Source: Planctomycetota bacterium
Lineage (GTDB): Bacteria; Planctomycetota; UBA1135; UBA2386
Direction of reading: 5' to 3'
Length of the DNA: 64,000 nucleotides
Assembly (NCBI GenBank): GCA_965223545.1
Contig: OZ245006.1
Span: forward strand, 1,472,001-1,536,000
Position 1 is the first letter of the stretch. Each line of letters starts with the position of its first letter. Below are positions 1 through 64,000 of this stretch, one piece after another. Under the pieces are notes generated by a model. The model made no database searches and had not been told where the DNA came from. It saw only the letters and a program-made list of their open reading frames with translations. The position numbers and the translations under genes were made by a program.

Positions 1-1
1 C

Positions 2-2368
2 ACCGGCCTGCTGGGCTGTGAGTTCGAGCGGCGCGGCGAGCACTACGTCATCGCTTCGATCTACGCCGGCGAGAACTGGCACGAGCGCACGCGCAGCCCG
101 TTGACCGAGCCCGGCGTCGACGCCCGGGTCGGCGACTTCGTGCTCGCGATCGACGGCGTGCCGCTGCACGGCGACGACTCGCCCTACCGCCTGCTCGAGA
201 ACACCGTCGGCAAGACGGTGACGTTGACGCTCAACGACACGCCCACCGAGACCGGTGCCCGCCGCGTCAAGGTGCGCCCGATCGCTTCCGAACAAGGCCT
301 GCGCTATCTCGCCTGGGTGCGGCACAACCGCGCGCTGGTGCACGAGCTGTCGGACGGCCGCATCGGCTACGTGCACGTGCCCAACACCGCGGTCGAGGGG
401 CACCGCGAGCTGTTCACCGGCTTCCGCGCCCAGGCGCGCACCGCCGCGGCGATGATCATCGACGACCGCTACAACGGCGGCGGCTGGATCCCCGACCGCA
501 TGGCGTTCGCCCTGGGACAGCCGGTGCTCAACTACTGGGCGCGCCGGCATCAGGGACTGGCGCCGACGCCGCAGTTCGCGTTCGAGGGGCCGATGGCGAT
601 GCTGATCAACGGCTACTCGTCGTCGGGCGGCGACGCGTTTCCGTTCTACTTCCGCGCCACCGGCCGCGGGCCGCTGATCGGCAAGCGAACCTGGGGCGGC
701 CTGGTCGGCTACTCCGGCACGCCACCGCTGGTCGACGGCGGCGGCTTGGCAGTGCCGTCGTTCGCCTTCGTCAACCGGCAAGGCGAGTGGGACGTCGAGG
801 CGGTCGGCGTCGCGCCCGACATCGAGGTTTTCGACGACCCCGCGCTGATCGCCGCCGGCCGCGAGCCGGTGCTCGAGGCCGCCGTCCGGCACCTGCTCGA
901 GCAGCTCGAAGAAGAGCCACCACCCCCACAGCCTCCCGCGCCGCGCGGGCCACGCCGCGACAAGGCCGCCGCCGCCGCCGCCGACCGCACCGCGGCCGTG
1001 TCACCCGAGCTGCCGTGGCCGCGCTTTCGCGGCCCCAACGGCACCGGCATCGCCCACCCCGGGACGTTGCCGGCGGCGTTGGACGCCAGCACGCGCCGCT
1101 TTCGCACCGCGCTGCCGAGCGGCCACTCGTCGCCGGTCGTCGGCGGCGGAGCGGTGTTCTTGACCGCCGAAGACGACGACGCGCTGTGTACGTACGCGCT
1201 CGATGCCGACGACGGCACCGTGCGCTGGCGGGCGGTGGCGCCGCGGCCGCGGCGATCCAAGCTCGACCAACGCAACCATTCGGCGTCGCCCAGCCCGGCC
1301 ATCGACGCCGACACCGTCGCCGTGTTCTTTCAGGACTTCGGCCTCCTGGCCTACGACCACGCCGGCACCGAGCGCTGGCGGATGCCGTTGGGGCCGTTCG
1401 AGAACATCTACGGCATGGGCGCCTCGCCGATCCTGGAGGACGGCGTCGTCTACCTGGCCTGCGACCAAAACCGCGGTTCCTACCTGTTGGCGGTGGACGC
1501 GCAGTCAGGGGAGGTCGTGTTCAAGACCGAGCGTCCGATGGCGCGCAGCGGGCACTGCACTCCGGTGCTCTGGAATACCGGCGGCGCGGACGAGGTGGTC
1601 GTGCCGGGCTCGTTCTTGCTCGACGCGTACGACGCCCGCTCCGGCGAGCGCACATGGTGGGTCGAAGGTCTGGCGGCGGAGATGAAATCGGTGCCGGCGC
1701 TGCACGACGGCGTGCTCTACATCAACGGCTACACCTCGCCCCTCAACCAGCCAGGCAACCAGATCGAGATCCCCGACTTCGAGCCGGTGCTCGCCGAGCA
1801 CGACGGGGATGGCGACGGCAACATCAGCAAGACCGAGATGCCGCGCTCCCGCGCGTCGGGCTACTACGAGTTCTTCGACCTCGACGGGGACGGCCTGCTC
1901 GACGGCACGGACTGGGAGTATCTGCAGAAGTCGATGGCGTCGCTCAACGGACTGCTGGCGATCCGCGCCGGAGGCGCGGGCGACGTCACCGCCGACAACG
2001 TGATCTGGACCAGCCGGCGCGCGGTGCCGCAGCTGCCGTCTCCACTGGTGTACGACGGCGTCCTCTACGTGCTGCAGGACCAGGGCGGCCTACTGCGCAC
2101 CATGCGCCCGGACTCGGGCGAGCTGCTCGCCCGCGGCCGCCTGGAGCACGGCATCGACAACTACTACGCCGCGCCGGTGGCCGGCGACGGCAAGGTCTAC
2201 TTCGTCGGCGAGAGCGGCCTGACCAACATTCTGCCCGCCGGCGGCGGTCTGGAGCCGCTGTGGAGCGGCGACCTCGACGAGCGCTGCTACGCCACGCCAG
2301 CGCTGGCGGCAGGTCGCGTCTACGTGCGCACCGAGCAGGCGCTGCACTGCTTCGGCACGGGTGAGTGA
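2..2368 (+). CDS. Tricorn-like S41 protease C-terminal half (PDZ + peptidase) fused to a PQQ-like beta-propeller with EF-hand-like loops; 5' partial
   Basis: Frame is open from the window start (TGLLGCEF..IYAGENW..RSPLTEPG). Tricorn motifs IGYVHVPN, IIDDRYNGGG, INGYSSSGGD and GKRTWGG are followed by WPRFRGPNG, GHSSPVV, GASPIL, DGDGDGNISKTE and YATPALAAGRVYVRT. Confidence 0.85.
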   Translation, partial: TGLLGCEFERRGEHYVIASIYAGENWHERTRSPLTEPGVDARVGDFVLAIDGVPLHGDDSPYRLLENTVGKTVTLTLNDTPTETGARRVKVRPIASEQGLRYLAWVRHNRALVHELSDGRIGYVHVPNTAVEGHRELFTGFRAQARTAAAMIIDDRYNGGGWIPDRMAFALGQPVLNYWARRHQGLAPTPQFAFEGPMAMLINGYSSSGGDAFPFYFRATGRGPLIGKRTWGGLVGYSGTPPLVDGGGLAVPSFAFVNRQGEWDVEAVGVAPDIEVFDDPALIAAGREPVLEAAVRHLLEQLEEEPPPPQPPAPRGPRRDKAAAAAADRTAAVSPELPWPRFRGPNGTGIAHPGTLPAALDASTRRFRTALPSGHSSPVVGGGAVFLTAEDDDALCTYALDADDGTVRWRAVAPRPRRSKLDQRNHSASPSPAIDADTVAVFFQDFGLLAYDHAGTERWRMPLGPFENIYGMGASPILEDGVVYLACDQNRGSYLLAVDAQSGEVVFKTERPMARSGHCTPVLWNTGGADEVVVPGSFLLDAYDARSGERTWWVEGLAAEMKSVPALHDGVLYINGYTSPLNQPGNQIEIPDFEPVLAEHDGDGDGNISKTEMPRSRASGYYEFFDLDGDGLLDGTDWEYLQKSMASLNGLLAIRAGGAGDVTADNVIWTSRRAVPQLPSPLVYDGVLYVLQDQGGLLRTMRPDSGELLARGRLEHGIDNYYAAPVAGDGKVYFVGESGLTNILPAGGGLEPLWSGDLDERCYATPALAAGRVYVRTEQALHCFGTGE

Positions 2369-2380
2369 GAGCGCGCGGAT

Positions 2381-2660
2381 TCAGAACGTGTGCGCCAACA
2401 CGTTGCCGCTCCGGCAGCCGCCCAGGTCGACGGCCTGCAGCAACACCGAGACGCCGGCGAGCGCCGCTGGCACCGGATGGCGCTGGACCAAGCCACCGCC
2501 CTCGTCGGCGAAGCCAAACCCGAGCACGACCGGCGCGGCGATGCCGAGGGTCTGCCCCGGGCACGGTAGGGCGAGGTTGCCGCGCTGCACGCCGACCGCG
2601 ACCGCGGTCAGGGCGCCGGCCTGCAGACCCCGATGCGCGAACACGTTCGAGGTCCCCTGC
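2381..2660 (-). pseudogene. Orphan C-terminal fragment of a secreted protein (shared C-terminal domain); 5' boundary approximate
   Basis: The translation ..CPGQTLGIAAPVVLGFGFADEGG..PVPAALAGVSVLLQAVDLGGCRSGNVLAHTF* resembles the C-termini of other secreted proteins in this window. No plausible N-terminus or signal peptide. Confidence 0.5.
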
Positions 2661-2691
2661 TGCTCCGGGCTGGGGAAGCCACGACAAGAAA

Positions 2692-3711
2692 ATGTTGTCG
2701 CAGCTCGACGATTTGAGGCGCCGGACGCTCCTTGCGCGCGCGCGGCACACTCGACGATGGCCGCGACTACTTGATCATGGACTGCGTCGACGGCGCGCGC
2801 CTCGACCGCCACTGCGCCACCCTCGCCCGCACCCTGGACGCGCGCCTGCGCCTACTGATCGCGCTGTGCGCCGCGGTCCACCACGCCCACACCCACGCCC
2901 TGGTGCACGGCGACCTCAAGCCGGCAAACATCACGGTCACTGGCGCCGGCCAACCGGTCGTGCTCGACTTCGGCAACGCGGATCATGCGGCATCGGCGAC
3001 CAGGGGACCCCGCGCGTTGACGCCGCGCTACGCGAGCCCCGAACAGCTGGCCGGTGGCGCCCTCACCACCGCCAGCGACATCTATTCTCTCGGCGTGAAC
3101 ACCGGCGAGCTCGGTGACACAGCCCACCCACGCCCGGCCGCGCGCCTGCGCCGGCAGCTCGCAACGGTTCTCGCGCGGGCCACCGCGGAGGCGCCGGCCG
3201 ATCGCTACGCCTCGGCAGCGCAGTTGGCGATCGATCTGGCGCGCGTGCGCGACGGCGAACGCGTGCGGCCTCCGGCGCCCGCGGTGCCGTCGCGCGCCGG
3301 TGGCACCGGCTGGGCGCCGCCGCGTTGGTGAGCGCGACCGTCGGCCTGGCAATCGCGTCCGGCACACACCGCGCGCAGCGCGCCGAGCGCGACGGGCTGG
3401 CCGTATCCGAGTTCTTGGTGCGCCTGCTCGACCGGGCGCAACCAGACGCTCTGGGCACCGACGCCACGTTGGTCGCCGCCCTCGACGCCGCCGAGCAGGA
3501 CTTCGAGCGGACGTTTGCCGGCCACGCCAACGCCGAGGCGCGGGTGCGCATGGCGTATGCGCGCGCCAACGCTCAGCTGGGGCGCTGGTCCGACGTCGAG
3601 CGTCACGCGGAACGCGCGCTGCGGCTCATCGCCGCGCTGCCGGAGTTCCACCCCGGCAGTGCAGAGTACTGCCGGGAGCTGCTGGCGCGCGCTCGCGGCC
3701 GATCGCCGTAA
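2692..3711 (+). pseudogene. N-terminally truncated, frameshifted Ser/Thr protein kinase (kinase + TPR-like tail)
   Basis: HGDLKPAN, VLDFG, TPRYASPEQ and SDIYSLG lie in 2732-3331, with no Gly-loop or VAIK. The tail typical of these kinases (EFLVRLL..QPD..AEARVR) continues in another frame (3325-3711). Confidence 0.75.
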
Positions 3712-3723
3712 CCGAAGGGGCAA

Positions 3724-4839
3724 TCAGCGAAAGACACCGTCGAAACGCACGATCGCTGGCGGGACCTCGTAGGTCGTACTGCCGAACGCCCTCAGCGCGT
3801 GCACGTGGTAGCGCGGGGCACGCCCGATCTGCACGTCGATGCCGTTGGTCGAGGTCACGCCGAGCGGGTTGCTGCCGTCGAGCATCATGCCCTGCGCAAA
3901 GACCGGGCTTCCCAGCAGGCCGGGGTTGTTCGGAATCGGCAGACTCACCAGCGCGAAGCGGCGGCAGATCGCCTGCACCCCGACCGGACCGCTGACGTAG
4001 ACCCGAACGGAGGAGGCCAGCTCGGCGAAATCGGGTGAGACCAACAGACTCTCTCCGGGTGCACCGAACGGCGTCAGGTCGAGCGGTAGGGCGACGCCGG
4101 TCGGCAGCAGTCGGCTGGCGGAAGCCCCGAGCAGGAGGACCATTGGCCCGGTCGCATGGCAGGCCACGAAGTCCAGCCGGCCACCGAGGACAGGGTCCCC
4201 TCCCAGGGTGGGGAAGGCCCCCTGCTCGAGCAGGTTCGCGCGCCGCGGCCCGAACGGCCGCGCGGCGGCCGGCACCGGTTCGGCGTCGAGCGGGTAACCA
4301 TCGATCGTCTGCGTCCCCGATGCGGTGATCTCGATCACGAGCGTCGCATGCTGGCGAGGATCGACCAGCACCGGCTGGGGGAACGGCAGGTGCACGCTCC
4401 ACGCCGCCGGGCTGCCGTCGCGCGGCCCGGCCGGCAAGGGCGGCAGGCTGGCCCACCCGCGGTGCACGGCGACGGTGGCGCCGCGATTCGCACTCATCGA
4501 CGGGTTCAGCGGCAAGGAGGCGCTCAGCAAGTGCACGTCGACGTCCAGCGCAGTGAAGCTCTTCTGCGGGAACGACTGCAGGACCGCCGCCGGATGCCGG
4601 CTGCCGCGCAGCCAGATCCCCGTGATCGTCGCCCCGCGCGGCGCCAGCTGCGCCGTGTCGAAGCCCAGCTGGACCTGACCGTCGATCGAGAGCGCGTCGC
4701 TGATCGAGTGGCCGGCGCGCGGACCGGCGCCAGGCGGCATCACCACCTGGGCGGTGGCGGCGGACACCGCGAGAACGCCGGCGAGCCAGCCGAGACCGAG
4801 ACCTGGGGAACAACGGAGGCGGCTGGAGGTCGGGAACAT
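3724..4839 (-). CDS. Secreted hypothetical protein
   Basis: Signal peptide ending ATAQ. Contains LPIPNNPGLLGSPVFAQG..TSTNG. Distantly similar in layout to 20299-21363. Confidence 0.7.
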   Translation of the reverse strand: MFPTSSRLRCSPGLGLGWLAGVLAVSAATAQVVMPPGAGPRAGHSISDALSIDGQVQLGFDTAQLAPRGATITGIWLRGSRHPAAVLQSFPQKSFTALDVDVHLLSASLPLNPSMSANRGATVAVHRGWASLPPLPAGPRDGSPAAWSVHLPFPQPVLVDPRQHATLVIEITASGTQTIDGYPLDAEPVPAAARPFGPRRANLLEQGAFPTLGGDPVLGGRLDFVACHATGPMVLLLGASASRLLPTGVALPLDLTPFGAPGESLLVSPDFAELASSVRVYVSGPVGVQAICRRFALVSLPIPNNPGLLGSPVFAQGMMLDGSNPLGVTSTNGIDVQIGRAPRYHVHALRAFGSTTYEVPPAIVRFDGVFR

Positions 4840-5083
4840 GCGCAGCTCGGGAGCAAGCGCCGTTCCAGGCGGCCACGGCCTCTCCGCGCGCGCAACGACC
4901 AGGGATCGTTACGCCAGGGCCCCCACAAGCCCAAGACCGGCCCTCGATCGGCTTTCCGGAAACGAGACAGCGCCGACTCCTCCGCCGCACCGGCACTGCC
5001 GACGGGGCACTCTTCTGCACCGGCCAGCCCGCGCGGACAAATCACGAAAGACCACTTGAGCTGCCGGCGTTGGTACCCGACAC

Positions 5084-5098
5084 TGAGACTCAGTCGCA
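5084..5098. promoter_or_regulatory. Putative Fur-type 7-1-7 operator upstream of bfd
   Basis: TGAGACT-C-AGTCGCA (inverted repeat, 1 mismatch) ends 7 nt before the bfd ATG. It overlaps a candidate promoter TTGAGC-N17-GACACT (5056-5084). Confidence 0.5.
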
Positions 5099-5105
5099 AC
5101 AACTC

Positions 5106-5306
5106 ATGATCGTCTGCTCCTGCTTCGGAACCACTGACCGCGAGATCCGCGCCGCTTTCGGCCCCGGTGGCGACCGCCGCTGTCCGGCCGGTCGCGGCTG
5201 CGGCGGCTGCCGGAGGTTGGTCCAGTCCATCGCCAACCAGGCCGCCGACCCCGCCCGCACCGACGGTGCGGAGCGCCGCTCCGCCCCGCGCCGCGACTCC
5301 ATCTGA
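5106..5306 (+). CDS. bfd: Bacterioferritin-associated [2Fe-2S] ferredoxin
   Basis: MIVCSC..TDREIR..CGGC motif, directly upstream of bfr. Confidence 0.85.
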   Translation: MIVCSCFGTTDREIRAAFGPGGDRRCPAGRGCGGCRRLVQSIANQAADPARTDGAERRSAPRRDSI

Positions 5307-5394
5307 GGCTGCCGCGCGGGTCGACTCTCGGATCGGCTCGGGTCGGCTTGTTCTCCGCTTGCAGCGGGTTGGCCGCCGCCCTAAGCCTTTGGCC

Positions 5395-5865
5395 ATGCGC
5401 GGCGATCCGGCCATCATCGAGGTTCTCAACGAGATCCTCACGTCCGAGCTCACGGCGATCAACCAGTACTACGTGCACTACAAGATGTGCGAGAACTGGG
5501 GCTACCCGCGGATCGCGGCCAAGAAGCGGGAAGAGTCGATCGAGGAGATGCGCCACGCCGACCGGGTGATCGGCCGCATCCTCTATCTCGACGGTGTGCC
5601 GAACATGCAGCGGCTCGATCCGGTGCGCGTCGGCGAGAGCGTCCCGGAGCAGCACCGGGTCGACCTCGAGCTCGAGGTCGATGCGGTGCAGCGCCTCAAC
5701 CGCGCCATCGGCCTCTGCCGTGACAAGGGCGACAACGGCACGCGGGAGATGCTCGAGGAGATGCTGCGCGAGGAGGAGGAGTCGGTCGACTGGCTCGAGG
5801 CGCAGCTGACGATCCTCGCCGACATCGGCACCGAACGCTATCTCGCCGAGCAGCTGCGCGACTGA
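5395..5865 (+). CDS. bfr: Bacterioferritin
   Basis: MRGD..LTSELTAINQY, EESIEEMRHAD, RILYLDGVPN; 156 aa. Confidence 0.97.
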   Translation: MRGDPAIIEVLNEILTSELTAINQYYVHYKMCENWGYPRIAAKKREESIEEMRHADRVIGRILYLDGVPNMQRLDPVRVGESVPEQHRVDLELEVDAVQRLNRAIGLCRDKGDNGTREMLEEMLREEEESVDWLEAQLTILADIGTERYLAEQLRD

Positions 5866-5906
5866 GCCCGCGATCGCGGCCCCCGGAGCGTGCTACCATC
5901 CCGGGC

Positions 5907-8408
5907 ATGCGCTCCATGCTCATCCTCTCGCTGCTGGTTTCGAGCGGCGGTCTGATCGCCCAGGAACCCGATCTCCCCGCCGAGGGCCATTCGCACATCG
6001 GCGAGGCCTTCAACGAGGGACCGCGGCAGGCGGCGTACTTGATGGACGGGATGAACCCGGCCATCGAGTTCCCGGTGACGACCACCGACCCGCGCGCCCA
6101 GGCGTTCGTCCAGCAGGGGCTCGTCCAGCTGCACGGCTTCTGGTACTTCGAGGCCGAGCGCTCGTTCCGCCAGGCCGCCGCGCACGACCCCGACTGTGCC
6201 ATGGCCTACTGGGGCATGGCGCTGTCGAACGTCGAGAACGAGGCGCGGGCGCACGACTTCGCCGCCAAGGCGCATCGACTGCGGGACAGCGTCACCGAGC
6301 GGGAGCAGCACTACATCGACGCGGTGGCGCGGCTGTTCGGCGCCGACGAGGAAGAGGAAGCCGACCCGGGGGACGACGGCGACGAGGCCGAGAGCGACGG
6401 TGGCGGCGATGCCGAGTCCGCGGACGATGCCGAGGCCGACGTCGAAGCCGATGACGATGACCAAGCCGACGAGGAAGCCCCCCCGCGCTGGACGCCACCG
6501 GCGGCGCGCAGCGACGAGGACAAGTCCCGGCGCCGGCGCTTCGTTCGCGATCTCGAGGATCTGATCCACGCCTTCCCCGACGACGTCGAGGCCAAGGCCC
6601 TGCTCGTCAACCAGCTCTGGCTCAACACCCGCGCCGGCATCCGCATCGAGAGCCGCGGCGCCAACCAAGCGCTGCTCGACCAGGTGTTCGCCCGCTACCC
6701 GCTGCACCCAGCCCACCACTACCGCGTGCATCTGTGGGACCAGCGCGACAACGCCGACAAGGTCACCGACTCGGCGGCGCTGATCGGCCACTCGGCACCC
6801 GGGATCGCGCACATGTGGCACATGGGCGGCCACATCTGGGCGCGCCTCGACCGGCACGCCGACGCGGCGTGGCAGCAGGAGGCCTCGGCCCGCGTCGACC
6901 ACGCGCAGATGCGCCGCGACTGGCTCTTGCCCGACCAGATCCACAACTACGCGCACAACAACGAGTGGCTGTGCCGCAGCCTGCGCCACGTCGGCCGCGT
7001 CGAGGACGCCATCGCGCTGGCCAAGAACATGGTCGAGCTGCCGCGGCACCCGAAGTGGAACACTGCCGACAAGTTCTCCGCCAGTGCCAGGTACGGACCG
7101 CGGCGGCTGCTCGAGGTGCTCGAGACCTACGAGGCCTGGGACCAGGTGCTGGCGCTCGCCGACACGATGTACCTCGACCCTGGTGACGACCCGGTGTGGC
7201 GCGCGCGCAAGCTCTACCTCTTGGGCCGCGTGCGGTTCGCACAGGCCGACCGGACCGCTCTGGCGGCGATCGTCGAGCAGGCCGAAGACGTGCTGGCGGA
7301 TGCGCGCGCGGCGCGGGCCGAAGCGATCGACAGCGCCGAAGAGGAAGCGCTGTGCGCGGGCGAATCGAGCCGCGACGTCGAGTCCGCGATCGATGACGCG
7401 GCGCGTCCCAAGACGCGCACCGTGCGCCAGGTGCGCGACGTGCGCCGCTCGCTGTCCGCGCTGCTCGCCTGGCTGGACGACGACCGCGAGGAGGCCCTGA
7501 AGACACTCGACGCGGTCGGCCACGACCGCCCCCACCTGGCCCGCCTGTGGCTGGAGCACGGCGACGCGGAGAAGGCGATCGAAGTCGCCGAGCGCGCGTG
7601 CAAGGACGAGGGCCGCGCCGCGCCGTTGGCCAACTTGGTGTGGATCCTGCACCAAGCGGGCGAAGCCGAGCGCGCCGCCGAGCGCTTCACCGAGCTGCGC
7701 GCGCTGTCCGCGCACTTCGACCTCGACTACGCGCCGTTCCGCCGGGTCGCCCCGGTCGCGGCCGCGGCGGGCCTGCACGGGGACTGGCGGATCGCAGCCG
7801 AGGCCGCCGCCGACACCGGCGAACGCCCGCAGCTCGATGAGCTCGGACCGTTCCGCTGGACGCCGGTGGACGCTCCGGACTTCGCGCTGCCCGGGCCCGA
7901 CGGAACGCTCACCACGCTCGCTGCCCGCCGCGGCAAGCCGACGCTGCTGGTGTTCTTCTTGGGATTCGGCTGCGTGCACTGCGTCGAGCAGCTGCAGGCG
8001 CTGGCGCCGGCACAGGATCGCTTTGCCGCGGAGGGCATCGATCTGTTGACGATCGGCACCGACACGGTCGAGCAGCTGACGACGTCCTTCGGCGGCCGCG
8101 AGCCCGAGCACCGCTACGAGTTTCCGGTGCTCGCCGACCCCGAGCTCGACGTGTTCCGCCGCTACCGCTGCTACGACGACTTCGAGAAGATGGCGCTGCA
8201 CGGCACCTTCTTGCTCGACGCCGACGGCAGGGTGCGCTGGCACGACATCGGCTACGAGCCGTTCATGGACGTCGACTTCCTGCTCGGGGAGTCGCGCCGG
8301 CTGCTGGCGTTGCCCGTCGACGACGCGCCCGCGGTGTCGGCGCACGAGCTGATCGAGGCGAGCGCCAGCCGCGACGCCGCCGGCGACACATCGGGCGCCG
8401 GCCGCTGA
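5907..8408 (+). CDS. Secreted TPR-like protein with C-terminal redoxin (AhpC/TSA-like) domain
   Basis: Signal peptide; GHSHIGEAFNEGPRQ, LHGFWYFEAERSF, PAHHYRVHLWD, HMWHMGGHI; C-terminal APDFAL..CVHCVEQL..HGTFLLD. Confidence 0.85.
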   Translation: MRSMLILSLLVSSGGLIAQEPDLPAEGHSHIGEAFNEGPRQAAYLMDGMNPAIEFPVTTTDPRAQAFVQQGLVQLHGFWYFEAERSFRQAAAHDPDCAMAYWGMALSNVENEARAHDFAAKAHRLRDSVTEREQHYIDAVARLFGADEEEEADPGDDGDEAESDGGGDAESADDAEADVEADDDDQADEEAPPRWTPPAARSDEDKSRRRRFVRDLEDLIHAFPDDVEAKALLVNQLWLNTRAGIRIESRGANQALLDQVFARYPLHPAHHYRVHLWDQRDNADKVTDSAALIGHSAPGIAHMWHMGGHIWARLDRHADAAWQQEASARVDHAQMRRDWLLPDQIHNYAHNNEWLCRSLRHVGRVEDAIALAKNMVELPRHPKWNTADKFSASARYGPRRLLEVLETYEAWDQVLALADTMYLDPGDDPVWRARKLYLLGRVRFAQADRTALAAIVEQAEDVLADARAARAEAIDSAEEEALCAGESSRDVESAIDDAARPKTRTVRQVRDVRRSLSALLAWLDDDREEALKTLDAVGHDRPHLARLWLEHGDAEKAIEVAERACKDEGRAAPLANLVWILHQAGEAERAAERFTELRALSAHFDLDYAPFRRVAPVAAAAGLHGDWRIAAEAAADTGERPQLDELGPFRWTPVDAPDFALPGPDGTLTTLAARRGKPTLLVFFLGFGCVHCVEQLQALAPAQDRFAAEGIDLLTIGTDTVEQLTTSFGGREPEHRYEFPVLADPELDVFRRYRCYDDFEKMALHGTFLLDADGRVRWHDIGYEPFMDVDFLLGESRRLLALPVDDAPAVSAHELIEASASRDAAGDTSGAGR

Positions 8409-8424
8409 CGCTCAGCGTCGCTCG

Positions 8425-9882
8425 TCAGCGCTTACGGCCGCCGAGGAAGTCCTGCAAGCCGCCGCGGCCCTTGCCCTTGCCGCCCCCACGCCCACCGGGC
8501 ATCGGCAGATTGCCGAGATCGGGCATGCCGGGTCCGCCCATGCCCCCCATCCCGTCCATGCCGCCGCCGAGCGCGCCGAAGTCCGGCATGCCGCCCTTGC
8601 CGAGCTTCTTCATCATGCCCTGCATCATCTTGAACTGCTTGATCATGTCGTGCACGGCCTGCAGCTCGTTGCCACTCCCGCGGGCGATGCGCCGGCGGCG
8701 CTCCATGTCGATCACGTCCGGGTTGCGGCGCTCGACCGGCGTCATCGACAGCACGATCGCCTCGATCCGCTTGAAGTGACCATCGTCCAGGTCGACGTCC
8801 TTCATCGCCTGGCCGATGCCCGGCAGCTTGCCGAGCAGCCCCTTCAGCGAACCCATCTTGCGGATCATGTTCATCGACCGCAGAAAGTCTTCGAAGTTGA
8901 AGCGACCGCGCTGCATCTTGCGCGCCGTCCGCTCGGCCTCCTTCTCGTCGATGACCTCCTGCGCCTGCTCCACCAGGCCGACGACGTCGCCCATGCCGAG
9001 GATGCGACCGGCCATGCGCGAGGGGTCGAACTGCTCGAACTCGTCGGGCTTCTCGCCGACACCGGCGAACAGGATCGGTACTCCCGTGACTTTGACGACG
9101 CTGAGCGCGGCGCCGCCGCGCGCATCACCGTCGACCTTGGTCAGCACGACGCCGTGCAGCGGGAGGCGCTGGTGGAACTCGAGGGCCGAGTTGACCGCGT
9201 CCTGACCGAGCATCGCGTCGCACACCAACAGCGTGCCGTGCGGCTTGCAGCGGGACTGGATCTGTTCCAGCTCGCGCATCAGGTCGTCGTCGATGTGCAG
9301 GCGGCCGGCGGTGTCGAGGATCACGACGTCGTGCATGGCGCGCTTGGCCGCCTCGATGCCCCGCGCACACACCTCCGGCGGCCGGCCGTCGGTGCCCTCG
9401 GCGTGCACCGCGATGTCGAGCTGCTTGCCCAGAGTCTGCAGCTGGTCCACCGCCGCCGGCCGCTGCAGGTCGGCCGCCACCAGCAGCGGGTTCTTCTTGT
9501 GGCGGCGGCGCAGCCACAGCGCCAGCTTGGCGCAGGTCGTCGTCTTGCCGGCGCCCTGCAGGCCGGCCATCATCAGCACCAGGGGCGGCTTGTCGGCGAC
9601 CGGCAGCGGCTTGGTATCGCCGCCGAGCAGATCGGTGAGCGCGTCGTGGAAGACCTTGACGAACTGGTCGCCGGGGTTGACCGCCTTGATGACCTCCTGG
9701 CCGAGCGCCCGCTCCTTGACGTCCTTGATGAACTCCTTGGCGACCTTGAAGTTGACGTCGGCCTCGAGCAGCGCCTGCCGCACGGCGCGGATCCCGTCCT
9801 CGACGTTCTTCTCGGTCAGGACCTTCTGCCCGGCGAGCGAGGACCAGGCCTTGTTGAGTGCGCCGGCGAGAGAATCGAACAT
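8425..9882 (-). CDS. ffh: Signal recognition particle protein
   Basis: LLEADVN, GLQGAGKTTT, DTAGRLHID, TKVDGDARGGAALS, RILGMGD, M-domain. Confidence 0.98.
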   Translation of the reverse strand: MFDSLAGALNKAWSSLAGQKVLTEKNVEDGIRAVRQALLEADVNFKVAKEFIKDVKERALGQEVIKAVNPGDQFVKVFHDALTDLLGGDTKPLPVADKPPLVLMMAGLQGAGKTTTCAKLALWLRRRHKKNPLLVAADLQRPAAVDQLQTLGKQLDIAVHAEGTDGRPPEVCARGIEAAKRAMHDVVILDTAGRLHIDDDLMRELEQIQSRCKPHGTLLVCDAMLGQDAVNSALEFHQRLPLHGVVLTKVDGDARGGAALSVVKVTGVPILFAGVGEKPDEFEQFDPSRMAGRILGMGDVVGLVEQAQEVIDEKEAERTARKMQRGRFNFEDFLRSMNMIRKMGSLKGLLGKLPGIGQAMKDVDLDDGHFKRIEAIVLSMTPVERRNPDVIDMERRRRIARGSGNELQAVHDMIKQFKMMQGMMKKLGKGGMPDFGALGGGMDGMGGMGGPGMPDLGNLPMPGGRGGGKGKGRGGLQDFLGGRKR

Positions 9883-9942
9883 GGCCTGGCTCAGGGTAGC
9901 GCCGCCACGGGAGACCACCAACCCAAAGCACGCGCCGCCGGA

Positions 9943-10680
9943 TCAGCGGAAGGGGTTGCCGATCCAGCGCGCCTCGAACACGCGGCGGTCGGCGTCGACC
10001 GGCTCGGTGTCCACCTCCAGCGCCGAGAACACGGAGTAGCCCACGCCACTGGCCTCGAACTGGCTGCCGAAGTCGATCAGCGTCGCCCCGTGCTCGCCGG
10101 CGCGGAACCAGTGCACGTTGTCGCGGGTGCGGGTCAGGTGGCTGACGCGACCTGGCGTGAGGCGGGCGGCCCGCGACTCGATCACGCGAAAGTTGGCCGA
10201 GGGCCCCGGATCGACCGGCGCGACCTCGTCGAGCGGTTCGTAGTGGCGCGTGACGCAGTCGCCCTCGAGCACGAGGGAGACGAAGTCGTAGCCGACGTGA
10301 TTGTGCGCCGGGATCACCGCACCGCCCGCCAGCTGCAACTCCACCACCAGCAGGCCGTTCTCGCCCCAGGCACCGCCGCTCTTGACGCCGTCGCGCTCGA
10401 AGCCCGCACGCCGCATCCGCGGCACGGCGTCGACCGGCAGTGACCGCAACGCCGCGCACAGCCGGTGGACGTAGCGGTCCTCGTCCGGGGTTTCCTCCGC
10501 CAACAGCTCGCGCCAGAGCTCGCCCCACTCGCGGGAGAAGCGGGCGAACGGATCGCGGGTGCGCGCGTCCGCACCAGCGCGCAACAGCCCCGCCAACCCG
10601 AGCCCGGCAAGCCCGGCGAGGGTTCCCTTGATCGCGGTGCGCCGGCTGGCGCGAACAGTGGTGTCGTGGTCCTGGCTCAT
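9943..10680 (-). CDS. Putative Tat-exported cupin, thiol dioxygenase-like (PCO/ADO-like)
   Basis: SRRTAIK plus hydrophobic stretch; VIPAHNH and DNVHWFRAG..LID cupin motifs. Confidence 0.65.
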   Translation of the reverse strand: MSQDHDTTVRASRRTAIKGTLAGLAGLGLAGLLRAGADARTRDPFARFSREWGELWRELLAEETPDEDRYVHRLCAALRSLPVDAVPRMRRAGFERDGVKSGGAWGENGLLVVELQLAGGAVIPAHNHVGYDFVSLVLEGDCVTRHYEPLDEVAPVDPGPSANFRVIESRAARLTPGRVSHLTRTRDNVHWFRAGEHGATLIDFGSQFEASGVGYSVFSALEVDTEPVDADRRVFEARWIGNPFR

Positions 10681-10730
10681 GTCGCGCACCAGCCTCGCAG
10701 CGAAGGACGATGCGCGCTTGTCCGATCGTG

Positions 10731-11627
10731 CTAAGTCGGCCGCGAACGACGCCACGCCGAAGGCGCACAACCGAAGTGCCGGCGAAACACCCGGCTGAAC
10801 GTCGCCGGGCTCGCGTAGCCCACCGCGGCGGCGACGTCGGCCACCGGAGCGCCTCCCCGCCGCAGCAAGTCCGCGGCGGCGCGCATGCGCGCCTGCTGCA
10901 GGTAGCGACCGGCGGAGATCCCGAACACCGCCGCGAACGTGCGCTGAAAGTGATACGGCGACATGCACGCCACGCCGGCGAGGTCGACCACCGTCCACGG
11001 ATCGCGAAGGCTGGCCTCGATGCAGTCGCGGACGCGGTGCACGCGGCGATAGAGCTCGGTCCGGGTCGATGCCCGCGCGGCGGCGACGCGCCCCGCCGCT
11101 GACGCGTCCTGATCCCGCCAGCGCAGGAGCTCGGCGGCCAGGGCGTAGAACGGCTCTTCCAGCGCCATCGGCTCGCCGCGATCGGCGCGAAGCGCCGCGT
11201 GTAGAGTGCGCAGCGTGCGCGCGGCACGACCGTGCTTGTCGTGACTGCGCTCGACGAACGGCCGCGGAGCAGCGCGTGCCTCCGGATCGTCCAGCAACGC
11301 CGCCGGACCGCGCTCGGCGAGGGCGGCGACGTGCTCGACGAAGCCGTCGGCGAAGAACACGGCCAACGTCTCGGTGCGCGGCTGCGGATAGATGTCGAGG
11401 GAGTACTCGGTGCCGCGGTCGAGCACGACGACGCGCTCCGCATCCACGCGGTACCGCGCACGTCGCGTCTGGTACCACGCCTCGCCGCGAACGACGGATT
11501 TCACCGTCAAGCCGGTCTCGAACCCGGGATCGTGGTAGCCCGCCGGTCGGCCGTTGAGGACGGTGTTGGCCACCCGCACGACCGAGCGGCCCGGATTGAC
11601 GTGCACCGAGAACGCACCCGCCGTCAT
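10731..11627 (-). CDS. AraC family transcriptional regulator
   Basis: C-terminal double HTH: LAGVACMSPYHFQRTF..VADVAAAVGYASPATFSRVFRRHFGCAPS. Confidence 0.92.
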   Translation of the reverse strand: MTAGAFSVHVNPGRSVVRVANTVLNGRPAGYHDPGFETGLTVKSVVRGEAWYQTRRARYRVDAERVVVLDRGTEYSLDIYPQPRTETLAVFFADGFVEHVAALAERGPAALLDDPEARAAPRPFVERSHDKHGRAARTLRTLHAALRADRGEPMALEEPFYALAAELLRWRDQDASAAGRVAAARASTRTELYRRVHRVRDCIEASLRDPWTVVDLAGVACMSPYHFQRTFAAVFGISAGRYLQQARMRAAADLLRRGGAPVADVAAAVGYASPATFSRVFRRHFGCAPSAWRRSRPT

Positions 11628-11829
11628 CTCAGCGCGGCCGGGGCCGGAGCCAAAGACCGAGCGCACCGCGACAGTAGCGGAGCCCGCGAATCCACCGGTG
11701 CCGGACGGCCGCGCTGAGCGCAGACGCCAGTGTTGCTTTCGAGCGTCCGGGAGTTGCGGTATAGAAGTCCTGACGACAACCGGCCTTCGGAAAGGTTGTC
11801 GCCACGCGGAGGTTCTCGGCCCCGGACGC

Positions 11830-12990
11830 TCAACGCGCCGCCGCCGGAGCCCAATCGACCCGCATCAGCTGACCGGCGACGTAGCCGTCGACCGGAGTCA
11901 GCCGCACCGGAAGGCCCCACTCGGGCACGCCGGGCCGCCGCCACAGACGCGCGGGCAGCTCGACGACGCTCGGCCCGACGCTGCGCACCGTGGTCCGCGC
12001 GACCGCGCCTGGGCGCGCGGGGTCCTCGACCCCGACCTCTTGGTCCGGCACCACCACGCCCGCCGCCGCAGGCGGCAGATAGGCGACGATCGCGTCGGGG
12101 TGCCGCGCCACCACGGTGACCAACACCTCACCGGCGGCGACGAACTGCCCCTCGAGCCGCGCCACGCTCTCGACCGTGCCGGCCACCGGCGCGCGCAGCG
12201 CCAATCGCTGGCGCTCCAGTGCGATCTGCTCCAGCTCGACCTCTTGTGCCTGCACCTGCCAGCGCCGCGGCGCCAACAACACTTCTTGCCCCGCCATCCG
12301 CTCCCCGCCGGCAACCGCTTCCGCCGCGGCCACCCGGCTCTCCGTGGCCTCGGCGCGGCCTCGCTGCGCATCCACCTCGCGGCGCAAGTCGACGACCCGC
12401 TGCGCCCAGGCATCGTGGTCGGTCTGCAGCTTGTTGAGCGCCGAGGGCGAGGCCACTCCGCTCTCGCCCAACACGTCCACCCGCTCGAGCTCGATCGCGA
12501 CACCGCGCTGGCGGATGATCGCCTCCTCGAGATCGGCACGCGCCTGCAGCAGCTCGATGGCGGCTTCCTCTCGATCGACGTACAAGCGCCGGTCGACTCC
12601 CGATCGCTGCACGACGTCCGCGGCGGTGACCGCCAAGCGCTCCGCCTCCGCTTCGACCTCGGCCTGCAGTCGCGAGAGCTCGTGCCGAGCGCGCGTCAGC
12701 CGCAGCACGAGTTGGTCGTCCGACAACCGGCCGATGAGCTGACCGGCGTCTACAGCCTCGTGCACGCCGACCGCCAAGACCTGGACGATTCCGGCGGCGG
12801 GCGCGACGACCGAGTGGCGCGCGGCTTCGACGACGGCGGGCGCGGTGCCCGCCAACGGCTGCTGCCGCAGCAGGAGCAGCACCACTGCGAGCGCGCCCAG
12901 CCACACCATCAACGGCACCGCGCGGAACGCGCTACGCCGCAAGCGGCGCGCCAGCGAAGTGCGCGCCAACCGAGGAGCGCCGTCGGTCAT
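11830..12990 (-). CDS. HlyD-family periplasmic adaptor (membrane fusion protein)
   Basis: N-terminal TM; VVAPAAGIV..V.VHEAVDAGQ; long coiled coil; LRAPVAGTV..GQFVAAGEVL. Overlaps the upstream stop by ATGA. Confidence 0.85.
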   Translation of the reverse strand: MTDGAPRLARTSLARRLRRSAFRAVPLMVWLGALAVVLLLLRQQPLAGTAPAVVEAARHSVVAPAAGIVQVLAVGVHEAVDAGQLIGRLSDDQLVLRLTRARHELSRLQAEVEAEAERLAVTAADVVQRSGVDRRLYVDREEAAIELLQARADLEEAIIRQRGVAIELERVDVLGESGVASPSALNKLQTDHDAWAQRVVDLRREVDAQRGRAEATESRVAAAEAVAGGERMAGQEVLLAPRRWQVQAQEVELEQIALERQRLALRAPVAGTVESVARLEGQFVAAGEVLVTVVARHPDAIVAYLPPAAAGVVVPDQEVGVEDPARPGAVARTTVRSVGPSVVELPARLWRRPGVPEWGLPVRLTPVDGYVAGQLMRVDWAPAAAR

Positions 12991-13676
12991 GGCTCCTCGG
13001 TCCGCCCGTGCATCAACAGACTCACGCTCCCGACGCCCGGCAGGCTGCGCACGTCCTCGAGCAGGACCGATGACTGGTCGACATCGCGCAACCGCAGCTG
13101 ATAGGCGAACTCGACGCCCGCGCCGGTGCCGGTCTCGCGCAGCTGCAACAACGCGAAGCTGCGGCAGTAGTGCGCCAGGACGCGACGCAGCGGCGCCTCG
13201 TCTCCGCCGCCGTCGTCGAGCCGGAAGCGCAGCACACCATCCGAGTCGATGCGCTCGCCGAACCGCGACGCGGCCAGGTAGAGCGCGATCAGCAGTGCGA
13301 ACACCGTGCCGACCGCCGCCAGCGCCAGGTTGCGCGTTCCAACCGCGATGCCGACCGCCACGGCGAGGAACAAGAACGCGGTGTCGCGGGCGTCCTTGAT
13401 GGGCGTGCGGAAGCGGATCAACGCCAGCGCGCCGAACAGACCGAACGCGCCGGCGAGGTTGTTGCCGATCGCCAGCATGACGAGCGTGACGATCAAGCTG
13501 AGCAGAACCAGCGACTGCACTTGGGCACGCGAGTAGGACATGCCGTGGTGCGTCCAGACGTAGACCCACGCCACCAGCTGGCCGAGGACGAACGAGCACG
13601 CCAGGTGCAGGAGCGCGTCCGCCGCGTTGATGTCGCCCACCGGCGCGGCCAGCCACGTGTCCAACCACTCGTTCAC
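12987..13676 (-). CDS. DUF4956 family membrane protein
   Basis: IGNNLAGAFGLFGALALIRFRTPIKDARDTAFLF signature; several TM helices. Confidence 0.92.
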   Translation of the reverse strand: MNEWLDTWLAAPVGDINAADALLHLACSFVLGQLVAWVYVWTHHGMSYSRAQVQSLVLLSLIVTLVMLAIGNNLAGAFGLFGALALIRFRTPIKDARDTAFLFLAVAVGIAVGTRNLALAAVGTVFALLIALYLAASRFGERIDSDGVLRFRLDDGGGDEAPLRRVLAHYCRSFALLQLRETGTGAGVEFAYQLRLRDVDQSSVLLEDVRSLPGVGSVSLLMHGRTEEP

Positions 13677-14413
13677 TGCACTCCCTCGTCTGGCAAGTAT
13701 CCGTGGCTCGCGGCGACCTCGATCGAGTGACCGTACTTGGAGAACGACTGGCGCGCCAACCCGAAGCGGTGGACGACGGTCTGCATCCAGCCGGGGCAGC
13801 GATCGTTGAACTTGAGCTCCAGCACCACGCGACGACCGAGCACGGTGGCGAAGCCGGAGGCTTCCAACGGCACCGTCAACTGATCGGTGGCCAGCGTGCG
13901 CAGCCGCCGATCGAAGGTGACGCGCACCTCGGGGTCGAACAGGCCGACATAGGCCTCGCGGTCGTAGCGCACGACCACGGTCGGGCGGGCATCCAGCGCG
14001 TGCACCAAGCCGCGAAACTCGTCGCGGATCCCGCTCTGCCGCTCGCTAAGCGGCGGGGCGTCGGTCGCCGTGCCGTCGAGCACGGAGGCCAGCAAACGGC
14101 GTGGCACCGGGCAGCGGCTCTTCGCCACCAGGCCACCGGCGCGGCGCTTGATCTCCAGGAACAGCGGGTGCTCGGGATCCTCGTCGTAGCCGCGGATGCG
14201 CAGCTTGAACCGGCGGTCCTGACCCTCGACGGTTTCGCGGTAGAGGGGGAGTCCGGCGGAGTCGAGGTAGAGGCTGGCGATGGCATACTCGCCGGTGGGG
14301 CTGCGTGCGGCGTAGGCGTCGGGCTCGATGAACGGGCGCAGCGCCGCGCGCACCTCCGCCGCGAGTGCCTCGTCGATCTCGTACTTGCACTCGTGGCGGC
14401 GCACGCGAACCAT
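13673..14413 (-). CDS. VTC-domain polyphosphate polymerase-like protein
   Basis: RHECKY, SLYLDS, RFKLRIRGY, FLEIKRR, YDREAY, RVTFD, VLELKF, FSKY. Start may lie slightly upstream. Confidence 0.92.
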   Translation of the reverse strand: MVRVRRHECKYEIDEALAAEVRAALRPFIEPDAYAARSPTGEYAIASLYLDSAGLPLYRETVEGQDRRFKLRIRGYDEDPEHPLFLEIKRRAGGLVAKSRCPVPRRLLASVLDGTATDAPPLSERQSGIRDEFRGLVHALDARPTVVVRYDREAYVGLFDPEVRVTFDRRLRTLATDQLTVPLEASGFATVLGRRVVLELKFNDRCPGWMQTVVHRFGLARQSFSKYGHSIEVAASHGYLPDEGVQ

Positions 14414-14605
14414 GCCGCGCTCGCGGCCGACGTTGGGCTGGACCCTCGACACGCGGCGTAAGATACGCTGGGCACCCGGCCGTTGCCGAGCCCCGAGGCG
14501 GGAACCGGGCCACCCCGGGGCGGGACGGTGCAGGAGCGTTACAGCGTTGACAAGGGAGCCGCCGCACCACCGCTTCGCGGCGGCGAATCCAAAACAGGTT
14601 GCCCG

Positions 14606-16207
14606 ATGGTGCGAAACTCCGTCCTGCTCGCATTCTCCCTGGCTGCCGCGCCCGCAGCCCAACCGCCCGGCCAACCCAATGTCGTGCTGCTGATGGCCGA
14701 CGATTTGGGCTGGGGCGACGTGCGGTTCAACCGCGCTGCGGCTCGGGCGCGAACTCCCCATCTCGAAGCAATTGCGCGCGACAGCATCGTGTTCGACCGC
14801 TTCTACGCGCAAAGCCCGGTGTGCAGCCCGACGCGGGCGAGCGTTCTCACCGGGCGGCATCCGGCGCGGATGGCGATCCACGGCGCCAACGTCGGGCATC
14901 TGCCACGGTCGGAGACGACGCTGGCCGAGCTGCTGCGCGCGCAGGGGTACCGCACCGGACACTTCGGCAAGTGGCACCTCGGCACGCTCACCCGCGATGT
15001 GGCCGACAGCAACCGCGGCGGGCCGCGCGGTGCGGAGCACTACTCGCCGCCGGCGCAGCACGGCTTCGATGTGTGCTTCTCGACCGAAGCCAAGGTGCCG
15101 ACCTTCGACCCACTGCGGCGCCCCGCGTCGTGGCGAAATCGGCCGGAAGGCAGGTACGCCCATCGCCAGTTCGGATGGGACAGTTTGACCGAAGACGAGC
15201 CGTGGACAGCGTACGGCACCCGCTACTGGAATGCGGCGGGTGAAGAGGAACAGGCGCAGCTCCGCGGCGATGACAGCGCACTGCTCGCCGCGCGCGCCGT
15301 CACCTTCATCGAAGACTGCGTCGCCCGCCGGCAGCCGTTCCTCGCGGTCGTGTGGTTCCATGCCCCGCACTTGCCGGTCGTCGCCAGCGATGCGGACCGA
15401 GGCCTCTACGCCGACGCGGGCTCGTACCGGGCGAGCTACTTCGGCTGCATCACGGCCATGGACCGCGCCGTCGGCCACATCGATCGCGCCCTGCACCGGC
15501 TCGGAATCACCGACGACACGATCTTGGCGTTCACTTCCGACAACGGTCCCGAAGGAGACGACAACGCACCGGGCTCCGCCGGTCCGTTTCGTGGGCGCAA
15601 GCGCAGTCTGCTGGAAGGCGGAGTGCGCGTGCCGGGCTTGCTGCGTTGGCCGGCGCGATGGCCGCAGGGGCGGCGGTTGCGCAGGCTCGCGGCGTGCACA
15701 GTCGACACAATGCCGACGATCGCGGCCGCGGTGGGAGTGCCGATCCCGGCTTCACTGCGCGGCACGCTCGACGGCATCGACCTCCTACCGTTGATCGACG
15801 CGGACCGCCGCAGACCACGCGGCCTCGGGTTCGTGACGCACCGCCAGACGGCGTGGCACGCGGGCGCGTTCAAGCTGCTGAGCGAGCGGACGGACACCGA
15901 TTGGCTCTGGCAACTGTTCGACCTCGACGCGGATCCGGGCGAGACGCGCGATTTGAGAACGGCGATGCCCGAGCGCACCGCGGTGATGCGAGCCGCGCTG
16001 GCGCGGTGGCAGGCGGGATTGGTGACGGGGGAAGGGGGCGGGAGTGATGAAACGGAGCCTGGCTCCGTACGTTCACACCTCGGTGAGCGGCGCGGTGCGG
16101 ATCCGGGAGGGGTCGATCACGGCGGCGACGGCGGTCGAGACCGAGCCGATCGAGAACAGGAGGCCGCGGCGCGGGCGCGAGGGGTGGGCTGCCAGGGCGG
16201 CGTGTAG
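14606..16207 (+). CDS. Sulfatase (FGly-type), secreted
   Basis: PNVVLLMADDLG, CSPTRASVLTG, GKWHLG, SDNG, EGGVRVP. The last ~50 aa overlap the convergent gene and look spurious. Confidence 0.9.
   Translation: MVRNSVLLAFSLAAAPAAQPPGQPNVVLLMADDLGWGDVRFNRAAARARTPHLEAIARDSIVFDRFYAQSPVCSPTRASVLTGRHPARMAIHGANVGHLPRSETTLAELLRAQGYRTGHFGKWHLGTLTRDVADSNRGGPRGAEHYSPPAQHGFDVCFSTEAKVPTFDPLRRPASWRNRPEGRYAHRQFGWDSLTEDEPWTAYGTRYWNAAGEEEQAQLRGDDSALLAARAVTFIEDCVARRQPFLAVVWFHAPHLPVVASDADRGLYADAGSYRASYFGCITAMDRAVGHIDRALHRLGITDDTILAFTSDNGPEGDDNAPGSAGPFRGRKRSLLEGGVRVPGLLRWPARWPQGRRLRRLAACTVDTMPTIAAAVGVPIPASLRGTLDGIDLLPLIDADRRRPRGLGFVTHRQTAWHAGAFKLLSERTDTDWLWQLFDLDADPGETRDLRTAMPERTAVMRAALARWQAGLVTGEGGGSDETEPGSVRSHLGERRGADPGGVDHGGDGGRDRADREQEAAARARGVGCQGGV
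16044..16074 (-). repeat. REP-like palindromic element, copy 1
   Basis: Minus strand GAACGTACGGAGCCAGGCTCCGTTTCATCAC; 30/31 identical to the copy at 21366. Confidence 0.8.
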
Positions 16208-17149
16208 GTTGAGCGGCCCCATCGCCGGGCCGCAGTTGGCGAACTCGGAATAGGTCGAGGCGACGGATTCGCGGGGTACGTCGAGGACCTGGGCGAACAT
16301 GTCGGCGAACCAGGCCATCGGTGTGTTGGGGACGTAGATGCCGACCTGGTCGCGGTTGAGGCCGGCGGCGCGCAGGGCGGCGCCGCAGGCGGTCTCGATC
16401 GCTTCGGGGGTGAACTCGCGCAGAATGCGGCTGGCCTCCTTGCCGGCGCGGATGTGCCGGCGCGGGACCCCGTCGGCGGACTGGTCCACGTCGACGCGGA
16501 AGGCGCCGCACGAGTGCGCGGTCGACACCGCGTGGAAGCCCATCAGCCCCGGAGAGTCCGCGGGTCCGACGACGTAGGCGCCGGCGCCGTCGCCGAGAAA
16601 CCAGCTGATCGAGTCGCTCCAGTCGGCAACGCGGCTGTAGACGCAGCACACCACGACCAGGATCCGTCGCGCTTGACCCGCGTGGATCATCGAGCCCGCG
16701 AGCTGTAGGCCGGCCATCGCGCCGCTGCACGCGCTCTCGAGATTCCACGCCGGCACGCGCCAGCAGAGGGCCTTCATCAAGAACGCCGCGTCGCCGACGG
16801 CGGGCTCCATTGAAGGAAAGCCGGCCACCAACACCAAGTCGATGTCGTCGACGCCGATCTCGGCGGCGGCGAGCGCGTCGCGGGCCGCCGCCATCTCGAG
16901 GTCGATCGCGGTGTGCTCGTCGGCCAAGATGCGCCGCACTCGAGTACCGCGGAACGGGTCCTCCAGGTAGGGGCGCATCGTGCTGTCGAACGAAGCGGAT
17001 CCCTCTGCCGCAGCCGTGTCGTTCATGACGCGGGCCAGGGTCTGGCGTTCGACGCGCTGCAAGACGTCGGGGAACCGCTCGGCGAACCAGGAGTTGTCTC
17101 GCACGGTTCTGGGCACGGCCACCGCCACCGACTCGATTCTCGCGTTCAT
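16073..17149 (-). CDS. FabH/KAS III-like enzyme, furanolide synthase (CybF)-like
   Basis: PYLEDPFRG, AWNLESACSG (Cys), SWFLGDGAGA, YVPNTPMAW (Asn where FabH has His), FANCGP (Asn). Confidence 0.85.
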   Translation of the reverse strand: MNARIESVAVAVPRTVRDNSWFAERFPDVLQRVERQTLARVMNDTAAAEGSASFDSTMRPYLEDPFRGTRVRRILADEHTAIDLEMAAARDALAAAEIGVDDIDLVLVAGFPSMEPAVGDAAFLMKALCWRVPAWNLESACSGAMAGLQLAGSMIHAGQARRILVVVCCVYSRVADWSDSISWFLGDGAGAYVVGPADSPGLMGFHAVSTAHSCGAFRVDVDQSADGVPRRHIRAGKEASRILREFTPEAIETACGAALRAAGLNRDQVGIYVPNTPMAWFADMFAQVLDVPRESVASTYSEFANCGPAMGPLNLHAALAAHPSRPRRGLLFSIGSVSTAVAAVIDPSRIRTAPLTEV

Positions 17150-18897
17150 GACTGGCTCCGCAGGGCAGGGTCAGCGCGGTCTTGCGACCGGCTGTCGCTA
17201 CTGAATTGGCGCAGCGCGGCGATGCGCTGCGAGCCGTCGAGACGCACGTCGGGATCGGTGCGCACATCGAGCACGACCGGACCACCGCCGAGTCGCAAGC
17301 CCTGGCGCAGCGCGTCCTCGTCGCGGACGACCCGCGCTCGCACGCCGAACCCAGCGGCCACAGCGGTGAAGTCGACCGGTGCGAGACTGCAGTCGACGGC
17401 GATGCCGTACTGGTCGCGCAACCCGTGCTTGCACATGTTGAAGGCGGCGTCGTTGATGATGACGAAGGTCACCGGCACTTGCAGGCGGGCGGCGGACTGC
17501 AGCTCCAGGCCGGCCATCAGGAAGCCACCGTCGCCGCAGATCGCGAACACGCGGCGCTGCGGCGCGCCGAGCGCGTGGCCGATCGCGGACACGACTCCCG
17601 ACCCCATGGCGGCGAAGCCGAGGCTGGTGAAGAAGGAACCCGGCGTCGCCGGTCGGAGGTAGTGCAGCGCCATCGCCAGGTGCTCGCCGATGTCGGCGGT
17701 GAACACCGCGTCGGGCGGGCATTCGGCGTTCATCGCCTCGATCACCTGGGGCGTGGTGAGCAGGCCCGCGCGCGAGCCGCCGAGCTGTTGGCGGCGAGGC
17801 GCGACGGGTGCGCGACGGGGCAGTGGCCGGGCCAAGCGCGCGCCGATGCAACGGAGGGCGGCGCTCGCCTCGCCGACAATGCCGAGATCCACCTCGTAGT
17901 TGCGGCCGAATGCCTGCGGATCGAGGTCGATCTGGACGAACGCGGTGGAAGGCCGCAGCGCATCGCTCCACGCGTTGGTCGCCAGGTCATCCAGGCTCGA
18001 GCCGACCACCAGCACCACGTCGACGCCGCTTCGCAGGTAGTCGATGACGCTGTCGTGGCCACCGAAACCGAGCACGCCGAGGAACAGCGGGCTGTCCTCG
18101 GCAAACCCGCCCTTGCCCTTGGGCGTGACCGCGACGGGGCACTGCGCGCGCTCGGCCAGTGCCGCCGCGGCATCGCGCACCGCAGCGTCGCGGCCAGCGG
18201 CGCCGAGCAACAGGAATGGGCGCTGCGCGGTGGCGAGCAAGTCGGCGACGCGGCCACACGCCGCGGCGTCGGGCGCCGGCGCGGCCGGGACGGGGTCGGC
18301 ACGCAGGACGGGAGCGGCCAGCTCGACGTTGCCGACGTCGATCGGCAGGGACAAGAACGCCGGTCCACGGCGCCCGTTGTGCATCGAAGACCACTCCGAC
18401 AGCAGCGTGCCCACCGCCGCCGCCGGCCGAACGAGCCGCGCGGCGAAGCGCGTCACGGGCCGCGCCAGCGCCACCGCGTCACAGCCGTGTGGCGACCCCT
18501 CCTGCAGCGCGCCGCGGCCGAACGCCGTCGTCGCCACTTCACCGGCGATGACCAGCACCGGGATCCCGTCGGCGTGTGCGCTCGCGATGCCGGTGAGCGC
18601 GTTGGTCAAGCCCGGTCCCGACGTCACCAGCACCAAGGCCGGCCGACCCGTGGCGAGCGCGTGGCCCATCGCCAGATAGACCGCGTGGCTCTCCTGCACG
18701 ACGTGGTGCACCCGAATGGCCGACTGCTGCGCGAGCTCGGCGTAGAGCCGCGAGATGGTGCCCCCCGGAATGCCGAACACCGTGTCCACTCCGAGCCGCG
18801 TCAAGGTGTCGACCAACTGGCGCGACACCGACGGGATCGGCGCGACCTCGAGGTCTGGTGGCGAGAGGCGGGGGCGCTCTTTGCGGGTCAGCAACAT
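17146..18897 (-). CDS. ThDP-dependent acetolactate synthase-like enzyme (possible acyloin synthase, CybE-like)
   Basis: VFGIPGG, VTSGPGLTN, ADIGEH, AAMGSG, GDGGFLM..IIND. ATGA overlap with the KAS III-like gene; no ilvN regulatory subunit. Confidence 0.88.
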   Translation of the reverse strand: MLLTRKERPRLSPPDLEVAPIPSVSRQLVDTLTRLGVDTVFGIPGGTISRLYAELAQQSAIRVHHVVQESHAVYLAMGHALATGRPALVLVTSGPGLTNALTGIASAHADGIPVLVIAGEVATTAFGRGALQEGSPHGCDAVALARPVTRFAARLVRPAAAVGTLLSEWSSMHNGRRGPAFLSLPIDVGNVELAAPVLRADPVPAAPAPDAAACGRVADLLATAQRPFLLLGAAGRDAAVRDAAAALAERAQCPVAVTPKGKGGFAEDSPLFLGVLGFGGHDSVIDYLRSGVDVVLVVGSSLDDLATNAWSDALRPSTAFVQIDLDPQAFGRNYEVDLGIVGEASAALRCIGARLARPLPRRAPVAPRRQQLGGSRAGLLTTPQVIEAMNAECPPDAVFTADIGEHLAMALHYLRPATPGSFFTSLGFAAMGSGVVSAIGHALGAPQRRVFAICGDGGFLMAGLELQSAARLQVPVTFVIINDAAFNMCKHGLRDQYGIAVDCSLAPVDFTAVAAGFGVRARVVRDEDALRQGLRLGGGPVVLDVRTDPDVRLDGSQRIAALRQFSSDSRSQDRADPALRSQS

Positions 18898-19034
18898 CGG
18901 ACAACTCCGTTTCGTTGCTGGTCCACCCGGCGCCGGGCCGGAGCGTCACGGGGTTTCTTCGATTCTGCGCGACAGGGCGGGGCGGCGAGGGCGGTGCGGC
19001 GGGCGCAGCGGGGAAACCGAGGGCGAATCCATAC

Positions 19035-20096
19035 CTACACGAGGTCGGAGTCGCCGAGGTGGTAGCGCCAGTGGTCGTGGAGCTGAGTCCGTGAGGTGTG
19101 GTGGTGCCCCTGGCGGGTGATCCGGTGGGTCAGGTAGCGCGGGCGCCCTTCGAAGTCGGGAGACGGCGCGTAGCCCGCGCGGGCGAAGCACGCCATCAAG
19201 CGCCCGTCGTTGGGGGCACAGATCGCCAGCGCACCGCGGCGGCCGGCGGCGGCGGCGCGCTGCTCGACGTGCGCGAGCAGGGCCGCACCCGCGTCGACGT
19301 CGCAGTGCTCGGCGAGCCAGAGCTCGGCGATCGCCGCGGCACCGGGCGCGATGAGGTCGTGGCGACAGCGCCAAACGCAGTAGCCGGTGAGCCGATCGTC
19401 CAGGAGCACGCTGGCAAACGCGTAGACGCCCTCGGGGTGCTGGGCATAGCGCCATCGCAGCCACTCCGCGTCGCGGACCACGCCGACGGTTCTCGGCGCG
19501 CGGCTCGCGGCGTCCAGCTGATCGGGGCCGGGCAGACGATCGACGACCACGGCTCGTGGATGCCGGACGGCTGGGCGCAGCGGAGTGGCGAAGTCTCGCA
19601 CCAGGAACTCCACCGGCCGGAGCGCGTCGTAGCCCAGGTAGCGCGCGCCGGCGCGTTGCGCGTGCGACGGCGGGAAACCGTACAGCAGGAGGTCGCCGTT
19701 GCGTTCGCCCCAGAGCCGCGTCGCCGTCTCGCCCAGCACCGCAAACACGCCCGGGCGGCGCTCACGACCCGTGCGCCAACCCGGCACGACGAACGTCTGG
19801 ATGACGTGCACGGCGGTGCGCACCGCACCATTGCCGGTGCGAAAACGGACCGGAAAGCCGCCGAAGTGGCCGACGACCCGTCCTCCATCGACCGCGACCA
19901 GTGCCCGGCGGCCGCACGGGTTCTGGCAATACAGCCATTGCCACATCGGCCGCGAGGCGCTCGCTCTGCAGGCGCAAACCTCCGCGGCCGCGACGGCGGC
20001 CGCATCCCGATCGCCGACAGCTCGAATCTCGAGCCGCTCCACGCGCGAGTCCAAACCCCACGGCATCTCTCGGGCGACGCTTGCCGTTTCGATCAT
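19035..20096 (-). CDS. GNAT-family acyltransferase-like protein
   Basis: WQWLYCQNP..VVGHFGGFP..FVVPGWR..GVF..LYGFP..VVRDAEWLRWRY..GDSD, a tandem-GNAT-like pattern. Confidence 0.7.
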   Translation of the reverse strand: MIETASVAREMPWGLDSRVERLEIRAVGDRDAAAVAAAEVCACRASASRPMWQWLYCQNPCGRRALVAVDGGRVVGHFGGFPVRFRTGNGAVRTAVHVIQTFVVPGWRTGRERRPGVFAVLGETATRLWGERNGDLLLYGFPPSHAQRAGARYLGYDALRPVEFLVRDFATPLRPAVRHPRAVVVDRLPGPDQLDAASRAPRTVGVVRDAEWLRWRYAQHPEGVYAFASVLLDDRLTGYCVWRCRHDLIAPGAAAIAELWLAEHCDVDAGAALLAHVEQRAAAAGRRGALAICAPNDGRLMACFARAGYAPSPDFEGRPRYLTHRITRQGHHHTSRTQLHDHWRYHLGDSDLV

Positions 20097-20150
20097 GGCA
20101 CGAGCTCCATCGCCGATCGGCGCATTTGCGATTCTCCAACCAGGCTCGCC

Positions 20151-20240
20151 ATTGTAGCGCGTTGCGGGCGCACAAGAAGCCCCGCCGGGGCGCGATTGCG
20201 CAATCGCGCAAACCACGGCACGGGGCCGCGCTGCTACAAT
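20151..20240. promoter_or_regulatory. Divergent promoter region: two TACAAT -10 boxes with a central 20-bp perfect palindrome
   Basis: TACAAT on minus (20151-20156), GCGCGATTGCGCAATCGCGC (20190-20209), and extended -10 TGCTACAAT on plus (20232-20240). Confidence 0.5.
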
Positions 20241-20298
20241 TCGGGGACGCGCCGCACCGACCGCGACGGCGCGCACATCAACCGTCGAAGGAGTCGTT

Positions 20299-21363
20299 GT
20301 GCATCGATACATCTTGGTGGCCTCCTGCCTGACGTCGACGCTGGCGACGCAGACCACCTCGCCGGCGGCGGTCCCAACTGTCGAGGGCAACCACGCAGTG
20401 GAGCTGTTTCCGTTCGGCATCGACCGTCGCTTCCAGCAGCTGGACGCGACGCATGCCGGCAATCCGATGCTGATCAAGTCGATCGCGCTCCGGCGCGACG
20501 GCATTGGTCCACACGCCGCGCCCGCCCGGCTCGTCGACGTCGAGATCAGTCTCGGCGAGTGCAACCTGACCCTGCCATCCTCGCGCTACGACTACAACTA
20601 CCTCAGCAGCGGGCGCGTCGTCGCGTTCTCGCGCAAGACTGTGCAGCTGCCCGACTGGTCGCAGGCGGCCGGCTCCCCCGCCGCCTTTGATGCCCGCTTC
20701 GTCCTCGACCAACCCTTCAGCTACAGCGGCGGCGGCGGCTTGGTGATCGACGTGACGGCCACCAACTGCCGGACCGCACCCGGTGGCGTGTCTGGTGTCG
20801 GCGGCATGCTGACCGACGCGTTCTCGACGTTGCCATCGGTGGCACCGGCCACCTACACGGGCGTCGGCTGCACGATCGCTGGCCGCAGTGCGCCCTTCCT
20901 ACTGGCGATGCGCATGGAGAACCACGGCAGCAACTTCCCCAGCCACTCGATGCGCATGCGCAACGAGGTGTGGAACGGCCCGGCGAACGCACCGATCCTG
21001 ATCCACTTCGACGTGCAGGACCCAGCGCTGCCGGTGCCATGGCTGTGCTCGACCGTACGTGCCCTCCCCCTCCACCGAGCGCTCCTCGCCAACACCGACA
21101 GCACCGGCCACATGCCGCAGATCGTCATCAACTGCCCGTACCTGCCCACCCTCATCGGCGTCCGCCTCTTCGTCCAAGCGGCGACGGTGGACCCGGGCCA
21201 AGCACCCCTCGCCCCCGTCGTCCTCTCCAACGGTGCGGCCGCGACCATGCCAGCGTCGAGCAACCCGACCGGCCACGACATCGTGTTCCACACGGGACCC
21301 GCCGCGCAACCCGACGCCGAACTCCAGTTCGCCACCGGCCTCGCCATCGAACTCGGCCGCTAA
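20299..21363 (+). CDS. Secreted hypothetical protein
   Basis: Signal peptide (..TLATQ); RFQQLD..IKSIALRRD; CPYLPTLIGVRLFVQA..VLSNG. Confidence 0.75.
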   Translation: MHRYILVASCLTSTLATQTTSPAAVPTVEGNHAVELFPFGIDRRFQQLDATHAGNPMLIKSIALRRDGIGPHAAPARLVDVEISLGECNLTLPSSRYDYNYLSSGRVVAFSRKTVQLPDWSQAAGSPAAFDARFVLDQPFSYSGGGGLVIDVTATNCRTAPGGVSGVGGMLTDAFSTLPSVAPATYTGVGCTIAGRSAPFLLAMRMENHGSNFPSHSMRMRNEVWNGPANAPILIHFDVQDPALPVPWLCSTVRALPLHRALLANTDSTGHMPQIVINCPYLPTLIGVRLFVQAATVDPGQAPLAPVVLSNGAAATMPASSNPTGHDIVFHTGPAAQPDAELQFATGLAIELGR

Positions 21364-21365
21364 CC

Positions 21366-21396
21366 GAACGTACGGAGCCAGGCTCCGATTCATCAC
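21366..21396 (+). repeat. REP-like palindromic element, copy 2
   Basis: GAACGTACGGAGCCAGGCTCCGATTCATCAC, 2 nt after a stop codon. Confidence 0.8.
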
Positions 21397-21415
21397 CAAC
21401 CGCGCGCGGCGAGCG

Positions 21416-22780
21416 TCAACGATAGTGCATCTGCACCGTCAGACCCCGCGTCCCGACCAAGCCGAGGGGACCGAGCGGGTCCTGCACGAAGAACTGCGCG
21501 TACAGATTGCGGCCGTGATGGCGCGCCTCATTGGGGACGAAGAACGCGCGCGACGCGAACCCGGTCGCATCAGTGAAGATCGGGATGATGGCGACCGGCT
21601 TGGTGACCGGTTCGACGAGGAGATGCACGCCGGAGAGGTTGAGGTTGACCTGGCCGTGGCCGAGCAAGAACAGGCCTCCCGCGAGCGGCGGCGCGTCGTG
21701 GACCCGGAATCGCACATTCGGCGCGGTGATGTATGCCGAACCGAACACGTCGATGCGCGGCGCGCGTCCACCACTGCCGAATGTCGCCGGTCCGTAATCA
21801 TGATCGACGGCATCCGGATGCAGGACGGTCATGCTGCCCGCACTGTCCAAAGCCAGCAGCATCCCCGAGGGCAGGTCGGGATCGATCGTCTCGAACGCCG
21901 TGCCAGAGGGGTTGAACCACCCATCCTGAATCGGCGCCCCGGGCACCGCCCAGTCGTGGCACTGATAGTCGCCCGCAGCCGTGATCACGTGGAGGAGGCC
22001 GTCCTCGATCCTGCCGGCGCGCGGCCGCGCCGACAGCGAGAAGCCCGCGACCACGGCGGGAGCCGTCGGGCTGTTCAGATCGAAGCCAGTCACCCCACTC
22101 CGCGTGGACACCGCCAGGTAGCGCGGCCGGTACGTCATGCCCAGAACTTCCGCCCCCGGCAACGCCGCGGTCGCCAACACCGCCGGAAGGCTGCGCGGGG
22201 TCAAGTCGACGACCGAGATGCCGGAGCTGCGGCCACTGAGGCACGCCAGCTGCTCTTGGGCAACGACCCGTTCGAACGCGCCGGCGACAAACCCCCGAAC
22301 GCTCGGATAGCGTGGGTCGGCGGACAGGTCCAACACGACCATCCCGGGCGCGTCCGCAACGACCAGCAACAACTCCGCCTCGCGCGCCACGACAACATCG
22401 GAGCAACCGCTCGCCATCGGCAGTGGCACCGAGCCCACTTCGACCGGCGCCGTCGCGACCGAGCAGTCGAAGACGCGCAACGCCCCGGAGTCCTGCTGGA
22501 CGGCATACAGCCACGATCGAAACATCGAGAGCCGCACGGGCGCGGTGCTCCAACCCGTCGCCGGCACACTGCGCACCGGCACGGCCCCGCCGACGTCGAA
22601 CACCCGCAGCTCACCGGCGACCGCGGCGTATGCGTACTCTGCGTTGGCCCCGGCGTAGCCGACCACGTCGTGCGCCTGCGCAGCCGGCACCGCGGCCAGC
22701 TGCGCCACGGAGGTCACGTTGTGCTGTGGCTGCGCCGCAGCCGTGGCAGCCATCAACAGAGCAACCAGATGTCGAACCAT
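21416..22780 (-). CDS. Secreted LVIVD-repeat-like beta-propeller protein
   Basis: Signal peptide; repeats YAYAA..LRVFDV, LYAV..LRVFDCS..PVEVG, GMVVLDLS..P; shared C-terminal domain. Confidence 0.75.
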   Translation of the reverse strand: MVRHLVALLMAATAAAQPQHNVTSVAQLAAVPAAQAHDVVGYAGANAEYAYAAVAGELRVFDVGGAVPVRSVPATGWSTAPVRLSMFRSWLYAVQQDSGALRVFDCSVATAPVEVGSVPLPMASGCSDVVVAREAELLLVVADAPGMVVLDLSADPRYPSVRGFVAGAFERVVAQEQLACLSGRSSGISVVDLTPRSLPAVLATAALPGAEVLGMTYRPRYLAVSTRSGVTGFDLNSPTAPAVVAGFSLSARPRAGRIEDGLLHVITAAGDYQCHDWAVPGAPIQDGWFNPSGTAFETIDPDLPSGMLLALDSAGSMTVLHPDAVDHDYGPATFGSGGRAPRIDVFGSAYITAPNVRFRVHDAPPLAGGLFLLGHGQVNLNLSGVHLLVEPVTKPVAIIPIFTDATGFASRAFFVPNEARHHGRNLYAQFFVQDPLGPLGLVGTRGLTVQMHYR

Positions 22781-22789
22781 CGCACTCTC

Positions 22790-23305
22790 CTACGGCGGTG
22801 AGAAATCACAAATCAGCACGACGCGTGGCAACCCACTCGTGTTGCCCGCCTCGTGCGGGATGCGGCCATCGAAAGTGAAGGCCTTGCCCACCTCCCACGT
22901 CCGCGTTTGGCCGTGCATGCGAAACAAGCACCCCGGCGGCACGATCAGCCCCAGGTGGCAGCGGAAGCGGCCAACTTCGTCTTCGTCCGCGTGTGGGTAG
23001 ACGTGCGTGCCCGGCCCGAGCCACGAAAACCCGGCATCGGCCAGGTACGGCAAGCCGCGGATCGCGGCCCAGGTGCGCGGACACCGGCGTCGGTTGGCGG
23101 CGACATCGATGCCTTCCATCCCCGCCTGCGAGTGCTTGCCCAACAACAAGCCGAATACGCGCCAATCACCGGCGAACGCCTCGGCGACCGGCCACGGCAC
23201 GAAGTCCGAGCGCAACAGCGCGCTCGCCTCCTCGATGATTGCCGGCGCGTGCCGCTCGAGACGAGCGAGCACTTCGTCGACGGCAAAAGCGTGGGACACG
23301 GACAT
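22790..23305 (-). CDS. Aspartyl/asparaginyl beta-hydroxylase family Fe(II)/2OG dioxygenase
   Basis: CPRT, FSWLGPGTHVYPHAD, RCHLGLIVP, WEVGKAFTFD..HEAGN..RVVLICDF. Confidence 0.88.
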   Translation of the reverse strand: MSVSHAFAVDEVLARLERHAPAIIEEASALLRSDFVPWPVAEAFAGDWRVFGLLLGKHSQAGMEGIDVAANRRRCPRTWAAIRGLPYLADAGFSWLGPGTHVYPHADEDEVGRFRCHLGLIVPPGCLFRMHGQTRTWEVGKAFTFDGRIPHEAGNTSGLPRVVLICDFSPP

Positions 23306-23421
23306 TTGGTAGGCGGGACTCCCCAAACCATTGCGGGCGGTCGCCCGGATCGAGCGCCATCTTACCCCGCACTCGTGGCTGAGACGCCCCCCCAGTGTGC
23401 CGTCCTGGCCCGTGGCGGGCG

Positions 23422-23450
23422 AAGCGAGAAAATCGAGTGCGACTCCGTAC
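23422..23450 (-). repeat. REP-like element, degenerate copy 3
   Basis: Minus strand GTACGGAGTCGCACTCGATTTTCTCGCTT; closely matches the arm of the 62916 palindrome and shares the G of the VOC stop codon. Confidence 0.65.
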
Positions 23451-23920
23451 TACCCGGGGAGGGCTTGGGCGGCGCGGGCTTGCATCTCTTCGGGGGTGAG
23501 GTCTTCGATGCGGGTGGAGATCGACCAGCGGTGGCCGAAGGGGTCCTTGACCATGCCGTAGCGGTCGCCCCAGAACATGTCCTGCACCGGCATCTGCGGG
23601 GTGGCGCCGGCTTCGACGGCCTTGTTGTAGACGGCGTCGACGTCCTCGACGCAGAGGTGCACGATGACGGCGCCGTCGCGGTCGGGGTCGGGCCCGAGGC
23701 TGCCCCAGTCGGGGAACTCGTCGGCCAGCATGACGACCGAGTCGCCGATGCGGATCTGCGCGTGCAGCAACAGATCGGTGCCGGGCATCGGGTTCTGGAA
23801 CTGCACGGCCGCGCCGAAGGCGCGCTCGTAGAACGAGAGCGCCCGCGCCGCGCCGCGGACGACGAGGTGTGGGGTGACGGTGTGAAAGCCCTCGGGGATC
23901 GGATTGACTGCCTTGGCCAT
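23450..23920 (-). CDS. VOC/glyoxalase family protein (PhnB-like)
   Basis: PIPEGFHTVTPHL, FYERAFGA, HAQIRIGDS, DMFWGDRYG..DPFGHRW. Confidence 0.93.
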   Translation of the reverse strand: MAKAVNPIPEGFHTVTPHLVVRGAARALSFYERAFGAAVQFQNPMPGTDLLLHAQIRIGDSVVMLADEFPDWGSLGPDPDRDGAVIVHLCVEDVDAVYNKAVEAGATPQMPVQDMFWGDRYGMVKDPFGHRWSISTRIEDLTPEEMQARAAQALPG

Positions 23921-23937
23921 CGGTCGAGCTCCTCTGC

Positions 23938-26934
23938 TCAGCGGTTGGAATCGGGTTCGGTCGGCGCGAACGCGCGCGCCCGCTCGGGCCTGCCCCAAGC
24001 GACATACAAGTCGTGCAGCGCGGCGCGCGTGCTGTGCACGTGCTCCTGGTCACTGCCCATCTGGCTGGTCATCGCCTGCAGGGTGTCGAGCAGCAGCGGC
24101 TCGGCTTCCGCGAACAGGCCGAGGCCGGCGACGATCCGCGCGATGACCGTGACGCGGATGCCGGCGATCCATCCGGTGTTGCGCGCGCGGACGTCGTCGA
24201 GCTCCGCCAGGGCCTGACGGGCCAACGCACGGGCGGCGTCGGGGTCCTCCGCGGCGCGCAGCTCGGCCTGCTTGATCGCCGCTTCGATCCGCTCCAATTG
24301 GAGCGACGGCCAATGGGCCAGAATCCCCGCTGCCTCGGCGACCATCTCGCCACGCACGCCATCGTCACCCAACACGACCGCATCACTCCACAACAACAAG
24401 ACGCGCGCAATCGTCGCCGCGGCCTCGGAGTCCGGCGGTACGTCGCGCTGGCGCTGCGCGCGCACGCGGGCCACCGGGCCGGCGACCGCGGCGCCGGCGA
24501 CCGGCGGCGGCGACGCCGTGTAGCGCAAACCGCCACAAGCCTGGTTGAGTCGGTCGAGTGCGCTGCACAGCTCGGCGTGCGGCGCCGAGAACACCAGCCG
24601 GGTGTAGGCCCACGGCATCAGCCACTTGTAGGTCGCGGTGGTGCGCGCCAGCACTTCGCGATACGGCTGCGCCATCTCCGGGCGCTGCCAACCGTCGTAC
24701 AACGAGATCAGCCGGCCGAGCACTTCCATCGTGTTGTAGTTGGACTCGTCCCAGATCTCGCGCACCACGGCATACGCCGGCACCAACAGAGCCTCGGCCT
24801 GCTCGAATTCACCGCGCCGGAACAAGCTTTCGGCCAGCGCCGACTCGGCCAACGCGATCTGCCAATGGCGGGCCGGATACACCTCGCGCAGCAACCGCAG
24901 CGAGGCGCGGATGCGCTCCTCCGCCTCGGCGGCGCGGCCGCTGCGCTGCAGGACCCCCACCAGCAGGGTCAAGGTCTCACCGATGTCGGGGTGATTGGCG
25001 GGCAGCACGCGCTCTTTGATGCGCAACGCCTCGGCCCAGAACTCGGCGGCCAGGTGCTCGTGCTCACCGAACCACACCGAGAATCCCGCCGCCTTGTAGC
25101 AATCCGCCAACACTGGCCAGAGTGGATCGTCCTCGGTGAGCACGGCGGCCGCACGCCGCTGGGTCTCGCCGAACAGCTCGGCGGCGCGGTCGAGATCCTG
25201 CGCCAAGAAGGCCGCGTTGAACTGCGCCAGCAGCCGTCCCAGTCCGGCGTCGGTCACGCCGACGTGCTCGTGCGCGGCGCGCAGCGCGACCTGCGAAAGC
25301 GCGTAGGAGTCGTCGCGCTCGAGACGGAAGGCGACGTTGGTGAGCGCCCACAGCGTGTTCCACGCCTCGGCCCCGTCGAGCACCGGCTGCTCCTCGAGAA
25401 GGCCCGCGACCCGCCGCAGGTGGCGCTCGGCGGCCTCGTTCGCGCCGATCGACTTGTAGGCGCGGCCGATCACCGAGCGCACGCGCGCCTCGGCCTCCGG
25501 TCGGCCAGCGAAGGCGGCGCCGACCTTGGCCGAGGCGCGGTCGAGCAGCGTCCGCACCGAGAGATCGGGCTCGCGGGCGACGTCGGGATCGGCGAGGGCG
25601 AGGGTCTGCGCGAGAAAGCCGAGCGACACCTCGGCGTCGTCGCGCCGTCGATCGGCCTCGGCCTTGGCCCACAGCACGCCCAACACACCACCGAGCAAGG
25701 CGAGGACGACCACCACTGCGGCGGCCACCGCACCGCGGTTGCGGGCGACGAACTTCGTCAACAGATAGAGCCGGCTCGGCGGGCCCGCCGACACCGGGCG
25801 CCGCTCCAGATGGCGGCGCAGATCGGCGGCGAGCTCGCTGGCGCTGTCGTAGCGCCGCACGCGCTCCTTCTCGAGCGCCTTCATCACGATCCAATCGAGG
25901 TCGCCGCGCAGCTTGCGGCTCAGCTCGACCGGCGCCGCGCCGCGGCTGCGGCAAATCGCCGCGTCGCCGTGCGTACTGACGCGCGCCGACGGCCGCTGCG
26001 GCGGCTGCTCGCGGATCACGCGCTGGATCTCGCCCAGACCGGCGCGCATCAGCTCCTCGACGTCGAACGGCGGCGTGCCGGTCAGCATCTCGTAGAGCAC
26101 CGCGCCCAGCGCGTAGATGTCGGTGCGCGTGTCGACGTCGAGCGCCGACAGCTCGGCCTGCTCCGGGCTCATGTAGGCCGGCGTGCCGATGAAGCGCTCG
26201 TAGCGGGTGAACAGCGTGCGCTCGGTCAGCTTGGTGTGGATCGCCTTGACGATGCCGAAGTCGATCACCTTGGGCACCGGCCTGCCGTCGAGCAGGGTGA
26301 CCATGATGTTGGACGGCTTGAGGTCGCGGTGGATCACGCCCTTCTGGTGCGCGTGCTGCACCGCGTCGCACACCGCCGCCAACAGCTCGAGCCGCTGCCG
26401 GGTCGGCAAACCGTTGCGGTCGCAGTAGTCGGTGATCGATACGCCGCGCACCAGCTCCATGACGAAGTACGGGCGCCCCGAAGACGTCGTGCCGCCGTCG
26501 AGGATCTTGGCGATGCCGTCGTGGTCCATCATCGCCAGCGCCTGCCGCTCGGCCTCGAACCGGGCGACGACTTCGGCGGTGTCCATCCCCAGCTTGAGCA
26601 CTTTGAGCGCGACCTGGCGGCGCACCGGCTCCTGCTGCTCGGCCATGTAGACCACGCCGAAACCGCCCTCACCGATCACCTGCAGCAGCTTGTAGCGATC
26701 AATGACCGCACCCGGCGCTTCGGCGAGCACGCCCAGCGGCCCCTGCGCGATCGCCGGCGCGGCCGCGCCGAGCGAGCGCGTGTCGGCTTTCGCCAGCATC
26801 CCCTCGAGCCGCGCGCGCAGCTCTGGGTCGTCCGCGCACTGGGCGGCGACGAACGCGCGGCGGTCGGCCGGCGGCAGGTCCATGGCCTGCTGGAACAGGG
26901 TCTCGAGACGGGCGAAGCGGGCGTCCTGCGGCAT
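23938..26934 (-). CDS. Ser/Thr protein kinase with TM segment and TPR repeats
   Basis: IGEGGFGVVY, VALKVLK, HRDLKPSN, IDFG, GTPAYMSPEQ; N-terminal LFQQAMDL..CADDPELR motif. Confidence 0.95.
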   Translation of the reverse strand: MPQDARFARLETLFQQAMDLPPADRRAFVAAQCADDPELRARLEGMLAKADTRSLGAAAPAIAQGPLGVLAEAPGAVIDRYKLLQVIGEGGFGVVYMAEQQEPVRRQVALKVLKLGMDTAEVVARFEAERQALAMMDHDGIAKILDGGTTSSGRPYFVMELVRGVSITDYCDRNGLPTRQRLELLAAVCDAVQHAHQKGVIHRDLKPSNIMVTLLDGRPVPKVIDFGIVKAIHTKLTERTLFTRYERFIGTPAYMSPEQAELSALDVDTRTDIYALGAVLYEMLTGTPPFDVEELMRAGLGEIQRVIREQPPQRPSARVSTHGDAAICRSRGAAPVELSRKLRGDLDWIVMKALEKERVRRYDSASELAADLRRHLERRPVSAGPPSRLYLLTKFVARNRGAVAAAVVVVLALLGGVLGVLWAKAEADRRRDDAEVSLGFLAQTLALADPDVAREPDLSVRTLLDRASAKVGAAFAGRPEAEARVRSVIGRAYKSIGANEAAERHLRRVAGLLEEQPVLDGAEAWNTLWALTNVAFRLERDDSYALSQVALRAAHEHVGVTDAGLGRLLAQFNAAFLAQDLDRAAELFGETQRRAAAVLTEDDPLWPVLADCYKAAGFSVWFGEHEHLAAEFWAEALRIKERVLPANHPDIGETLTLLVGVLQRSGRAAEAEERIRASLRLLREVYPARHWQIALAESALAESLFRRGEFEQAEALLVPAYAVVREIWDESNYNTMEVLGRLISLYDGWQRPEMAQPYREVLARTTATYKWLMPWAYTRLVFSAPHAELCSALDRLNQACGGLRYTASPPPVAGAAVAGPVARVRAQRQRDVPPDSEAAATIARVLLLWSDAVVLGDDGVRGEMVAEAAGILAHWPSLQLERIEAAIKQAELRAAEDPDAARALARQALAELDDVRARNTGWIAGIRVTVIARIVAGLGLFAEAEPLLLDTLQAMTSQMGSDQEHVHSTRAALHDLYVAWGRPERARAFAPTEPDSNR

Positions 26935-27006
26935 GGGGAGGCACCGTCAGTGCGACGGAATCGGGCCCCGACCTTAATTCCAGCGACGCGAAAACCCCGG
27001 CGGCTC

Positions 27007-27570
27007 TCAGTCGCCGAGCTCGGTGTGCAACCAGGGCTTGATGAAGCGCCACTCGCGCTCGATGGTGCCGACCGAGAGGTCGAGGGCGGCCGCGGTCTCC
27101 GCGTTGGTCAGGCCGGTAAAATAGCGCAAGGAGACGATTCGCGCCTTGCGCGGATCGAGCTCCTCGAGCCGGGACAAGGCCTCGTCGACCGCCAGCAGTC
27201 GCTCGGGCGTCCACGATTCCGCCGGCTCGATCGCCGACAACGCGACCCGCTCGGCGTCACCACCGCGCTTCAGCCGTCGGCGCGCGCGGGCCTGCTCGAC
27301 CAGGATGCGGCGCATCGCCACGGCGGCGGCGGCGAAGAAGTGGCCGCGCCCGTTCCACTGCGCGCCCGCATCCTGCGCCAACCGCAAGTACGCCTCGTGC
27401 ACCAGCACGGTGGCCTGCACGCTGCGCCCGGGTGGCCCGTGTGCCAACCGCGCGCGGGCGAGCGCGTGCAGCTCGCCGTACAGAGTCTCGACCAGGGAGT
27501 CCGCGCTCCGCGGCGGAGGGTCGTCACCGGAGTCGGTTGCCAAGGCGAGCAAGGATGCGCCTCGCGGCAC
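27007..27570 (-). CDS. ECF sigma factor, kinase-associated planctomycete type
   Basis: YGELHALA, QATVLVHEAYLRL, HFFAAAA.AMRRILVE.AR..KRGG, LRYFTGL..IEREW. Start uncertain. Confidence 0.92.
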   Translation of the reverse strand: MPRGASLLALATDSGDDPPPRSADSLVETLYGELHALARARLAHGPPGRSVQATVLVHEAYLRLAQDAGAQWNGRGHFFAAAAVAMRRILVEQARARRRLKRGGDAERVALSAIEPAESWTPERLLAVDEALSRLEELDPRKARIVSLRYFTGLTNAETAAALDLSVGTIEREWRFIKPWLHTELGD

Positions 27571-27692
27571 GCGCCGGCAAGGCGATCACACTTTGCGGCG
27601 GCAAGTACGAGAGTTTTTCTCGCGTTTGACGGGCGGCGACATATTCCGCGGCGGCCGATGCCGGATTGCTACGTTTTGGCTGGTTGGCCCCC

Positions 27693-30600
27693 ATGACAAG
27701 CGCTCCTCGACCGGTCCGCGTCCTGCTCGTCCACGGCACTCAGTTTCGCGGTGAGGAGGACGACCTCGACGTCGTCGGCCAGCCCGAGGACACCTCCGGC
27801 TGGTGGACCGCCGGCAGCGAGTTCCGCCGCGAGCTGAAGGAAGCGGTGCGCAGGGCGGAGGGAGCGTCGGCGCGGGTCGTGGCGTGGAAGTGGAGCGGCG
27901 CCAACAGCGAGCGCGCGCGGCGCCGCGCCGGCAAGCGGCTGCTGCGCCAGCTGCTGCGCTACGAACGCCGCGGCGACCCGTACCACGTGATCGCGCACAG
28001 CCACGGCGGCAGCGTGCTCTGGCACGCGCTGACCGACGCGCCGCATGCAATGCCGAAGATGCGTTCGTGGACGACGGTCGGCACACCGTTCCTGCGGTTC
28101 GGCATCCGCGCGATGGCTTGGATCTACCTGGCGCTGATCATCGGCGGGATCGCCGCCGTCAGCAGCAACCTGTACGGCTGCCGCACCGCGCTGCGCGAGG
28201 CTTCCGCGACCTACAGCGAAGGACTGCTCGACACCTGGCACAACCTGGTCGCCGGCGAGGAAGGCGCGCTGCCCGCTTTCATGCTCGCCACCGGGGTGTT
28301 GGTCGTGGTCCTCGTGCTGGGCTGGCGGATCGCGCAGATGGGCACCGCGCCGATCGTGCGCGGTGCGCTCGAGATGCGCCGCAAGATGCACGCGAAGACG
28401 GCGCGGCGCCGCTTCCGCAGCCGCTGGCTCGGCTTGCACTCCACCGGCGACGAGGCGATCGCCGGCCTGCGCAGCACGCTGGTCACGCCGCGCATGCGCA
28501 TCTTCCGCATCCCGTTCATCCGCTCGTCGAACCGCGCCCTGCAACTGATGGGCGAAGTCGTCAACGCGCCCGCGGCGCCGTTCGACTACGCCGTGATGCG
28601 ACGCCTGGTCGACCGCGGGCACGGCGCCGATATCGCCGGCTTGCGGCTGGTCGACGTGTCGGCCAGCCCGCCGCCGCAACCACCGCCGCGCCCCCTCGGC
28701 CGGCGTACCGAAGAGGCGATCCGGCTCGAGGCTCGCACTTCGGCCGAGCGCTTGCTCGACCGGCTGCGCGAGACCCTCTACCGCGGTAGCGTTCGGCCGC
28801 GGCCGACCACCCTGCACCGCGTGCTCGGCACGATCAAAGAGCTGCGGTTGGTGCACACGAGCTACTTCGACACCAGCACCGTCCGCCGCGTGCTGACCCG
28901 CCGCGTCGCCGCTGCGGAACCGCGGCCGCCGCGCCCGATGGCACCGCGGCGCGTCCGGCCGCACTTGTTTCGCACCTCGGCGGCCGTGCAGGAGTTCGCG
29001 CTGCACGGCATCGCGCTCAACGCGCTGGGCTTCATGTTGGTCGGCGCTTTCATCGCCAGCCAGGTCACGAGCAACCCGTTCTCGGCGGCCGGCATGGCAT
29101 CGCATGCCACCGAGAATCGGCCGGCCCTCGACCAGCTGCTGACCTCGCAGGCGGCGTTCGCCTCCGACGACGATCAAGCGCTCCCGCTTCGCCGCACGTG
29201 CGCCGGCTGGCTGCAGACACTGGCCAAACTCGACCGCGTCGCAGTCGCCCTCGCCGACGCCCGGCGCCTCGAATCCCCCAGCCACCGCGCCTGGGTCGCA
29301 TCGCTGCTGCACCGGTACTCCAGCGATCCCGGTGACCGCGAGCTGTGCCTGGAGGTGTTGGAGGAGTCGTTTGCCCTGGTCCAGCCGAGCGACGACCAGC
29401 CGGACCAGGTCGGCACGATGGACTTCGGCGCGGCCGGCCGAGTCCTGAGCCGCGCGTTCTTGGCGCAGATCGAGGCCGACGAAGAGGAGCTCGCCGACGC
29501 GGCTGCCGCCTCTGAGGCCAACGACGGGGGGGACGCACACGGTGAGCCGAGCGATGCGGTCGCCGGCGGTCCGGATACCGGCGCCGATGCCACCCCCACC
29601 GACGCCTCGCTGCGCCGCGCCCTCGTCGACCAGCTGCTGCAGCCCGATCTGGTGTGGACCGAAGACGTCGCGCTGACCGCGCTCGAGCACGTCAACGACG
29701 ACGACATGTGGCGGTTCTTGCAGGGTTACGCGGCCTTGCTGTCCAATCGCGACGCCGGCAGCGCTGCTCGTCCACCGACCGCCGACGAGTGGATCGACCG
29801 GCTCGCCGAGCTCGGCGAGCACGGCTCGCTGCACGGCCCGCTCGAACGCGTCATCGCCTACTACTACGGCCACACCGGGCAGGTGCCCGAGCTCGCGACG
29901 CTGCTGGAAACCTCCTTCGTCGACACCGAGGGCGAGGTCGGCCTGGACCCCAACCTGATCGCCGGCCTGCGCGGCATGCTGCACGGCAACCAGGACCGCC
30001 AGCGGATGTTCGACTCCCTGCTGGCGGTCCGGATCGCGCCGGGTTCGTCAACGGCAGTGATTCGTGCGCTGGAGATCGCTTCGGCGGCGCTCTACCTGGA
30101 CCAGGCCGAGGGCGCCGGCGTGGACGCCGCCCTGCCCCGGCGCATGGCGGACTACGCCCACGATCTGCTGCACCCGAACGCACCGAGCGGTATGCCTCAA
30201 TGGCCCGCGGAGGTCTCGACCGCGCTCCTGGCCCGCGCCCACCTGACGACCGGCTGGGCCTACCTCGAGCTCCTGCGCCGCAGCTTTGACGAGGTCGGCC
30301 GCGGGGGATCGCGCGCGCTGCTGCGCGACCGGATGCGGCACAATCTCCAAGCGGCGGCCGATCAAGCGATCCACCGCGAGGGCAGCCGCGATCCCGTGCT
30401 CGCCAAGGCCGCGACCCTGCTGGCATCCGGCGGTGCCCTCCACCGCGAACAAGCGATCCGCATCGCCAGCGGCATCGCCGACGACGACCGGCGCGAGCGC
30501 AAGCTGGAGGACATCGACACGATCGCCCAGCTGTGTCAGAGCTCCGGCCAGCCGCCCGCCGACGATGCTCTGCTCGAACACCGCGCGGGCAGCTTCCTCG

Positions 30601-30818
30601 ACGAGACCAACGTCTCGCTGCCCCGCGTCGAGTTCGCCACCAAGCTGGCGCGCCGCATCCTGACCGCGCAGACGCGTTCGGCACTACTGCTCCGCGCCGC
30701 CCGATGGTTCGAGAGCGAGCGCTTGCGGCCGCGCGCCTACCGCCTGCTTGTAGAATGCGAGCCCGAGCACCAGGCGGAGTTTTGGTGCAGCAAGCTGCGC
30801 CCGGTGCTGGACGGCTGA
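27693..30818 (+). CDS. Membrane-anchored alpha/beta-hydrolase-like protein with C-terminal helical repeats
   Basis: VLLVHGT, WSGANSERAR, IAHSHGG nucleophile elbow, TVGTPF, TM helices, then STGDEAI and VHTSYF. Confidence 0.7.
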   Translation: MTSAPRPVRVLLVHGTQFRGEEDDLDVVGQPEDTSGWWTAGSEFRRELKEAVRRAEGASARVVAWKWSGANSERARRRAGKRLLRQLLRYERRGDPYHVIAHSHGGSVLWHALTDAPHAMPKMRSWTTVGTPFLRFGIRAMAWIYLALIIGGIAAVSSNLYGCRTALREASATYSEGLLDTWHNLVAGEEGALPAFMLATGVLVVVLVLGWRIAQMGTAPIVRGALEMRRKMHAKTARRRFRSRWLGLHSTGDEAIAGLRSTLVTPRMRIFRIPFIRSSNRALQLMGEVVNAPAAPFDYAVMRRLVDRGHGADIAGLRLVDVSASPPPQPPPRPLGRRTEEAIRLEARTSAERLLDRLRETLYRGSVRPRPTTLHRVLGTIKELRLVHTSYFDTSTVRRVLTRRVAAAEPRPPRPMAPRRVRPHLFRTSAAVQEFALHGIALNALGFMLVGAFIASQVTSNPFSAAGMASHATENRPALDQLLTSQAAFASDDDQALPLRRTCAGWLQTLAKLDRVAVALADARRLESPSHRAWVASLLHRYSSDPGDRELCLEVLEESFALVQPSDDQPDQVGTMDFGAAGRVLSRAFLAQIEADEEELADAAAASEANDGGDAHGEPSDAVAGGPDTGADATPTDASLRRALVDQLLQPDLVWTEDVALTALEHVNDDDMWRFLQGYAALLSNRDAGSAARPPTADEWIDRLAELGEHGSLHGPLERVIAYYYGHTGQVPELATLLETSFVDTEGEVGLDPNLIAGLRGMLHGNQDRQRMFDSLLAVRIAPGSSTAVIRALEIASAALYLDQAEGAGVDAALPRRMADYAHDLLHPNAPSGMPQWPAEVSTALLARAHLTTGWAYLELLRRSFDEVGRGGSRALLRDRMRHNLQAAADQAIHREGSRDPVLAKAATLLASGGALHREQAIRIASGIADDDRRERKLEDIDTIAQLCQSSGQPPADDALLEHRAGSFLDETNVSLPRVEFATKLARRILTAQTRSALLLRAARWFESERLRPRAYRLLVECEPEHQAEFWCSKLRPVLDG

Positions 30819-30828
30819 CGCACCCCGG

Positions 30829-31236
30829 ATGCAAACCCGGTACATCAACACCGACCTCGACCTCGCCGCGCACATCGACCTGCGCCCGCTCTTGACCGCG
30901 CTGGCCGCTGCCGGCGTGGAGGCGCTGCACGGCGCCGTGCGCGGTGACGACGATGCCTGGCACGCCGTGCTCGAGACCGCGATCCACTACCCCGAGCCGG
31001 AGACCACCATCGCGGCGATGCTGACTGCAATCGAAGCGCTGGCTCCCGCCGAGCGTTCCACCTGGAACGCGTGCCACCAGCGCGACTTCAATCTCGGCTA
31101 CGACTGCGGCACCGCGCCCTGGGCGTTCGCCGCCGGTCTGTCCAACGGCCTCCTCGCGCGCATCGCGGCAGTCGGCGCCACCGTGCAGTGGACGCTGTAC
31201 CCCTACCGCGAAGAGGACGACGCCCCACAGCCGTGA
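30829..31236 (+). CDS. Small hypothetical protein
   Basis: 135 aa; [24 protein letters not shown]; starts 10 nt after the upstream stop. Confidence 0.75.
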
Positions 31237-31248
31237 GCCAGCCGGCGG

Positions 31249-32520
31249 TCAGCCGTCCTTGATGCGCTCGATGTCGGCGCCGATGCAGGCGAGCTTGGCT
31301 TCGATGCGCTCGTAGCCGCGATCGATGTGGTAGACGCGGCGCACGTCGGTGTGGCCCTGGGCGACGAGGCCGGCCAGTACCAGGCTGGCCGAAGCCCGCA
31401 GGTCGGAGGCCATCACCGGTGCGCCGCGCAGATCCTCGGTGCCCTCGATGATCGCCGTCGCGCCCTCGCGCCGGATCCGCGCTCCCAACCGAGCCAGCTC
31501 GGCGGCGTGGATGAAGCGCTCGGGGTAGACCTTCTCGGTGATCACCGAGACCCCCTCGGCGCGCGTCATCAACGCCATGAACTGCGCCTGCAGATCGGTG
31601 GGGAAGCCCGGGTAGGGCATCGTCGTCACGTCGACCGCGCGCAGCCTGCCGTCGGTCGTCGGTGCGTTCGAGATCCAATCGTCACCGGCCTCGAGATCGG
31701 CACCGGCCGCCTGCAAGCGGTCGAGCACGGCGAACATGTGGTCGGGCCGCGCGCCGCGCACGGTCACCGACGAGTTGGTCATCAGCGCACCGGTGAGGAA
31801 CGTCGCCGCCTCGATGCGGTCGGGGATGATCGACCACTCGCAGCCGGTCAGGCTCTCGACGCCCTCGATCTCGAGCAGGTGGCTGCCGATGCCTCGGATC
31901 TTGGCGCCACAGGCGTTGAGGAACTCGCAGAGGTCGACGATCTCGGGCTCCATCGCCGCCGCTTCGATCCGGGTGATGCCCTGGCCGAGGGTCGCCGCCA
32001 TCAGCACGTTGGCGGTGCCGAGCACGGTCGAGCCGTGGCTGCCACCGAGGTAGACCCAGCCCGACGTCACCGAGCCCGACGCGGTGACGTAGCCGTCGTG
32101 GATGTCGATGTGCGCGCCGATCGCCTCCAAGCCCTTGAGGTGCAGATCCACCGGCCGGTGGCCGAGCAGGCAGCCGCCGGGGTAGCTGGCACGGGCGACG
32201 CCGCGCCGCGCCCACAGCGGTCCGAGCACGACGAACGACGCGCGCATGCGGCGCACCAGATCGTAGGGTGCCTCGTAGAACGTCTTGTCGATGGCCTCGG
32301 CGCGCAGGGCCCCGTCCGGCTGCCACTCCATGCGGACACCGAGCCGCTGCAGCAGGTCGATCATCACCGCGATGTCCTTGAGGCGCGGGACGTTGCGCAG
32401 CAGCACCGGCCCGTCGAGGAGAATCGTCGCCGCCAGGATCGGCAGCGCCGAATTCTTGCTGCCTGAGACGTCAATCGTGCCGTGGAGCTCGCGCCCACCG
32501 CGGATGCGGATGCGATCCAA
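31249..32520 (-). CDS. murA: UDP-N-acetylglucosamine 1-carboxyvinyltransferase
   Basis: [24 protein letters not shown] (Cys active site), [25 protein letters not shown] start with GGAGG RBS. Confidence 0.97.
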
Positions 32521-32717
32521 GAACCCCTCCGGAGAGCTCGGTTGGGGCGGAGCTGCAGGGGCCGGCGTGACCGCCGCCGGTCGCGCGAACCCCCCGCCCT
32601 GTGGGGTCGATGCGCACTTGGAGACGCTAGCAGGCGGACCCCGCGTTTTCAGCTTGAATCCCGCTGTTGGACGGCGAGAAGAACACCGCCGTCGCCAGAG
32701 ACGATAGGCAATGCGGC

Positions 32718-34049
32718 ATGAGCCAGGCCCGGACCCTCGACATCTTGCTGGTCGCGCACGGCCTCCCACCAGAGAGCGTGGGTGGCGTCGAGCAGCACGT
32801 CGATGGGCTGGCCCGCGCGCTGGTCAGCGCGGGACACCGGGTCGAGGTCTACGCGCGCACCGGCGGCGCCGGGCCTCAGGGCGAGGTCCGCGACGGCGAC
32901 GGCGATGACGCGGTGCCCTACCGCACCGCCCGCGTGGTCTACCGCTACGAGGACATCGAGGATCTCCGCGGGCTCTACCGGGTGCCGCTGCTCGACCGCG
33001 CCTTCGCCGCGTTTCTCGCAAAGCGGCAGTTCGACGTCGCGCACGTCCACCACCTCACCGGCATGTCGACCGGCCTGCTCGGCGAGCTGCGCGAGGCGGG
33101 CATCCCGTCGGTGCTGACGCTGCACGACTACTGGCTGATGTGTCCGCGCGGGCAGATGTGGCACACCGACGGCACGCCGTGCGCGCGCGTCGAGCCCGAG
33201 CGCTGCGGCGGCTGCCTGGCGCCGGCCTTCGGCGGCTGGTTGCCGCCCGCGCACCGCGCCGCCCGGCTCACCGCACTGCACGCCGACGCCCTCGCCGTGC
33301 TCGGCACCGCCGACCGGCTGGTGGCACCCTCGAGCCGCGTCGCCCCCGCGTTTGCCGCCCTGGGCCTGGATCCGGACCGCATCCGCGTGGTCGAGAACGG
33401 CGTCGACACCACCGCGCTCGAGCAGCTCGAGCCGCCGCCGGTCCACCGCGAGGGCCCACTCCGCGTCGGCTACCTCGGCACGCTGATCCCGAGCAAGGGG
33501 CTCGACGTGCTGGTCGACGCGTTCCAGCAGCTGCCGCCGGGCACCGCCGAGCTGTCGATCTGGGGCAACGCGGTGCCCTACCACGGAGACGAGGGCTTCC
33601 TGCAGCGCGTCTTTGGCCGCCTGCGGCCGGGCGACGCCGTCGCCTATCGCGGCCCGTACCACACCGGCGACCTGCCGCGCATCCTGGCGCCGATCGACGT
33701 GGTGGTGGCGCCGGCGCTGTGGCACGAGGCCTTCGGCCTCACGGTCCGCGAGGGACTGGCCGCGGCGCGGCCGGTGATCGTCAGCCGCATCGGCGGACTG
33801 CAGGACGCGGTCGAGGACGGTGTCGAGGGGCTGGTCGTCGAGCCCGGCGACCGCGAGCAGCTGGCCGCCGCCCTGCAGCGGCTGGCGGGCGACCGCGCCG
33901 GCTTGGCGGCCATGGGCCGCGCCGGGCGGCGCCGCTGCCGCGGCTTCGCGGCGATGGCGCACGACCTCCTCGCGCTCTACCGCGAGATCGCCAACGGCCA
34001 CGCCGAAAGCACGCCCGCGCCGGGCGGTTCCGCGCCGCGCCGCTCTTGA
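32718..34049 (+). CDS. Glycosyltransferase family 4 (GT-B)
   Basis: HGLPPESVGGVE, TLHDYWLMCPR, KGLDVL, EAFGLTVREG, SRIGGL. Confidence 0.92.
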   Translation: MSQARTLDILLVAHGLPPESVGGVEQHVDGLARALVSAGHRVEVYARTGGAGPQGEVRDGDGDDAVPYRTARVVYRYEDIEDLRGLYRVPLLDRAFAAFLAKRQFDVAHVHHLTGMSTGLLGELREAGIPSVLTLHDYWLMCPRGQMWHTDGTPCARVEPERCGGCLAPAFGGWLPPAHRAARLTALHADALAVLGTADRLVAPSSRVAPAFAALGLDPDRIRVVENGVDTTALEQLEPPPVHREGPLRVGYLGTLIPSKGLDVLVDAFQQLPPGTAELSIWGNAVPYHGDEGFLQRVFGRLRPGDAVAYRGPYHTGDLPRILAPIDVVVAPALWHEAFGLTVREGLAAARPVIVSRIGGLQDAVEDGVEGLVVEPGDREQLAAALQRLAGDRAGLAAMGRAGRRRCRGFAAMAHDLLALYREIANGHAESTPAPGGSAPRRS

Positions 34050-34160
34050 CCCGGGCGGCCGGCGGCGACTAATCTGCCCGGCCAAATCGAGGCGAGGAGC
34101 ACCCCGAAGTCCGGGGTCGGCTCGCGCATTGTCCGTCCGCCCGCGCCGACCGAGGGTCGT

Positions 34161-35501
34161 ATGAGCACAACCGAGAGCGTAATGGAGCCCAACCCCCAAG
34201 AACCGGCGTCGAACGGCGAGGACCCGCTGAAGGTCCTGGACGGGCAGCTCGACCACGACCGCATCATCGCGTTCCGCCGCGCGGCCTTCCGCTCGGCCGA
34301 CGGCCTCGAGAACCTGCGCGACTGGCTGTCGACGCCGATGGCACAAGGGCTCAAGCGCGGCATGGCGCTGTGGGCCCTGGGCCGCCACGCCGAGGCGATC
34401 CCGCTGCTGGAGGGTGAGCTCGCCGCGCAACCGGCACTGGCCGAGTGCGTCGCCCGCTCCTACACCGCCGTCGGCCGCATCGACGATGCGATCGCGGCCG
34501 TCACGCCGGCGAACGACCGCGGCCGCGCCGCGGCGCTGCTCGCCGCGCACGAGGCCAGCGGTGACGCCGACGCCCTCGAGAAGGCACTCGCCGGCGTCGC
34601 CGAGGTGGTCGGTGCCGATGACCGCCTCTACTACGAGGGTCGGCTGAAAGAGCTGCGGCGCGACCCCGAGGGCGCGATCGAATGCTACGACGCCGTGCTC
34701 GCGCAAAACGAGAAGCACCGCGCATCGCTGTTCCGGCTGGCGCTCAACGTCGACCTGCGCGGCGAGGACGAAGAGGCGCGCGAGCTGTACGAGCGCGCGC
34801 TCATGGTGCCGCCGGTCAATGCCGCGTGCGTGATGAACCTCGGCATCCTCTACGAGGACATGGGCAACTACCGGCGCGCCATGCAGTGCTTCAACCTGGT
34901 GCTGCAAGCCGATCCGGAGAACGTGCGCGCGCGCATGTTCCGGCGCGACGCCGCGGCCGCGCTCAACATGTACTACGACGAGGACCAGGAGCGCCGCGAA
35001 GACAAGCGCAACCGCGTCCTGCGCACGCCGATCAACGACTTCGAGCTGTCGGTCCGCAGCCGCAACTGCCTGGTCAAGATGAACGTGCGCACCCTCGGCG
35101 ACCTGGTCAAGAAGACCGAGGCCGAGCTGTTGAGCTACAAGAACTTCGGCGAGACCTCGCTGCAGGAGATCAAGGAGATCCTGCGACAGAAGGGCCTGCG
35201 CCTCGGCATGGGCACCGACGAGCTGATGGCCAAGGATCTCAGCGAAGAAGCGGAGCCGCAGCCGGTCAGCATGGAAGAAGCGCCGGATCCGGACAGCCCC
35301 GATCCGGCACGCCGCCCGGTGACCGAGCTCGACCTGTCTGTGCGCAGCCGGCGCATCGTCGACCTGCTCAAGATCCGGTCGATCGGCGACCTGGCCAACA
35401 AGACCGAGGCGGAGCTCCTGGCGTGCCCGAACTTCGGCCAGACCTCGCTGAACGAGATCAAGACCAAGCTCGACGAGCTCGGCCTGGCGCTGCGCGGCTG
35501 A
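34161..35501 (+). CDS. TPR protein with two RNA polymerase alpha-CTD-like domains
   Basis: TPRs (NLGILYEDMGNY..A), then PINDFELSVRSRNCL..KNFGETSLQEIK..GL and PVTELDLSVRS..PNFGQTSLNEIK..GL; no alpha N-terminal domain. Confidence 0.9.
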   Translation: MSTTESVMEPNPQEPASNGEDPLKVLDGQLDHDRIIAFRRAAFRSADGLENLRDWLSTPMAQGLKRGMALWALGRHAEAIPLLEGELAAQPALAECVARSYTAVGRIDDAIAAVTPANDRGRAAALLAAHEASGDADALEKALAGVAEVVGADDRLYYEGRLKELRRDPEGAIECYDAVLAQNEKHRASLFRLALNVDLRGEDEEARELYERALMVPPVNAACVMNLGILYEDMGNYRRAMQCFNLVLQADPENVRARMFRRDAAAALNMYYDEDQERREDKRNRVLRTPINDFELSVRSRNCLVKMNVRTLGDLVKKTEAELLSYKNFGETSLQEIKEILRQKGLRLGMGTDELMAKDLSEEAEPQPVSMEEAPDPDSPDPARRPVTELDLSVRSRRIVDLLKIRSIGDLANKTEAELLACPNFGQTSLNEIKTKLDELGLALRG

Positions 35502-35550
35502 CCGCGCAGCTCCGCGCCGGGCCGACCCGTGCGTCCGCCCCCCGCCCTCG

Positions 35551-36132
35551 ATGTACGACCATCTCAGTGGCGAAGTCCATCGCGTCCAGCCGGCGCGCGT
35601 CGTGCTGCTCGTCGCCGGCATCGGCTACGAGCTCGAGGTGCCGACCGGCACGTCGTCGGCGCTGTCGGTCGGCCAGCACGCGCGCCTCTACACGATCCTG
35701 CACGTGGTCGACGGCGTGCCGACGCTCCTCGGCTTCCACGAGCGCAGCGAGCGCGATCTGGCGCGCCGCCTGTTGTCGGTCTCGGGCATCGGCAAGGCGA
35801 TGAGCCTGGCGATCCTCAGCACCTACTCACCCGGCGAGGTGGCAGGCGCCATCCTGCGCGGCGATCACCCGGCCATGCAGCGCGTCAAGGGCATCGGCGC
35901 CAAGACCGCCGAGCGGCTCTGCCTCGAGCTGCGCGACGCCATCGCCAAGCTCGACCTGACGACGACCGAGAGCGTGGCGCCGACCCTGCCCGACAGCGCC
36001 GAGGACGCCATCGCCGGCCTGGTCACCTTGGGGTACTCGGAGAAGGAAGCGCGCAAGAAGGTCGGCAGTGCGTGGCAGCGGCTGCCCGACGCGCCGACCG
36101 AAGACCTGATCAAGAGCGTGCTGCGCGGCTGA
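35551..36132 (+). CDS. ruvA: Holliday junction branch migration protein RuvA
   Basis: GIGYEL, LLGF..ER, VSGIG, VKGIGAKTAERLCLEL, LVTLGYS. Confidence 0.95.
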   Translation: MYDHLSGEVHRVQPARVVLLVAGIGYELEVPTGTSSALSVGQHARLYTILHVVDGVPTLLGFHERSERDLARRLLSVSGIGKAMSLAILSTYSPGEVAGAILRGDHPAMQRVKGIGAKTAERLCLELRDAIAKLDLTTTESVAPTLPDSAEDAIAGLVTLGYSEKEARKKVGSAWQRLPDAPTEDLIKSVLRG

Positions 36133-37960
36133 CGGGCGCGGCCCCCCGCGCCAGCACGGCGAGCACCAGGTTGACGTCGACCGGCCGCACGCCGGGCAAC
36201 CGCGACGCCTCCCCCACCGACCGCGGCCGCCGCGCGCGCAGCCGCAGCCGCGCCTCGGCCGACAAGCCGGTGATGGCGTCGTAGTCCAGGTCCGCTGGCA
36301 AGGCCCTGGACTCGAGCCGGCGCATGCGCGCGACCTCCAGCTCCTGGCGGCGGATGTAGCCGGCGTACTTCACCTCGGCCTCGATCTCCGCGCGCTCGTC
36401 GGCCGTGAGCGCCATGGCCGCGAGCGCGGCGCTGCCGGCGATCACCTCCTCGACCGATACCTGCGGGCGCCGCAGCAGCTCCTCGAGCGTCCGCCCCTGA
36501 CGGCGCTCGGCCGCCAAGTGCGCACAGGCACCGGCGATGCGCGCGGCCTTGTCGGCGACAGCGGCCGCGGCCGCACCGTCGAGCAAGCCGAGCTGGTGCC
36601 CGATCGGGGACAGCCGCCGGTCGGCGTTGTCGGCGCGCAGCAGGAGCCGGTACTCGGCGCGGCTGGTGAACATCCGGTACGGCTCGTCGGGATTGACGCG
36701 GCACAGGTCGTCGATCATCACGCCCAAGTACGCGGTGGCGCGATCGAGGATCAGCGGCGGCTCGCCGCGGGCGAACCGCGTGGCGTTGATACCGGCGACC
36801 AGCCCCTGGCCGGCCGCCTCTTCGTAGCCGCTGGTGCCGTTGATCTGACCGGCGGCGAACAGGCCGTGCACCGAGGCCACCTGCAGATCGGCGCGCAGTT
36901 GATCGGTGGCCAGGTGGTCATACTCGACCGCATAGCCGGGCCGCGCGATCTCCACGGCTTCCAGTCCGGGGATCGTGCGCAGAAACCGCTGCTGGACGTC
37001 GACCGGCAAGCTGGTGGACAAGCCGTTGGGGTAGATCTCGTCGCTGTCGCGGCCCTCGGGCTCCAGGAACACGAGATGGTGGTCGGCGTCCGCGAACCGC
37101 ACCACCTTGTCCTCGACGCTCGGGCAATAGCGCGGGCCGGCGCCCGAGATGCGACCCTGGACCATCGGCGACAGGTGAGCGTGCGCGGCGATCTCGGCGT
37201 GCGTGGCCGGCGTCGTGCGCGTCACCCAGCAGCACACCTGATCGACGACCAACCGCCCGGTGCGAAACGAGAACGGCCGCGGCTCGGCGTCGCCGGGCTG
37301 CTCGTCGAGGCGGTCGAAGTCGATCGATGCGCGCGCAAGCCGCGGCGGCGTGCCGGTCTTGTGGCGCCCCAGCGCGAGGCCGAGCTCGGCGAGGCTGCGG
37401 GCGAGTGCGGTCGCACCCGCCTCGCCGAGCCGTCCCCCGGCCTGCTGCCAGTCGCCGGCGAACAAGACGCCGCCGAGGAACGTCCCGGTGGTGAGCACCA
37501 CCGCACGCGCGGTCAGCGCCCGGCCATCGGCCAGCCGCACCCCGACGATCTGGCGCTCCCCTGTGCGGCCGCCTTCCGCCAGCAGCTCGACGGCCTCCCC
37601 CTCGACCACCGCGAGGCCGGGTTGGCCGCTGACCGTGTCCGCCATCCGCCGGTTGTAGGCAGCGCGGTCACACTGAGCGCGCGGCGACCGCACCGCCGGC
37701 CCTTTCTTGGTGTTGAGCATGCGGAACTGAATGCCCGCCGCGTCGGTGCACGATCCCATCTCCCCGCCCAGGGCATCCACCTCGCGCACCAGCTGCCCCT
37801 TGGCCAGGCCGCCGATTGCCGGATTGCACGACATGCGGCCGATGGCGCGCCGATCGAGGACGACGCACGCCGTCCGCGCCCCCATCCGGGCAGCGGCCAA
37901 CGCCGCCTCCGCGCCGGCGTGGCCGCCGCCCACTACCAGCACCTCGAAGTCGCGTGCCAT
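36110..37960 (-). CDS. mnmG: tRNA uridine 5-carboxymethylaminomethyl modification enzyme
   Basis: GGGHAG.EAA, MSCNPAIGG, KTGTPPRL, GPRYCPSVEDK, AGQINGTSGYEEAAGQG, EPYRMFTSRAEYRL. Confidence 0.98.
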   Translation of the reverse strand: MARDFEVLVVGGGHAGAEAALAAARMGARTACVVLDRRAIGRMSCNPAIGGLAKGQLVREVDALGGEMGSCTDAAGIQFRMLNTKKGPAVRSPRAQCDRAAYNRRMADTVSGQPGLAVVEGEAVELLAEGGRTGERQIVGVRLADGRALTARAVVLTTGTFLGGVLFAGDWQQAGGRLGEAGATALARSLAELGLALGRHKTGTPPRLARASIDFDRLDEQPGDAEPRPFSFRTGRLVVDQVCCWVTRTTPATHAEIAAHAHLSPMVQGRISGAGPRYCPSVEDKVVRFADADHHLVFLEPEGRDSDEIYPNGLSTSLPVDVQQRFLRTIPGLEAVEIARPGYAVEYDHLATDQLRADLQVASVHGLFAAGQINGTSGYEEAAGQGLVAGINATRFARGEPPLILDRATAYLGVMIDDLCRVNPDEPYRMFTSRAEYRLLLRADNADRRLSPIGHQLGLLDGAAAAAVADKAARIAGACAHLAAERRQGRTLEELLRRPQVSVEEVIAGSAALAAMALTADERAEIEAEVKYAGYIRRQELEVARMRRLESRALPADLDYDAITGLSAEARLRLRARRPRSVGEASRLPGVRPVDVNLVLAVLARGAAPVSRAARS

Positions 37961-38154
37961 GCGGCCGGCGATGGTAGTGCGGCGCGGCGCGTTTTGGACG
38001 GCTCCGGTGCGGCGTGGCCGCGCGCCGATGCAGGAGCATGTGGAACTATGTCTTCATCCACCGCGACCGCCTGCGCCGGATCTACGCCACCGGCGAGCCC
38101 TGACGACGGTATGCCCTTGCGGCCGACCGCAGAGCAAGCCACACTGGCGCCGTC

Positions 38155-39444
38155 ATGCGCGGCCACCAGGCTCTGATCACCATCGCCATCCTGGCCGCGC
38201 CCGCGGTGGGCCAAGGCGTCACCCTCGAGCAACTGGCGGACATGGCCCGCAAGCGCTTCGAGGTGCAGCAGGCGCAGCAAGGCGAGCTGCTGGGCCCGTT
38301 CCTCAAGGATCTCGAGCTCGACTACGCGAGGAACCGGGAGTACCTCGAACGCCGGTTCGACGAAGCCGCCGCCCTCGGCGAGACCCTGGTGCCGGGCATG
38401 CTCGAGCGCTTGGTCCCGCGCGAAGAGGGCGAGCGCAGCAGCGTCGTCCTCGCCGAGAACGCCGCCCGCGTCCTGGCGCGGATCGGACCTTCCGGCTTCG
38501 TCGACGATCTGTTGAAGATCGCGCGGGGCTCGACAAGCTACACCGCGCGCCTGCTGGCGATCCGCCTGCTCGGCCAGAGCGGAAGCCGGTCGGCCGGCGA
38601 GGGCCTCGCCGCACTCCTGCCGCGGCTGCGCACCCAACCACTGGCGACCGCGATCGATGGCCTGACCCGGCTGCGCTACGCCGACGTCGGCCCGCGCATC
38701 GCCGAACACTTGACCTCCGACCGGACCGAAGTGCGCGAGGCGGCGCTGCGCTACCTGGCTGCCCTGCGACCGGCGGGTGCGCTCGAGTCGGTGCTCGCCC
38801 AGCTACGCACTTCGCCCGACCGGCGCCAGGTGAAGCTCTATCTCGATTACTTGCGCGCTGCCGCCACCGCCAACGCGGAAGCGGCGACGACCCTGTTGGA
38901 GCTCCTGGCCGACCCGAGCCTCGACACCTTCCAGCGCACCGACGTCTGCCGCACGCTGCAGACCGTGGCGCCGAACGGCCACCGACCGACCATCGACGCC
39001 TGCCGCGCTCTGCTCGAGCAGACCGAGGGCGGCGAGCTCGCCACCGCGTGCGCCCTGACCATGCACGCGCTGGGCGACTCGAAGGGCGTCAGCACGCGAC
39101 TCAACCAGCTCAAGCAGCGCATGGCCCGCGAGCGCCGCGATGCCGAGCCCTTCATCGAGCGCGCCGACCTACTGCTCGCCCTCGAGCGCTGGACCGACGC
39201 GGCGCGCGACTACGAAGAGGCCATCAAGCGCACCCGCAACTTCCAGCTGACCTCCTACCTCAACCTCCAGCTGGCGCGCTGCGAGGCGCACCGCAAGCGC
39301 TGGAGCTTCGTCGTCCGCGCCCTCCGCGAATCCGGCAAGAACCACGCCGCGATCCTCCAGGTCGCCCGCGAAGACCCCGTGTTCGCCGAAGCCCTCCAGC
39401 AATCCCAGGTACGCAGCTACCTCGAGGAGCTCCAAGGCCGCTGA
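38155..39444 (+). CDS. Secreted HEAT/TPR repeat protein
   Basis: Signal peptide (..AVGQ), HEAT-like EVREAALRYL, C-terminal TPR-like helices. Confidence 0.75.
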   Translation: MRGHQALITIAILAAPAVGQGVTLEQLADMARKRFEVQQAQQGELLGPFLKDLELDYARNREYLERRFDEAAALGETLVPGMLERLVPREEGERSSVVLAENAARVLARIGPSGFVDDLLKIARGSTSYTARLLAIRLLGQSGSRSAGEGLAALLPRLRTQPLATAIDGLTRLRYADVGPRIAEHLTSDRTEVREAALRYLAALRPAGALESVLAQLRTSPDRRQVKLYLDYLRAAATANAEAATTLLELLADPSLDTFQRTDVCRTLQTVAPNGHRPTIDACRALLEQTEGGELATACALTMHALGDSKGVSTRLNQLKQRMARERRDAEPFIERADLLLALERWTDAARDYEEAIKRTRNFQLTSYLNLQLARCEAHRKRWSFVVRALRESGKNHAAILQVAREDPVFAEALQQSQVRSYLEELQGR

Positions 39445-39445
39445 C

Positions 39446-39473
39446 GGTACGGAGCCTGGCTCCGTACCATCAC
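39446..39473 (+). repeat. REP-like palindromic element, copy 4
   Basis: GGTACGGAGCC-T-GGCTCCGTACC (perfect 11-bp arms) followed by ATCAC; 1 nt after a stop, between convergent genes. Confidence 0.8.
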
Positions 39474-39484
39474 TTTCCGTCGGG

Positions 39485-41758
39485 TCACAGGCCTACGGTG
39501 GCGTTGACCCGGCCGGTGATCGACACGTTGGGCAGTAGCGCGCACGGCGAGGCCGCGGTGCCGACGACCCACCATTGGAACTGCACCGTGCCGCCGACCA
39601 GGTTGGTGGCGCAGGGGATCGGCACCGATTGCGAGGCGAAACCGCCGGCCATCGGCGTGCTCAGGGTGGCGGCGGGCGGCGTCAAGAGGCACGGCCCGCA
39701 CGGGATCGGCGCGACGGCTCCGTTCAGCACCAGCACTGCCAAGGTCGCCGCTGGATCCGCGCCGCTGACGGTGAAGGAGAACAGCTTGTTGCCGATCGCC
39801 AACGGGCCACCGACTCCGGGGGAACCGGCGCTGCCACAGCCACCACCCAGGGACGCGAAGCCGCCACTGGACCCCACCGCCTCGTAGAGCTGGCCGCGGA
39901 CTTCGCTGTTGAAGGGCGGGATGTTGACCGCTGACGAGAACGAAACAAACGCCCGGTCACCCGTACCGCCCGTCGTCGGTGTCGCACCGCCCGAGATCTG
40001 CGTGCCGATCTCGGGATCGAAGTCGTAGATCAGCCCGGTACACCCGACGCAGTACTCGGGACCGCAGGCGATGCAGGCCGCGGTGTCGAAGCCGCGCGCG
40101 ACGATGTCGTACGCGAACGGTCCACTGCCCACCTGCTCGTCGGCCCACGCCACGAGGTACTTGTGGAACAAGAAGCCCACCGCAGGCGAACGCTCGTCCT
40201 GGCCCGCGTCGGTGGCGATCCCGGTGATCGCCGAGACGTTGCTCAGATTGGCGCCGTTCCAACGCACGACGCGACAGTAGATGTCGCGGGCACTGGCGGC
40301 AGCACCCTCCAGCTGGTGCCAGACGACCGACCAGGAAGACGACCCGTTGCCATCCACATCGGGCTCGCCGGCACCGGGCGCCGCGGCGACCGTGTGGGTG
40401 TTGTCGAGGACCGTCATGTTGCGGTCGACGAGCGCCGCGTTGATGAACTGCCCACTCGACTCCCACGCCACCAGATAGCGCCCTTGGCTGCCACCGTTCT
40501 TGGCGATCGCCGGCTTGCTGTGGGTGACGCCACCGAGGATCGGGACCGATGCAAACGCGATCGGCGCGCCGGCGACTGGCGCATTCACCTGCGCGCCGAA
40601 GATGCCGCCGCCGACTCGCTGCCAGACCACCAACGCCTCGTCGTCGACGCCGCTGCCATCGCTGGCCACATCGGGGTCGACCTCGTCGGCCGCGGTAGCA
40701 GCAATGGTCGCGGTGGGCGAGACCGCCCCGGTCGCGGCATCGACCGTCGAGCAGCGAATGTCCCAGGGCCCTAGAATCGATGCGCCTTCTTGCCACGCCA
40801 CCAAGAACTTGTTGGTGAAGCGCACGTTGCCGACCTTGCAGTTCAGCGTGACGCTGGGGAACGGGAAACCGGAGGGAAGCAAGAACCCACCGAGCAAGGT
40901 ACCGCCGCCGCTGATGCGCTGCGCGTGGGCGTGCACGTTGGTCGCCGACAGCTCGACCTGCCAGACGACGAGGTAGACGTCGTTGTCGGCATCGTAGGCG
41001 ACGTCGGCGTTGATGTCGTCGAAGCCCGAGGCCTCGGCCAAGAAGTCGGTGCCGATCAGCGGGTCGAGCACCAGCGGATAGGCCGCGCTGTCGACGAACG
41101 CCTCCGGCAACACCAGCTCGAGGTGGCGGCCGTCGAACCGGGCACCGCCCGGCACCGAGCGGCCCGCGCCGTCGATCCCCGTGACTCCGCCGATCCGCAC
41201 GCCGCCGAGGCCCGGCGCCGACAGCACCAGGCCGTCCGCCGGCAGCGCACCGCGGTGCTCGGTTTCGAGCTCGGTGTCGAGCGCCAACCGCACGACGAGG
41301 TCACCGCTTCCGCCCAGCGGGCGCGCGAAGTGATAGCTGAGCGCGACGCCATCGGACCGCATCTCGAAGCGCTCGTCGATGCCGGCGCCGTACCCGAACA
41401 CCGCGGTCCCGTCCTCGGCCCGCGGCCGGGGCAGCGGCCCATCGACTGCCAGCCAATCGACATCCGTGCGCCGGATCGACTGCAAGGTGAAGCGCACCGG
41501 CATCGCGCGCGGCGCGCGGCGACCGAGCGCGGGGGTGTACTCGACACCATCGCGACCCAGCACGACGCTGTAGCCGGGGCCACCGCCGACCAGGCGGTCA
41601 CCGAACTCCTGCAGCATCGTGGAGCGGGACGCGATCGCGACCGCATCGCCGGCGAACGACGTCTCCATGTCCTGCGGCGAGTGGAACGCGGGCTGCTGCG
41701 CGAGCGCTGCTGCCGTCGTGGCAACCAGCCCGAAAGCGATATGAGGAATGCTCGACAT
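39485..41758 (-). CDS. Large secreted beta-rich protein (paralog of 41797-44073)
   Basis: Signal peptide; LVGGGPGY..YTPALG; YPLVLDPLIG; repeats such as DVAYD..YLVVW and PDVD..WSVVW; shared C-terminal domain. Confidence 0.8.
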   Translation of the reverse strand: MSSIPHIAFGLVATTAAALAQQPAFHSPQDMETSFAGDAVAIASRSTMLQEFGDRLVGGGPGYSVVLGRDGVEYTPALGRRAPRAMPVRFTLQSIRRTDVDWLAVDGPLPRPRAEDGTAVFGYGAGIDERFEMRSDGVALSYHFARPLGGSGDLVVRLALDTELETEHRGALPADGLVLSAPGLGGVRIGGVTGIDGAGRSVPGGARFDGRHLELVLPEAFVDSAAYPLVLDPLIGTDFLAEASGFDDINADVAYDADNDVYLVVWQVELSATNVHAHAQRISGGGTLLGGFLLPSGFPFPSVTLNCKVGNVRFTNKFLVAWQEGASILGPWDIRCSTVDAATGAVSPTATIAATAADEVDPDVASDGSGVDDEALVVWQRVGGGIFGAQVNAPVAGAPIAFASVPILGGVTHSKPAIAKNGGSQGRYLVAWESSGQFINAALVDRNMTVLDNTHTVAAAPGAGEPDVDGNGSSSWSVVWHQLEGAAASARDIYCRVVRWNGANLSNVSAITGIATDAGQDERSPAVGFLFHKYLVAWADEQVGSGPFAYDIVARGFDTAACIACGPEYCVGCTGLIYDFDPEIGTQISGGATPTTGGTGDRAFVSFSSAVNIPPFNSEVRGQLYEAVGSSGGFASLGGGCGSAGSPGVGGPLAIGNKLFSFTVSGADPAATLAVLVLNGAVAPIPCGPCLLTPPAATLSTPMAGGFASQSVPIPCATNLVGGTVQFQWWVVGTAASPCALLPNVSITGRVNATVGL

Positions 41759-41796
41759 CTCGGTGTCTCCTGTCACTTGGGTAGTGGTGAAAGGCT

Positions 41797-44073
41797 TCAG
41801 GACTGGATCTGCACACTGCCGGCATTCGAGAGGTCGAAGCCAAAACACGAGCTACCGCCGCCGACGAACCACTGGAAGTAGAACACCCGTCCCACCAGGG
41901 ACGAGTTGAACGGGATCGGCAGACCAGCCGAGGCGTCGCCGTTGAAGTCGGTGTTGCCACCGCCGAACACGAACCCGGTGAACGGATCCGGCACGATGGT
42001 GCAGCTGCCGCACGGGATGTCGGCGCGGGTCGCCGACAGCACTGCCCACGCCGGAACATTGGTGTTGGCGTGCTGGATACGCATCGAGAAACCGGAGTTG
42101 CCGATCACGGCACAAGTGCTGGTCGCCGCCCCGCCCGTCCCACAGCCAAAGCCGAGGTCGACGAAGATGCCGTCGTCGCTGCGGAACCGCACCGCGCTGA
42201 GGTCACCGTCACCGGTCGCGGTGTCGGTCTCCTCCCAGACGATCAACGCCCGGTCGTTGGAACCGCCGGCGCTGCTCTCCGCCGCCATCGCGACGAAGTC
42301 GGCATCCCGGGCAGTGATCGCCAGCGCGAACTCGCCCTCGCAATCGGCGCAGGTGAACGGGTCCACCGACTTGACGTAGGCGTCGTAGTTCGGCGACGCG
42401 ACCTCGTCGGTATAGCCGACCAACACCGAGTGTCCCATGTACGCCACCGAGACGTTGCGCTCGTCGTCGTTGAAGCCGCCCTCGATGATGACCTGCGGCC
42501 CGGACAAATAGCCGAAGCCGAGCGAGGGCTGATAGGTGACGCCGACACAGCCGACGTCGTTGTCCCCCGAGCCGGGCGTCACCTCGGTCTCGAAGGCGAC
42601 CACCCAGTTGCGACCGTTGCCATCCACGTCCGGCAGGTCCTCGTCGTTGCCGCCCGAGCTGGTGATCGCGACGAACGAATCGAGGAACACCAAGTTGCGG
42701 TCGACGACCGCGCCGCGGACCGCGGTCTCCGAGAACTCACGATTCCACACGATCAGAAACGTGCCGGTCGGCCCGCCGCCCTTGGCGATCGCCGGCCACG
42801 AGTCGGTGAAGCCGGTCGAGATGGTGGTCTGCCCAAAGACGAACGGGGCGCCCGCGGCCGGAATGGTGAACTGAGCGGCCTCGATCTCACTCGTGGTCAG
42901 GTTCCACCAGACGACGAGCGCGTCGTCGTCGAACGTGGTCGTCTCGCCGCCGACATCGCAGCCGAACTCGAAGTCCGCGCTGCCCGCCACCGTCACCGCG
43001 CTGGACACCGAGCCCCCGGCAGTGACCGACGCGCCGAGGATGTCGCCCCCCTCGTTCCACACCACCGCGAAGCTGTCGCGCAGGTTGACGTTGGCGACGC
43101 GGGGATCGGTGCCGTTGAAGGCCGAGGACCGGACGAGCGTCAGCCCCCCGACGAGCGCTCCCGCGCCACTGACGAGCTGACAGCGAATGCCGGTGGACGG
43201 GCCGGCGAACTCGCGCTCCCAAACCACCAAGTAGACGTCGTTGGTGAGGTCGTAGGCGACGTCCGGATCCTCCTCATCGAACCCCGTCGCCGGCGCGAAC
43301 ACGGCGCCGACCAGGGGGTCGAGCTCGAGCGGCAGCGCTGCGCGGTCGACGAACGCCGCCGGCAACCGCAGCTCGAGGAGATCGCCGGCGAGCGTCATCG
43401 AGCCATCGGCGCGGCGTCCATCGGCGTCGATGCCGACCACCGCACCGATCTCGACGCCGCCGATCCCGCCGAGCTCGTAGCGCACCGAGTCGGGCCGCGC
43501 GTGCGCCAGCGGGAGATCCGTCTGCACCGCCAGCCGCACGACCAAGTCGCCGCCTCCCGGCGGCAACGCGTCGAACAAGAAGCTCTGCTTGACCCCGTCC
43601 GTGCGCACGGCGTAACGCTCGACGACACCCGGCCGCCGGTAGTCGACCACGCCGTCGACGATCGCCGGCTCGGTGCCGGCGGCGTGTCGGGGTCGCCCGT
43701 CTGCGCGTCCGTACGATCGCAGCTCGAACCGCACGTCGTAGCGCTGCGGCGCGCGGCGCCCGAGTGCCGGCGTGTAGGTCACGCCGGCGCGGTCGAAGCC
43801 GACCTCGTAGTCGGGCCCACCGCCGACCAGCGCGCCGTCGAGCCAATGCACCCCGCTGCTGCGCCGCAGGATCGAGCCGACGTCGTCCAGCCGCCCCGGC
43901 ACGCCCGCCGGAGCGGCGTCGCCGTCCCGCGCCGTCGGGCCGAGCACCGGCGGCGGCGCCTGCCACTGTGCGGCTTCGGCCTCGTTGGCCGGGCCGGGGT
44001 CTTGGGACGGAACCGCGGGGGACAGCGCGAGCAGCGCAATCGCCACGCCCGGGAGAGGAGAGCGTCTTCGCAT
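41797..44073 (-). CDS. Large secreted beta-rich protein (paralog of 39485-41758)
   Basis: Signal peptide; LVGGGPDY..YTPALG; LPLELDPLVG; PDVAYD..YLVVW repeats; shared C-terminal domain. Confidence 0.8.
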   Translation of the reverse strand: MRRRSPLPGVAIALLALSPAVPSQDPGPANEAEAAQWQAPPPVLGPTARDGDAAPAGVPGRLDDVGSILRRSSGVHWLDGALVGGGPDYEVGFDRAGVTYTPALGRRAPQRYDVRFELRSYGRADGRPRHAAGTEPAIVDGVVDYRRPGVVERYAVRTDGVKQSFLFDALPPGGGDLVVRLAVQTDLPLAHARPDSVRYELGGIGGVEIGAVVGIDADGRRADGSMTLAGDLLELRLPAAFVDRAALPLELDPLVGAVFAPATGFDEEDPDVAYDLTNDVYLVVWEREFAGPSTGIRCQLVSGAGALVGGLTLVRSSAFNGTDPRVANVNLRDSFAVVWNEGGDILGASVTAGGSVSSAVTVAGSADFEFGCDVGGETTTFDDDALVVWWNLTTSEIEAAQFTIPAAGAPFVFGQTTISTGFTDSWPAIAKGGGPTGTFLIVWNREFSETAVRGAVVDRNLVFLDSFVAITSSGGNDEDLPDVDGNGRNWVVAFETEVTPGSGDNDVGCVGVTYQPSLGFGYLSGPQVIIEGGFNDDERNVSVAYMGHSVLVGYTDEVASPNYDAYVKSVDPFTCADCEGEFALAITARDADFVAMAAESSAGGSNDRALIVWEETDTATGDGDLSAVRFRSDDGIFVDLGFGCGTGGAATSTCAVIGNSGFSMRIQHANTNVPAWAVLSATRADIPCGSCTIVPDPFTGFVFGGGNTDFNGDASAGLPIPFNSSLVGRVFYFQWFVGGGSSCFGFDLSNAGSVQIQS

Positions 44074-44337
44074 GGCAACTCCGAGAACGTCCGAGGTGGA
44101 GCCGGACCGCCACTTCTGGGAAGCCCGGCTCACCCCACATCATGGGCTTCTCACGGGGCGTAGGGGGGGAAACCCGTGCCCGGGACCGGGTGGGCGGATT
44201 CGGAGCCGAGAATGCCACCTGCCCCCCTTGACGCCGCGGGAATCGAGCCGCGGGGCCAGTTTGTTGACCCCGCGCGGGGCCTTGCGCCAAGATGCGCGGC
44301 CCTTTCCTCCGCCGCATTCTCGAGAGAGCTCTCCAAA

Positions 44338-45624
44338 ATGGACGTCACGGTCACCGACTCCGGCCCCTGCCGAAAGACGCTCGCCATCGTGGTCCCGCCC
44401 GCCGAGGTCAAGAACCACGTCAGCCGGGCCTACTCGACCGCCGCCAAGCAAGTGCAGATCAAGGGCTTCCGGCAGGGCAAGGTGCCGCGGGCGGTGCTCG
44501 AGAAGCGGTTCGGCTCGGAGATCCTCAGCGAGGCCAAGATGCAGCTGCTCAACCAGAGCTATCAGGACGCGCTGCGCGAGCACGATCTGACCCCGCTCGG
44601 TGAGCCGGACGTCGAGGGCATCGACGACGGCGCGCTCGACGAGGGCCAGCCGCTGCAGTTCACCGTGCACATCGACGTGCGGCCCGAGTTCGAGATCGGC
44701 GAGGTGAAGGGCATCGAGGTCCGGCGCGGCGAGGAAGACGTGACCGACGAGGACGTCGAAAACGCCCTGGCGCAGCTGGCGGCCGAGAAGCGCACGCTGA
44801 AGCCGGTCGAGGGCGCGGTCGAGGACGGCGACTTCGTCAAGATGGACCTGCTCTACAAGAACGCCGCCGGCGAGCCCGTGCACGAGCGCAAGGAAGCCCG
44901 GCTCAACACCAACATCCCGATCGCGGGCACCGACGCCCAGGCGTTCCAGGAGCGGCTGCGCGGCGCCGAGCAGGGTCAGCAGCTGGAGGTCGAGATCGAG
45001 TTCCCCGACAGCTTCGAGGTCGAAGCGGTGCGCGGCGAGAAGGGCACCGTCGACATGACCCTGCAGGAGGTGCTGCGGGTGACCCCGGCGCCGATCGACG
45101 ACACCCTGGCCGAGGCCTACGACTTCGAGACCCTCGACGCGCTCAAAACGGACCTGCGGGAGCGGCTGGGCATCGAGAAGAAGCGGTCCAACCGCCACCG
45201 CCAGGAGGAGGACGTCTTCACCACCCTGATCCAGACCAACCCGTTCGACCTGCCCGGGCAGATGGTCGAGGACCAGGCCAAGCACGCCCTGGCGCAGTTC
45301 AAGAAGCGCATGGAGGACGCCAAGCTGCCGGCGGAAGAGATCGAGCAGCGCGTCGAGCAGGCCCAGGACGAGGCCCGCGAGGACGCCGAGCGACGGGTGC
45401 GGTTGTTCTTCCTGCTCGGCAAGGTCGCCGAGAAGCACAAGATCTTCGTCACCGAGACCGACGTCGACGTTGAACTCAAGCGGATCGCGGCCGACAACAA
45501 CGTCTCGGTGGACCAAGTCCGCGATCACTACGAATCACACAAGATGCTGCCCGACCTACGGCAGGCGCTGCGCGAGGCCAAGGTGCGCGATTTCCTCAGA
45601 GAGAACGCCACTCTGACCGATTAA
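44338..45624 (+). CDS. tig: Trigger factor
   Basis: [10 protein letters not shown] ribosome-binding motif, FKBP-like domain; upstream of clpP-clpX. Confidence 0.96.
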
Positions 45625-45629
45625 CCACC

Positions 45630-46259
45630 ATGATCCCTCACCCCCCTTCGGGGCCGATTCGCATGAATCCGATCAGCCAATACATGCCGTACGTGGTCGA
45701 GAAGACCGGCCGTGCGGAGCGCACCTACGACATCTACAGCCGCCTGCTCGAGGACCGCATCGTCTTCCTCGGCACCGAAATCAACGATGTCGTCGCCAAC
45801 ACGGTGATCGCCCAGCTGCTGTTCTTGCAGAAAGAGAACCGCAACCAGGACATCAACCTGTTCATCAACAGTCCCGGCGGCAGCGTCACGGCGGGCCTCG
45901 CGATCTACGACACGATCCAGTTCGTGCAATGCCCGGTGGCGACCTACTGCATCGGTCAGGCCGCGTCGATGGGCGCGGTGCTGCTGGCGGCGGGCTCGGC
46001 CGGCAAGCGCCACGCGCTGCCGCACTCGCGCATCATGATCCACCAGCCCTGGGGCGGCGTGCGCGGCACGGCGGCGGACATCGAGATCCAGGCGGAGGAG
46101 ATCCTGCGCCTCAAGGAGACCCTGAGCAACCTGCTGGCCAAGCACTGCAAGCGGGAGACGGCGCAGATCGCCAAGGACAGCGATCGGGACTTCTTCCTAA
46201 GCGCGAGCGAAGCCAAGGACTATGGCTTGATCGACGAGATCGTCGAGACCACGAAATAG
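45630..46259 (+). CDS. clpP: ATP-dependent Clp protease proteolytic subunit
   Basis: [32 protein letters not shown]. Alternative ATG at 45663. Confidence 0.97.
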
Positions 46260-46388
46260 AGGGTCGCGTCCCTCGCACCGGCGACTCCGTTACGATGGGG
46301 ACTCCGCTATGATGGGGCGCGGCGCGGCGGCCGGGTGAGGATCATCACCCGCCCCGAATCCGCACTCCCCCCCACAACAGCAAGCAAG

Positions 46389-47695
<1,307 letters not shown>

Positions 47696-47699
<4 letters not shown>

Positions 47700-48739
47700 G
47701 CGCGGCGCGCGGCGCTCTGACCGAACTCGACGACGACGGCCTGCGCGCAACGGTCGAGCGGCACGGCGGCAAGCCGTTCCAGGCACGCCAGCTGGCGCAC
47801 TGGATCTATCGTCACGGCGCGCGCGACGCGGCCGAGTGCCGCAACCTGCCGCGGGCGCTCGCCGAAGCCGTGCTCGCCGAGACCCCGGTGCGCAGCACCA
47901 CCGTGCGCACCGTCCAGCGCGGCGCCGACGACACCGAGAAGATGCTGATCGGCTTGGCCGACGGCGACGCCGTCGAGGCCGTGCTGATCCCCGAGGGCGA
48001 GCGCAACACCCTGTGCGTCTCGTCGCAGGTCGGCTGCCCGGTGGCGTGCGTGTTCTGCGCCTCGGGTCTGGGTGGCGTGCGCCGCAACCTGAGCACCGGC
48101 GAGATCGTCGAGCAGGTCCTGCACGCGCTGGACCGGCTGCGGGCGGCCGACCGCCGGCTGACCAACGTCGTGGTGATGGGCATGGGCGAGCCGTTGCTCA
48201 ACCTCGACGCGCTGCTGCCCGCCCTGCTGCGGATCACCGACCCCCAAGGCGTCGGCCTCGGCGCGCGTCGGATCACGGTGAGTACCTCCGGCTACCCGGA
48301 TCGCATTGCCAAGCTCGCGGCGTGCGCGCAGCAGTTCGGCCTCGCGGTGTCGCTGCATGCCGCCGACGACCGCCTGCGCAAGCGGCTCGTACCAACCGCC
48401 AAGAGCCCGGTCTCGGCACTGGTCGGCGCGGCGAGGGCGTACGCCGCGGCCAACAACCGCGAAGTCACCTTCGAAGTCGTGCTGCTGGCCGGCGTCAACG
48501 ACAGCGAGCGCGACGCGCGCGCTTTGGTCACGGCGCTGCGCGGGGTGCGCTGCACGGTCAACCTGATCCCCTGGAATCCGGTCGACGCGATCCCCGACCT
48601 GCGCCGCCCCTCGCCGCAGCGGGTCGAGGCGTTCCGCGCCCATCTCGAGCGGGGCGGCCTCAAGACGACGACGCGGCGACAGCGCGGCGCCGACCGCGAT
48701 GCCGCGTGCGGCCAGCTGCGGCTGCGCGAGGCGCACTAA
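47696..48739 (+). CDS. rlmN: Radical SAM RNA methyltransferase RlmN
   Basis: [34 protein letters not shown]. Confidence 0.95.
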
Positions 48740-48798
48740 CGCGTTTCGGTCGGCGTGCGCTCTTTGTGACGCGCCGGTCGGCGGGATAGCCTGCCCAG

Positions 48799-51700
48799 GT
48801 GGCCATCCGGACCCTACTCGCGCTCTGCGTCGTGTTGCTCTCGGGGATCGCGGCGCCGGCACAACCGAGGCCGAACGTCGTCTGGTTGGTCGTGGAGGAC
48901 ATGAGTCCGTGGCTCGGCTGCTACGGCGACGACACCGTCCCGACTCCGCACTGCGACCGGCTGGCACGCGAGGGCGTGCGCTACACCAACGCGTTCGCCA
49001 CCTCGCCGGTGTGCGCCCCAGCGCGATCGTCGCTGATCACCGGCTGCTACGCGACGCGCATCGGCACGATGCACATGCGCAACGGGTCGCGGAGCAAGGC
49101 GGCGCTCGACAAGGACCCGGAGGCCTACGACGGCATCCCGATCTACGAAGGCGTCCCGCCGGCGTTCGTTCGCTGCTTCCCGGAGCACCTGCGGCGAGCG
49201 GGCTACTACTGCACCAACAGCGCCAAGAAGGACTACCAGTTCCGAGCGCCGGGCACCGTCTGGGACGCGTCGAGCGGCAAGGCCCACTGGCGCGACCGCG
49301 CCAAAGGGCAGCCGTTCTTCAGCGTGTTCAACTACGGCGGCACGCACGAGAGCCGAGCCTTCCCGGACACTCCGCCAAGCCCGACCGTCGCCGGCCGCGA
49401 CACCGTGCCGTTGCCGCCGTTCTATCCCGACACCGACGACGTCCGCGAAGCCGTCGCCCGCACCTACGACAACATCGCCGCGATGGATCGCTGGGTCGGC
49501 GCGCGCCTGCACGAGCTCGAAGAAGCCGGCCTGCTGGCGTCGACGGTGGTGATGTTCTACAGCGACCACGGCGTCGGCCTGCCGCGCGGCAAGCGGTCGT
49601 GCTACGACACCGGCACCAGGGTGCCGCTGCTGGTGCGCTTCCCCGACGGACGCCGCGCTGGCGAGGTCGACGCCCGCGTCGTGCAGTTCGTCGACTTCGG
49701 TCCGACGGTGCTGTCACTGTGTGGCCTCGAGCCCGACCGGCGCCTCGACGGCGTGCCGTTCCTCGGGGCGTTCGCGCGCGCCGGACGCGGCTTCGCGTTC
49801 AGCCATGCCGACCGCTTCGACGCGGGCTATGACCGCCAGCGCAGCGTCAGCGACGGTCGCTATCGCTACTTGCGCAACTACGACGTCGGGGGGCCGTACC
49901 TGATCGCCAACGCGTATCGCGAGCACCTGCCGATGACGCACGACCTGTACGCGTTGCGCGGGCGCCGCGACCAGCCGGCGGCACTGTGGCAGATGACCGC
50001 CGAGACGCGCGCACCGGAGGAGCTGTACGACGCGCACGTCGACCCATGGGAGACCCACAACCTGATCGATGACCCTGCGCACGCGGAGCGGGCGGCGCAG
50101 CTGCGCAGCGAACTCGAGGGGTGGATCACGGCAACCGAAGACCTCGGCTTCGCGCTGCCGGAGACCGCGCTGGTCTCGCGACACCTCTGGCCACCCGACG
50201 GCGTGCAGCCCGCGACCCCCGCGGCGCGCATTCGAGTGGAGACGCGCGACGGGCAGCGCAAGGTCGAGATCCACTGCGATGAGCCCGGCGCTTCGATCGG
50301 CTACCGGCGGCTGCCGCAGGACGAGGGCCTGGCGTGGCGGGTCTACGACCAGCCGTTGGTCGTCGACGGCGATCAGCAACTCGCCGTGCTGACGCACCGC
50401 ATCGGGTGGCGACCGACCGAGACGGCCTTTGACGCCGGCGCAAGACCACGGGCGCCCAACGTCGTCGTCATCGTCGCCGACGACCTGGGCTACATGGACA
50501 TCGGCGCCAACAACGAGAGCTGCCTGTACGACACACCCAACATCGATCGGTTGGCGGCACGCGGCATGCGCTTCACCGACGGCTACGCGTCGTGCCCGGT
50601 GTGCTCCCCGACCCGCTACTCGTTGATGACCGGCCGCTATCCCGCGCGCGCCGACGTCACCAACTACTTCATGGGGCGGCGCGCCGAGCGGTTTCGCCCC
50701 GCCCAGGCCAAAGACCGCATGGAGCTCGACGAGGTGACGGTCGCGGAAGTGCTACGCGAACGCGATTACGCGACGTTCTTCGCCGGCAAGTGGCACCTCG
50801 GCCCCAGCGAGGAGTTCTGGCCCGAGCGCCAGGGCTTCGACGTCAACAAGGGCGGCTGGTCGAGGGGCGGGCCCTACGGGCCGGGCAAGTACTTCGTGCC
50901 CTACGGCAACCCGCGGCTCGACGACGGCCCGGAGGGCGAGCACCTGCCCGACCGGCTGGCGGCGGAAACCTGCGCCTTCGTCGAAGAACAACGCGACCGG
51001 CCGTTCCTGGCATGGCTGAGCTTCTACTCGGTGCACACGCCGCTGGTCGGCCGCGAGGACCTTGTCGCGAAGTACCGCGCGCGCATCGCGGCCCTGCCCC
51101 CGGCCGAGCTGCCGGAGTTCGGCGACGAAGAACAGGTGTTTCTCACCGAGAGGCCGCGCCGAGTGCGCCAGCTCCAACGCCACGCGGTCTACGCGGCGAT
51201 GGTCGAGGCGATGGACCTCGCCGTCGGTCGGGTCCTGGACAAGCTCGACGACCTGGGCATCGCGGACCGAACGATCGTCGTCTTCACCTCCGACAACGGC
51301 GGCCTGTCGACCAGTGAAGGCTCACCGACCAGCAACCTGCCGCTGCGGGGTGGCAAGGGCTGGATGTACGAGGGCGGCATCCGCGAGCCATGGCTGTGGT
51401 GCGTGCCCGGCGTGACCGCGGCCGGATCGGTCAGCGCGGAGCCAATCTGCAGCATCGACCTGTTGCCGACGCTGTCGGCGTTGGTCGGCATCGCCCCGGT
51501 CGCGCACGAGATCGACGGCACCGACATCGCGGCCGCGCTCCGCGGTGAGGCGCTGCAGAAGCGAGCGCTGTTCTGGCACTACCCGCACTACGGCAACCAG
51601 GGCGGCTTCCCCTCGGCGGCGATCCGGCGCGGCAACCACAAGCTGATCGAGCGGCTCGAGGACGGGCGGGTGCACCTGTTCGACCTCGCGGCCGATCCCG

Positions 51701-51879
51701 GCGAACGCGACGACCTCGCCGCGCAGCAGCCCGATCTCGTCCGCTCGCTGCGCACCCAGCTGCGTGCCTGGCAGCGCGCGATGGAGGCGAAGCTGCTGCG
51801 CCCGCACGAAGGCCGCACGCCATGGCAATACGAGCAGCCAGAGCAGCCACAGCCGCCCCCCACCAAACGCCTCCGCTGA
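48799..51879 (+). CDS. Tandem double sulfatase
   Basis: Two complete FGly sulfatase modules (CAPARSSLITG and CSPTRYSLMTG) joined by a small beta domain (GASIGYR..THRIGW). Confidence 0.92.
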   Translation: MAIRTLLALCVVLLSGIAAPAQPRPNVVWLVVEDMSPWLGCYGDDTVPTPHCDRLAREGVRYTNAFATSPVCAPARSSLITGCYATRIGTMHMRNGSRSKAALDKDPEAYDGIPIYEGVPPAFVRCFPEHLRRAGYYCTNSAKKDYQFRAPGTVWDASSGKAHWRDRAKGQPFFSVFNYGGTHESRAFPDTPPSPTVAGRDTVPLPPFYPDTDDVREAVARTYDNIAAMDRWVGARLHELEEAGLLASTVVMFYSDHGVGLPRGKRSCYDTGTRVPLLVRFPDGRRAGEVDARVVQFVDFGPTVLSLCGLEPDRRLDGVPFLGAFARAGRGFAFSHADRFDAGYDRQRSVSDGRYRYLRNYDVGGPYLIANAYREHLPMTHDLYALRGRRDQPAALWQMTAETRAPEELYDAHVDPWETHNLIDDPAHAERAAQLRSELEGWITATEDLGFALPETALVSRHLWPPDGVQPATPAARIRVETRDGQRKVEIHCDEPGASIGYRRLPQDEGLAWRVYDQPLVVDGDQQLAVLTHRIGWRPTETAFDAGARPRAPNVVVIVADDLGYMDIGANNESCLYDTPNIDRLAARGMRFTDGYASCPVCSPTRYSLMTGRYPARADVTNYFMGRRAERFRPAQAKDRMELDEVTVAEVLRERDYATFFAGKWHLGPSEEFWPERQGFDVNKGGWSRGGPYGPGKYFVPYGNPRLDDGPEGEHLPDRLAAETCAFVEEQRDRPFLAWLSFYSVHTPLVGREDLVAKYRARIAALPPAELPEFGDEEQVFLTERPRRVRQLQRHAVYAAMVEAMDLAVGRVLDKLDDLGIADRTIVVFTSDNGGLSTSEGSPTSNLPLRGGKGWMYEGGIREPWLWCVPGVTAAGSVSAEPICSIDLLPTLSALVGIAPVAHEIDGTDIAAALRGEALQKRALFWHYPHYGNQGGFPSAAIRRGNHKLIERLEDGRVHLFDLAADPGERDDLAAQQPDLVRSLRTQLRAWQRAMEAKLLRPHEGRTPWQYEQPEQPQPPPTKRLR

Positions 51880-52459
51880 ATTCGACGCGGCGCGTCCGGG
51901 CCAGCTGCGCGGGTTCGTCACCCTGGACGGCAGACCGTTCCAGGGACGGGTCGCGCTGTCGGCGGTCTCTGCGGCGCAGCCCGGTGACCCTCCCCGCTTC
52001 GATGACCGCTACGCGGAGTCCGACGAGTTCGGGCGTTTCCGGTTGTTGCTCCCGCCCGGCACGTGGCGCTTGCGCGCGTGGTTGCCGATCGAGTCGCGCG
52101 GTGTCCGGGTGTACGCCCGATCGCGGGTGCACGTCGCAGCATCGCGGGTCACCGACGCCCGCTTCGACGTGCGCGTGGGCCGCGCGGCGCTGCGCTTGCT
52201 CCGACCGGGCGGCGCGCCGGCCGCCGGCGGGCAGCTGAACGTCCATCGCGACGGCGAACCGTTCTCGGCATTGGCCGCCGTGACGGACACCGAGGGCCGC
52301 ACCACGATCGTCGGCACTCCGGGCTCGGTGGCTGCGACCCTGTCCCCCCGCAGTCCGACGGCGCAGAAGCGCGCGCCGATTTCACTACCACCGCTTGGCC
52401 TGACCGAGGGCGAGCCGCCGGAGACCGAGGTCCGGCTGCCGGTCGAGTGGGATCGGTAG
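51880..52459 (+). pseudogene. Orphan C-terminal paralog fragment of the downstream gene
   Basis: ARPGQLRGFVTLDG..PGTWR..GRAALRLLRP..TDTEGRTTIV..LPPLGLTEGEP..LPVEWDR* aligns to the last ~200 aa of 52486-55206. No convincing start. Confidence 0.75.
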
Positions 52460-52485
52460 CGGCAGCCGCGCGCTACAATCCGGCA

Positions 52486-55206
52486 ATGAGCGGAGAGAAG
52501 CAGAACAGCGCTCTGGCGGTCCTCGTCGCAGTCGTGCTCGCGACCATCGCAGTCATCGTGTGGTGGAACTACCGCACCGGCGACGCCCCCTACAGCGCGG
52601 ACCCGGTCGAGGAATCGCACGCCGCGGAGCCCGTCACCATGAGCGAAGTGCCGGCGCCCGCGGAGCGCACGGTTTCTTCGGAGACGATCGCACTCGAGCG
52701 CGCTCAGGTCGACACGACCGCTGCCCCGGCCAGCGTTTCGCGAAAAGAGGCCGTGATGCGCGGCCGGGCCACCGATGAGCAAGGCAACCCACTCCGCGGC
52801 GTCGCCGTCAGGTTGCGCGGCTGGATCGCCAACCACGAGCGCATGGCGGCACACGAGCGCGACCACGGCGAGGTCGTCTGGCAGGACCCCGACAGCAGCA
52901 CCACGGGCGCCGACGGCCAGTTCGAAGTGCGGTTTCAACCGCCGCCGCCGTACCAGTTCGTCCTCGAGCTCGCGCTCGCCGGCCGGTCGCCGGTGAACGG
53001 TCGCTGGGGCGAGATCGCGCCGGGCACGATCAAGGAGTTCGGCGACGTCGTGTTGCCGAGGGGCGTGCCGGTATCGGGGCGCGTCGTCGACACCGACGGG
53101 GCCCCGCGCGCCGACGTGATGGTGCGCTTGGATCGCTACAACCGCGCCGACCGGCCGCGCGGCGAGCTCGCTCCCAGGGCACAAGCCAGCGCGCGCACGG
53201 CCGCCGACGGCACCTTCCGCATGCACCATCCACTCGCCGCCGCGACCTGGAACTTCACCCTCCGCGGCGCGCAGCTGGCGGAGCCACGGACGGAGGTGGT
53301 CGTCGCCGCGCCTCAACTCGACCTGCAGATCACCGTTCAGCAGGAGGCAGACGTCGTCGCGATCCGCGGCATGGTCGTCGACGAGAGCGGGGCACCGGTG
53401 CGCGGCGCCAGGGTCGACCCCGTCGGGCGGAGAGGCGGAGGTTGGATGACTTCCTCGAGCCGGGACGGCACCTTCGTACTGGAGAAGCGAGCCGCGGGCG
53501 ATCCCGAGGGATCATTCCGGCTGCAGGTCGAACACGATCGCTACGAGCACCTGACCACCGAGCAGGCCTACGAGTGGGGCGCCGACGACGTGCGCATCGT
53601 GCTGCGCGCTGGCTTGGACGTGGAGATTCACGTCACCCGCGCCAGCGACGGCACACCCGTCGAAGAGTACGGCGCTCGCCTGCTGCCGAGACCCGACACG
53701 ACCAATCGGCGATCGAGCTCCGACACGGCCATCCGCGGCGGCTGGCAGCACGACGACGGCCGTCTGGTCGTCGCCTCCATCCGGCGCGGCATACACTGGT
53801 TGTTCGTCGAGCCGCGAAGCGACAGCGGGCTTGGCGACGCCGGGCCCTTCGAGATCACGGTCAGCGACGGACCGCCACCGGTGGTCGCCGTGCAGCTGCC
53901 CCCGCGCGTCGAGCAGACCATCGCGGTGAAGCGGTCGGACGGGACCGCCGTCTCCGGCACCAGGATCGAGCTGGTGCAAGCCCTCGACGGGAGTGAGATC
54001 GGGCCCAGCGACCAGATCCGTGGGATCGACGATCTGATTTGGGGCGGCCGCAAGGGCCGGTTGGTCGATCAGGCGACGACCGACACCTCCGGCTCGTGCA
54101 GCGTCGCCGGTGCCGCAGAACGAACCTGTACCCTGCGCGCCTTCGGCGACGGGCACCCTCCCATCATCCGCTCCGGCGTGCTCCTCGGCGGCGATCCGAT
54201 CGAAATGATCGTGCCCACCGGGGCCACGCTGCGCGTGACGCTGCAGCCGCTCGAGCTGCTGGCGGACTTGCGCGAGCAAGCCGGGCTGCCGCGCACCGAA
54301 CCTCTCGAGGAAAGCGAGCAGGGCAGGCTGCCCGGTGTCGCGCTGTTGCGGACGGTCGGCGACCAACGCGAGCGGCACCCCCCGGGACCGGGCAACACCG
54401 CGATCGCGTTCGATGACCGCGGCGTCGCCGAGCTGCGCGGCGTTGCCGGCGGAACCTGGGACCTGCAGCTGGTCTCCTCGACGGGCTCCGGAGCACGGTC
54501 GTATAGCACCGGCGGCGAAACCGTGCGCACCGGCGTCGTGCTCGACGACGGCGAGCAGACGGACATCGCGCTCGACATGCGCGACGCCCGCCCCGGCCGG
54601 CTGCGCGCATCGATCACCTTGGATGGCAAGCCCTATCAGGGACACGTCGAGCTGACGACGGTCACCGACGTGCTGCGCAACGGGGTTCGCCAGCGCGACC
54701 ATCGCTACACGCAATCCGACGCGGAAGGCCGACTCGAGGTGTTGCTGAGGCCGGGCACGTGGCGCGCGGGAGCGTGGCTGTCCCTCGGTTCGCACGGCGT
54801 GCGCGTGGACGCGGAATCGGTCGTGCACGTCGCCGCTGCGCAGGTCGCCGAAGCGCGGTTCGACGCACGCACCGGTCGCGCCGCGGTGCGGTTGCTGCGA
54901 CCGGACGGCGCCCCCGCCGCCGGGGTGCGAGTGGCCTTGCGACGCGACGGCGAGCCACTTCCGGCAGGTGGCCCGGCGACGGATGCCGAAGGCCGCACCA
55001 CGATCGTCGCCACGCCGGGCCCCGCGGTCCCTGCGGTCTTGATCCGCAGCCTGCGAGATGCGGAGGCAAGGCGGGCATACATCGAGCAGCACAGCAACGA
55101 TCCGGCGGCCATCGACCGGATGACGATCCAGCTGCCACCCATCGGCCTGACCGAGGGCGAGCCGGAGGAGGTCGAGATCCAGCTGCCCGCCGATTGGGAC
55201 CGGTAG
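52486..55206 (+). CDS. Membrane-anchored protein with carboxypeptidase-regulatory-like (beta-sandwich) repeats
   Basis: N-terminal TM; repeated GR(V/A)(V/T)D..G.P..G..V and T..DG.F motifs. Confidence 0.85.
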   Translation: MSGEKQNSALAVLVAVVLATIAVIVWWNYRTGDAPYSADPVEESHAAEPVTMSEVPAPAERTVSSETIALERAQVDTTAAPASVSRKEAVMRGRATDEQGNPLRGVAVRLRGWIANHERMAAHERDHGEVVWQDPDSSTTGADGQFEVRFQPPPPYQFVLELALAGRSPVNGRWGEIAPGTIKEFGDVVLPRGVPVSGRVVDTDGAPRADVMVRLDRYNRADRPRGELAPRAQASARTAADGTFRMHHPLAAATWNFTLRGAQLAEPRTEVVVAAPQLDLQITVQQEADVVAIRGMVVDESGAPVRGARVDPVGRRGGGWMTSSSRDGTFVLEKRAAGDPEGSFRLQVEHDRYEHLTTEQAYEWGADDVRIVLRAGLDVEIHVTRASDGTPVEEYGARLLPRPDTTNRRSSSDTAIRGGWQHDDGRLVVASIRRGIHWLFVEPRSDSGLGDAGPFEITVSDGPPPVVAVQLPPRVEQTIAVKRSDGTAVSGTRIELVQALDGSEIGPSDQIRGIDDLIWGGRKGRLVDQATTDTSGSCSVAGAAERTCTLRAFGDGHPPIIRSGVLLGGDPIEMIVPTGATLRVTLQPLELLADLREQAGLPRTEPLEESEQGRLPGVALLRTVGDQRERHPPGPGNTAIAFDDRGVAELRGVAGGTWDLQLVSSTGSGARSYSTGGETVRTGVVLDDGEQTDIALDMRDARPGRLRASITLDGKPYQGHVELTTVTDVLRNGVRQRDHRYTQSDAEGRLEVLLRPGTWRAGAWLSLGSHGVRVDAESVVHVAAAQVAEARFDARTGRAAVRLLRPDGAPAAGVRVALRRDGEPLPAGGPATDAEGRTTIVATPGPAVPAVLIRSLRDAEARRAYIEQHSNDPAAIDRMTIQLPPIGLTEGEPEEVEIQLPADWDR

Positions 55207-55207
55207 T

Positions 55208-55230
55208 CGCGCCCCGCAGCACGGGGCGCG
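55208..55230. terminator. Hairpin between convergent genes
   Basis: CGCGCCCCG-CAGCA-CGGGGCGCG; no U-tract. Confidence 0.35.
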
Positions 55231-55272
55231 CAGGCACTGCGCACGGCCTCTGCGCGCAGCCGGACCGAACGC

Positions 55273-56433
55273 TCAGCCGCCGCGCTTGGTCGGCTTCAAC
55301 TCACGGGCGGGCTCGGCCGCCTCCTCGTCCTCCGCCGCCGGCGGGTCGTAGTCCGCCTCGAACAGCTTCTCGCTGCCGGCGCGATTGACCCGCACGACGA
55401 CCCGATCCTTCGCCGCCCGCAGCGCGCGGCCGACGTCCTCGGCCGAGCCGATCGCGGCGCCGTCGACGTCGAGCACCACGTCGCCGACGGCGACGCCGAG
55501 GCGCGCCGCCAGCGAGCCCTCGACGACCTCGCGCACGGCCAGTCCATGGCCCTCGTCCAAGCCGAGGAAACCGCGCAGCTGATCGCCGACCGGCTCGACG
55601 ACGACGCCGAGCACGGGGCCGCGCGGCGCGGGCGCCGGCGCCATCGGACCAGGGGCGTTCTCGAGCCAGCCGCGCAAGTCGCGCTGCGGGCCACCGAACA
55701 GCCGCTGGAACGGCCCACCGCCGCTCTCCGTCCACAGCCGGATGCCGTTGCCATCCCCGAGGTACCGCTCGGCGATCTCGGGATACTGCTCGCGGAACGA
55801 GTCCAGGTCCGGCGCCTCGTAGGTCTTGGTGTCCTGCTCGCCGTTCTCGTCGGTCTCCTGCACGTCGATGCGCACGCCATCGGGACCGATGCGGATCTGC
55901 GATCCCTGCGCCTGCCCCTGGAAACCCAACCCCTGGCCCTGCTGCAGCTGGTCCATCTGCCGCCGCAGGTCGTTGAAGAAGTCGTCTTGGAAGAAGCCGC
56001 GGCGCGGCACGTCGATCTGGAAGTCGCGCTCGAGCCGCTCGAACAGCGAGTCGAACACGTCGTCCAACCGATCGGCCCGGCGCTGCAGCTCGGGAGCTCC
56101 GCGCGCATCGCGATCACTCGGCGTCAGTTGGCCGCCCTCTGGGGCGTCGAGCTGCCGCAGCAGACGGCCCGCCCGCCAGCGCACCTCGGCGTCCTCGTGC
56201 TCCTCACTGGCCTCTTGCAGAGCCTCGCGCACGGCGTCGCCGCGGCGGGTCAGCTCGCGCTGCGCTGCCTGGCGCTCGAGGAACGACGCCGCGCCGAGAT
56301 CGCGCAGCAGGTCCGGCACGGCGCGCTCGGCCAACGCCGAGGGGGCCTCGGCCTGGGGCGGCTGCTCCTGGGCAAAGACCGGCAACGCCAGCGCCGCCGG
56401 GAGCATCAACGTCAACGGGATGATCCGGATCAT
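55273..56433 (-). CDS. Secreted PDZ-domain protein without a recognisable protease domain
   Basis: Signal peptide; HEAT-like LGAASF.ER.AA..L, DAEVR.RA; C-terminal PVLGV..V.EGSLA..GDVVL..R.G. Confidence 0.8.
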   Translation of the reverse strand: MIRIIPLTLMLPAALALPVFAQEQPPQAEAPSALAERAVPDLLRDLGAASFLERQAAQRELTRRGDAVREALQEASEEHEDAEVRWRAGRLLRQLDAPEGGQLTPSDRDARGAPELQRRADRLDDVFDSLFERLERDFQIDVPRRGFFQDDFFNDLRRQMDQLQQGQGLGFQGQAQGSQIRIGPDGVRIDVQETDENGEQDTKTYEAPDLDSFREQYPEIAERYLGDGNGIRLWTESGGGPFQRLFGGPQRDLRGWLENAPGPMAPAPAPRGPVLGVVVEPVGDQLRGFLGLDEGHGLAVREVVEGSLAARLGVAVGDVVLDVDGAAIGSAEDVGRALRAAKDRVVVRVNRAGSEKLFEADYDPPAAEDEEAAEPARELKPTKRGG

Positions 56434-56581
56434 CGGTCTTCTCCATCGGTTCGAGAGAACGTGCATTCGTCGGTTGGCGGCGGGTACCCGGGGAACGGGT
56501 CGACCGGCCGAGGTCCTACACCGGGTCGGACCCAAGCCGACCGACGAACGAGCCCCGGCGAAGACTTCCGAATCGTTCGAC

Positions 56582-57196
56582 TCAACGCGCGCCGGAGACC
56601 GGCTCCGCCGCGGACTGCTCTTCCGTCGCCGGCAGCAGCGGCGGTCCATCGTCCGCCTCGAACCAGACCAGGGCCTGCTGCTGAGCCATCAGCCCCTGGT
56701 ACGCCACCGGCTGCAGCTCCCCGTGCCCAGAGCCGGCGGTGCGCGGCCAGACCGTCGGCGCCGGCAGACCCGCGCTGTGCATCAGCGGCGAACGGTCCGC
56801 GGGCGGGCGGCCGAGCAGCAGACCGGCCCCGACGACGAGCACCGCCGCGGCCACCACTCCCAGCCGGCGTCCCCAGCGGCGGCGACCGGTCGGGGCCAAC
56901 GGACGCTCGGCCGGCATCGCCGCCGTCGCCCGCCGCACCTCCCGCCGGATGTCGGCGAAGAACTCCTCGCCGACCGACGGCGCCAGCGCGCGCTGCGCCA
57001 GCGGTTGCGCGAGGCCGGCCAGGGCTTGCCGCTGCCGCCGCCAGCTGCCGAACTCACGCCGGCACTGCATGCAGCGCGCCAGATGCGCGAACACTTGCTG
57101 ACGCTGCTCGCGCGGCAACTCACCCGCCGCGGCAGCAGCCAGAATCGGCCGCGCGGCCCGACAAGCCAGTGCCCGCCCCTGCAATGCGTCCCTCAT
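56582..57196 (-). CDS. Zinc-binding anti-sigma factor
   Basis: HLARCMQC (HxxxCxxC), single TM, ATGA overlap with the sigma gene. Confidence 0.85.
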   Translation of the reverse strand: MRDALQGRALACRAARPILAAAAAGELPREQRQQVFAHLARCMQCRREFGSWRRQRQALAGLAQPLAQRALAPSVGEEFFADIRREVRRATAAMPAERPLAPTGRRRWGRRLGVVAAAVLVVGAGLLLGRPPADRSPLMHSAGLPAPTVWPRTAGSGHGELQPVAYQGLMAQQQALVWFEADDGPPLLPATEEQSAAEPVSGAR

Positions 57197-57777
57197 GGCA
57201 GCTCCCGGTCGGGGCTCATGCGCTCCCAGCACTGCCGGAACATCTGCCGCCCGCGGTGCAGGCGCCAGCGGACGGTGGCGTGCGTGACGCCGAGGATCGG
57301 CGCGATCTCGCGGCAGCTGAGGCCGTGGATGTCGCGCAGGACCAACACGGACTTGAACTTGGCATCCAGCCGGTCGAGGGCAGCCCAGACCACCGCGCGC
57401 AGCTCGCCGCGCTCGGCGATCTCGCTGGCGCCCTCGTGCGGCGTCGGCAGCCGATCGACGTAGTCGTCGATCCCCCCCGACGGATAGCCGCGTCGCTTGC
57501 GCAGCGCGTCGATCGCCAGGTTCATCACGATGCGGTAGAACCAGGTGTAGAAGCTGCGACCGAAGTCGTAGCGGTGCAGCGAGCGGTGCAGGCGGACGAA
57601 CGCGTCCTGCACGACGTCGCGGGCATCCTCCACCCGGCCCACCACGTGGTACGCCACCCAGAACGCGCGCCGGTGGTAGCGGCCGACCAGACCGTCGAAG
57701 GCGTCGCCGTCGCCATCCAAGGCGGCGCGGACGAGCTCGGCGTCGGTGGTCTCGGCCGGCGGTGCCGCCGGCATCAT
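57193..57777 (-). CDS. ECF sigma factor (RpoE-like)
   Basis: DAELV..AFDGLV.RY, DVVQDAF, FYTWFYRI..N..ID, LRDIHGLS..EIA..TVRWRLHR. Confidence 0.93.
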   Translation of the reverse strand: MMPAAPPAETTDAELVRAALDGDGDAFDGLVGRYHRRAFWVAYHVVGRVEDARDVVQDAFVRLHRSLHRYDFGRSFYTWFYRIVMNLAIDALRKRRGYPSGGIDDYVDRLPTPHEGASEIAERGELRAVVWAALDRLDAKFKSVLVLRDIHGLSCREIAPILGVTHATVRWRLHRGRQMFRQCWERMSPDRELP

Positions 57778-57958
57778 CTCGACGTCGGGAACCGGCTGTC
57801 GCTGCGCGGCGGCGAATTGTCGAGGCAGGGGACGCATGTCGGCAAAGCGGGTGGAAAGCCACCCGCAGTCGAGGTTACCGCCGTTCTACGGACCCCGAAA
57901 GCCGCCGGTGAGGCCGGTCTGCGGATCTTTGCCAGGCGCGCGGCCCAGCCCCGCTGCC

Positions 57959-58948
57959 TCAGCCCTCCGGCAGGCCCATGCGGCGGAACTTCTCGAACCG
58001 CTGCTCGAGCAGGGTCTCGACCGGCAGGGCGGACAGCTCGCCGATCCACGCCAGGATCTGGGCGCGCACGCGCTCGATGGTCCCCGGCACGTCCCGGTGC
58101 GCCCCTCCCAGGGGCTCTTCGATCACCGCGTCCACCAGGCCGAGCCGCCGCAGGTCGTCGCCGGTCAGCTTGAGCGCCTCGGCCGCCTCCGGCGTCTTCT
58201 CGCCGCTCTTCCACAGGATCGCGGCACAGCCCTCGGGGGAGATCACCGAGTAGTAGGCGTGCTCGAGCACGCCGACGCGATCGCCGACCCCGATGCCGAG
58301 CGCGCCGCCGGAGCCGCCCTCGCCGATCACGATCGCCATGATCGGCACCTTGAGGCCGAACATGTCTAGGATGTTGCGCGCGATCGCCGACGCCTGGCCG
58401 CGCTCTTCGGCGCCGATGCCGGGATACGCGCCGGGCGTGTTGATGAACGTCACGATCGGCAGGCGCAGCTTCTCGGCCAACCGCATCTTGGCCATGGCCT
58501 TGCGGTAGCCCTCGGGGTGGGCGCAGCCGAAGTTGCAGGCGAGCCGGTCCTTGACCGTCTTGCCCTTGCGGTGGCCGACCAACATGAACCGCTGGCCCTG
58601 CATCGTCGCCAGGCCGGTCACGATCGCGCGGTCGTCGCCGTAGACCCGGTCGCCGTGCAGCTCGACGAAGTCGTCCAGCATCAGCTGGATGTAGTCCGAC
58701 GTCAGCGGCCGCTCGGCGTGGCGCGCGACGTTGACCCGCTCCCATGCGGTCAGCCCGCTGTACACCTCGGTCGTCTTGCGCTCGAGCTTGCGCTCGAGGT
58801 TGACCAGCTCGCCGTTGAGGTCGAGGTGCGTGTTGAGCGCCAGCCCCTTGATCTCTTGGATCTTCGCCTCCAGCTCCAGCAGGGGGCGCTCGAAAGCGAG
58901 CCCGTCGCTGAGACGGTCGTTGGGTCTGCTAGGGGTCGTTTGCGACAA
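57959..58948 (-). CDS. accA: Acetyl-CoA carboxylase carboxyltransferase alpha subunit
   Basis: FERPL, ELHGDR, NFG..HPEGYRKA, TPGAYPG..AEERGQ, GEGGSGGAL, YSVISPEGCA. TTG start inferred from a GGAGG upstream. Confidence 0.97.
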   Translation of the reverse strand: MSQTTPSRPNDRLSDGLAFERPLLELEAKIQEIKGLALNTHLDLNGELVNLERKLERKTTEVYSGLTAWERVNVARHAERPLTSDYIQLMLDDFVELHGDRVYGDDRAIVTGLATMQGQRFMLVGHRKGKTVKDRLACNFGCAHPEGYRKAMAKMRLAEKLRLPIVTFINTPGAYPGIGAEERGQASAIARNILDMFGLKVPIMAIVIGEGGSGGALGIGVGDRVGVLEHAYYSVISPEGCAAILWKSGEKTPEAAEALKLTGDDLRRLGLVDAVIEEPLGGAHRDVPGTIERVRAQILAWIGELSALPVETLLEQRFEKFRRMGLPEG

Positions 58949-59191
58949 GAGGGCCTCCCGGGTCCGACTGAAACGGCGGAGAATTCTAGCAGCCCGCCAC
59001 CGAAAAGCTGCGCCCGCCCGCCCCCTCCGTCGGGCTCCCCCGGTCGAGGCCGGCCGTGGCGGCCCAATCGGCCGCCGCAACGGCCCTTGGGGCTCCGGCA
59101 AACCGCGGCCCGACCCACCCGCGTTGCGCAGCACGGGGATTGCCCGCAAGCCGGCCTTGTGTCGCGGTCGGCGGTCAGGCATCGTTCCGCC

Positions 59192-62101
59192 ATGGATGCG
59201 TGGCGTGCCGAAATCCGCGCGGCAGAGGGTCAGCCAGACCCGGCGGGCCGCGCCGCCGCGGCGGCTCTGGCGGAGGCGGGGCTCGAGCTGCGCAGGCCGG
59301 TGCGCTCGGTGCGCGGCTTCCTGCTGGACGCCGCCCTGACCCGCGGGCAGGTCGAAGAGCTGGTGCGCGAGGTGCTGCAAGACCCCGTCACCGAGGTCGC
59401 CACTCTGCACCCCCCCGCGGCCGACTCGACGGTCGCGCGGCGCATCAGCGTGGTGCCCCGCCCGGGCGTGACCGATCCGGTCGCCGGCTCGGTGGCGCGC
59501 GCGCTGCAGACCCAGGGACTGCCGCTCGGCCCGACCGGCACCTACCGCGGCTACGAGCTCGGCGAAGACATCGACGAGGACGCCCTGCGGCGGGCCGCGG
59601 GAGCCAGCCTGGCCAATGACGTCGTGCAAGAGGTCTTGATCGACGCCATGCCGGCCGGCCTGCCGGGCCCCGGCGCCGACCCCGACACCGCCGTGCACAC
59701 CGTCACTCTCGAAGGCCTCGACGACGGCGCCCTCGCCGCGCTGAGCGCAGAGGCCGGCCTGGCGCTGACCGGCATCGAGATGCGCACCATCGCCGAGCAC
59801 TTCGCGCAAGCCGGCCGCGCCCCCACCCAGCTCGAGCTCGAGACCTTGGCGCAGACCTGGTCGGAGCACTGCAAGCACAAGACGCTGACCGGCGTCATCC
59901 GCTACACCGACGCCAACGGTGAGGAGCGGGAGATCGACAACCTGCTGCGGCAGACGATCGCCCGCGTGACGCGCGAGCTCGACCGGCCGTTCTGCGTCAG
60001 CGTGTTCGTCGACAACGCGGGCATCATCACCTTCGACGACGACACCTGCGTCTGCATCAAGGTCGAGACCCACAACCACCCCTCGGCGATCGAGCCGTTC
60101 GGCGGCGCCGGCACCGGCGTCGGCGGCGTCATCCGCGACGTGCTCGGCACCGGCCTCGGCGCCCGGCCGATCGCCAGCACGGACGTGTTCTGCCTCGCAC
60201 CGCTCGACACTCCGTCGGAGGCGGTGCCTGCCGGTTGCCTGCACCCGCGGCGCGTGCTGCGCGGCCTGGTGGCAGGGGTGCGCGACTACGGCAACCCGAT
60301 GGGGATTCCGACGGTCAACGGCGCGATCCACTTCGATCCGGACTTCGTCGGCAACCCCCTGGTCTACGTCGGCAACGTCGGCATCCTGCCGCGCAGCGCC
60401 GCCTTCAAGCAGCCGCACGCCGGCGACGTGATCCTCGCCATCGGCGGCCGCACCGGCCGGGACGGCATCCACGGTGCCACTTTCAGCTCACTCGAGCTGC
60501 ACACCGAGTCGGAGACGGTGAGCAGCGGCGCGGTGCAGATCGGCGATCCGATCACCGAACGCAAGGTCATGGACGCGGTGCTCGCGCTGCGCGACCGCGG
60601 CCTGTTCTCGGCGATCACCGACTGTGGCGCCGGCGGCTTCTCGTCGGCGGTCGGCGAGATGGCGGAGGGGCTGGGCGCCGACGTCGAGCTGCGCCACGTG
60701 CCGCTGAAGTACCGCGGGCTGGCACCGTGGGAGATCTGGATCAGCGAGGCACAGGAGCGCATGGTGCTCGCGGTGCCGCCGGAGCACCTCGACGAGGCCA
60801 TCGCGGTGTGTGCCGCCGAGGAGGTCGAGGCCACGCCGATCGGCACGTTCAACGACAGCGGCCGATTGGTGGTGCGCTACGACGGCGCGCAGCACGCGGA
60901 CCTCGATCTACAGTTCTTGCACGGCGGTGTGCCGCGCACCGTCCGCGTGGCGCGCTACGAGCCGTCGGCGGTTGCCGATCCCGAGCTCGACCCCGAGCAA
61001 GACCTCGGCGCGACGCTGTTGGCAGTGCTGGCCGACCCCAACGTCGCCAGCAAGGAGTGGGTGATCCGGCAGTACGACCACGAGGTCCAAGCCCAAACCG
61101 CGGGCAAGCCGCTGGTCGGCGTCCGCGAGGACGGGCCCGCCGATGCCGCCGTGCTCGCACCGGTGCTGGGTTCGCACCGCGGCGTGGTGCTCGGCTGCGG
61201 CCTCAACCCGCGCTACAGCCGCATCGACCCCGCGGCGATGGCGGAGTGCGCGCTCGACGAGGCGATGCGCAACGTGGTCGCCGCCGGCGGCGACCCCGAA
61301 CACACCGCGGTGCTCGACAACTACTGCTGGGGCAACACCGAGCTGCCCGACCGTCTCGGCGGTCTGGTGCGCGCCTCGCTGGCGCTCTGCGATCTGGCCC
61401 TCGCCTACCGCACGCCGTTCGTCTCCGGCAAGGACTCGCTCAACAACGAGTTCCGCGATGGCGAGCGCAGCATCGCGATCCCCGGCTGCATCCTGGTGAC
61501 CGCGCTGTCGGTGGTGCCCGACGTCCGCCGCACGGTGAGCTCCGACCTCAAGCGCGCCGGCAACAACCTGTGGCTGGTCGGCGTCACGCGGCGCGAGCTG
61601 GGCGGCTCCGTGCTGTGGAAGCTGCGCGGCGCGCTCGGCGCCAGCGTGCCCCGGGTCGACGCAGCCCTGGGCAAGGCGGTGCTGGACGGGGTCTACCGCG
61701 CGATCCAAGCCCGCGCTGTGGTCAGCGCGCACGACTGCAGCGAGGGCGGCCTCGGCGCCGCCCTGGCCGAGATGTCCATCGGCGGCCGGCTCGGCCTCGA
61801 CGTCGAGCTCGACGCCGTGCCGGTCGACGCCTCCCTCGGACAGCGGCGGCGGGCGGACGAGATCCTGTTCAGCGAGAGCCAGAGCAGGCTGCTGCTGGAG
61901 GTGCCGCCCGAGCGCACCGCGGATCTGATCGCCAACCTCGACGAGGCACCGCACGCGCTGATCGGCCGCGTCGTGACCCAGCCGCGGCTGCGGGTCAGCC
62001 ACGCCGAGCAGCCGGTCTTGGAGTGCGGCATCGACGCTCTCGCCGACGCCTTCCGCCGGCCGCTGGCGCTGGATGGACTGCCCGAGGAGACCCAGCCATG
62101 A
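59192..62101 (+). CDS. purL: FGAM synthase PurL with N-terminal PurS-like region
   Basis: PRPGVTDP, WSEHCKH, KVETHNHPS, GRDGIHGA, DCGAGG, QYDHEV, HDCSEGG. Confidence 0.97.
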   Translation: MDAWRAEIRAAEGQPDPAGRAAAAALAEAGLELRRPVRSVRGFLLDAALTRGQVEELVREVLQDPVTEVATLHPPAADSTVARRISVVPRPGVTDPVAGSVARALQTQGLPLGPTGTYRGYELGEDIDEDALRRAAGASLANDVVQEVLIDAMPAGLPGPGADPDTAVHTVTLEGLDDGALAALSAEAGLALTGIEMRTIAEHFAQAGRAPTQLELETLAQTWSEHCKHKTLTGVIRYTDANGEEREIDNLLRQTIARVTRELDRPFCVSVFVDNAGIITFDDDTCVCIKVETHNHPSAIEPFGGAGTGVGGVIRDVLGTGLGARPIASTDVFCLAPLDTPSEAVPAGCLHPRRVLRGLVAGVRDYGNPMGIPTVNGAIHFDPDFVGNPLVYVGNVGILPRSAAFKQPHAGDVILAIGGRTGRDGIHGATFSSLELHTESETVSSGAVQIGDPITERKVMDAVLALRDRGLFSAITDCGAGGFSSAVGEMAEGLGADVELRHVPLKYRGLAPWEIWISEAQERMVLAVPPEHLDEAIAVCAAEEVEATPIGTFNDSGRLVVRYDGAQHADLDLQFLHGGVPRTVRVARYEPSAVADPELDPEQDLGATLLAVLADPNVASKEWVIRQYDHEVQAQTAGKPLVGVREDGPADAAVLAPVLGSHRGVVLGCGLNPRYSRIDPAAMAECALDEAMRNVVAAGGDPEHTAVLDNYCWGNTELPDRLGGLVRASLALCDLALAYRTPFVSGKDSLNNEFRDGERSIAIPGCILVTALSVVPDVRRTVSSDLKRAGNNLWLVGVTRRELGGSVLWKLRGALGASVPRVDAALGKAVLDGVYRAIQARAVVSAHDCSEGGLGAALAEMSIGGRLGLDVELDAVPVDASLGQRRRADEILFSESQSRLLLEVPPERTADLIANLDEAPHALIGRVVTQPRLRVSHAEQPVLECGIDALADAFRRPLALDGLPEETQP

Positions 62102-62892
62102 GCGCCCCCGCCGTCCTCGTCCTGCGCGCCCCCGGCATCAACTGCGAGCGCGAGACCCACCACGCATTCGAGCGGGCAGGCGCGCGCTGCGAGTACGTCC
62201 ACGTCCAACGGCTGCTGGCCGAGCCGGACATGCTCGAGCGCTACGACATCCTGGCGGTGCCCGGCGGCTTCGCCTACGGCGACGACATCGCCTCCGGCGT
62301 CGTGCTCGCGCACGCGCTGAGACGGCACTGCGGCGACGCACTGCTGGCATTCATCGAACGCGGCGGCACCGCGCTCGGCATCTGCAACGGGTTTCAGGTG
62401 CTGGTCCGCTCCGGCCTGCTGCCGCGCCTCGGCGGCGGCCCGCTGCGCACGCAGGTCAGCCTGGCGCACAACTTGAGCAACCACTACGAGTGCCGGTGGG
62501 TCACGCTCGGCACGCTGCCCAACCGCTGCGTGTTCGTGCCGGAAGGGCTGACGCTGCGCTGCCCCGCGGCGCACGGCGAGGGCAACTTGACGGCCGCCGC
62601 CGAGGTCGGCGCCCAGCTCGACGACGGCTACCGAGTGTTCGCCTACCACGATGCCAGCGGCACACCGACGACGCGGTATCCCGACAACCCCAACGGCTCG
62701 GCGCACGGCACCGCCGGGCTGACCGACGTGACCGGCCGCGTCCTCGGCCTGATGCCACACCCCGACCGCGCCTACCTGGCACACCACATGCCCCACTGGC
62801 GCCGCGGTGCCTGGCCCGACGACGGCAACGGCGACGGCATGGAGCTCTTCGCCCAGATGGTGCGCGTCGCCGCCGGTGACCGCCACTCATGA
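62098..62892 (+). CDS. purQ: FGAM synthase glutaminase subunit
   Basis: PGINCERE, PGGF.YGD, GICNGFQ, AHGEG, NPNGS, MPHP; ATGA overlap with purL. Confidence 0.95.
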   Translation: MSAPAVLVLRAPGINCERETHHAFERAGARCEYVHVQRLLAEPDMLERYDILAVPGGFAYGDDIASGVVLAHALRRHCGDALLAFIERGGTALGICNGFQVLVRSGLLPRLGGGPLRTQVSLAHNLSNHYECRWVTLGTLPNRCVFVPEGLTLRCPAAHGEGNLTAAAEVGAQLDDGYRVFAYHDASGTPTTRYPDNPNGSAHGTAGLTDVTGRVLGLMPHPDRAYLAHHMPHWRRGAWPDDGNGDGMELFAQMVRVAAGDRHS

Positions 62893-62915
62893 GGCCCGGC
62901 CCCCAAGAGCGCGAA

Positions 62916-63023
62916 ACGAACGTCGACGAAACGTACGGTGTCAGGCTCGATTTTCTCGCTTGGCGGCGGCCGCCGCCAAGCGAGAAAATCGAGCCTGACA
63001 CCGTACGTTTCGTCGACGTTCGT
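62916..63023. repeat. Perfect 108-bp palindrome (REP doublet-like)
   Basis: The 54-bp arm ACGAACGTCGACGAAACGTACGGTGTCAGGCTCGATTTTCTCGCTTGGCGGCGG is followed immediately by its exact reverse complement. Confidence 0.92.
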
Positions 63024-63037
63024 CTGCGGGGGGGGCG

Positions 63038-64000
63038 ATGAGCCAGGACGGGCCGGTCAAGATCAGCAAGCGGCTGATTCTGATCAACTCGGGTAGCTCG
63101 GTCGTACAGCGGATCATCAGCCTGACCGTCCTGCTTTGGCTGCAGCAGTGGCTGTGGGGCAAGGTCCACGAGGACGAGTACGCGGTCTACACCCTGCTGG
63201 TGCCGCTCATGGTGTTCGTGCCACTGCTCACGGGCATCCTGGGCGGAGCGCTGGCGCGCTTCGTCACCGTGGAGTACGCGCGCGGCAATCTGCGCGGCGT
63301 TACGCAAGTGACGTCCACCATGCTGCCGCTCTGCGTGGCCGGCGGCGTCTTGCTGCTGGTCGTCGGCCTGCCCGCCGCTTGGTTCATCGATGACTTGATC
63401 AACGTCGTCGAAGACCCGACCAACCCGGCTGCCGACCGCCTGCGGCGCGAGGCCCGCATCATGCTCGCGCTGATGGTCGTGATGGCGGCGGTGCGCACCG
63501 CGCTGATGCCGTACCGCCTCGGCCTCAACGTGACCCAGAAGTTCGTGCTGATGAACCTCATCGCGGTCGGCTCCGAGCTGGTGCGGATCGGCGTGCTGAT
63601 GGTACTCCTGTTCGGGGTCGACACGCGGGTGCTCTGGGTCATCGTGGCGGGCGTGCCGGCGACGGCACTGGACCTGATCCTCAGCAACGTCTGGTCTCGG
63701 CGGCTCGTACCGGCGCTTCGGTTCGAACGCGCCGCGTTTCGCCGCGACCTGTTCCGGCCGATCCTGACCTACGGCTGGTGGACCTTGTTGATCCGGCTCG
63801 CGGTGCTGCTGCGGGAGTCCTACAGCCAGATTCTGCTCAAGTTGGTTGCCGGCTCGACCGCGGTCGGCACGTTCGGCCTGGCATCGAGGTTCGACAACCA
63901 GATTCGCCGCAACGCGCTGATCATGACGCCGTCGATGCAGCCGGCGCTCACGGCGATGCACGCCACCGGCCAGCACGACCGCCTGCGCCGCGCGTTCTTT
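63038..64000 (+). CDS. Polysaccharide/oligosaccharide flippase (Wzx/MOP-like), 3' partial
   Basis: Manual translation MSQDGPVKISKRLILINSGSSVVQRIISLTVLLWLQQWL..EYAVY..ALARFVTVEYARG; multiple TM helices; open to the window end and therefore absent from the ORF track. Confidence 0.8.
   Translation, partial: MSQDGPVKISKRLILINSGSSVVQRIISLTVLLWLQQWLWGKVHEDEYAVYTLLVPLMVFVPLLTGILGGALARFVTVEYARGNLRGVTQVTSTMLPLCVAGGVLLLVVGLPAAWFIDDLINVVEDPTNPAADRLRREARIMLALMVVMAAVRTALMPYRLGLNVTQKFVLMNLIAVGSELVRIGVLMVLLFGVDTRVLWVIVAGVPATALDLILSNVWSRRLVPALRFERAAFRRDLFRPILTYGWWTLLIRLAVLLRESYSQILLKLVAGSTAVGTFGLASRFDNQIRRNALIMTPSMQPALTAMHATGQHDRLRRAFF

Follow-up and report, generated by a model that had tools for sequence, protein, structure and literature searches.

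The window, by which we mean the whole 64,000-nucleotide stretch of DNA analysed, carries two adjacent minus-strand genes, one for a ThDP-dependent carboligase of 583 amino acids (P0002, 17146..18897), and the other for a KAS III-fold protein of the CybF family with 358 amino acids (P0001, 16073..17149). Both reading frames are intact and meet in an ATGA stop/start overlap (17146..17149, minus strand, CAGTCATGAAC), which, judged from the letters, is a case of translational coupling, as an earlier sequence-only reading of the locus had stated. A GTGA overlap occurs at the equivalent ThDP/KAS III junction in three related loci (L001, L002 and L039), and the GC3 of the pair (0.89-0.91) is host-like. 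The host had been taken for a probable planctomycete, and this was confirmed by the matches to the window's Ffh protein: of the 28 organism-named among the 120 listed, 27 were Planctomycetota/Planctomycetes and the remaining one was named 'bacterium'. Positions 11733-21394 are matched letter for letter by one 9,662-bp short-read contig from a run that is perhaps the source sample, and hence non-independent. Depth dips were seen in the short-read contigs. A prediction of a physical P0002-P0001 complex scored 0.00 with a mark of 0.32, which weighs neither for nor against a complex.

Just downstream of the KAS III gene lies a short dispersed REP-like repeat (16040..16080) with 69 matches in the genome. 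It is spanned by a convergent plus-strand ORF with a Sulfatase Pfam match (14483-16207), which also covers the final 135 bp of that gene. Upstream of the pair, a GNAT-like gene with an approximate start (19035..20096, minus strand) shows a weak Acetyltransf_1 match. It was rejected as a pathway member, and probably lies outside the pathway, being present in seven copies in the genome and in 36 of 40 relatives, and in none of the 80 family loci.

P0001 matches the Pfam families ACP_syn_III and ACP_syn_III_C, and its AF2 model (pLDDT 92) has the FabH fold. The motifs named in the earlier reading were all recovered, namely PYLEDPFRGTRVRRIL, WNLESAC (with C141) and NTPMAW (with N275 at the position of FabH HQAN), together with ANCGP (N305). 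The residues C141, N275 and N305 are the same as in the consensus of the four-gene lyase, ligase, ThDP and KAS III clusters and in L027, the Plesiocystis pacifica homologue, and the catalytic and signature motifs agree with the four-gene-cluster consensus. The HQAN His of FabH, which is missing in P0001, we take to belong to the decarboxylation site.

The phylogeny of the KAS III proteins was calculated with FastTree on all 117 rows and with IQ-TREE (LG+G4) on 30 rows, and the CybF clade was anchored on L027 (the locus from the supplement of PMC8777810) and the four-gene clusters, CybF itself being absent. P0001 falls inside this clade in both trees (SH 100 for the 94-row clade in FastTree, 100/100 for the 18-row clade in IQ-TREE), apart from FabH and other KAS III enzymes, and forcing it into the type-B KAS III group was rejected (AU p=0.0001). 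The claim of a CybF-like KAS III thus stands. The N-terminal insert, on the other hand, did not hold up as a mark of CybF, as D(P/L)F(R/Q)G is also present in other ThDP-partnered KAS III subfamilies. P0001 is 37-40% identical to the KAS III proteins of the 16 loci with the full PAL/ligase set and 42% to the P. pacifica homologue. It retains 53 of 60 conserved columns, the 8th lowest value of 94, has lost the G-R-I-x-x-G-D loop and RWG motif of the family, and sits on a long terminal branch, as does P0002 in its tree. An ESM Atlas search returned unnamed KAS III clusters only, from Myxococcota and Cyanobacteriota, and a profile search gave 658 representatives at E<=1e-30, without gene context. 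From its sequence, P0001 is predicted to be a furanolide-synthase-like acyltransferase/cyclase.

P0002 contains all three TPP_enzyme domains (N, M and C) and retains E69 and the GDG..ND motif. Its best matches in the PDB, by sequence and by fold, are the HKA synthases BbmA (342 bits) and CsmA (253 bits), represented by entries 8X3X, 8XOD and 8X3Z, compared with at most 197 bits for ALS, and ranks 1-7 of the Foldseek search are all annotated 'ThDP-dependent HKA synthase'. The scores of two CybE-type proteins against BbmA/CsmA were well under those of P0002 (187/150 and 222/164). The IlvB motifs PKD, GARFDDR and VRQW read PID, GSSLDDL and CKHG in P0002, so that the Lys, Arg and Trp positions, presumably acceptor-site residues in IlvB, are replaced. 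These observations, together with scores below the NCBIfam cut-offs (see below), set P0002 apart from IlvB and agree with the earlier view of it as an acyloin-synthase type. G492 of P0002 aligns with G484 of BbmA, but the identity to BbmA/CsmA is only about 31-35%, and their orthology and substrate choice are therefore not transferable.

The label 'CybE-like', in contrast, fails in the orthologous sense. P0002 is only about 30% identical to CybE types (29-33% to the ThDP partners in the four-gene clusters), and it lies outside the 50-row CybE/ScyA clade in a tree of 94 rows (which excluded duplicates and L112 and kept only a subset of the cyanobacterial rows); placement in the CybE clade was rejected with a 26-row tree (AU p=0.00375). 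These trees were built without the CybE/CybF and BbmA/CsmA sequences themselves. Against a CybE-type HMM P0002 reached 310 bits versus 622-970 for two clade members outside the model, and against the ScyA-related model NF035927 it reached 264 bits versus 604 for the P. pacifica homologue. P0002 retains 149 of 167 conserved columns, the lowest of 30. With its ThDP motif, its catalytic Glu, HKA synthases as nearest matches and the IlvB acceptor residues absent, P0002 is a predicted acyloin-acid synthase (alpha-hydroxy-beta-keto acid, HKA, in the broad sense) of a myxobacterial clade that we call T2, whose usual partner is a different, uncharacterised KAS III subfamily.

By its sequences the pair is thus a mosaic of a CybF-type KAS III and a T2-type ThDP enzyme, since the former lies in the CybF clade and the clade of the latter usually goes with another KAS III subfamily. 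The same mosaic is found in Nannocystis radixulma, Polyangium sp. y55x31 and one deltaproteobacterial MAG, and forms congruent subclades in the KAS III and ThDP trees. The same coupled pair is conserved at L002 and L039; at L001 it is conserved too, but its ThDP gene is split. Its KAS III was not found among 300 class relatives, and its ThDP enzyme was not found among 400 other planctomycete genomes, which points to transfer from myxobacteria, and the pair was probably acquired from them horizontally.

The gene order, in which a CybF-clade KAS III gene comes after the ThDP gene, is that of CybE/CybF of cyanobacterin and of the mac and ncl clusters. The canonical cybBCEF cluster also has a linked PAL/TAL and acyl-CoA ligase. 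As the sequence-only reading had noted, neither lies in the window; the one lyase and 25 AMP-binding matches of the genome are all outside it, and neither a lyase or ligase nor a tailoring gene is linked to the pair. No PAL/TAL match was found in the genome, where the sole lyase is a HAL between hutU-like and hutG genes (a hut operon), and the nearest ligase homologue is unlinked and 42% identical. The missing CoA ligase had been regarded as a sign of novelty, but ligase and lyase are both missing in 33 of 46 full-flank family loci, and a bare cybE/cybF pair outside any operon is published for P. pacifica, the producer of deoxyenhygrolides, albeit with the gene-product link unproven (PMC8777810, section 2.3).

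The ThDP enzyme of P. pacifica is of CybE type and 32% identical to P0002. Its genome also holds an unlinked lyase with an RFHGCG motif, which we take to be PAL-like. PAL is lacking in three of the four genomes that carry the mosaic lineage, and only HAL-type lyases were found in G301 and G304 (canonical or T2 pairs) and likewise in G303. A lack of PAL specific to the mosaic type was rejected, as a PAL-like gene is present in G302 and absent from G304, whose pair is canonical. An unlinked FadD-type ligase (G000 C1:8029941-8031467) is unsupported as a dedicated partner, being present in 1 of 40 relatives, and the ligase homologues matched in four myxobacterial genomes were only 36-40% identical.

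In the reading that we favour, and regard as fairly probable, P0002 and P0001 came from myxobacteria as a two-enzyme unit and together make a butenolide lactone of the furanolide type from an acyloin acid and an enoyl-CoA; a butenolide, proposed earlier, is thereby kept as the most likely predicted product. By family resemblance, Cys141 of P0001 would join an alpha,beta-unsaturated acyl-CoA to the acyloin by decarboxylative O-acylation, and the ring would then be closed by a Morita-Baylis-Hillman-type step and a hydride shift as described for CybF. The acyl-CoA would be supplied from elsewhere in the cell, candidate donors being scavenged cinnamates activated by the FadD-type ligase, or aliphatic enoyl-CoAs. 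The beta/gamma substituents may differ from those of cyanobacterin-type products because the acyloin synthase belongs to another clade and has a different pocket. In vitro, CybE and CybF are tolerant of many analogues of their substrates (PMC12395478, section 8), and the same paper refers to the HKA synthases nearest to P0002 as 'new CybE homologs' with a bearing on furanolide analogues.

A broader and more tentative view is that KAS III proteins with the insert and ThDP enzymes together constitute a mix-and-match superfamily, of which CybE+CybF would be the only combination studied so far, and that the mosaic lineage uses a non-cinnamoyl donor for its butenolide, conceivably an aliphatic enoyl-CoA or, at much longer odds, urocanoyl-CoA supplied through HAL.

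It is unlikely that the pair makes an acylated acyloin without the furanolide ring, that is, an O-acyl ester or, as with CqsB1/NzsJ, a decarboxylative C-acylation product, from a saturated or hydroxy acyl-CoA/ACP. ThDP and KAS III pairs act so in carbazole pathways (PMC7466098), where, by description, a ThDP acyloin-acid synthase likewise feeds a KAS III-like enzyme (CqsB3/CqsB1, NzsH/NzsJ), and the lack of PAL/TAL for a cinnamoyl donor and the usual KAS III partners of the T2 clade fit such a role. The carbazole pathway, as described there, depends on an aromatase as well as an ACP or hydroxyacyl donor, however, and in the ORF list and Pfam matches no such gene was recognised beside the pair. 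P0001 moreover groups within the CybF clade, the type-B grouping being rejected, and lacks the FabH His.

Still more doubtful is a horizontally acquired passenger, drifting or silent in its host for want of donor supply. The long terminal branches, the reduced retention of conserved columns, the occurrence of the pair in the present genome only among the planctomycetes searched, the missing PAL/TAL and the split ThDP gene of L001 would suit it, but the frames are intact, the catalytic residues, the coupling and a host-like GC3 are kept, and HAL-only lyases are shared with the other genomes named above. A role in primary metabolism, as an additional acetolactate synthase and FabH, is hardly credible: the best NCBIfam matches are indeed acolac_lg (274 bits) and FabH models (107-113 bits), but these scores are far under the cut-offs (538 and 249-292), the genome has a separate IlvB beside ilvC and a separate FabH, and the IlvB motifs and HQAN are replaced or absent.

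The minimal two-gene architecture is already known, and the product of the favoured butenolide pathway may be an ordinary furanolide. According to PMC8777810, CybF is the first Morita-Baylis-Hillman enzyme; it also serves as a biocatalyst. A cyclase of its type, paired here with another kind of acyloin synthase in a host without its own cinnamate source, offers a natural test of the donor and substituent range. If a non-cinnamoyl donor is used, the furanolide chemotype would be new, and Planctomycetota would have their first pathway of the kind. The locus also represents a rare example of a biosynthetic unit that probably passed from myxobacteria to a planctomycete, and the comparison points to myxobacterial KAS III subfamilies, at least two in number, that partner ThDP enzymes and are widespread but uncharacterised. 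When metagenomes were scanned, a single-protein query returned no match and an alignment query gave matches.

The ThDP enzyme P0002 (583 aa, 17146-18897, minus strand) and the KAS III-fold protein P0001 (358 aa, 16073-17149, minus strand) are encoded by genes that meet in an ATGA overlap; both genes are present and intact, and every motif quoted for them in the sequence-only reading was found in translation. The planctomycete host was borne out by the window's Ffh, for which 27 of the 28 organism-named hits among the 120 matches listed belong to Planctomycetota/Planctomycetes. A single short-read contig, from a read run that is possibly the source sample, covers 11733-21394 with zero differences and links the two genes with a GNAT-like gene that 36 of 40 relatives also have; misassembly of the locus is therefore unlikely. 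Both genes are host-like in GC and GC3. A double-GNAT-like family (19035-20096 in the window; C1:8027736-8028680 in the genome) has seven copies in the genome, one of them adjoining fabH and a FadD-type ligase, and is near-universal among relatives. Repeats dispersed over the genome (62-118 matches) lie at 11650-11830, 16040-16080, 21365-21425 and 23400-23455. A sulfatase ORF (14483-16207) continues across a REP-like repeat into the 3' end of the KAS III gene, with which it shares 135 bp in the opposite orientation; this arrangement may be an insertion scar.

By sequence, P0001 is a CybF-family member. A protein search gave 59 relatives at 36-51% identity before falling to FabH, and a genome scan confirmed 125, the best 80 of which are chiefly cyanobacterial and myxobacterial loci with no named planctomycete (records close to the window's genome may be absent from the scan). 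Instead of the CybF sequence, the placement was anchored on proxies, namely four-gene clusters (lyase, ligase, ThDP and KAS III) and L027, the Plesiocystis pacifica contig named in the supplement of PMC8777810, on which the end of the ThDP ORF falls at contig position 134868, the cybE coordinate of that paper. Thus anchored, P0001 groups as had been proposed, within a 94-row clade (SH 100) with L027 and cyanobacterial four-gene clusters and with FabH apart (117-row FastTree), and the clade has 100/100 support in IQ-TREE (30 rows). C141, N275 and N305 agree with the four-gene cluster consensus, and in the AF2 model (pLDDT 92) the protein adopts a FabH fold; none of the solved matches listed exceeds 24% identity.

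P0002, on the other hand, is not a CybE orthologue, so that the label 'CybE/CybF-like pair' holds for its CybF part but, in the sense of orthology, not for its CybE part. Orthology is ruled out by exclusion from the CybE clade, which comprises 50 rows with a support of 100 and a stem of 0.97, by rejection of a tree constraining P0002 into it (AU p=0.00375, 26 rows), and by identities of 29-33% to the ThDP partners in four-gene clusters (32% to L027). Identity is 51-54% to the ThDP enzymes of loci L001, L002 (Nannocystis radixulma), L039 (Polyangium sp. y55x31), L103 and L110, and the NCBIfam ScyA-related model gives P0002 264 bits versus 604 for L027. Acetolactate synthase (ALS), an alternative already considered from the sequence, is ruled out as well: the IlvB motifs PKD, GARFDDR and VRQW are replaced by PID, GSSLDDL and CKHG, and the genome has a separate IlvB adjoining ilvC. 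The best solved relatives are two ThDP-dependent alpha-hydroxy-beta-keto acid (HKA) synthases, BbmA (342 bits) and CsmA (253), versus at most 197 for ALS; two CybE-type proteins score lower against BbmA/CsmA (187/150 and 222/164 bits). Foldseek returned 'ThDP-dependent HKA synthase' at ranks 1-7, albeit with a poor fit of domain packing (TM about 0.55), and the pocket segments are ADIGEHL and ALQEG versus TEAGNSF and AFQET in CybE types. The functional gap to CybE may nevertheless be small, since PMC12395478 terms BbmA and CsmA 'new CybE homologs' that yield alpha-hydroxy-beta-keto acids and downstream furanolide analogues.

Among the best 80 of the 125 CybF-family loci, the ThDP partner is CybE-type in 67 and belongs to T2, the myxobacterial clade containing P0002, in three (L001, L002 and L039); L066 and L073 have other ThDP types only, and no ThDP gene was detected in eight, some at contig ends. 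T2 enzymes occur in 10 of 301 genomes of the order of Polyangium, with type B KAS III as partner in eight (7/9 when the unpublished G783 is excluded), a divergent KAS III in one and a CybF type in one. None of 80 metagenomic ThDP-family loci had a CybF-type partner; the 12 at >=760 bits had type B in ten (one truncated), type C in one and no adjacent partner in one. Forcing the window's KAS subclade onto type B, which is marked by DDLFRG, WSLDVGC and GNQSLGW, was rejected (AU p=0.0001). Because a small subclade of the window, N. radixulma, Polyangium and metagenomic proteins is shared by both trees (97/98 and 100/100), and L001, L002 and L039 retain coupling by gene overlap, we infer a single partner swap within myxobacteria, after which the two genes would have been inherited together. 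L073 and L066 appear to have arisen by swaps of their own. In the literature we found neither a mosaic CybF/T2 pairing nor a furanolide pathway in Planctomycetota, which is weak evidence of absence as subscription papers were mostly outside the search. In the closest genome-borne relative pair the ThDP gene (L001:8303-9998) is split into two frames, by a frameshift or a long-read error. For the CybF-type genes of L017, L021, L028, L034 and L036, the DNA covered showed no ThDP gene.

The KAS profile gave eight matches at E<=1e-40 in 300 class relatives, with 137-153 bits versus 441-568 for family members; HQAN was seen in four, and all eight were read as FabH. The ThDP profile gave none at E<=1e-110 in 400 other genomes of the phylum, and as these searches are samples of partly incomplete genomes, absence refers to those searched. 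Since the nearest named relatives are myxobacterial, transfer from myxobacteria would be the simplest reading, with this direction putative.

Unlike the canonical four-gene furanolide cluster, the window locus has no linked lyase or ligase. The sequence-only reading was correct that the window contains no ligase, but this is ordinary and not a sign of novelty: both genes are present in only 16 of the best 80 of 125 loci, and of the 46 with full 10-kb flanks 12 have both and 33 neither. Section 2.3 of PMC8777810 likewise describes only the cybE/cybF pair in P. pacifica, the role of which could not be proven. Ligase-less pairs are thus common and published, and the notable points here are a swapped partner, the lack of PAL and a host that is unusual. 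The genome-wide ligase search that had been suggested gave 25 AMP-binding matches, all outside the window. The best, a FadD-type ligase (C1:8029941-8031467), has 42% identity to a ligase from one of the clusters and, like that ligase, passes the NCBIfam model; no link to the pair was found. The corresponding PAL/TAL search showed that PAL is absent from the genome, the sole aromatic lyase being HAL-type ('LSH' motif) and located between a urocanase-like frame and hutG. This absence is not peculiar to the T2/CybF type, because one other carrier (G302) has a PAL-like gene and a genome with a canonical pair (G304) has none; two further carriers (G301, G303) have HAL only, and P. pacifica has a PAL-like gene.

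In the CybE/CybF route, as set out in the introductions of PMC12395478 and PMC13288894, an acyloin acid is O-acylated by an enoyl-CoA, followed by MBH-type closure and a 1,4-hydride shift. By analogy, the window pair probably follows this type of furanolide core route: an enoyl-CoA would O-acylate its acyloin acid, and MBH-type ring closure and the 1,4-hydride shift would come next. An uncyclised ester, or C-acylation like that described for carbazole in PMC7466098, is an unlikely outcome. There is a small chance that the pair is a drifting or silent passenger: both proteins are long-branched, P0002 keeps 149/167 conserved columns, the lowest of 30, and P0001 keeps 53/60, the eighth lowest of 94, with losses near the C-terminus, whereas the catalytic positions are all intact, as are both reading frames. 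A role in primary metabolism is highly improbable.

Type B proteins, with GNQSLGW replacing HQAN, are widespread; both in metagenomes and in the Polyangium order they are coupled to ThDP enzymes of type T2 (L103:3149-4279, L110, L111, L114-L117, L122-L133). Related ThDP enzymes have as partners type C KAS III proteins (HQG/HQA; L106, L107, L135-L150) and members of other subfamilies, and no product of such subfamilies was found in the literature searched. Two ThDP/KAS III pairs, one of CybE/CybF type and one of type C, occur at each of L007:5051-11137 and L060, and G304 has at least four pairs. Finally, Lentzea waywayandensis (L059) has a lyase, ligase, ThDP and CybF-type cluster, a candidate actinomycete four-gene cluster.
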